The translations under genes were made by a program, and so were the position numbers. From an uncultured Syntrophomonadaceae bacterium (lineage in GTDB: Bacteria > Bacillota > Dethiobacteria > DTU022), in NCBI GenBank assembly GCA_964456945.1, contig CAYWDA010000015.1:13532-37531 (forward strand): 24,000 bases of DNA. Reading direction: 5' to 3'. The notes below the pieces were generated by a model. It was not told the DNA's origin. It saw only the letters and a list, made by a program, of their open reading frames with translations, and ran no database searches. How positions within the stretch are numbered: position 1 is the stretch's first letter; each line of letters begins with the position of its first letter. Below are positions 1 through 24,000 of this stretch, in pieces.

Positions 1-234
1 GTTTCTGCCGCGCCGGACGATCTGCTGGGCAGCGAAAAGTTTAGGATGATGATAGAAGAAGAGATTAAGGCACACCTGAAAAAGTCTTTCGGGGGTTATG
101 AAATTCCGGCAAAGTATCTTTTCATCAGGGAAGATTTTACCGTTGAAAACAAGATGCTGACCCAGACAATGAAATTAAAAAGGCGGGCCGTGCTCGAAAC
201 CTACGCTGATCATATTGAGCAGCTTTACAGTTAA
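1..234 (+). CDS. long-chain acyl-CoA synthetase (AMP-forming), C-terminal fragment; the 5' end lies upstream of the window
   Basis: Frame 1 is open from nt 1 (VSAAPDDLLGSEKFRMMIEEEIKAHL...FTVENKMLTQTMKLKRRAVLETYADHIEQLYS*). It aligns position by position with the C-terminus of the complete ligase at 437..2227. The ORF track shows only the Met-initiated part, 46..234. Confidence 0.85.
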   Translation, partial: VSAAPDDLLGSEKFRMMIEEEIKAHLKKSFGGYEIPAKYLFIREDFTVENKMLTQTMKLKRRAVLETYADHIEQLYS

Positions 235-268
235 CAGCAGGTAAGCCGAATACGTAAGCATTAATAAG

Positions 269-309
269 GGGAAGCGTTTGCCACCCGGGCGTCGCTTCCC
301 TTTTTTTTT
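269..309 (+). terminator. Rho-independent terminator after the upstream acyl-CoA synthetase
   Basis: An 8-bp GC-rich stem, gggaagcg (269-276) with cgcttccc (293-300), is followed directly by a run of 9 T (301-309). Confidence 0.8.
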
Positions 310-436
310 AGCTCTCTTATAAAGCAGGATTTATGACATATATCGCGAATTATTTAAAATTAGTAGAAGATCGTAAAAATCTTTTCTATTGTTTATGATT
401 TTCAGCAAAATATACCATGAACAGGAGCAATCGATA

Positions 437-2227
437 ATGTGGACTTACGAAAAGCCAGATAACCTGGTGGAGTGGTGGATTGAAAGCGAAAAGAAATTCA
501 GCGATAACGTTTTATTCTGGGTGCATGACGGACAGGGTGGTTTAAGCTCAGTCAAATACGGTGAGATTGGCAAGCGTATTGCCAATGCCAGGGGCGGGCT
601 GGCGAAGCTTGGTATTGGCAAAGACGATGCCGTGGGCATTATCTCGCCAAACAGGCCGGAATGGGCTGTATTGGCCTATGCAACTTATGGCCGCAATGCC
701 CGTTATATTCCCATGTATGAAAAAGAGTTGTGGCAGACCTGGAAATACATTATCAAGGACAGTGCCATCAAATTTTTAATGGTTTCCACGCCTGAAATCT
801 ATGAACAGGTTAAAGATTTTCCAAAGGAAATTCCAACATTAGAAAACATCTATATCATTGACGCCGGTGGCGAAAACAGCCTGGCCGCGCTGGAAAGATC
901 GGGCGCAGATAGTCCGGTAGAGCCAGCGATTCCGCACTTTGATGATGTTGCCGTTCTTATCTACACTTCGGGCACAACAGCCGAGCCGAAGGGTGTTCTA
1001 CTGACCCACGGCAACCTTACCTACTGCTCTCGCGGTGGCTACCGCCTCTACCCGGAACTGGTTGCAAGCCAGGTGGGTATTTCCATGCTGCCCTGGGCTC
1101 ACTCTTACGCCTTAAGCGGAGAGCTGAATAACTGGATTCTTTTCGGGGGCTCGCTTGGCTTTATGCGCGACGTTACTACCCTGGCCGAGGATCTGAAGAT
1201 TATCAGGCCAACTTACCTGATTTCAGTGCCGCGCGTTTTCAATAAGATCTACGATGGCATTCAATTGAAAATGAGCGACGCCGGGGGGCTGAAGAAAAAG
1301 CTCTTTGACGCTGCCTGTGCCAACGCAAAGCAGAAGCGTGAATTGGCTGATGCTGGCAAATCAAGCGCCGCTGTAGACTTCAAACACAAACTGCTCGACA
1401 AAATTGTTTTTTCAAAAGTCAGAGAGGCCATGGGCGGCCGGGTAACCGGGGCCTTAACAGCCAGCGCGGCAATGAATAAGGAAATTGCCGAGTTTTTCTA
1501 TGATATCGGCATTCCCACCTACGACTGCTACGGTTTGACCGAAACTTCACCTGCTGTAACCATGAACAGCCCTACGGAATGGCGTATTGGCAGTGTTGGT
1601 AAGGTTCTTGAAGGGCAGAAGGTAGTTATCGATCAAAGTGTGGCTGAAGAAGGCGCCGCTGACGGTGAAATTATTGTTTACGGTCCGAACATTATGAAAG
1701 GTTACCACAACAAGCCGCAGGAAACTGCCGAAGTGCTGATGCCAGATGGTGGTTTTCGCACCGGAGACCGCGGCCGCTTTGATAAAGACGGTTTTCTGTG
1801 GATTACCGGACGCATTAAGGAGCAGTATAAGCTTTCTAATGGTAAATATGTTTTCCCCGCGGTGATTGAAGAAGAAATTAAGCTCATGCCGAAGGTAGCT
1901 AATGCCATGATTTACGGAGATGGTAAGCCCTACAATGTTTGTCTAGTGCTGCCCGACTTCGAGGTGTCGGCTCGCTGGGCTGCCCAGCAGGGTGTTTCTG
2001 CATCTCCCGATGACTTGCTGGCTAATGAAACCTTCAAGAAAATGATGATCGATGAGATTCGCGAACACCTTAAAGATGATTTCGGTCGCTACGAAATACC
2101 TGAAAAATTCTACTTCCTCAGGGAAGATTTTACCGTTGAAAACAGAATGCTGACGCAGACTATGAAACTAAAGCGGCGCGTAGTGCTCGATAACTACGCA
2201 CACGATATTGAAAAGCTCTATAGCTAA
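437..2227 (+). CDS. long-chain-fatty-acid--CoA ligase (AMP-dependent synthetase/ligase superfamily, FAA1/ACSL-like)
   Basis: Carries the AMP-binding signature LIYTSGTTAEPKGVLLTHGNL, plus YGLTE, the TGD...GRIKEQYKLSNGKYV motifs and the C-terminal TQTMKLKRR. The ORF is open from TTG 389, but ATG 437 has AGGAG at 423-427 with 9-nt spacing, so 437 is preferred. Confidence 0.9.
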   Translation: MWTYEKPDNLVEWWIESEKKFSDNVLFWVHDGQGGLSSVKYGEIGKRIANARGGLAKLGIGKDDAVGIISPNRPEWAVLAYATYGRNARYIPMYEKELWQTWKYIIKDSAIKFLMVSTPEIYEQVKDFPKEIPTLENIYIIDAGGENSLAALERSGADSPVEPAIPHFDDVAVLIYTSGTTAEPKGVLLTHGNLTYCSRGGYRLYPELVASQVGISMLPWAHSYALSGELNNWILFGGSLGFMRDVTTLAEDLKIIRPTYLISVPRVFNKIYDGIQLKMSDAGGLKKKLFDAACANAKQKRELADAGKSSAAVDFKHKLLDKIVFSKVREAMGGRVTGALTASAAMNKEIAEFFYDIGIPTYDCYGLTETSPAVTMNSPTEWRIGSVGKVLEGQKVVIDQSVAEEGAADGEIIVYGPNIMKGYHNKPQETAEVLMPDGGFRTGDRGRFDKDGFLWITGRIKEQYKLSNGKYVFPAVIEEEIKLMPKVANAMIYGDGKPYNVCLVLPDFEVSARWAAQQGVSASPDDLLANETFKKMMIDEIREHLKDDFGRYEIPEKFYFLREDFTVENRMLTQTMKLKRRVVLDNYAHDIEKLYS

Positions 2228-2247
2228 ATTGTAAGTTGAACTGCTAG

Positions 2248-2280
2248 GCCGGGGGGGTAATAATTCTTCCCGGCTTTTCT
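2248..2280 (+). terminator. Rho-independent terminator after the second acyl-CoA synthetase
   Basis: Stem gccggg(gggg) at 2248-2257 pairs with (ttct)cccggc at 2265-2274 (6 Watson-Crick pairs extended by G-U/G-C pairs). The loop is taataat and ttttct follows. The T-tract overlaps the stop codon of the convergent gene. Confidence 0.6.
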
Positions 2281-3991
2281 ATTGCTGCAGGAAGCGAACG
2301 CTATGGGCAACGTAGTCAAGGTAGGTTTCAATTTCAGCTGTTCTGCGCTCTTCCGCCCAGCCGTAGTAAGAAGCCATGATTGATGCCGCGGCCTCGGCAA
2401 GTTCCGCTTGTTTGTAGTGGGCTATCATCCACTGGGCTTCGGTTCTGCGGCAGAGCAGATCGATAAGTTTTGTTGTGTTTTCGTACTCCAGAATATAAAC
2501 CAGTTCAGCAGCGCAGTGCGGGTAGCCTTCTAAAAGGGGTTTGCCCGATTCAGGGATGCGCTTGAGCACTTCCAGAATTTCCAGCCCTCCCCGGCCGTAC
2601 TGGGTATAGAAGTGAGTAATTTGATCGGGGTGAGCTACTGTCTGCAGTTCCTTTTCAGCGGCAAGTTGATCAAATTCCTGCCTGCTTAAGCTTACTTTGT
2701 AGGGCTGTTTGGAAAAACCGCGCCTATAGTACTCTTTTGCTCCGGTTTTTTCGATATAGCTATGCTTAAAGAGGTAGAAAAGCAGGTCCTCTGCCATACG
2801 CCTGAAAATGGTTGATTTGCCTCCGGCAATTGCTACAACCCCGTTATCTGTTGTAAAAATCTCGTGTCTGCGGGAGAGATCAGATTCATGTTTGGCCCCC
2901 TCCTGCCTGATCAGCGGCCTGATTCCGGCATAGGCGCTGATAATGTCTGAATCGGTCAGCATGGCATGGGGGAACATCCTGTTCACCGTTCTTAACAGGT
3001 AGTCGCAGTCTTCACGGCTGCACCAGGGCTGGTCAAGGTTTTTAGATTCAGGGTAATAGGCGGTATCTGTTGTGCCGATAATCGAAACCGGGCCCCGGCG
3101 CAGGATGAAAAAAAATCTCTTATCGTCCAGGGAAATCAGGCTTATTGCATGGCGGTTTCCAAGCCGCGCGGCTGGCACAACAATATGGGCCCCTTTGGTC
3201 GGGTAGATTCGCGCATCAGTGTAACCGGCAGCTGTTAGTACTTCGTCGGTCCAGATGCCGGCTGCCGAAACAACACATTTACCCCTCACCTCAAAAGCGC
3301 TGCCAGAAAATGGGTCTGTCGCTTGCACGCCGCAGACCCTGCCGGCAGGATTGTGAAGATAACCGGTAACAGGGGTATAGTTGAGGGCAGATGAGGCTCC
3401 ATCCGCCAGGTCAAGGCTTTCTTTAATCGTTTCAAGGGTTACCCGCGCATCGTCGCAGTTGGTATCGTAGTAAAATCCGGCCATAGTCAGGCTGCCCAAT
3501 TCACTTACATTAGCGGCAAGGGCAGGCTCAAATTCTTCTAAAAAAGCAGCGTTGAAGATTTTTGCTTTGCGATAATTTTTATGTTCGCTGAAACAGTTCG
3601 AGAGAAGGTCATACAGTTTAACGGCAAGCCAGATGGTAAGGGGTGTGGCTTTGCTTTTTTGGTAGGAAGGATAAACAAAGCCGAGCGGCCTGACCAGGTT
3701 TGGAAAATGTTGGCGCAACCAGTTGCGTTCGCTGGTTGATTCTCTGACCAGGGCGAATTCAAAGGATGCAAGGTAGCGGAGGCCGCCGTGGAAAAGTTTT
3801 GATGATCGCGAAGAGGTGCCAAATGCAAAATCATTTTTATCAAGCAGGCAGAAGCTGATTCCCCGCAGGGCACATTCGCGGGCGATTCCGGCGCCGGTAA
3901 TACCCCCACCGATAATTATAAGGTCGAATTCTTTTGCTGCGACGCTCTGAATAGTGCTTTCACGGTTTTTTGCACTCCACGGTCTTGGCAT
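2279..3991 (-). CDS. glpD: FAD-dependent glycerol-3-phosphate dehydrogenase (GlpD/GlpA family)
   Basis: N-terminal dinucleotide-binding fold DLIIIGGGITGAGIARECALRG followed by GTSSRSSKLFHGGLRYL, which is typical of GlpD/GlpA. At 570 aa it includes the C-terminal helical domain. SD aaggggga lies upstream of ATG 3991. Confidence 0.85.
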   Translation of the reverse strand: MPRPWSAKNRESTIQSVAAKEFDLIIIGGGITGAGIARECALRGISFCLLDKNDFAFGTSSRSSKLFHGGLRYLASFEFALVRESTSERNWLRQHFPNLVRPLGFVYPSYQKSKATPLTIWLAVKLYDLLSNCFSEHKNYRKAKIFNAAFLEEFEPALAANVSELGSLTMAGFYYDTNCDDARVTLETIKESLDLADGASSALNYTPVTGYLHNPAGRVCGVQATDPFSGSAFEVRGKCVVSAAGIWTDEVLTAAGYTDARIYPTKGAHIVVPAARLGNRHAISLISLDDKRFFFILRRGPVSIIGTTDTAYYPESKNLDQPWCSREDCDYLLRTVNRMFPHAMLTDSDIISAYAGIRPLIRQEGAKHESDLSRRHEIFTTDNGVVAIAGGKSTIFRRMAEDLLFYLFKHSYIEKTGAKEYYRRGFSKQPYKVSLSRQEFDQLAAEKELQTVAHPDQITHFYTQYGRGGLEILEVLKRIPESGKPLLEGYPHCAAELVYILEYENTTKLIDLLCRRTEAQWMIAHYKQAELAEAAASIMASYYGWAEERRTAEIETYLDYVAHSVRFLQQ

Positions 3992-4099
3992 GCTTTTTCC
4001 CCCTTAAAACGCTTTTAAGCAACGGTAAGCAGCGCGCCACATTTTGACTATAACACCTTTATGGGGAAATTGCTACAATATTACGTCATCTGTCAGTTT

Positions 4100-5425
4100 T
4101 TACTTCATCAGCTTACCGGCTTCCATAGCCAGGTTAGAGCGCTTGGTTTCTGTGAGGGTGATATGAGCATGCAGCGGACTGCCTTTCATTTTTTCCACGG
4201 CCCAGGACAAGCCGTTGGTTCGGGAATCAAGAAAGGGGTTGTTAATCTGTTCCGGGTCGCCTACAAGCACTATCTTGGTGCCTTCACCAGCCCGGGTAAT
4301 AATGCCCTTAGCCTGTTTCGGGGTGAGGTTCTGGGCTTCGTCGATCAGAATATACTGACCTACGATAGAGCGCCCCTGCAGGTAGGCTATGGCCTCGGTT
4401 ACAATTTTACGGGTTGTAAAGAGGTAAGAAACTTTTCCATCCAGCTCTTTTTCGTTTGCGTAGCGATCAGGGTGAGAGTCCACTAACTGTTCAAGATTGT
4501 CATAGATGGGGCGCATGTAAGGGGCAATTTTATCATTTTCATCTCCCGGCAGAAAACCGATCTCTTCACCCATGCTAACATTCGGCCGGCAAATCAGCAT
4601 GCGGCGGTATACGCTTTCATCAAGAATTTTTTCGAGGCCGACCCCCAGTGACAGAAGGGTTTTTCCGCTGCCGGTTGCGCCCATCAGGGTGACCATCGGT
4701 ATGCTGTCATCGCGCAGCGCTTCCCGCGCATATTTCTGGAGCAGATTCAGCTTGAAGCCAAAAAAGTCAGGCTGAGCATCATTTAACAAGATCATGCGGC
4801 CATCCCGGAAGCGGGCTAAAGCAGTTTTTTGCCTGTTACTCTCAGATTTCAGCAAAAAAAACTTATTTACAGGGCTGGGGGTGTTTTCCCAGGGAATAGA
4901 GTTTTCGCGGTAAAGCTGATTCAAAGTATCTTCAGGCACCTGCTGCTCTCCCCAGCCTTTATACTGTTCATCAACATCAAATTCTACCTGTTCGTTGCGA
5001 TAGTCTTGTGCCGGAATGCCCAGCGCGTCAGACTTGATGCGCAGGAAGATGTCTTTTGTTACGATAATCACCGGTTGATTGTTTTTTTGCAGGTTTTTGG
5101 CCACAGCCAGCAGCCGGTTATCACCTTTATCACCCGGCCAGGAACAGGGCAGGGCTATCTGATCGGTGCAGTTCATTTCAACACGCAGTTCTCCCCCGTT
5201 AGGCAGGGGAACTCCCTGGTAGAGTTCGCCCTGGGAGCGCAGTTGATCTAAGAACCGGGCTACCCAACGGGTATTGGCCCGGATTTCGTAATCAGACGCT
5301 TTCTTCATATTATCAAGCTCTTCCAAAACACACCCGGGAAGAATGACCAGGTTATCTTTAAAACCGAGTACGGCGTTTGGTGATTGCAGAATTACACTGG
5401 TATCTAGGATGTAGATTTTTCTCAA
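4100..5425 (-). CDS. PhoH2-type protein: N-terminal PIN domain fused to a PhoH-like ATPase (YlaK-like)
   Basis: The N-terminus IYILDTSVIL...GDNRLL is PIN-like. The C-terminal half has Walker A GATGSGKT, Walker B ILIDEAQN and the PhoH signature VLVGDPEQIN. The start is TTG. Confidence 0.85.
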   Translation of the reverse strand: MRKIYILDTSVILQSPNAVLGFKDNLVILPGCVLEELDNMKKASDYEIRANTRWVARFLDQLRSQGELYQGVPLPNGGELRVEMNCTDQIALPCSWPGDKGDNRLLAVAKNLQKNNQPVIIVTKDIFLRIKSDALGIPAQDYRNEQVEFDVDEQYKGWGEQQVPEDTLNQLYRENSIPWENTPSPVNKFFLLKSESNRQKTALARFRDGRMILLNDAQPDFFGFKLNLLQKYAREALRDDSIPMVTLMGATGSGKTLLSLGVGLEKILDESVYRRMLICRPNVSMGEEIGFLPGDENDKIAPYMRPIYDNLEQLVDSHPDRYANEKELDGKVSYLFTTRKIVTEAIAYLQGRSIVGQYILIDEAQNLTPKQAKGIITRAGEGTKIVLVGDPEQINNPFLDSRTNGLSWAVEKMKGSPLHAHITLTETKRSNLAMEAGKLMK

Positions 5426-5511
5426 ATACTATCACGCCCCAATCTTAATTTGCGCATACGGCCGCTATCTTCTAGTTTTGACAAAAAGATTAAATTTCCT
5501 GCCTCACCCGG

Positions 5512-6900
5512 CTAGCTCAGTGCGGATGCAATTTCGATGTAGCGGGCAACATCAAACTTTGATTTTGCCCCATTGTAACTCATATAACGTATTTTCCCAA
5601 AAATCGGTCTCTGGAACCAGGCCCGGTCGTGTACCCCGCCTATGCTCCAGGCGATACCGGCGTAACCGTTAGGGTCGCGACCGTCAAGCGAGTATTTATC
5701 ATTCAGGTATATTGCCAGGGCTAGTGCCTCTTCTGCAGATTCCGTCCACTCTAAGATCTTTTTGGCCCAGTACATGCGCATGTAACCGTGCATTTTTCCA
5801 CGCCTCATCATTTCGGTCTGAGCGGCATTCCAGAGCGGATCGTGCGTTTGTGCGCTTTCAAATTCATCTGCTCTATACAAGTGCTCACGTGGGTCACTGG
5901 CATGGTCAGCCAGGGTTTCTTTCGCCCAGCGCGAAAAACTTTCGACTGAGTCATAGCTCTCGCAGTAGTAGCAGAAATTGTCGGATAGCTCTCTGCGGAT
6001 GATTAGCTCTTCCAGAAAGCCGGATGCTTCTACCCCCGGCGCTTCAGACTGTTTAGCAGAATAGGCTAAACGCTGGGCGCTTAGTTGACCAAAATGCAGG
6101 TAAGGTGACAGGTTTGAAACCCCGTCTTTGGTCGGGTCATTACGATCTGCATTGTAGCGGTGTAACTTTTCTTCTATAAATAACTGCATGGCCTGCCCAG
6201 CTGCCTTCTCACCCGCTTTAAAATAAGCTACCGCTGAAACCGATTTGTCTATTTTCAGGTTCTTTTCCGCTTTTAGCCAGTCTGTAAGCGGCGCACCCTC
6301 TGGCATTGCATGCGGGTGCTTCACCGCTTGTGGTATCTCTGTAAAGTAATCCGGCAGCAGCCTTTTGATCTTCGGCCGGATAGTGTAAGCGGCGTATTCC
6401 TGCTTGGGCGAAGCGACCCAGCAGGGGATAATGTTGTGCGCATCAACTTCAATAAATGCAATATTTATCGTATTTGCAACCTGCGTTTTCCAGTTCTTGT
6501 TAATGCGCAGGGGAGAAAAATCACTGATCAGCGCCCCGGCGTTGTAAGAACTACAAAAAAGGGGAATTTCTTCTTCCGGTTTTCCGGTCACAAGGTAAAA
6601 ACCGACCCCCAGTTTGCTCAGGGTAGTCTCCAATTCTGCCAGCCCCTGCAGCATAAAGCGGTAGTGGCGCAGGGTGGCGCCAATAAATTCAGGCGCCAGG
6701 CAAAAAAGCACAATCAGGGGCACCTTAAATTCCAGGGCCAGATTTTGCGCGTAAAGCAGGGCCCAGTTGTCATTTGCCCGCTGATCGCGGCTCATCCAGT
6801 AGACAATTGGTCCGCTGCCAATAGGTATGTTGTTCAAATATTGTATTCTATGCTCATCAACTGCGTGCTGCATAGTAGGTAAACCTTCTTCCCATAGCAT
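5512..6900 (-). CDS. phr: deoxyribodipyrimidine (CPD) photolyase, class II
   Basis: The C-terminal block DPNGYAGIAWSIGGVHDRAW...FGKIRYMSYNGAKSKFD and the N-terminal VYWMSRDQRANDNWAL are characteristic of class II photolyases. The start is ambiguous: ATG 6900 has no clear SD, and ATG 6873 is the alternative. Confidence 0.85.
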   Translation of the reverse strand: MLWEEGLPTMQHAVDEHRIQYLNNIPIGSGPIVYWMSRDQRANDNWALLYAQNLALEFKVPLIVLFCLAPEFIGATLRHYRFMLQGLAELETTLSKLGVGFYLVTGKPEEEIPLFCSSYNAGALISDFSPLRINKNWKTQVANTINIAFIEVDAHNIIPCWVASPKQEYAAYTIRPKIKRLLPDYFTEIPQAVKHPHAMPEGAPLTDWLKAEKNLKIDKSVSAVAYFKAGEKAAGQAMQLFIEEKLHRYNADRNDPTKDGVSNLSPYLHFGQLSAQRLAYSAKQSEAPGVEASGFLEELIIRRELSDNFCYYCESYDSVESFSRWAKETLADHASDPREHLYRADEFESAQTHDPLWNAAQTEMMRRGKMHGYMRMYWAKKILEWTESAEEALALAIYLNDKYSLDGRDPNGYAGIAWSIGGVHDRAWFQRPIFGKIRYMSYNGAKSKFDVARYIEIASALS

Positions 6901-6926
6901 TTGTGCTGCACATTTGTTATACTTTC

Positions 6927-6935
6927 ATTATAGCA
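6927..6935 (-). promoter_or_regulatory. candidate extended -10 promoter element for the photolyase gene
   Basis: The minus strand reads TGCTATAAT (TGnTATAAT) about 27 nt upstream of ATG 6900. No good -35 was found. Confidence 0.35.
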
Positions 6936-6969
6936 GGTGGGGCAGTAAATAGTTTATTTTGAATAATGC

Positions 6970-6998
6970 TTGACAAATCCCATTCCACCCCCTATACT
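6970..6998 (+). promoter_or_regulatory. sigma-A type promoter driving the riboswitch leader
   Basis: TTGACA (6970-6975), a 17-nt spacer, then TATACT (6993-6998). This predicts a transcription start near 7005, just 5' of the first aptamer. Confidence 0.6.
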
Positions 6999-7020
6999 TA
7001 GAGTCAGGTAAGTTCTAGAT

Positions 7021-7119
7021 AGTCTGCACGAAATGGCAAACCCGTCGAAAGGCGGGGACGCAAAGCTAAAGGGTCTAAGGCTCCACAAGAGCTATGATTG
7101 CCTGGCCACCGAAACTGGC
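7021..7119 (+). promoter_or_regulatory. c-di-GMP-I (GEMM-I) riboswitch aptamer, copy 1
   Basis: GGCAAAC at 7035-7041. P2 hairpin cccgtc-GAAA-ggcggg at 7041-7056 with a GNRA tetraloop. Conserved GACGCAAAGC at 7057-7066, then aaagggtctaagg...gcctggccACCGAAA. This matches the remembered GEMM-I consensus (GGCAAACC..GAAA..GGGACGCAAAGC..GGGUCUAAGG..CAGCCGGG..ACCGAA). Boundaries are approximate. Confidence 0.78.
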
Positions 7120-7215
7120 TTTTTTGTTTTAAAGAGAATAGAGCGGCAAAAGTGGAGGAAATACAAAGCACGATGTCCGGTTGACCTGAAGAATCAGCCG
7201 GGCCAAATAAAAAAA

Positions 7216-7312
7216 CCTGACCGACAAAGGCAAACTACCCGAAAGGGTAGGACGCAAAGCTAAAGGGTCTAAGGCTCCACAAGAGCTAAGACAGCCTGGC
7301 CGCCGAAACAGG
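7216..7312 (+). promoter_or_regulatory. c-di-GMP-I (GEMM-I) riboswitch aptamer, copy 2
   Basis: GGCAAAC at 7229-7235. P2 hairpin ctaccc-GAAA-gggtag at 7235-7250 (perfect 6 bp). GACGCAAAGC at 7251-7260, then taaagggtctaagg...gacagcctggccGCCGAAA. A possible outer stem is cctg (7216-7219) with cagg (7309-7312). Boundaries are approximate. Confidence 0.78.
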
Positions 7313-7322
7313 AAGCTGTTTC
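7305..7322 (+). promoter_or_regulatory. expression-platform hairpin competing with the 3' end of aptamer 2
   Basis: gaaacag (7305-7311), loop gaag, ctgtttc (7316-7322), a perfect 7-bp stem. Its 5' arm is the conserved CCGAAAC tail of aptamer 2, so the two folds are mutually exclusive. Confidence 0.5.
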
Positions 7323-7332
7323 AGCAAAGTCG

Positions 7333-7357
7333 GTCCCTCATGAAGGAGGGACTTTTT
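7333..7357 (+). terminator. intrinsic terminator and SD-sequestering hairpin of the riboswitch expression platform
   Basis: gtccctc (7333-7339), loop atgaag, gagggac (7346-7352), then TTTTT (7353-7357). The 3' arm contains the GGAGG SD (7345-7349), and the U-tract ends 1 nt before ATG 7359. Confidence 0.6.
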
Positions 7358-7358
7358 G

Positions 7359-8504
7359 ATGAAGAAGAAAGCAGCTTGGGTAAAAAGTTTGATAGTATGT
7401 GTAGCAGTAACAGCTTTAATGGCAGGAGCAGGGTTCTACCTGCTGACTGACAGCAATGAAGCAGCAGTCTTAAGCAGCAGTAGTGTGGAAGCCGCCGCAG
7501 TGGAAGAGAAGGTAGCAGTGGTTAGTAACTTAAAAAGCACAGCAGTTCTGGTCGAAGATGACCCTGATGTCGAAGAAGAACCAGAGGAGAAAGTAACAGA
7601 AAATAGTACAGTCAACAGCCAGCCAGTTTCTGTAAAAACAGCGCCGGTTGCTGAAAATACCGTTAAAACAGAAGAAGCAGCCCAGCCGGTTGCAGTGCAA
7701 ACCGCAGCAGTCGCACCGGTTGACAAAAAAGCAGAAAGCGCAGCCCCGGTAGACAGCAGTCCGCAAGTTGAAGCTGTCACCGAAACCCCGGCAGCAGCGC
7801 CTGCGGTTGTCGAAGAAGCCCCTGAGCCAGCCGAACAGCAAGTGGCAGTATCTGCGCCGGTAACCTACAACTGGGGTGCCAGCGGTAACTACACCTTCAG
7901 AATTGAAGTAAAAGTAACCAACAACGGCTCAGAGGCCTCGCAAAATGTAATGGTCTCGGTTCCGCTGCTTGAAAACAGCTCCCCCTACCAGACCACAAGC
8001 TTAATCTCAGTCAACTATGATCTAGTCTCCACTGCGGGGCGCGTCAGCACCTTTAACCTGGGCGACCTTGCCCCGGGTGAAACAAAAACAATCATCGCCG
8101 ATTTCAACATCAATGTGCGCACCGTAGCGTTGAACAATAGCAATGAAACAGTCGAGAAAGCGCGCATTGCCTACGACAAGCACAAAGGCAGCGGAAACTG
8201 CCGCGTACTGGCCCAGGCCTTTATCAACGAAGCACGCGCCATGGGCTTAAACGCCAGAGAAGTTGTTGGCTTCGCCCGCCCGCAGCGTGGGGCAATGACC
8301 TCCGGTTCGCTGCAGGGTAGCCGTCACAGCTGGGCTGAGTTCTACGTAGACGGTCTTGGCTGGGTACCGGTCGACCTGACCTTCCAGTATTTCGGCACCT
8401 TCCCCCAGACTTCTCACATCGTTGAATGTTACGGAGACCAGTCGATAAAAGTTAACTTCACCGGCGGAAGCTTAGGTGCAAGCTGGAGCAACTCGGTTCT
8501 TTAA
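7359..8504 (+). CDS. membrane-anchored transglutaminase-like (Cys-His-Asp) domain protein with a low-complexity A/V/E/P linker
   Basis: N-terminal signal anchor KKKAAWVKSLIVCVAVTALMAGAGFYLL, followed by an acidic Ala/Val/Pro-rich linker of about 140 aa. A beta-rich module follows (YTFRIEVKVTNNGSEASQNVMVSVPL...GDLAPGETKTI). The C-terminal transglutaminase core has GNCRVLAQAF (Cys), SRHSWAEFY (His) and WVPVDLT (Asp). ATG 7359 is 9 nt from GGAGG; the track starts 3 nt earlier at TTG 7356. Confidence 0.8.
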   Translation: MKKKAAWVKSLIVCVAVTALMAGAGFYLLTDSNEAAVLSSSSVEAAAVEEKVAVVSNLKSTAVLVEDDPDVEEEPEEKVTENSTVNSQPVSVKTAPVAENTVKTEEAAQPVAVQTAAVAPVDKKAESAAPVDSSPQVEAVTETPAAAPAVVEEAPEPAEQQVAVSAPVTYNWGASGNYTFRIEVKVTNNGSEASQNVMVSVPLLENSSPYQTTSLISVNYDLVSTAGRVSTFNLGDLAPGETKTIIADFNINVRTVALNNSNETVEKARIAYDKHKGSGNCRVLAQAFINEARAMGLNAREVVGFARPQRGAMTSGSLQGSRHSWAEFYVDGLGWVPVDLTFQYFGTFPQTSHIVECYGDQSIKVNFTGGSLGASWSNSVL

Positions 8505-8567
8505 AAGTTTTTCTTTAATGCATCCCTCCTTCAAATGTTTGATGAGATGCATTTAATACCCAAAGAA

Positions 8568-8600
8568 GGCCCCGGTCCTCCACTACCGGGGCCGCTTTCT
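8568..8600 (+). terminator. probable terminator after the transglutaminase-like gene
   Basis: A 9-bp stem, ggccccggt (8568-8576) with accggggcc (8585-8593), followed by gctttct, which is a weak T-tract. A second hairpin, aatgcatc/gatgcatt, lies at 8517-8553. Confidence 0.5.
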
Positions 8601-8697
8601 GTACACAGCAGTTTTCCACAGGTTCCAGGCAAATGATATAGTATAATTAAGGTGGTATCGTGCTTCCCACTGCAGTAAATGACAAAGAGGAGGAATT

Positions 8698-9540
8698 ATG
8701 GTAACAGACGGTAATGAGCCAGTAAAAGCCTATAAGAATCTGGAGTTCTTAAATAGCCCGGATGCGAGGACAATTCGCATTCTGGCGGAATTTTTAGAAC
8801 CGATGAGGCGATTCAAAAAAGAAAAAATTGAAGATACGATCGTATTTTTCGGTTCTGCCCGCACTAAAAGTTTGCAGGATGCAACTATTGAAATGGCTAG
8901 ATTAGAGGAGCGTATTGCTAAGGATGGGGCGAAGGTAAACTCTGCCTTGCAGGAGGAACTGGAATTTGCCCGTAATCAGGTTTTCCTTGCCCGCTATTAC
9001 GAAGATGCGGTTGAGTTATCCCGGCGGCTTACCGAGTGGTCAAAAGGGCTGAACTCAGTCCATCGTTTTGTGGTTTGCTCGGGTGGAGGACCGGGTATGA
9101 TGGAGGCAGCAAATAAAGGCGCTTTTGAGGCGGGTGGTAAATCAGTTGGTTTGAGTATCAGCCTGCCGATGGAAGAGTCGGCCAACCCTTTTATAACTCC
9201 CGAATTGAGCTTAGAGTTTCATTACTTTTTCATGCGTAAATTCTGGTTTATCTATCTGGCTAAAGCGCTGGTAATTTTCCCGGGCGGTTTTGGAACGCTT
9301 GATGAGCTATTTGAAACACTGACCCTAATCCAAACTGGAAAAGTGCTCAAAAAAATGCCGATTTTAATTTACGGCACAGAATATTGGAACCGAATCATTA
9401 ACTTTGGAAATATGGCTAAGTATGGGGTAATCAGCAAAACCGATCTTGATTTGATCCACTTCTGTGACTCGGTAGACGATGCTTTTGACTATTTGAAAAA
9501 GGAACTGACCAGGCTTTATCTCGACATTGAAGCAGAGTGA
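8698..9540 (+). CDS. LOG-family (TIGR00730) protein, putative nucleotide 5'-monophosphate nucleosidase
   Basis: Has the family motifs VCSGGGPGMMEAANKGA and FPGGFGTLDELFE. AGGAGG lies 7 nt upstream of the ATG. Confidence 0.85.
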   Translation: MVTDGNEPVKAYKNLEFLNSPDARTIRILAEFLEPMRRFKKEKIEDTIVFFGSARTKSLQDATIEMARLEERIAKDGAKVNSALQEELEFARNQVFLARYYEDAVELSRRLTEWSKGLNSVHRFVVCSGGGPGMMEAANKGAFEAGGKSVGLSISLPMEESANPFITPELSLEFHYFFMRKFWFIYLAKALVIFPGGFGTLDELFETLTLIQTGKVLKKMPILIYGTEYWNRIINFGNMAKYGVISKTDLDLIHFCDSVDDAFDYLKKELTRLYLDIEAE

Positions 9541-9556
9541 GATAGTGCCGGACAGT

Positions 9557-10150
9557 CTAAATGCGCTTAAGATCTTGTCTGTAGTGCCTTACCGCCGGAA
9601 GAAGGAATCTAACCAGGTAATTTTGCCGGTATTCACGCCAGGCTTTTCGCGCCGGTTTAAGTAGTTGTGTGCGAAAGGTGTCAAAGGCATTTTTGATCAT
9701 CACAGCTTCTTCCATGTCTGGCCAACGGTCAAAGTTTATCCTGCCAGGCATATCCATTGCAGCCAGGAGGCGCTGCATGGAGCAATCATCAGTTAGGTCT
9801 AAATTCTTCTGCCAGCGCAGGGCCAGTCTGATTAAAACCTGCAGTTCATCCCAGCCTTCTTCCGGTTCTCTCTGCGGCATAATTTTTTTTGCGCGGCGAC
9901 AAAAACGATCTAATTCCGCCCGCACATTGCCGAGCTGAGGCCTCGGTATGGCAGCGCATTCAAAATCCAGATCAGGGCGGAGATTAAGCTCTCTAAAGGC
10001 CTTACGTAAATCTGCAGGTTTAAGATCTAATTCCTGAAGATGTTTATATTTTTGAGCGAAGGTGGCATCATTTCCCAAACGCAGCAATTGCTCGGGATCT
10101 ATCTCATCTTCTATGTGATCGATATACTCAGATGTGATTCTGTTATTCAA
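9557..10150 (-). CDS. hypothetical protein (197 aa), no recognised domain
   Basis: An uninterrupted ORF with a TTG start preceded by GGAGGGGG. It is charged and helical-looking, with no motif I can name. The overlapping plus-strand ORF 9669..9938 has biased composition and is less plausible. Confidence 0.55.
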   Translation of the reverse strand: MNNRITSEYIDHIEDEIDPEQLLRLGNDATFAQKYKHLQELDLKPADLRKAFRELNLRPDLDFECAAIPRPQLGNVRAELDRFCRRAKKIMPQREPEEGWDELQVLIRLALRWQKNLDLTDDCSMQRLLAAMDMPGRINFDRWPDMEEAVMIKNAFDTFRTQLLKPARKAWREYRQNYLVRFLLPAVRHYRQDLKRI

Positions 10151-10316
10151 GGTAGAGCCACCCCCTCCGGAGTTTATTTCCCCCGGCTTTGCCTCAATTC
10201 AACGTCCATTCGGTGATTGGTCACCAGATATTATAGCTTTCGCTAAAGATCTTAAATAACCTCTTTCCGGTTACTAAGCATTCAATTATTAGCGATAAAG
10301 TGGTATCCTCTTAATA

Positions 10317-10403
10317 ATGAAAACAATTATGATCACAGCGCCATCAAGCGGAAGCGGCAAGACTATGGTTACCATGGTACCCGCATATAAATTTTTTAGG
10401 TAA
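10317..10403 (+). pseudogene. possible remnant of the N-terminus of a CobB/CbiA/CobQ-type amidotransferase ATPase
   Basis: A 28-codon ORF, MKTIMITAPSSGSGKTMVTMVPAYKFFR*. The segment IMITAPSSGSGKTxVT resembles the N-terminal P-loop of cobyrinate a,c-diamide synthase-like proteins. There is no SD and no continuation in any frame. Confidence 0.3.
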
Positions 10404-10471
10404 CATAAATGCTTTCGAGACAATGCTTGATTATGTAGAGAGTTTTAAGCAGCGGGAAGGAGACTGCAGGG

Positions 10472-10972
10472 ATGAGTGAAACAGTTATTCGCGCCGTTCA
10501 TGAAGCAGATTATGCGAAGGTTGTTGAGCTGAATGACAGCGAGGTTAGGCACACCAGCGCTATGGATTTGGGCAGGGCTTTTTACCTGGATCAGCTGTCT
10601 GCTTATCACCGGTTGGCTGAGCTTGACGGCACTGCTGCCGCGTTTTTACTGGCCATGAAAGATGACGCACCCTACCAGAACGATAACTTTAACTGGTTTG
10701 CCGCCCGATACGAGCGGTTCCTCTATATTGACAGGGTTGTCGTGGGAGGCCATTTTCAGGGTAGTGGCATCGGTTCGCTGCTTTATCGCGATTTATTTGA
10801 ATATGCCCGCGAGCAAAAAATTGCTTTAATCACCTGTGAGATTAACATTATTCCGCCTAACCGGCGATCACTTGCTTTTCATGCCGGACATGGTTTTAAA
10901 GAGGTTGGCAGGCAATGGGTTGATAACGGTCAAAAGCAGGTTTCCATGCAGGGAGCAAAGTGTCATCTATAG
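10472..10972 (+). CDS. GNAT-family N-acetyltransferase
   Basis: 166 aa, with the acetyl-CoA-binding motif region VVVGGHFQGSGIGSLLYRDLFEYAREQ. AAGGAG SD lies upstream of ATG 10472. Confidence 0.8.
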   Translation: MSETVIRAVHEADYAKVVELNDSEVRHTSAMDLGRAFYLDQLSAYHRLAELDGTAAAFLLAMKDDAPYQNDNFNWFAARYERFLYIDRVVVGGHFQGSGIGSLLYRDLFEYAREQKIALITCEINIIPPNRRSLAFHAGHGFKEVGRQWVDNGQKQVSMQGAKCHL

Positions 10973-11036
10973 TATAATGGAAATGTGGAATAGTTGGCTA
11001 GAGCTCAGTTTCGCTCAATCAGAAAGGTGAAACAAG

Positions 11037-11942
11037 ATGGATTTTGATCAGATAAATGCATTTATTAATGTCGCCTCTTTCAGAAGTTTTTCTGAAGCAG
11101 CAGAAAAAATGTTTATCAGCCAGCCTTCGGTCAGCGTGCGGATTAAAATGCTGGAAGAAGAGCTTGGTGTTATGCTTTTCGATCGTTCAAAGGCCCGAGA
11201 GCCTGTACTGACAGATGCCGGAAGAATTTTTCTTGACTATGCACAGTCGATGCTTAACCTGCAGGAAGAATGCCGGGAAAAGCTTTCAGGCGCCCGCCAG
11301 GCATCAGCCGGGCTGGTTTATGTGGGAGCAAGCACTGTGCCGGGTGCTTACCTGTTGCCTTCGCTGATGGCCCGTTTTAGAAAAATAGCCCCCAAAATAG
11401 ATATTAATGTTAATATTTTAGATACCAGTGCTGTTTTAGAAGGGGTATTAAACTACAGTTATGATTTTGGCCTGGTTGGTCAGATTAGCCAGGATGAAAG
11501 GTTAAAGTATCTGCCGCTTTATGAGGATGAGCTTGTTCTTTGTGCAACTAAGGGATTACTGCCCCAAACTGATTACACGGAAGGAGTTCCGCTGGAAGCA
11601 CTCTTTTCTATGCACCTGATAATGCGTGAGAAAGGATCTGCTACACGCCAGCTGTTGGAAAAGAAACTATTTGAAAGAGGCTACGGCTTTGATCTATTTA
11701 CGGGTGTAACTTACATCAACAGCCTCGAAGGCATTAAGCAGGCGGTAAGGGAAGGTTTGGGCATTGCCTTTTTGTCAAGACTTTCGGTGAGCGAAATGAG
11801 TGCTGCCGGGTTGGTTGATGTTTTCCCGCTCAGTGGTTATGATTTGCGGCGCTCATTATACCTGGTTTACCACCGCAGCAGGATTCTTTGTGGTGCATCT
11901 GAAAGAATGAAAGCCTTTATTGTGGAAGATTTCAATGGCTAA
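11037..11942 (+). CDS. LysR-family transcriptional regulator
   Basis: N-terminal HTH FINVASFRSFSEAAEKMFISQPSVSVRIKMLEEELG, and a substrate-binding domain of about 200 aa with typical LysR length and layout. Confidence 0.9.
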   Translation: MDFDQINAFINVASFRSFSEAAEKMFISQPSVSVRIKMLEEELGVMLFDRSKAREPVLTDAGRIFLDYAQSMLNLQEECREKLSGARQASAGLVYVGASTVPGAYLLPSLMARFRKIAPKIDINVNILDTSAVLEGVLNYSYDFGLVGQISQDERLKYLPLYEDELVLCATKGLLPQTDYTEGVPLEALFSMHLIMREKGSATRQLLEKKLFERGYGFDLFTGVTYINSLEGIKQAVREGLGIAFLSRLSVSEMSAAGLVDVFPLSGYDLRRSLYLVYHRSRILCGASERMKAFIVEDFNG

Positions 11943-11956
11943 TTGAATATTTGTTG

Positions 11957-11985
11957 TTGTTATTCCGGTAGAATATGTGTATGAT
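11957..11985 (+). promoter_or_regulatory. candidate sigma-A promoter for the HU gene
   Basis: TTGTTA (11957-11962), a 17-nt spacer, then TATGAT (11980-11985), with TG immediately upstream. Confidence 0.35.
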
Positions 11986-12041
11986 AAGGCATATTGTTTT
12001 AAAGTATATAAGTCAATTACAATGAGCGGAGGAATTAGAAA

Positions 12042-12314
12042 TTGAATAAACCAGAATTAGTTGAAGCAGTTGCTGAAAAAGCTGGCATTACAAAAAAAGA
12101 CAGTGAAAAAGCGGTAGCGGCAGTTTTAGAAGGTATTGCCAATACTTTGGCCAAAGGTGAAAAAGTTCAGTTGGTGGGATTCGGAACTTTTGAAGTAAGG
12201 CATCGCAATGCACGTGAAGGCCGCAACCCAAGTACTGGTGAGGCAATAAAAATTGCAGCACAGAACGTACCTGCATTTAAACCTGGAAAAGCCTTAAAAG
12301 ATCTGGTTAAATAG
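12042..12314 (+). CDS. hup: HU-family DNA-binding protein
   Basis: (M)[24 protein letters not shown]...[46 protein letters not shown] is near-colinear with Bacillus Hbs/HU. TTG start with GGAGG 8 nt upstream. Confidence 0.92.
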
Positions 12315-12328
12315 TAACAATATTGTTT

Positions 12329-12357
12329 AGTGCCCCGGGTTATAAACCCGGGGCACT
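12329..12357 (+). terminator. stem-loop after hup, a probable terminator
   Basis: A perfect 11-bp stem, agtgccccggg (12329-12339) with cccggggcact (12347-12357), loop ttataaa. The downstream tract is only T-rich (tgcttatt), so termination efficiency is uncertain. Confidence 0.55.
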
Positions 12358-12391
12358 TGCTTATTACTGCCTGAAAATGGAGGTTTTAAGG

Positions 12392-12724
12392 ATGAGCAAT
12401 TATCAGGTGTTGAAGCAAGCGGAAGGCGATTTTGTCGTCATGGCCGAGGGAATAAAGCGCAAAACCCTGGTTTCCGGCGACAAAACAGTACTGTGCAAGT
12501 TTATATTTGAGCAGGGAGCAATAGTGCCCATGCACAGCCATATTTATGAACAAACCGGCTATTTGCTGTCCGGTAAAATTATATTTACGATTGAGGGAAA
12601 GATCCACGAAGTAAATGCAGGGGATAGCTGGTCAGTTAAAGCCAATGTTGAGCACGGGGCAGAGGTGCCCGAGCCAACTACATTAATCGAAGTATTTACG
12701 CCGATCAGGGAAGATTACCTTTAA
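12392..12724 (+). CDS. cupin-domain protein (110 aa)
   Basis: Cupin-like His/Glu motifs PMHSHIYEQTGYLLSG and ANVEHGAE. ATG 12392 has GGAGG at 12379-12383. The track start at 12323 lies inside the hup terminator hairpin and is rejected. Confidence 0.75.
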   Translation: MSNYQVLKQAEGDFVVMAEGIKRKTLVSGDKTVLCKFIFEQGAIVPMHSHIYEQTGYLLSGKIIFTIEGKIHEVNAGDSWSVKANVEHGAEVPEPTTLIEVFTPIREDYL

Positions 12725-12768
12725 GCACTCGAAGTTAAAGATTCCATACGATGATTTTATTCCACTAA

Positions 12769-12939
12769 TCAAAGTTTACCATCCCGGTCTTTTTTTGCTT
12801 TTTTGAGCTCTTCCAGTTCCAATTCGAGGTTTTCCAGTTCCTGAACCATTGAAACCTTGGGAGAATGGAAAGGCCAGCGGCTCTTAACCTCTTCAATTTT
12901 TCCCACCACTTCGGTAATTCTTTGATCTAAATCGTCCAT
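12769..12939 (-). CDS. small coiled-coil protein (56 aa), below the ORF-track length cut-off
   Basis: My own translation gives MDDLDQRITEVVGKIEEVKSRWPFHSPKVSMVQELENLELELEELKKAKKDRDGKL*. GGAGG lies 10 nt upstream of ATG 12939. The WP-HS-K core flanked by Glu/Leu-rich helices recalls a small conserved Firmicute protein family; that is from memory and not verified. Confidence 0.55.
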   Translation of the reverse strand: MDDLDQRITEVVGKIEEVKSRWPFHSPKVSMVQELENLELELEELKKAKKDRDGKL

Positions 12940-12994
12940 TAATAATACACCTCCGAAAGTCCCTTTTGCTATTTAATTTTAGCGGAAGTAAATT

Positions 12995-13666
12995 TCAAAA
13001 ACCGCGGATCTGCCCCTGCCATGGAGGTTCTTTGCCGGACTGGTATTCTTCCACACCCGGTCCGCCCAGGCGGCGCAGGCGCCAGATTCCATAGAGGTAA
13101 GTGATTACCAGAATGATTACTGTAACCGGCCAGCCGAGTAGTGTGTTGGCCCAGGCCAGGCGCGTGGCATCTCCGCTCTGGAAAAGAGCAACCTGAAAGA
13201 GCAGGCGCATCAGGAAAAATGCGGCCCAAAACCAGGTTACCTCACGGTAGGCAGGTTTAATATCTTTTCGCCAGAACCATGATAAGGGCCACCCCCTTGT
13301 TAAATGACTGGCCCAGGCAGCCAGGGGTTTACCGGCGAGCAGGCTTGCCAGGGCCAGAAGCAGTAAAAGGGCGCTGCTGATGATGGCCGGGATGAAGTAG
13401 CTTGTAGCGCTGCGGGTGAGGTAAGCAAAGCCCGAGGCTAGAGCAACACCGAAAAAGCCCCCAAGCGCATAATGCCAGGTTTGTTTGCGCAGCAGACGAA
13501 TGAGGCTCAGTACGATGGCCAGGCCAAGAGCAAAAGTGATCGCCTGATCAAGGTTGGTTAACCCATTAACGATCACAAAAACCAGCGGTGGCAGTAGGGC
13601 ATCCAAAGTCTTGCCTGATACGACCGATTTTAACTCTTCGAAAATTTCCTGATACTTAGCCGGCAT
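12995..13666 (-). CDS. integral membrane protein (about 6 TM; possibly DUF3159-like)
   Basis: 223 aa with multiple hydrophobic helices (LLPPLVFVIVNG, AITFALGLAIVLSLI, ALGGFFGVALASGFAYL, IPAIISSALLLLLALASLL, VTWFWAAFFLMRLLF, WPVTVIILVITYLYGIW). The overlapping ORF 12969..13229 is rejected. Confidence 0.7.
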   Translation of the reverse strand: MPAKYQEIFEELKSVVSGKTLDALLPPLVFVIVNGLTNLDQAITFALGLAIVLSLIRLLRKQTWHYALGGFFGVALASGFAYLTRSATSYFIPAIISSALLLLLALASLLAGKPLAAWASHLTRGWPLSWFWRKDIKPAYREVTWFWAAFFLMRLLFQVALFQSGDATRLAWANTLLGWPVTVIILVITYLYGIWRLRRLGGPGVEEYQSGKEPPWQGQIRGF

Positions 13667-13687
13667 GATAGCCCTTTCTTGATCAAA

Positions 13688-14038
13688 CTATGATGATTTC
13701 TTGATCAGTGTATCTTTACGCGCTCCGAGGAAAAATGTTAACCAGTCTTCTTTGCTGCTGTAGAGGGCAAGCAGCACGTAGAGGCTGCCCGCGAAAAAGC
13801 CTAAAACAATCATCAATATGATCCAGATAACTGTAGTTAGCAGGTTCTTTTCGCGAAAAGCGATCCAGAGTGAAAAGAGAGCAAAACCCACGTAGAGGTC
13901 AACGAGAGATACAATGCCCCAGGGATTAGCAAGCAGCTCCGCGCCGTCGCGGCTGAAGTTACCGTTGGCAAAACCATTGAAGAGTACGGCTGTCATCGCA
14001 AAGAGCCCCAGCCAGGCGATCACTTTAGCGGTTTTCAT
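13688..14038 (-). CDS. small membrane protein (4 TM; possibly DUF1475-like)
   Basis: 116 aa. Hydrophobic helices plus the NPWGIVSLVDLYVGFALF motif. It lies 21 nt upstream of the next minus-strand gene, suggesting an operon spanning 14038 to 12769. Confidence 0.7.
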   Translation of the reverse strand: MKTAKVIAWLGLFAMTAVLFNGFANGNFSRDGAELLANPWGIVSLVDLYVGFALFSLWIAFREKNLLTTVIWIILMIVLGFFAGSLYVLLALYSSKEDWLTFFLGARKDTLIKKSS

Positions 14039-14180
14039 AAGATCCCTTCTTTCAAATATTAATCAGGCACAAGCTTGTAGTTAATTTTATCATGACTGGG
14101 CAAATAATACATGGTTATATGCAAACCTGTCACACATCTGTTCTGAAAATGTGTTATTATCACTTAGCGGGGGTGATACC

Positions 14181-16337
14181 ATGTTAACTTTATCGGCAAT
14201 TTACAGAGTTTCGCTGGCCTTAAAAGGGAAAGAAAGCCGCTCGGAGGTTGATCTAAAGGAGCTGCTTGACGATCTGGTCGGCGCAAAGGATGAATATAAT
14301 GCCCTGAACTCACAGGGCCACCGGATGCTGCTATTAGAGCCTACACGGAAGCGTTTAAATTTGCTCTTTAAGCCCGGGCAGGGTCAGTCATTTCAGCATT
14401 CCATGCTTGATCACTTTTCAGAGATCTTAAAAGAAGGCTTTGACTGGCAGGCTTATTGCGACCGGGATGGGGCGCTTCTGGAAGTTAAGGTGGCACAACA
14501 GCTGCCGCGTGTTGAGTGGCAGCATCTGTTGATCCAACTACAGGAAGCAGATAACCACCAGATCATGGGCGACCCTGAGTTGGAAAACCTGCTCGGCAGA
14601 AGCGGCCGCGGTGGTATGGGGCAAATATCGCGCAGGTTTGCGCGCGGTGACGGTGAAGCAGAGCCCGAGACCAATCTGGAAGAAGCGTTGCAGCAGTTGG
14701 ACGGGCTGGTTGGCCTGGATGAGCTGAAAGCGGAAGTATACCGGGTAGTTGATTTTATCGGCTCGATAAAAGAGAATGGGCAGCAGCTTCCTGCCAGGGA
14801 AGCATACCCTTTTCACTATATTTGCACGACAGATGGGGTTGGAGTTGGTCTGAGCAGTGCGCTGAAGCTGATGGCCGCCATATTCTATCATTTAGAGATC
14901 TGCCCGCTCTATGGCTGCATCGAAGAGCGGGTTGATAAAGAAAATGGCTACCTGATAGATCACCGTTTTGATGAAAACGGTATTTGCGCTGCAGTTGGCG
15001 CTGATCTGCTTGAAGAAAGTGAACTGGAAGAGTTGATTGACAAACTGGTCGGAGAGTTTCGGGACCAGGTGGTAGTTCTTGTCCTTGATGCAGGTCAGAA
15101 GCGGGCCCTGGCTAAACTGCAGCATAAGCTGAAGCAGCAGGGAGTGCCTTTCCGCCGCCTGCACCTGCCCGCTTATAGTGAGCCGCAAATGGTTGAGATC
15201 TTTAAACGAATTCTTAAACCATACGGCTGCCAGCTTGATCTAGAGGGTGAGAAACTGTTTAAAGCGGTGCTGGGGCAGATGCGGGAAGATAATAGCGTTT
15301 GCGGGGCACGCACCTTAAAAGATATCGCCTGCCGCATGGCTCTTGAGGTTCTCAGTAAGCCCCGTTTAAGCGCTGCTGGTAAGGGCAAAGAATTAAAGGG
15401 CGAGGCTATTAATCGTTTTCTGCGTGCTTTGCCGCTGGAGGAATCTGATGCTAATGGCGGTTCGCCGGGCGCGGAACCTCTGGGCGAGTTAGATAAACTG
15501 GTTGGACTAAGCGCTGTAAAAGATCGCATAAGGGAGATTCTCGCTCATTTTGTGATGGAAAAGAAGAAAGCCGATCTAGGCATCAGAGGCGAAAGGCTTT
15601 GCATGCATATGCTCTTCACAGGCAACCCGGGCAGTGGTAAAACAACGGTTGCCCGTATTGTCGGCCAGGTTCTTAAGGCAGAAGGTTTACTGGAAAAGGG
15701 TGATCTTGTTGAAGTGAGCCGTGAGGATCTTGTGGCGCTCTATATCGGCCACACCGCGATTAAGACCGCTTCAGTGATCGAAAAAAGTCTCGGTTCGGTA
15801 CTCTTTATTGATGAGGCATACGCCTTAAATGGTGGTTCCGAGAGGGATTTTGGCCAGGAAGCGCTGGCGACCCTGGTTAAGAAAATGGAAGAGCATAAAG
15901 ATGAGCTGGTGGTGATCATGGCTGGCTACACCGATGAGATGGAAAAGATGATTGCCTTAAACCCCGGCCTGACCAGCAGGGTGCCGCATAAAATTGAATT
16001 TCCCGATTACAGCGGTGAAGAGCTTTATGCGATTTTCGGTCAACAGCTTGGTGAAGATTACCGGATTTCTGCAGAGGCAGTCGAAAAATTACAGCAACTA
16101 TTCGTCAAGGCAGCCACCAGCGCCGATAAACGGGGCGGAAATGGTCGTTTTGTGAGGAATGTAGCCGAACGTTTAAAGATGAAGCAGGGCATCAGGCTTT
16201 TGAAGCATGCCGGCGCAGGCAGGGAAGAACTGCTGCAGATTATTGTTGAAGATGTTGAAAATCTGCTGAAGGATAATGATATCAGCCGTGTGCTGCGCGG
16301 CGGGGCCAAACATGCAATCGGTTTCGGCCAGGATTAA
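14181..16337 (+). CDS. AAA+ ATPase of the SpoVK/CbbX family with a long N-terminal region that includes a degenerate second AAA-like module
   Basis: The C-terminal module has [14 protein letters not shown], Walker [16 protein letters not shown], Walker [11 protein letters not shown], then [11 protein letters not shown] and [17 protein letters not shown], the canonical SpoVK/CbbX pattern. ATG 14181 is preceded by GGGGGTGA; the track starts at GTG 14151. Confidence 0.85.
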
Positions 16338-17269
16338 CGTTCTTCCGCATCAAAGAGGCCGCTGCTCAGGTAGCGCTCACCGGTGCTTGGCATGATTACA
16401 ACGATCAGTTTGCCGGCGTTTTCCGGACGGGCGGCAGCTTTTAAGGCGGCAAATGTCGCCGCGCCTGACGATATGCCAACAAAAATACCCTCTTCTTTTG
16501 CCAGGCGGCGGGCAGTTTTGGCGGCATCTTCATCATCTACCTGGATGATTTCATCAATAAGGGTAACATCTAAAACGTCTGGTACGAACCCGGCGCCGAT
16601 TCCCTGGATCTTATGCGGACCCTTCTCGCCGCCGGATAAAACCGGCGAACGGGTAGGTTCAACAGCGATTGCTTTAAACTGCGGTTTCCTCTGTTTAAGA
16701 ACCTGTGTAACACCGGTGATTGTTCCGCCGGTTCCAACGCCTGCCACCAGTATATCTATAGCTCCGTCAGTGTCAGCCCATACTTCTTCAGCAGTGGTAG
16801 CACGGTGAGCTGCCGGGTTGGCAGGGTTTTTAAACTGCTGCGGCATAAAGTAATTCTTGTTTTCTGCTATAAGTTTTTCGGCCTGCCTGATTGCCCCATT
16901 CATTCCTTCTGCCCCAGGGGTTAGAATAAGTTCTGCACCTAAGGCTTTAAGCAGTTGCCGACGTTCAACAGACATGGTGTCCGGCATGGTCAGTATCAAA
17001 CTGTAACCCCTGGCGGCGCTGACAAAGGCCAGGCCGATACCGGTATTACCACTTGTCGGCTCAACAATAACAGTATCCGGGCCGATTAACCCCGCTTTTT
17101 CAGCCTCATCGATCATGTTAACGGCAATGCGATCTTTAACGCTGCCGAGCGGGTTCTGTGATTCGAGTTTGACCGCTACTACTGCCGGCAAACCTTTTGT
17201 CAGCCTGTTTAATCTGATCAGGGGTGTATTGCCCACTACTTTTGTGATATCGCTATAAATTTTTCCCAT
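16334..17269 (-). CDS. cysK: cysteine synthase A (O-acetylserine sulfhydrylase)
   Basis: [11 protein letters not shown]...[16 protein letters not shown] (PLP lysine), [11 protein letters not shown] and [10 protein letters not shown] are the classical CysK motifs. 311 aa. Confidence 0.92.
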
Positions 17270-17293
17270 CGTAATGCCTTCCCCCTTCTAAGA

Positions 17294-18244
17294 TTATGAT
17301 TGCCAGGGCAGATGATCTAAGTCTACGTTGCCACCGGATATAATTATGCCAATGCGCAGCCCTTCAAAGCTAATTTTACTTTCCAAGAGCATTCCGATTG
17401 GAACAGCCGCGGACGGTTCAATAATCAACTTGGTTCTCTCCCAGGTAAAGCGCATTGCTTCAATAATTGCTGCTTCACTGACGGTGATAATCTGTTCAAC
17501 CTGTTTTTGAATGATCGGAAAGGTCAGATCGCCAAGTGATGTTAGCAGGCCGTCAGCGATGGTCTGCGGGTTAACTGAAGGGATGATTCTTCCTGCTTGC
17601 AGAGACCGACAGGCATCGTCAGCCAATTCAGGTTCAGCGGCAATGGTACGAATTTTTGCAGATAGCCCGGTAGCGGCGATAGCTGTGCCGCTGAGCAGAC
17701 CGCCCCCGCCCACGGGGGCAATTACCAGATCAAGATCCGCTATCTCTTCCACCAATTCAAGGGCAGCGGTGCCCTGCCCGCTGATCACCCGGTAATCGTC
17801 GTAAGGGTGAACTATGGCGGCTCCGGTCTGCCCGACAATCTTAGCCAGGGTAACTTCACGTGCGGCGAGCGTTGGCTCGCAGAAAGTGATCTGCCCGCCG
17901 TAGCTGGCTACAGCCGCTTTTTTAACTGCGGGGGCGTTATTCGGCATTACTATAAAGGCTGGAATTCCGCGCAGGCCGGCGGCTAAGGCCAGGGCCTGCG
18001 CATGGTTGCCCGAGGAATGAGTTGCTACACCAGCCTTTGCTTCTTCGCTAGAAAGTGAAAAAACAGCATTGCAGGCGCCGCGAAATTTAAAAGCGCCCAC
18101 CCGCTGCAGGTTTTCGCATTTAAGAAACACCTGCGCCCCTGTTCTGTTGTTTAAAGCGGTGCAGGTAGCCACAGGTGTCCGGTGGGCGTAAGGCGCAATC
18201 CGCGCAGCAGCCTGGCGAATCTCAGTTAAGGTTGGTATGGGCAT
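17294..18244 (-). CDS. PLP-dependent serine/threonine dehydratase family enzyme (serine-racemase / hydroxyaspartate-dehydratase-like)
   Basis: FLKCENLQRVGAFKFRGACN (PLP lysine), HSSGNHAQALA and APVGGGGLLSG. At 316 aa it has no ACT regulatory domain. It lies 24 nt upstream of cysK on the same strand. Confidence 0.85.
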   Translation of the reverse strand: MPIPTLTEIRQAAARIAPYAHRTPVATCTALNNRTGAQVFLKCENLQRVGAFKFRGACNAVFSLSSEEAKAGVATHSSGNHAQALALAAGLRGIPAFIVMPNNAPAVKKAAVASYGGQITFCEPTLAAREVTLAKIVGQTGAAIVHPYDDYRVISGQGTAALELVEEIADLDLVIAPVGGGGLLSGTAIAATGLSAKIRTIAAEPELADDACRSLQAGRIIPSVNPQTIADGLLTSLGDLTFPIIQKQVEQIITVSEAAIIEAMRFTWERTKLIIEPSAAVPIGMLLESKISFEGLRIGIIISGGNVDLDHLPWQS

Positions 18245-18273
18245 TATTTCTCCTCGAGACCGTTTTGTTTGCC

Positions 18274-18302
18274 ATTTTATAGTTCGCCGTATTCTAGGTC
18301 AA
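18274..18302 (-). promoter_or_regulatory. candidate sigma-A promoter of the dehydratase-cysK operon
   Basis: On the minus strand: TTGACC (18302-18297), a 17-nt spacer, then TAAAAT (18279-18274). This leaves a leader of about 25 nt before ATG 18244, which is too short for a riboswitch or T-box. Confidence 0.4.
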
Positions 18303-18441
18303 AACCTTCTGCTGCACTGCGCATAGATTAGTGGTGGTGAATGTGCGGTTCTAAGCAGGACGATTTACCAGATATGCAGGAAATCTCCAATTAATCGCGA
18401 AAGCTGTAAGCATTGATTTCCAAGAGGCAGGAGGAATCGCT

Positions 18442-19551
18442 GTGCCCGCTAAATCGCCGCGCTGCAATCACCCTGAAGCGATTGCCAACATACTGGTTCG
18501 CATTTTGGAAAAAACCCCGCTCGGGGGGGCAACAATTGAAGATCTTGAAGAAGCTTACGAAGAGGTCAAAGGAACCTACCCTTCGCGCAAGACCATCTAC
18601 CGCGCTCTTGAGCGGTTGGAGCTTTTGTTTGACCCGCTGGCCAGGGGTGAGAACCCCGAAGAAGGCGAAGAACCTGATAATGAGCGTTCTACCTGGCTTG
18701 ACGATGATCTACCCGGTCCCCTGGTTGGCATAAAAAGAGTTAAAAGAAATCGTAAAACTTACTATGTTTTTGAAGGGCAAATGGCCGCGCCCGCCTTTAA
18801 CATCAATGAATCGCTTCACGCGGCGCTAAGCCTTTACCCGCAGTATCGCGGCATGCTGAAAGACGCCTACCACAAGATTATGCGTAAACTGCTGGCCGAG
18901 AGTTTAGCGGGTGTTAGTATCTATAACCTGCTGATCAACGAAATCGAAAATCATGTTCATGTCGCTGAACCGGTTCCGGCCGACCCGAAAAAATTTACCC
19001 ATCTGATCAGTGAAATATTTACTGCCCTGCGGCATAAAAACAGGATTAAAATTAAATATTTACGCACTTATGATGGAGTGGAAACCGAGCGGATTGTCGA
19101 GCCTTATGGTTTGCTCAACCGCTTCAACAATTTCTACCTGACCGGTTACTGCCTGAAGAGTGAAGCGAACCGCATCTTTCATGTCGTCCATATCAGGGAG
19201 CTAACCATTATCGAGAATTCTCACTTCCGAATGCCTTCCAGTTATTCGCTGAAACGCGCTTACAGCCAGGCCTGGGCAACCTGGACCTCTGAAGGCAATG
19301 TTGCCCTGGAAGATGTGCGTATCAGGGTCTGCTGCGGCACTGCTGAACGCTTCCGGGTGATCAATTTTCATGAGTCGCAGAAAGTCAGAGAGCTTGAAAA
19401 AGGGGAAATTGAGATTACCTTTCGCCTGACCGGCGCCAGCGAGATGGTCCCCTGGATCGCCAGCTGGGGTCCTGACCTGAAAGTCCTGGAACCCTTATGG
19501 CTGCGCGATGCAGTGGTTGCCTATCTGCAAAAGGCGTTGGACGGGTATTGA
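18442..19551 (+). CDS. WYL-domain transcriptional regulator (N-terminal wHTH, WYL, C-terminal WCX-like)
   Basis: wHTH-like N-terminus (ILVRILEKTP...GATIEDLEEAY...SRKTIYRALERLE). WYL-domain pattern IKIKYLRTYDGVETERIVEPYGLLNRFNNFYLTGYCLKSEANRIFHVVHIRELTI. GTG start with AGGAGG 6 nt upstream. Confidence 0.8.
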   Translation: MPAKSPRCNHPEAIANILVRILEKTPLGGATIEDLEEAYEEVKGTYPSRKTIYRALERLELLFDPLARGENPEEGEEPDNERSTWLDDDLPGPLVGIKRVKRNRKTYYVFEGQMAAPAFNINESLHAALSLYPQYRGMLKDAYHKIMRKLLAESLAGVSIYNLLINEIENHVHVAEPVPADPKKFTHLISEIFTALRHKNRIKIKYLRTYDGVETERIVEPYGLLNRFNNFYLTGYCLKSEANRIFHVVHIRELTIIENSHFRMPSSYSLKRAYSQAWATWTSEGNVALEDVRIRVCCGTAERFRVINFHESQKVRELEKGEIEITFRLTGASEMVPWIASWGPDLKVLEPLWLRDAVVAYLQKALDGY

Positions 19552-19591
19552 GATAGGCACTCCCGCTGTATAAAATTTGAGGATCGGTTAG

Positions 19592-20887
19592 CTACTTAAT
19601 TGCAATATATCTTCTGCTTTTGCCTCCACCCACAGCCTGGAGAATTGCTTTGCTTACAAGACTTTTGATGATACGGCCGGACATAGTTTGAGAAACCTTC
19701 AGAGCTTTCTCCACATCTTTTCGTGAAATTTCCTTTTCCCGCGCCGCCAGATTTATAACAATCTGTTCCTTTTCGGATAATAGATTCTGTACATTTTCTA
19801 TATTCTTATTGGGCAGGGTGGTTTTAAACGCATTTCCTGATGCCTCGAAGTTGGGTTTTTTAGGATAATCGTCATAACTTCTCAGTATCTTCGGCACACC
19901 CGTTCCATAGGCTTCAATAAGTGTCAACCGATAAAAGATATGTGCCAAATTTTCGTTACGCGTCATTGAAACTCCGAGCATCATATCATCAATCGAGATC
20001 CCCTTGACCAAGCCACCAACAGAAATAAACTCAATCCTATCATTAAAAATACTGATCAAAGTGCTTGCGCTGTATCCGTAATCCCTGTGCACAATTGAAT
20101 TAAGCAGAGCTTCCCTCAATGCTTCTTCTGGGTAGTCTCTTTTGTCTACCCTGTGCAGCCCTGTGTATTCTGCCCGAATCTTATTATACTGTGAAATGTA
20201 TTCAAATGCCTCGTTAAGTTGCTTTAGGAGGGATCCATCAAACTCACGCCTGTCCATGAATACTGTTTTCGTTGTTCCATCGAAGACAGCAGCTTTAATG
20301 GTGTGCACACACTGGTCCGATAGCAATAGTCCGAGATTTGTATAGATACTGTCTGCATTTACAATCTTAAGGGTTTTATACTGGCTTCCCCCGAAAGGAA
20401 CCTTTCTCTCGCGGAATTCCTTGTTTGCAGCATCAAAGGTTAAATTCTGATTGAGTGAACGCATATTCTCAAAGCTATCTCCATCTGTTTCCTTAATCAT
20501 CCTTCGTATGGTGTTTTCAGTAGCGGGGACAGAAGATGAGCCCTGACGGACAAACACACCTTCCGGGCGCAAGCCTTTAACTGAAAGATAGTATGGGCTT
20601 TCCGTGCCTTTATCTACTACGATCTTAATAACGGATTTTCCGTCGATTTTCTCACTATTGCAAGACACAAATAAAGTTATGTCAGGTTTAATGGCATCGC
20701 GGATCATATTGGATATCTTTAGCATTTCCCCGTCTACATCTGTTACCCCAATAATCTCGCCGTTATTTTCGATCCCTACATATATCGTCCCACCATCTGT
20801 ATTTGCAAAAGCTATAACTGTTTTCCGAATATCATCGACTACCTGCCGTTTTAATTCAAGCGTCAAACCTTCTGTTAAGTTCACCAC
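19592..20887 (-). CDS. AlbA_2 (Schlafen-type divergent-AAA) / HATPase_c_4 / C-terminal wHTH protein, often annotated RecG-like putative transcriptional regulator
   Basis: N-terminal EGLTLELKRQVVDDIRKTVIAFANTDGGTIYVGIENNGEIIGV is the AlbA_2 signature. The middle region EALREALLNSIVHRDY...YGTGVPKI fits the HATPase_c_4-type domain. The C-terminal LSEKEQIVINLAAREKEISRKDVEKALKVSQTMSGRIIKSLVSKAIL is wHTH-like. GTG start. G+C is markedly lower than in the neighbours. Confidence 0.8.
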   Translation of the reverse strand: MVNLTEGLTLELKRQVVDDIRKTVIAFANTDGGTIYVGIENNGEIIGVTDVDGEMLKISNMIRDAIKPDITLFVSCNSEKIDGKSVIKIVVDKGTESPYYLSVKGLRPEGVFVRQGSSSVPATENTIRRMIKETDGDSFENMRSLNQNLTFDAANKEFRERKVPFGGSQYKTLKIVNADSIYTNLGLLLSDQCVHTIKAAVFDGTTKTVFMDRREFDGSLLKQLNEAFEYISQYNKIRAEYTGLHRVDKRDYPEEALREALLNSIVHRDYGYSASTLISIFNDRIEFISVGGLVKGISIDDMMLGVSMTRNENLAHIFYRLTLIEAYGTGVPKILRSYDDYPKKPNFEASGNAFKTTLPNKNIENVQNLLSEKEQIVINLAAREKEISRKDVEKALKVSQTMSGRIIKSLVSKAILQAVGGGKSRRYIAIK

Positions 20888-20902
20888 ATCACTTCCCCTG
20901 TT

Positions 20903-20962
20903 CTATTCTAACACTTATACTAACCTATTCTAACCATTCTTGTCAATAAAATGTGTTAGAAT
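20903..20962 (-). promoter_or_regulatory. promoter plus repeat (operator-like) array upstream of the AlbA_2 gene
   Basis: On the minus strand: TTGACA (20946-20941), an 18-nt spacer, then TAGTAT (20922-20917). On the plus strand there are direct repeats tattctaac (20904-20912), tatactaac (20916-24) and tattctaac (20926-34), about 11 bp apart. An inverted copy gtgttagaat (20953-20962) is the exact reverse complement of attctaacac (20905-20914). Confidence 0.45.
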
Positions 20963-21023
20963 GGTCTGCTAGGGGAAAGAGGTTAATTTTATATAAGCAG
21001 AAAGCTCTTTGGTCGCAGCCAGT

Positions 21024-22328
21024 TCAGTCGATCATGCCGGGCAGAAAAAGGGCAATCTGCGGGAAGATAAATAGGATTATAATGCAGGCAATGATCGCCA
21101 GCAGGTACCAGCTTACCCCCCTGAATATCTCCATGACCGGTGTTTCCCGGTCTACCCCGGCTACAACATAAACATTGGCGCCAACCGGCGGTGTGATTAC
21201 CCCCATGCCCAGCGCCAGCACAATAATTACGCCAAACCAGATCGGATCGTAACCGAGTTCTACTGCCACCGGATAAAAGATAGGTACGGTCAGCAGGATT
21301 AGAGCCAGCGCATCAATAAAACAGCCAAGGATGAGATAGATGAAGAGGATGATGGCCATAATGGCTACAGGCGGCAGGGGCAGTTCAACTGCCCAGTTGG
21401 CTAACCCTGCCGGCAGGCCGGTGATGGCCAGAAAACGGCCGTAAACTGATGCTGCGGCAACCAGAAACATGATCATCGCCGATATGCGTACCGAGTCGTT
21501 GAGCGAGTTGACAAAGCCCTGCCAGGTCAACTGGCGCCGGGCCAGGGCAACCACTAATGTGGCAAAGACACCAACTGCACCGGCTTCTGTCGGAGTAAAA
21601 TAACCGGCAAATAGCCCGCCCATTACGGCAATAAAGATAAAGACCACTTCAACGCCTTCACTCATCACTGCCTTTAGTTTTTCTCCCCAGGGAACCCGGG
21701 GCCCTGCCGGCGCTAATGCAGGGTTATGCACTGCCTGCAGATAGGCAGCCAGCATAAAGAGAGCCATTAGCAGAAGGCCCGGAAAGATGCCGGCCAGGAA
21801 AAGCTTACGGATTGACTCCTGGGCAGAAATTCCGTATAGAATAAAAATTACGCTGGGTGGGATCATTACCCCCAGTATTGCAGCAGCAGCAATAGTCGCA
21901 GTTGATAGTGAACGGTTATAGTTATATTTTTTCATTTCCGGCAGGGCCACAGAACTCATCGTTGCTGCCGTGGCCGTAGTTGAACCGCAGATGGCTCCGA
22001 ATGCCGCGCAGGCAGCAATAGTGGCCAGGGCCAGGCCTGCTTTCAGGCTGCCCATAACCTTGTAAGTTGCTTCGTAGATGCGTGAACTGATACCGGAATA
22101 GTAAGCGATATAGCCCATCCAGACAAACATGGGAATAACAATCAGCGAGTAGGACGCAAAGGTGTTGTAGATTGTCTGGGAAGTAATGGAGAACATTGCG
22201 GCAGGGGTTCTGATTAGAGCAAAGCCGGACATACCCACCACGAGCATTACATAGGCTACCGGCATACGCGCAAAGAGAAGAACGAAGATGAAGATAATTG
22301 ATAAAAGGCCGATTTGAATTGGAGTCAA
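21024..22328 (-). CDS. dctM: TRAP transporter large permease subunit (DctM family)
   Basis: 434 aa and polytopic, with typical DctM blocks (GSLKAGLALATIAACAAFGAICGSTTATAATM, PPSVIFILYG, FFTPTEAGAVGV). TTG start with a GGAGGG SD. It overlaps the dctQ stop by 4 nt (TTGA). Confidence 0.9.
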   Translation of the reverse strand: MTPIQIGLLSIIFIFVLLFARMPVAYVMLVVGMSGFALIRTPAAMFSITSQTIYNTFASYSLIVIPMFVWMGYIAYYSGISSRIYEATYKVMGSLKAGLALATIAACAAFGAICGSTTATAATMSSVALPEMKKYNYNRSLSTATIAAAAILGVMIPPSVIFILYGISAQESIRKLFLAGIFPGLLLMALFMLAAYLQAVHNPALAPAGPRVPWGEKLKAVMSEGVEVVFIFIAVMGGLFAGYFTPTEAGAVGVFATLVVALARRQLTWQGFVNSLNDSVRISAMIMFLVAAASVYGRFLAITGLPAGLANWAVELPLPPVAIMAIILFIYLILGCFIDALALILLTVPIFYPVAVELGYDPIWFGVIIVLALGMGVITPPVGANVYVVAGVDRETPVMEIFRGVSWYLLAIIACIIILFIFPQIALFLPGMID

Positions 22329-22825
22329 GCGCTTTCCCTCCCCTGCAGAACGGTAGAAACTGCCTTGATAAGATCTACCAGGAGGACGAGCGCCAGCATA
22401 ATGAAGCCGAAAGCAACCAGGTAGATTGAAGGGGCAATTGGAATTTTCAGGTGGCCGGTCTCATAACCCCGCCCCATCATGTTTATGGCGTAGAATAACA
22501 GCTCACGCGCCAGCAGGTATGAAAAGTAAAGGGAGATAAGGCTGACAACTATATTGATCAGGCCCTGAACACGTGGCGAAAACCGTTCTACCAGCACCCC
22601 GACCATGATGTGACTTTTCATGATGGCAGTGTAAGCAACACCAAGAGCAAGCAGCACAGCTCCGGCCATCTCTACAAGTTCTACTGTTCCGCCGATCGGT
22701 TTCCAGGGAATCCTTAAGATAACGTTAGCGACGATGATAACCATGGCGAAAACCAGCGCTGCCTGGGCCAGCTGGGCTGTTCGCCAGGTAAGAATGTGCA
22801 CAAATCTGGTGAAAAGACTAATCAA
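22325..22825 (-). CDS. dctQ: TRAP transporter small permease subunit (DctQ family)
   Basis: A 166-aa protein with 4 TM helices, immediately upstream of and translationally coupled to dctM. TTG start with GGGAGG 7 nt upstream. Confidence 0.8.
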   Translation of the reverse strand: MISLFTRFVHILTWRTAQLAQAALVFAMVIIVANVILRIPWKPIGGTVELVEMAGAVLLALGVAYTAIMKSHIMVGVLVERFSPRVQGLINIVVSLISLYFSYLLARELLFYAINMMGRGYETGHLKIPIAPSIYLVAFGFIMLALVLLVDLIKAVSTVLQGRESA

Positions 22826-22866
22826 AAATATTCCTCCCTTTAGTACCGAAGACAGTGTAATTGTAG

Positions 22867-22927
22867 GCCGGAGGGGGCATTATTTTCACAAGGGTATAAA
22901 ACCGGCTGAAAAACAGCCCTCTCCGGC
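22867..22927 (-). other. structured dctP-dctQ intergenic element (long-range stem)
   Basis: gccggagggggc (22867-22878) pairs with gccctctccggc (22916-22927) at 11 of 12 positions. This encloses an inner hairpin ggctg-aaaaa-cagcc. No U-tract follows on the transcribed strand. Confidence 0.4.
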
Positions 22928-22933
22928 AGTAAT

Positions 22934-24000
22934 TTATTCTCCGTAGCTGCCGTACTCTGCCGAGTAGCGGGCATCGAGTTCCCGAACCATATCCAGGATG
23001 TCCTGGCCGGGTAATCCTAAGGCATCTGCTTTTTTAACCCACTCGTCCATGATCGGGTTAATCAGGTCTGCCCAACGCTGAAATTCGGCGGGCTCCAGTT
23101 CAATTACTTCATGGCCGAACTCACTGACCGCGTACTCCAGACCGATAACTGAATGATCTGTTCGCAGTTTGCCGTATTCGATAACGTATTTTTCATTAAC
23201 CTCGTCAAAAATCTTCTGCACAGATGCCGGAAGGGCATTCCAGGTATCCCAGTTCATCACCTTCATGAAGATGATATTATAGGTGGGCGGAGACTGGGTA
23301 ACATACTTGGTTACTTCGGCTAATTTGAAGCCTTTCAGGACATCTGTAGGCGCAAGGAGGCCGTCTACCACCCCGGTTTCAAGGTTTTCATAGGAGGCTC
23401 CCATACCGAAAGATACAGGGTTCGCGCCGAGAGCGGCTACCCAGGGAATGGTTCCGCCGACCGCCCTGATATCAAGGCCGGATAGGTCTTCCATTGAGCG
23501 GACAGGGGTTTTGGTGATGAAGGCTCCGGGGCCGGTGGCCCAGAAGTGCATAATTTTAACGTCGGCAAACTCTTCCTGTAGTATTGCCGATTGCTTCCAG
23601 GCCTCATGCATGGTCACAGAAGAGACCAGGGCATTATTGTTGTTGTAACCGGGCAGTTCAAAAGCTTCAGTGATCGGAAACAGTCCCGGGGTGTAAGCCG
23701 GGCAGGTTGTTGCGATATCGGCAACTCCCTGGGCTGTGCCCTCATAAAGCTCTGGCATTGAGAGCAGCGCCTGGGCGTAGTGCCATTCAAAATCAACCGT
23801 ATGTGGGGTTTCCGCCGCAACACGGGCAGAGATTTCATCTGCCCAGGCTTGGTGGCCTTCTGCAACCTGAAAGTCTCCTGCCGGCCAGAAAGTTGCAAAC
23901 TGCAGGGTGAACTGCTGGCTTTCCTCTTCGACAGCGGTGCCCTCTTCAACAGCTGTGTCGCTATCAGGTTCCTCTGCTGACTGCTGGCAGCCGCTGATCA
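22934..24000 (-). CDS. dctP: TRAP transporter solute-binding protein (DctP family), lipoprotein; the 5' end lies beyond the window
   Basis: The frame of ORF 22934..23758 stays open upstream to nt 24000. My translation reads ...ISGCQQSAEEPDSDTAVEEGTAVEEESQQFTLQFATFWPAGDFQVAEGHQAWADEISARV...SMPELYEGTAQGVADI. That gives a lipobox Cys at 23987-23989, an acidic linker, then a DctP-type fold. The track's Met 23758 is internal. Confidence 0.85.
   Translation of the reverse strand, partial: ISGCQQSAEEPDSDTAVEEGTAVEEESQQFTLQFATFWPAGDFQVAEGHQAWADEISARVAAETPHTVDFEWHYAQALLSMPELYEGTAQGVADIATTCPAYTPGLFPITEAFELPGYNNNNALVSSVTMHEAWKQSAILQEEFADVKIMHFWATGPGAFITKTPVRSMEDLSGLDIRAVGGTIPWVAALGANPVSFGMGASYENLETGVVDGLLAPTDVLKGFKLAEVTKYVTQSPPTYNIIFMKVMNWDTWNALPASVQKIFDEVNEKYVIEYGKLRTDHSVIGLEYAVSEFGHEVIELEPAEFQRWADLINPIMDEWVKKADALGLPGQDILDMVRELDARYSAEYGSYGE

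Follow-up and report, generated by a model that had tools for sequence, protein, structure and literature searches.

Tandem class-I c-di-GMP riboswitches, probably of OFF logic, in the leader of a transglutaminase-like gene from uncultured Bacillota

Among same-ligand riboswitch tandems, those of the c-di-GMP-I class are already the most frequent, and the class of gene considered here has already been flagged in connection with them. In Bacillus anthracis, the tandem TPP element described by Welz and Breaker in 2007 reportedly consists of two independent OFF riboswitches in a row, which steepen the dose-response although they are not truly cooperative. Tandem TPP riboswitches also appear in Table 1 of a survey that counted 347 tandem c-di-GMP-I doublets (Sherlock et al., 2022; PMC9481103); tandem GEMM-I arrangements, which a preliminary description of the present locus had called uncommon, are thus known and fairly common. 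A survey from 2025 showed that COG1305 transglutaminase-like genes of Bacillota are significantly enriched downstream of c-di-GMP-I doublets (PMC12452182); the terms COG1305, Dethiobacter, and yebA were not found in its supplements. In the triple tandem Bc3-5 of Bacillus thuringiensis, a terminator follows each aptamer, and the element controls surface or extracellular proteins in a more digital manner (Zhou et al., 2016; PMC4759541). In Clostridioides difficile, the c-di-GMP-I switch Cd1 is of the OFF type, its terminator being present together with the ligand-bound aptamer (PMC9262584), and six of the seven responding class-I-linked genes of C. difficile, including the protease gene zmpI, are down at raised c-di-GMP (PMC6200980).

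The locus described here lies in a stretch of 24 kb (24,000 nt; hereafter, the window) from an uncultured bacterium. A cmscan search of the window against all 4227 Rfam families returned only two matches, both to RF01051 (c-di-GMP-I), both on the + strand, and both above the gathering score of 35 (Table 1). The preliminary description had predicted that one leader holds two complete GEMM-I (c-di-GMP-I) aptamers, 194 nt apart, and had expected two RF01051 matches above the gathering score. Both matches are full-length, their start-to-start spacing is 194 nt, and both units carry the motifs it had listed, namely GGCAAAC, a GAAA-capped P2, GACGCAAAGC, GGGTCTAAGG, and CCTGGCC(A/G)CCGAAA. The units form an 87-nt direct repeat of 85% identity, with compensating differences between their P2 stems (CCCGUC/GGCGGG in one, CUACCC/GGGUAG in the other). 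This two-aptamer arrangement is far beyond chance.

Table 1. Features of the tandem leader and the downstream gene (positions in the window).
Feature	Position	Strand	Details
Sigma-70-type promoter	6970-6998	+	TTGACA 6970-6975, 17-nt spacer, TATACT 6993-6998
Unit 1 aptamer with closing helix P1	7021-7120	+	RF01051 match 7025-7113, ortholog alignment
Unit 1 Rfam match	7025-7113	+	RF01051, 77.6 bits, E 6e-14, model 1-87 of 87
U tract after unit 1 P1 3' strand	7120-7130	+	UUUUUUGUUUU; proposed unit 1 termination site
Shine-Dalgarno-like purine-rich linker motif	7151-7159	+	AGUGGAGGA; 1-2 copies in the linker of ~11 orthologous leaders
Linker hairpin and A-rich run	7175-7215	+	Predicted in every fold
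Unit 2 aptamer with P1	7216-7312	+	RF01051 match 7219-7307
Unit 2 Rfam match	7219-7307	+	RF01051, 81.5 bits, E 6.7e-15, model 1-87 of 87
Helix P0, proposed antiterminator of unit 2	7219-7335	+	GACCGAC 7219-7225 with GUCGGUC 7329-7335
Hairpin H, anti-P1 of unit 2	7305-7322	+	GAAACAG-GAAG-CUGUUUC; in minimum-free-energy fold
T2, putative terminator and Shine-Dalgarno sequestor	7332-7357	+	GGUCCCUC 7332-7339, loop AUGAAG, GAGGGACU 7346-7353, U run 7353-7357
Transglutaminase-like gene	7359-8504	+	381 aa, PF01841 E 1.1e-13

Each aptamer is closed by a P1 helix in two parts. In unit 1, the outer part pairs AGUCUG (7021-7026) with CUGGCU (7115-7120), and the inner part consists of C7029-G7111 and G7030-C7110; in unit 2, CCUG (7216-7219) pairs with CAGG (7309-7312), and the inner pairs are C7222-G7305 and G7223-C7304. 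Inner P1 pairs of this kind are annotated in the consensus structure of the related model RF03167. The bases that contact the ligand are kept in both units: G20, A47, and C92 correspond to 7035, 7062, and 7109 in unit 1 and to 7229, 7256, and 7303 in unit 2. The numbering is that of Vc2, and the resulting map agrees with the Rfam pair positions. The P2 loop is a GNRA tetraloop (GAAA) in both units, and the internal loop of P3 resembles a tetraloop receptor, with UCUAAG in both and the partner strand UAUGA in unit 1 or UAAGA in unit 2. In an alignment of 29 orthologous leaders (A3), 93.9% of the cells of the unit 1 aptamer fold are paired and 13 pairs are changed on both sides, values reached by none of 500 shuffles; its outer P1 is 89% paired, with two compensated pairs. 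The outer P1 of unit 2 likewise shows compensatory changes across 38 leaders (e.g., CCUG/CAGG to CUCG/CGAG). Both units are thus predicted c-di-GMP-binding class-I aptamers.

Two variant specificities were considered. A c-AMP-GMP (c-GAMP) reading of the window aptamers, as for GEMM-Ib aptamers with A20, is excluded because both units carry G20; among the orthologous loci, A20 occurs only in unit 1 of L006 and L017. The c-di-GMP-I-GGC variant (RF03167), which has G at the A47 position (consensus GACGC-G-AA), was rejected for the window units, which RF01051 fits best. Some 20 ortholog aptamers do receive the RF03167 label, yet all of them retain A47, so the label is a scoring artefact of clan competition between related models.

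Upstream of the aptamers, the promoter departs from the consensus at one of 12 positions (11 matches), no other promoter-like site occurs in 6500-7700, and the ATG at 7359 opens a 381-codon open reading frame; the near-consensus promoter and start codon between which the preliminary description had placed both units are thus as it reported. Transcription would start near 7005-7007. A TTGACA/TATAnT pair occurs at an equivalent distance in orthologous leaders, which also match the layout of promoter, + strand aptamers, and start codon. Between the units, 7175-7184 and 7194-7203 are predicted to form a 10-bp linker hairpin, and an A-rich run (7205-7215) then connects it to unit 2; in most orthologs, a GC-rich hairpin of different sequence and then an A-rich run occupy the same place. 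A second promoter in the linker was rejected, as no acceptable -10 box accompanies TTGACC at 7181, and so was a small linker reading frame (ATG 7173, three codons), which is poorly spaced from GGAGG and unconserved.

In the product of the regulated gene, an N-terminal membrane anchor is joined through an Ala/Pro/Glu/Val-rich linker to a transglutaminase-like core, whose residues Cys281, His323, and Asp339 are invariant. The product is predicted to be an exported, membrane-anchored extracellular transglutaminase-like cysteine enzyme; searches of PDB sequences and NCBIfam added nothing beyond the Pfam transglutaminase core. An ortholog is known from Candidatus Contubernalis alkaliaceticus. A hairpin terminator follows the gene at 8568-8593 and a separate promoter-like site precedes the next one, suggesting that the gene is monocistronic. 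No c-di-GMP-metabolising gene was found among the window open reading frames scanned.

As a separate observation, the 3' untranslated region holds a conserved anti-Shine-Dalgarno element, in which 8523-8533 would pair with 7341-7351 ahead of the same gene and which may merit a separate look. The exact reverse complement of AGUGGAGGA lies at 8576-8584, within the loop of the terminator hairpin that follows the gene, and the motif and its reverse complement together have two matches in 24 kb, against 0.09 expected. An 18-mer of the 3' hairpin has 30 matches in metagenome contigs, of which 17 lie downstream of an orthologous gene at a distance of 53-61 nt; the remaining 13 do not exceed a rough estimate of chance for a collection that large. 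An Rfam E-value scan of the 3' untranslated region gave chance-level matches only.

Some 38 orthologous loci from Dethiobacteria-like Bacillota carry two aptamers, about 180 nt apart, ahead of the same downstream gene, although protein identity falls to ~46% among them. Retention of the doublet throughout a clade of uncultured haloalkaliphilic Bacillota marks it as a selected device rather than a recent accident. Part of the value added by this family lies in that retention and in the fact that its expression platform can be read by comparison.

The platform is most legible in unit 2, where three elements follow or enclose the aptamer. The first, hairpin H, ties up G94 together with CAG from the 3' strand of P1. 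It is 87% paired in 38 leaders, its register moving to CCGAAA/UUUCGG in L033 and L036, and in folds of growing transcripts it displaces P1 once 7323 is reached. The second, helix P0, encloses the aptamer together with hairpin H and is part of the minimum-free-energy fold of 7205/7214-7358. All 38 leaders share an invariant 7-bp core, which most orthologs lengthen to 9-11 bp so that the helix reaches G20; in L038 and L040, an A-U pair of the extension is replaced by G-C. The third, T2, has eight pairs, five of them G-C, is 99.3% paired in the 38 leaders, and holds the Shine-Dalgarno sequence GGAGGG (7345-7350) within its 3' arm; together with hairpin H, the segment 7300-7362 folds at -25.5 kcal/mol. 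These helices compete for the same nucleotides, with P0 sharing GGUC with T2 and C4/G5 with the inner P1; the RF03167 consensus structure places the inner CG/CG pairs in P1, and P0 therefore uses nucleotides of P1. Of 37 orthologous leaders, 27 have P0 in their minimum-free-energy fold; the ligand form costs a median of 8.5 kcal/mol. In the window, the apo fold with P0 and H reaches -55.0 kcal/mol and the fold with P1 and T2 -47.2 kcal/mol, and folds of growing transcripts first show P1, at 7312, then H, by 7323, and finally P0, by 7335.

The preliminary description had held that ON or OFF logic could not be read from the sequence alone. The mutually exclusive helices of some 38 orthologous leaders now point to OFF, at least for unit 2: since the P1 of the ligand form excludes both hairpin H and the antiterminator P0, c-di-GMP should switch this unit off. 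In the proposed mechanism, hairpin H would capture the P1 3' strand when ligand is absent, allowing GACCGAC to pair with GUCGGUC as P0, a helix that would run through G20 in most orthologs. P0 would take GGUC away from T2, allowing read-through by RNA polymerase and leaving only a 4-5 bp stub around the Shine-Dalgarno sequence. With c-di-GMP bound, P1 (CCUG/CAGG plus CG/CG) would be locked, and neither H nor P0 would form; the full 8-bp T2 (7332-7353, then U5) would then fold, terminating transcription 1-2 nt before the start codon and burying the Shine-Dalgarno sequence.

The OFF logic is read from nearest-neighbour folding and conservation. In the window, P0 has only 7 bp and the apo minimum is just 1.3 kcal/mol below a fold that combines H with full T2; the antiterminator is therefore marginal here and would need to act kinetically. 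Adding a few more upstream bases produces a minimum-free-energy fold with T2, a fold that is distorted by the half of the linker hairpin it then includes. In addition, covariation support for P0 and T2 is thin, as their key strands are invariant.

Unit 1 is built differently. It has no antiterminator or anti-P1 element, and its sole platform element is the U tract that abuts P1: in 28 of 29 orthologous leaders, U makes up at least six (median 7) of the nine nucleotides that follow the P1 3' strand, whereas the same count after unit 2 is reached in 19 of 38. These features suggest that unit 1 is probably a ligand-stabilised terminator, an assignment less certain than the OFF logic of unit 2. 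The ligand-stabilised P1 would itself be the terminator stem, with the U tract at 7120-7130 adjoining it. Our literature searches found no published case of an aptamer's own P1 helix serving as an intrinsic-terminator stem, and the specific combination of two OFF units with unit 1 terminating through P1, without a separate platform, is put forward tentatively, as a plausible version of the scheme.

The general proposal, which we regard as probable, is that the leader (~7006-7358) comprises two complete class-I c-di-GMP riboswitches in series, both of them OFF. Two or three sequential checkpoints for the same ligand would then multiply, giving a deeper and steeper, "pseudo-cooperative" repression as c-di-GMP rises. 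The steeper response anticipated in the preliminary description stands as an expectation, while the two-threshold response that it offered as an alternative is not favoured.

The rival that survives best, though it is unlikely, is that only unit 2 regulates and that unit 1 is a duplicated aptamer without a platform of its own. Unit 1 might then buffer ligand, serve in folding or insulation, give rise to a short stable RNA, or be a neutral duplicate whose similarity to unit 2 is maintained by gene conversion. U-rich stretches after aptamers are known pause sites, and under this reading the U tract of unit 1 would be such a site or a relic of hairpin H. The lack of antiterminator and anti-P1 elements in unit 1 is consistent with it, as are singleton loci, which keep unit 2 with its full platform and work with it alone. 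Moreover, similarity between the P3 regions of the two units is higher within a locus (0.86) than between loci (0.76), suggesting that the units are homogenised. This reading must nevertheless accommodate the persistence, across some 38 loci, of a complete and covarying unit 1 aptamer whose ligand contacts are canonical (apart from A20 in the two loci named above), unit-specific 5' features that are kept across species (AACGAUAAU versus ACCGACAAAG), and a U tract far better conserved than that after unit 2. The conservation of aptamer, 5' features, and U tract argues for selection on a function of unit 1 that uses the U tract.

The evidence against OFF logic in unit 1 concerns the helix that precedes the U tract. 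The 3' strand CRGGUU can pair equally well with the internal AGCCUG, which would give a terminator in the apo state and hence ON logic; 88.5% of the cells of this internal hairpin are pairable, with a median of -6 kcal/mol and no covariation. In the window, GGCCA (7104-7108) can also pair with UGGCU (7116-7120) ahead of U6 at -5.1 kcal/mol, overlapping the P3 3' strand. As a conserved unit 1 terminator, this 7104-7120 hairpin was rejected: across orthologs, only 76.6% of it can pair, for the most part as G-U, covariation is lacking, and the hairpin is broken in L049. The G-to-A change responsible would convert a U-G pair of P1 to U-A if the 5' flank of L049, which is cut off, matches the window, as the flank of L052 does.

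An ON/ON tandem would extend such hairpins to both units: terminators formed from the 3' parts of the apo aptamers would give way to read-through upon ligand binding, and the enzyme would be made at high c-di-GMP. Bc3-5, the only tandem c-di-GMP-I element known to have been characterised by experiment, works in this way (PMC4759541), and both the window hairpin and the AGCCUG:CRGGUU pairing available in most orthologs would fit. This reading is nonetheless improbable. In unit 2, it is the ligand form with P1 that frees the 5' arm of T2, while the helix that hides this arm, P0, consumes nucleotides of P1 and G20. The small hairpins lack covariation, consist mostly of G-U pairs, and are impossible in L037, L038, L033, L036, and L040; in L037 and L038, where no internal hairpin can form, P1 and the U tract are kept. 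Finally, many orthologs have the same internal hairpin and U run after unit 2, where an effective apo terminator would mean no expression with or without ligand.

Units of opposite sign are more improbable still. Here, the internal hairpin of unit 1 would be an apo terminator (ON) and unit 2 would be OFF, and the gene would be expressed only at intermediate c-di-GMP. The platforms of the two units do differ, and at the unit 1 U tract the internal hairpin is comparable to an aptamer lacking P1 (medians of -22.2 and -21.5 kcal/mol, respectively). The internal hairpin again lacks covariation, however, and meets the objections raised against ON logic in both units; in addition, the holo P1, whose stem has a near-identical sequence, abuts the same U tract, so a difference in sign between the states is hard to justify.

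Least probable is true cooperativity through pairing of the unit 1 tail (CRGG plus U run) with the unit 2 leader (A run plus CCUG), which would block both P1 helices until one aptamer binds: although this pairing is the minimum-free-energy solution of the isolated linker in most orthologs, reaches 9-14 bp in L008 and L039, matches interruptions of the U run in the A run of L005, and involves an A run conserved ahead of unit 2 and not ahead of unit 1, it is broken in L024, L025, and L028, where P1 of unit 2 has changed, is weak and unpredicted in the window, has a core complementarity that follows automatically from the identical sequence of the two P1 helices, and cannot act on unit 1 termination because that decision precedes synthesis of the A run.

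If both units are OFF, as we consider probable, the readable platform suggests that an extracellular transglutaminase-like enzyme is repressed at high c-di-GMP, in parallel with ZmpI of C. difficile. This would assign the enzyme a testable role, for example in matrix or adhesin remodelling in a low-c-di-GMP, non-sessile state. Unit 1, with its aptamer and U tract alone, would provide a compact natural test case for a ligand-stabilised P1 acting as a terminator. Should the units instead have opposite signs, the leader would be a natural band-pass filter for a single ligand, with the enzyme made only at intermediate c-di-GMP.

Among known systems, the locus resembles the surveyed doublets and triplets, with which it shares complete same-ligand class-I aptamers in one 5' leader, an expected steeper response, and the COG1305 gene class (PMC9481103; PMC12452182). 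Those surveys provide counts and gene classes, not the anatomy or logic of the present family. Each aptamer of the surveyed tandems comes with termination signals; here, unit 2 has the full platform of H, P0, and T2, and unit 1 has the conserved U tract after P1 as its putative termination signal. Bc3-5 offers the same head-to-tail array of highly similar class-I aptamers (Zhou et al., 2016; PMC4759541). It differs in having three copies rather than two, one of which here is without a separate terminator hairpin, and in being ON: the 5' arm of its terminator is drawn from C92, the P1 3' strand, and part of P3, while unit 2 of the present leader points to OFF.

For the proposed OFF logic, Cd1 is a close parallel, as ligand-bound P1 would co-occur with the terminator and the antiterminator would belong to the apo state only. 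The antiterminator of Cd1 uses the 3' strand of the aptamer (A+T), whereas P0 would use the 5' strand and leave the 3' strand to a separate hairpin H; Cd1 is also a single unit, while the terminator proposed here additionally sequesters the Shine-Dalgarno sequence. Cdi-1-12, upstream of zmpI, offers a further likeness: there, c-di-GMP represses a secreted protease (PMC6200980). The TPP tandem of B. anthracis belongs to another aptamer class and has a conventional terminator/antiterminator pair for each unit.

The tandem glycine riboswitch also places two homologous aptamers for the same ligand in one leader. Its aptamers are adjacent, docked, and served by one shared platform; here, a spacer of 105 nt that holds a U tract, a conserved hairpin, and an A run separates the aptamers, and a glycine-type cooperative dual aptamer acting on one platform was rejected on these grounds. 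Unit 1 resembles the HMP-PP riboswitch, whose ligand reportedly prevents termination (ON). There, as proposed for unit 1, the aptamer and the stem of the intrinsic terminator share nucleotides (Atilho et al., 2019; PMC6478431). The HMP-PP element is, however, a tiny aptamer within a normal terminator, whereas unit 1 is a full-size three-way-junction aptamer closed by a putative terminator stem, with the ligand expected to promote termination.

A scan of the whole window at the gathering threshold returned exactly two Rfam matches, both on the forward strand and both to RF01051, the c-di-GMP-I family (77.6 bits for unit 1, the upstream aptamer, and 81.5 bits for unit 2, the gene-proximal one, against a gathering score of 35). 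The tandem of GEMM-I aptamers between a promoter and ATG 7359 described earlier, with its prediction of two such matches above threshold, is thus borne out; every element named in it was found, far beyond chance. A more permissive scan of 6900-7450 added no Rfam match to the two aptamers. The units form an 87-nt direct repeat with 85% identity, 194 nt apart, and their P2 stems carry compensating differences.

Model positions were transferred to Vc2 numbering through the Vc2 sequence, with the model pairs G21-C46 and C22-G45 as a check. Because the ligand-contact bases G20, A47 and C92 are present in both unit 1 (7035, 7062 and 7109) and unit 2 (7229, 7256 and 7303), both are, as far as sequence tells, canonical c-di-GMP aptamers. 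G20 rules out the c-AMP-GMP (A20) variant for both; the "GGC" variant RF03167 is likewise ruled out, as its consensus carries G where these units have A47. Among the orthologous loci fetched from relatives (L-numbers), position 20 is A and not G in unit 1 of L006 (2678-2767) and of L017 (122-211), as is typical of GEMM-I variants that sense c-AMP-GMP, while unit 2 retains G20 in each; these two leaders may be heterotypic tandems.

The Rfam fold extended by the closing helix P1 left 93.9% of cells paired in 29 unit-1 sequences, with 13 pairs changed on both sides; none of 500 shuffles reached the observed values. P1 comprises an outer helix, AACCUG/CRGGUU in most loci, and two inner CG/CG pairs, annotated as P1 in the RF03167 consensus structure. 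Compensated variants of the unit-2 outer helix include CUCG/CGAG in L025 and CUCG/CGGG in L016 and L028.

Features of the leader, gene and 3'-UTR, and additional aptamers in orthologous loci
Feature	Position	Strand	Remarks
Promoter TTGACA-17-TATACT	6970-6998	+	no other promoter-like site nearby
Unit 1 outer P1	7021-7026 with 7115-7120	+	AGUCUG with CUGGCU
Unit 1 aptamer	7025-7113	+	RF01051, E 6e-14, model 1-87 of 87
Unit 1 inner P1	C7029-G7111, G7030-C7110	+
Purine-rich linker motif AGUGGAGGA	7151-7159	+	once or twice in ~11 orthologs
GC-rich linker hairpin, 10 bp	7175-7203	+	position kept, sequence variable, in most orthologs
A-rich run	7205-7215	+	just before unit 2; A run at same place in most orthologs
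Unit 2 outer P1	7216-7219 with 7309-7312	+	CCUG with CAGG
Unit 2 aptamer	7219-7307	+	RF01051, E 6.7e-15, model 1-87 of 87
Helix P0 (proposed antiterminator)	7219-7225 with 7329-7335	+	GACCGAC (aptamer 5' edge) with GUCGGUC
Hairpin H (anti-P1)	7305-7322	+	GAAAC(AG) with (CU)GUUUC
T2 (terminator and Shine-Dalgarno sequestor)	7332-7339 with 7346-7353	+	GGUCCCUC, loop AUGAAG, GAGGGACU, then U5
Transglutaminase-like gene	7359-8504	+	381 codons; PF01841, E 1.1e-13
Hairpin A	8517-8553	+	starts with almost invariant AUGCAUCCCUCCUUCA, 0-20 nt after stop codon
Hairpin B, terminator	8568-8593	+	UCCUCCACU in loop, 8576-8584
Extra GEMM-I aptamers	L004 4455-4545; L012 4522-4611; L014 301-390; L018 593-681; L023 178-258; L032 1124-1213; L036 821-900

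Of 47 genome loci fetched because they encode relatives of the transglutaminase-like protein, 43 were scanned with Rfam. Two GEMM-I matches, spaced about 170-210 nt from start to start (136 nt in the exceptional L038) and finishing some 50 nt short of the start codon, were found in 27 of the 43, at protein identities to the window down to about 46%. The same pair occurs in the near relative L052 (87% identity) and in ten metagenome contigs. A single aptamer is present in about a dozen loci; in all those inspected it is the gene-proximal one, with the platform complete. Because unit-specific features (AACGAUAAU-GGC in unit 1, ACCGACAAAG-GC in unit 2) are kept across species, the doublet is judged to be old. 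Similarity between the P3 regions of units 1 and 2 is higher within a locus (0.86) than from one locus to another (0.76), a pattern suggestive of occasional gene conversion between the repeats. Several short-read contigs from close relatives end within the repeated P3 segment (L048 1-107, L053 1-105, L049 1-332), and L012 carries two identical copies of the aptamer. Some loci carry extra GEMM-I aptamers, either between the transglutaminase-like gene and the gene that follows or some 2 kb upstream; these genomes are dense in c-di-GMP riboswitches.

The platform 3' of unit 2 has the same layout across the aligned leaders. H takes up G94 together with the 3' strand of P1; a register shift to CCGAAA/UUUCGG in L033 and L036 takes up C92 too. 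GUCGGUC is invariant in 38 of 38 leaders, as is the complementary GACCGAC, and in most orthologs P0 is extended by CAAAG/CUUUG as far as G20 itself, with an A-U to G-C exchange in L038 and L040. The T2 5' arm begins with the last four bases of GUCGGUC; T2 is 99.3% paired in the 38 leaders, and the Shine-Dalgarno GGAGGG (7345-7350) lies in its 3' arm. Because these helices have strands in common, formation of P1 excludes both H and P0, and P0 in turn excludes full T2. With ligand, P1 would go together with T2; the apo form would combine H with P0, leaving only a 4-5 bp stub hairpin two bases away from the U run. From these conserved alternative pairings we infer that unit 2 is an OFF switch, through which c-di-GMP would act on both termination and translation initiation.

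Folding calculations are consistent with this model. The free minimum of 7205-7358 is H plus P0 (-55.0 kcal/mol), and forcing P1 plus T2 costs 7.8 kcal/mol; in growing-transcript folds, P1 is present at 7312, H has replaced it by 7323 and P0 appears by 7335. P0 with shortened T2 appears in the minimum-free-energy fold of 27 of 37 orthologous leaders, and the ligand form costs a median of 8.5 kcal/mol, a penalty that, by our estimate, the binding energy of a tight c-di-GMP aptamer could cover. The window's own P0 has just 7 bp, with CAAAG in place of CUUUG, and the fold with H and full T2 lies only 1.3 kcal/mol above the minimum; because of this, the model implies that the antiterminator must win kinetically.

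Downstream of unit 1 there is nothing but a U tract, UUUUUUGUUUU (7120-7130), right after the P1 3' strand. U occupies at least six of the nine nucleotides after P1 in 28 of 29 leaders for unit 1, versus 19 of 38 for unit 2. Three stems could abut this tract: P1 itself, a GGCCA/UGGCU hairpin and an internal hairpin, AGCCUG:CRGGUU. Ligand-stabilised P1 would act as the terminator stem, again giving OFF logic; this is the reading that fits all loci, and yet we hold it tentatively, as a serious candidate that falls a little short of probable, because a literature search found no published precedent for a P1 helix in this role. The chief competing view is that unit 1 does not itself serve as a terminator. 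The internal hairpin, built on the P3 3' strand, could also serve, being pairable in 88.5% of cells with a median of -6 kcal/mol; however, it lacks covariation, would need to displace an already formed P3 helix and is impossible in L037, L038, L033, L036 and L040. Moreover, many orthologs have the same sequence with a U run 3' of unit 2; an effective terminator in the apo state would there conflict with the unit-2 platform and leave the gene off in both states. The GGCCA/UGGCU hairpin (-5.1 kcal/mol in the window) is rejected as not conserved, being 76.6% paired, mostly by G-U, without covariation, and disrupted in L049 by a G-to-A change that would turn a P1 U-G pair into U-A (the L049 5' flank is missing at a contig end; that of L052 is identical to the window).

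Coupling of the two aptamers is a further, tentative idea. When linkers are folded alone, the unit-1 tail (CRGG plus U run) pairs with the unit-2 leader (A run plus CCUG) in most; however, the core of this complementarity follows from the likeness of the two P1 helices, and the pairing is broken in three loci and weak in the window.

The regulated protein has an N-terminal hydrophobic anchor, a low-complexity Ala/Pro/Glu/Val linker and a transglutaminase-like core, in which Cys281, His323 and Asp339 are invariant among 30 homologs. Its closest named homologs belong to Dethiobacteria or "Syntrophomonadaceae" metagenome-assembled genomes and to Candidatus Contubernalis alkaliaceticus. The gene is probably monocistronic, since hairpin B is a strong 3' hairpin and the next gene, encoding a LOG/TIGR00730-family protein, is preceded by its own promoter-like site. 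A cobalamin riboswitch lies directly downstream of the orthologous gene in three loci (L021 4382-4557, L027 3830-4005, L030 4363-4538), and group II intron domains lie downstream in L017 (1752-2066). No GGDEF, EAL or HD-GYP gene was found among the window ORFs scanned; the remaining window is ordinary chromosome. At 18442-20887, a WYL/WCX-domain protein gene (+) adjoins a Schlafen AlbA_2/HATPase_c_4 protein gene (-); such domains are frequent in defence or regulatory islands, and the pair appears unconnected with the riboswitches.

The 3'-UTR holds a strikingly conserved non-coding element (8517-8593, +), which matched no Rfam family; about 22 of 28 orthologous loci and 17 metagenome contigs have it. 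Its 18-mer CCGGTCCTCCACTACCGG is identical in 18 fetched loci and always lies 53-61 nt after the orthologous gene in the 17 contigs. The reverse complement of UCCCUCCUUCA (8523-8533), within hairpin A, is identical to UGAAGGAGGGA (7341-7351), the Shine-Dalgarno region of the gene itself. The loop sequence of hairpin B is likewise the exact reverse complement of the linker motif, and motif and loop are the sole occurrences of this sequence in 24 kb, versus 0.09 expected. Pairing of loop and motif is only tentative, because loci with no such motif in their linker still conserve the loop. The element may mediate 5'-3' UTR pairing or give rise to a C-rich 3'-UTR-derived small RNA.

With both units OFF, one ligand would act at two serial checkpoints, or three in many orthologs if P1 and the U run after unit 2 are counted; read-through fractions would multiply, and repression would therefore be deeper and steeper, an argument also made for c-di-GMP tandems in general and for tandem TPP riboswitches (PMC9481103). 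The tandem arrangement itself is of a known kind: c-di-GMP-I tandems, at 347 doublets and 12 triplets, outnumber all others that repeat one ligand (PMC9481103), and c-di-GMP belongs to the three riboswitch families with significant enrichment in contiguous arrangements (PMC12452182). The latter survey also lists COG1305 transglutaminase-like genes of Bacillota as significantly enriched 3' of c-di-GMP-I doublets. What is new here, in computational detail, is the clade-wide conservation, the proposed OFF logic and the minimal unit-1 platform. The adhesin-cleaving protease ZmpI of C. difficile is repressed through a class-I riboswitch while adhesins are induced (PMC6200980); if the present switch is OFF, one may speculate that an extracellular transglutaminase-like enzyme is, in parallel, repressed at high c-di-GMP. 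Bc3-5, the one such tandem characterised by experiment, is an ON device with conventional terminators (PMC4759541). In the Cd1 OFF switch, the holo aptamer co-occurs with a terminator, and the antiterminator belongs to the apo state (PMC9262584), much as proposed for unit 2; here, however, the antiterminator would be built from the aptamer 5' strand, and a separate hairpin would capture the 3' strand.
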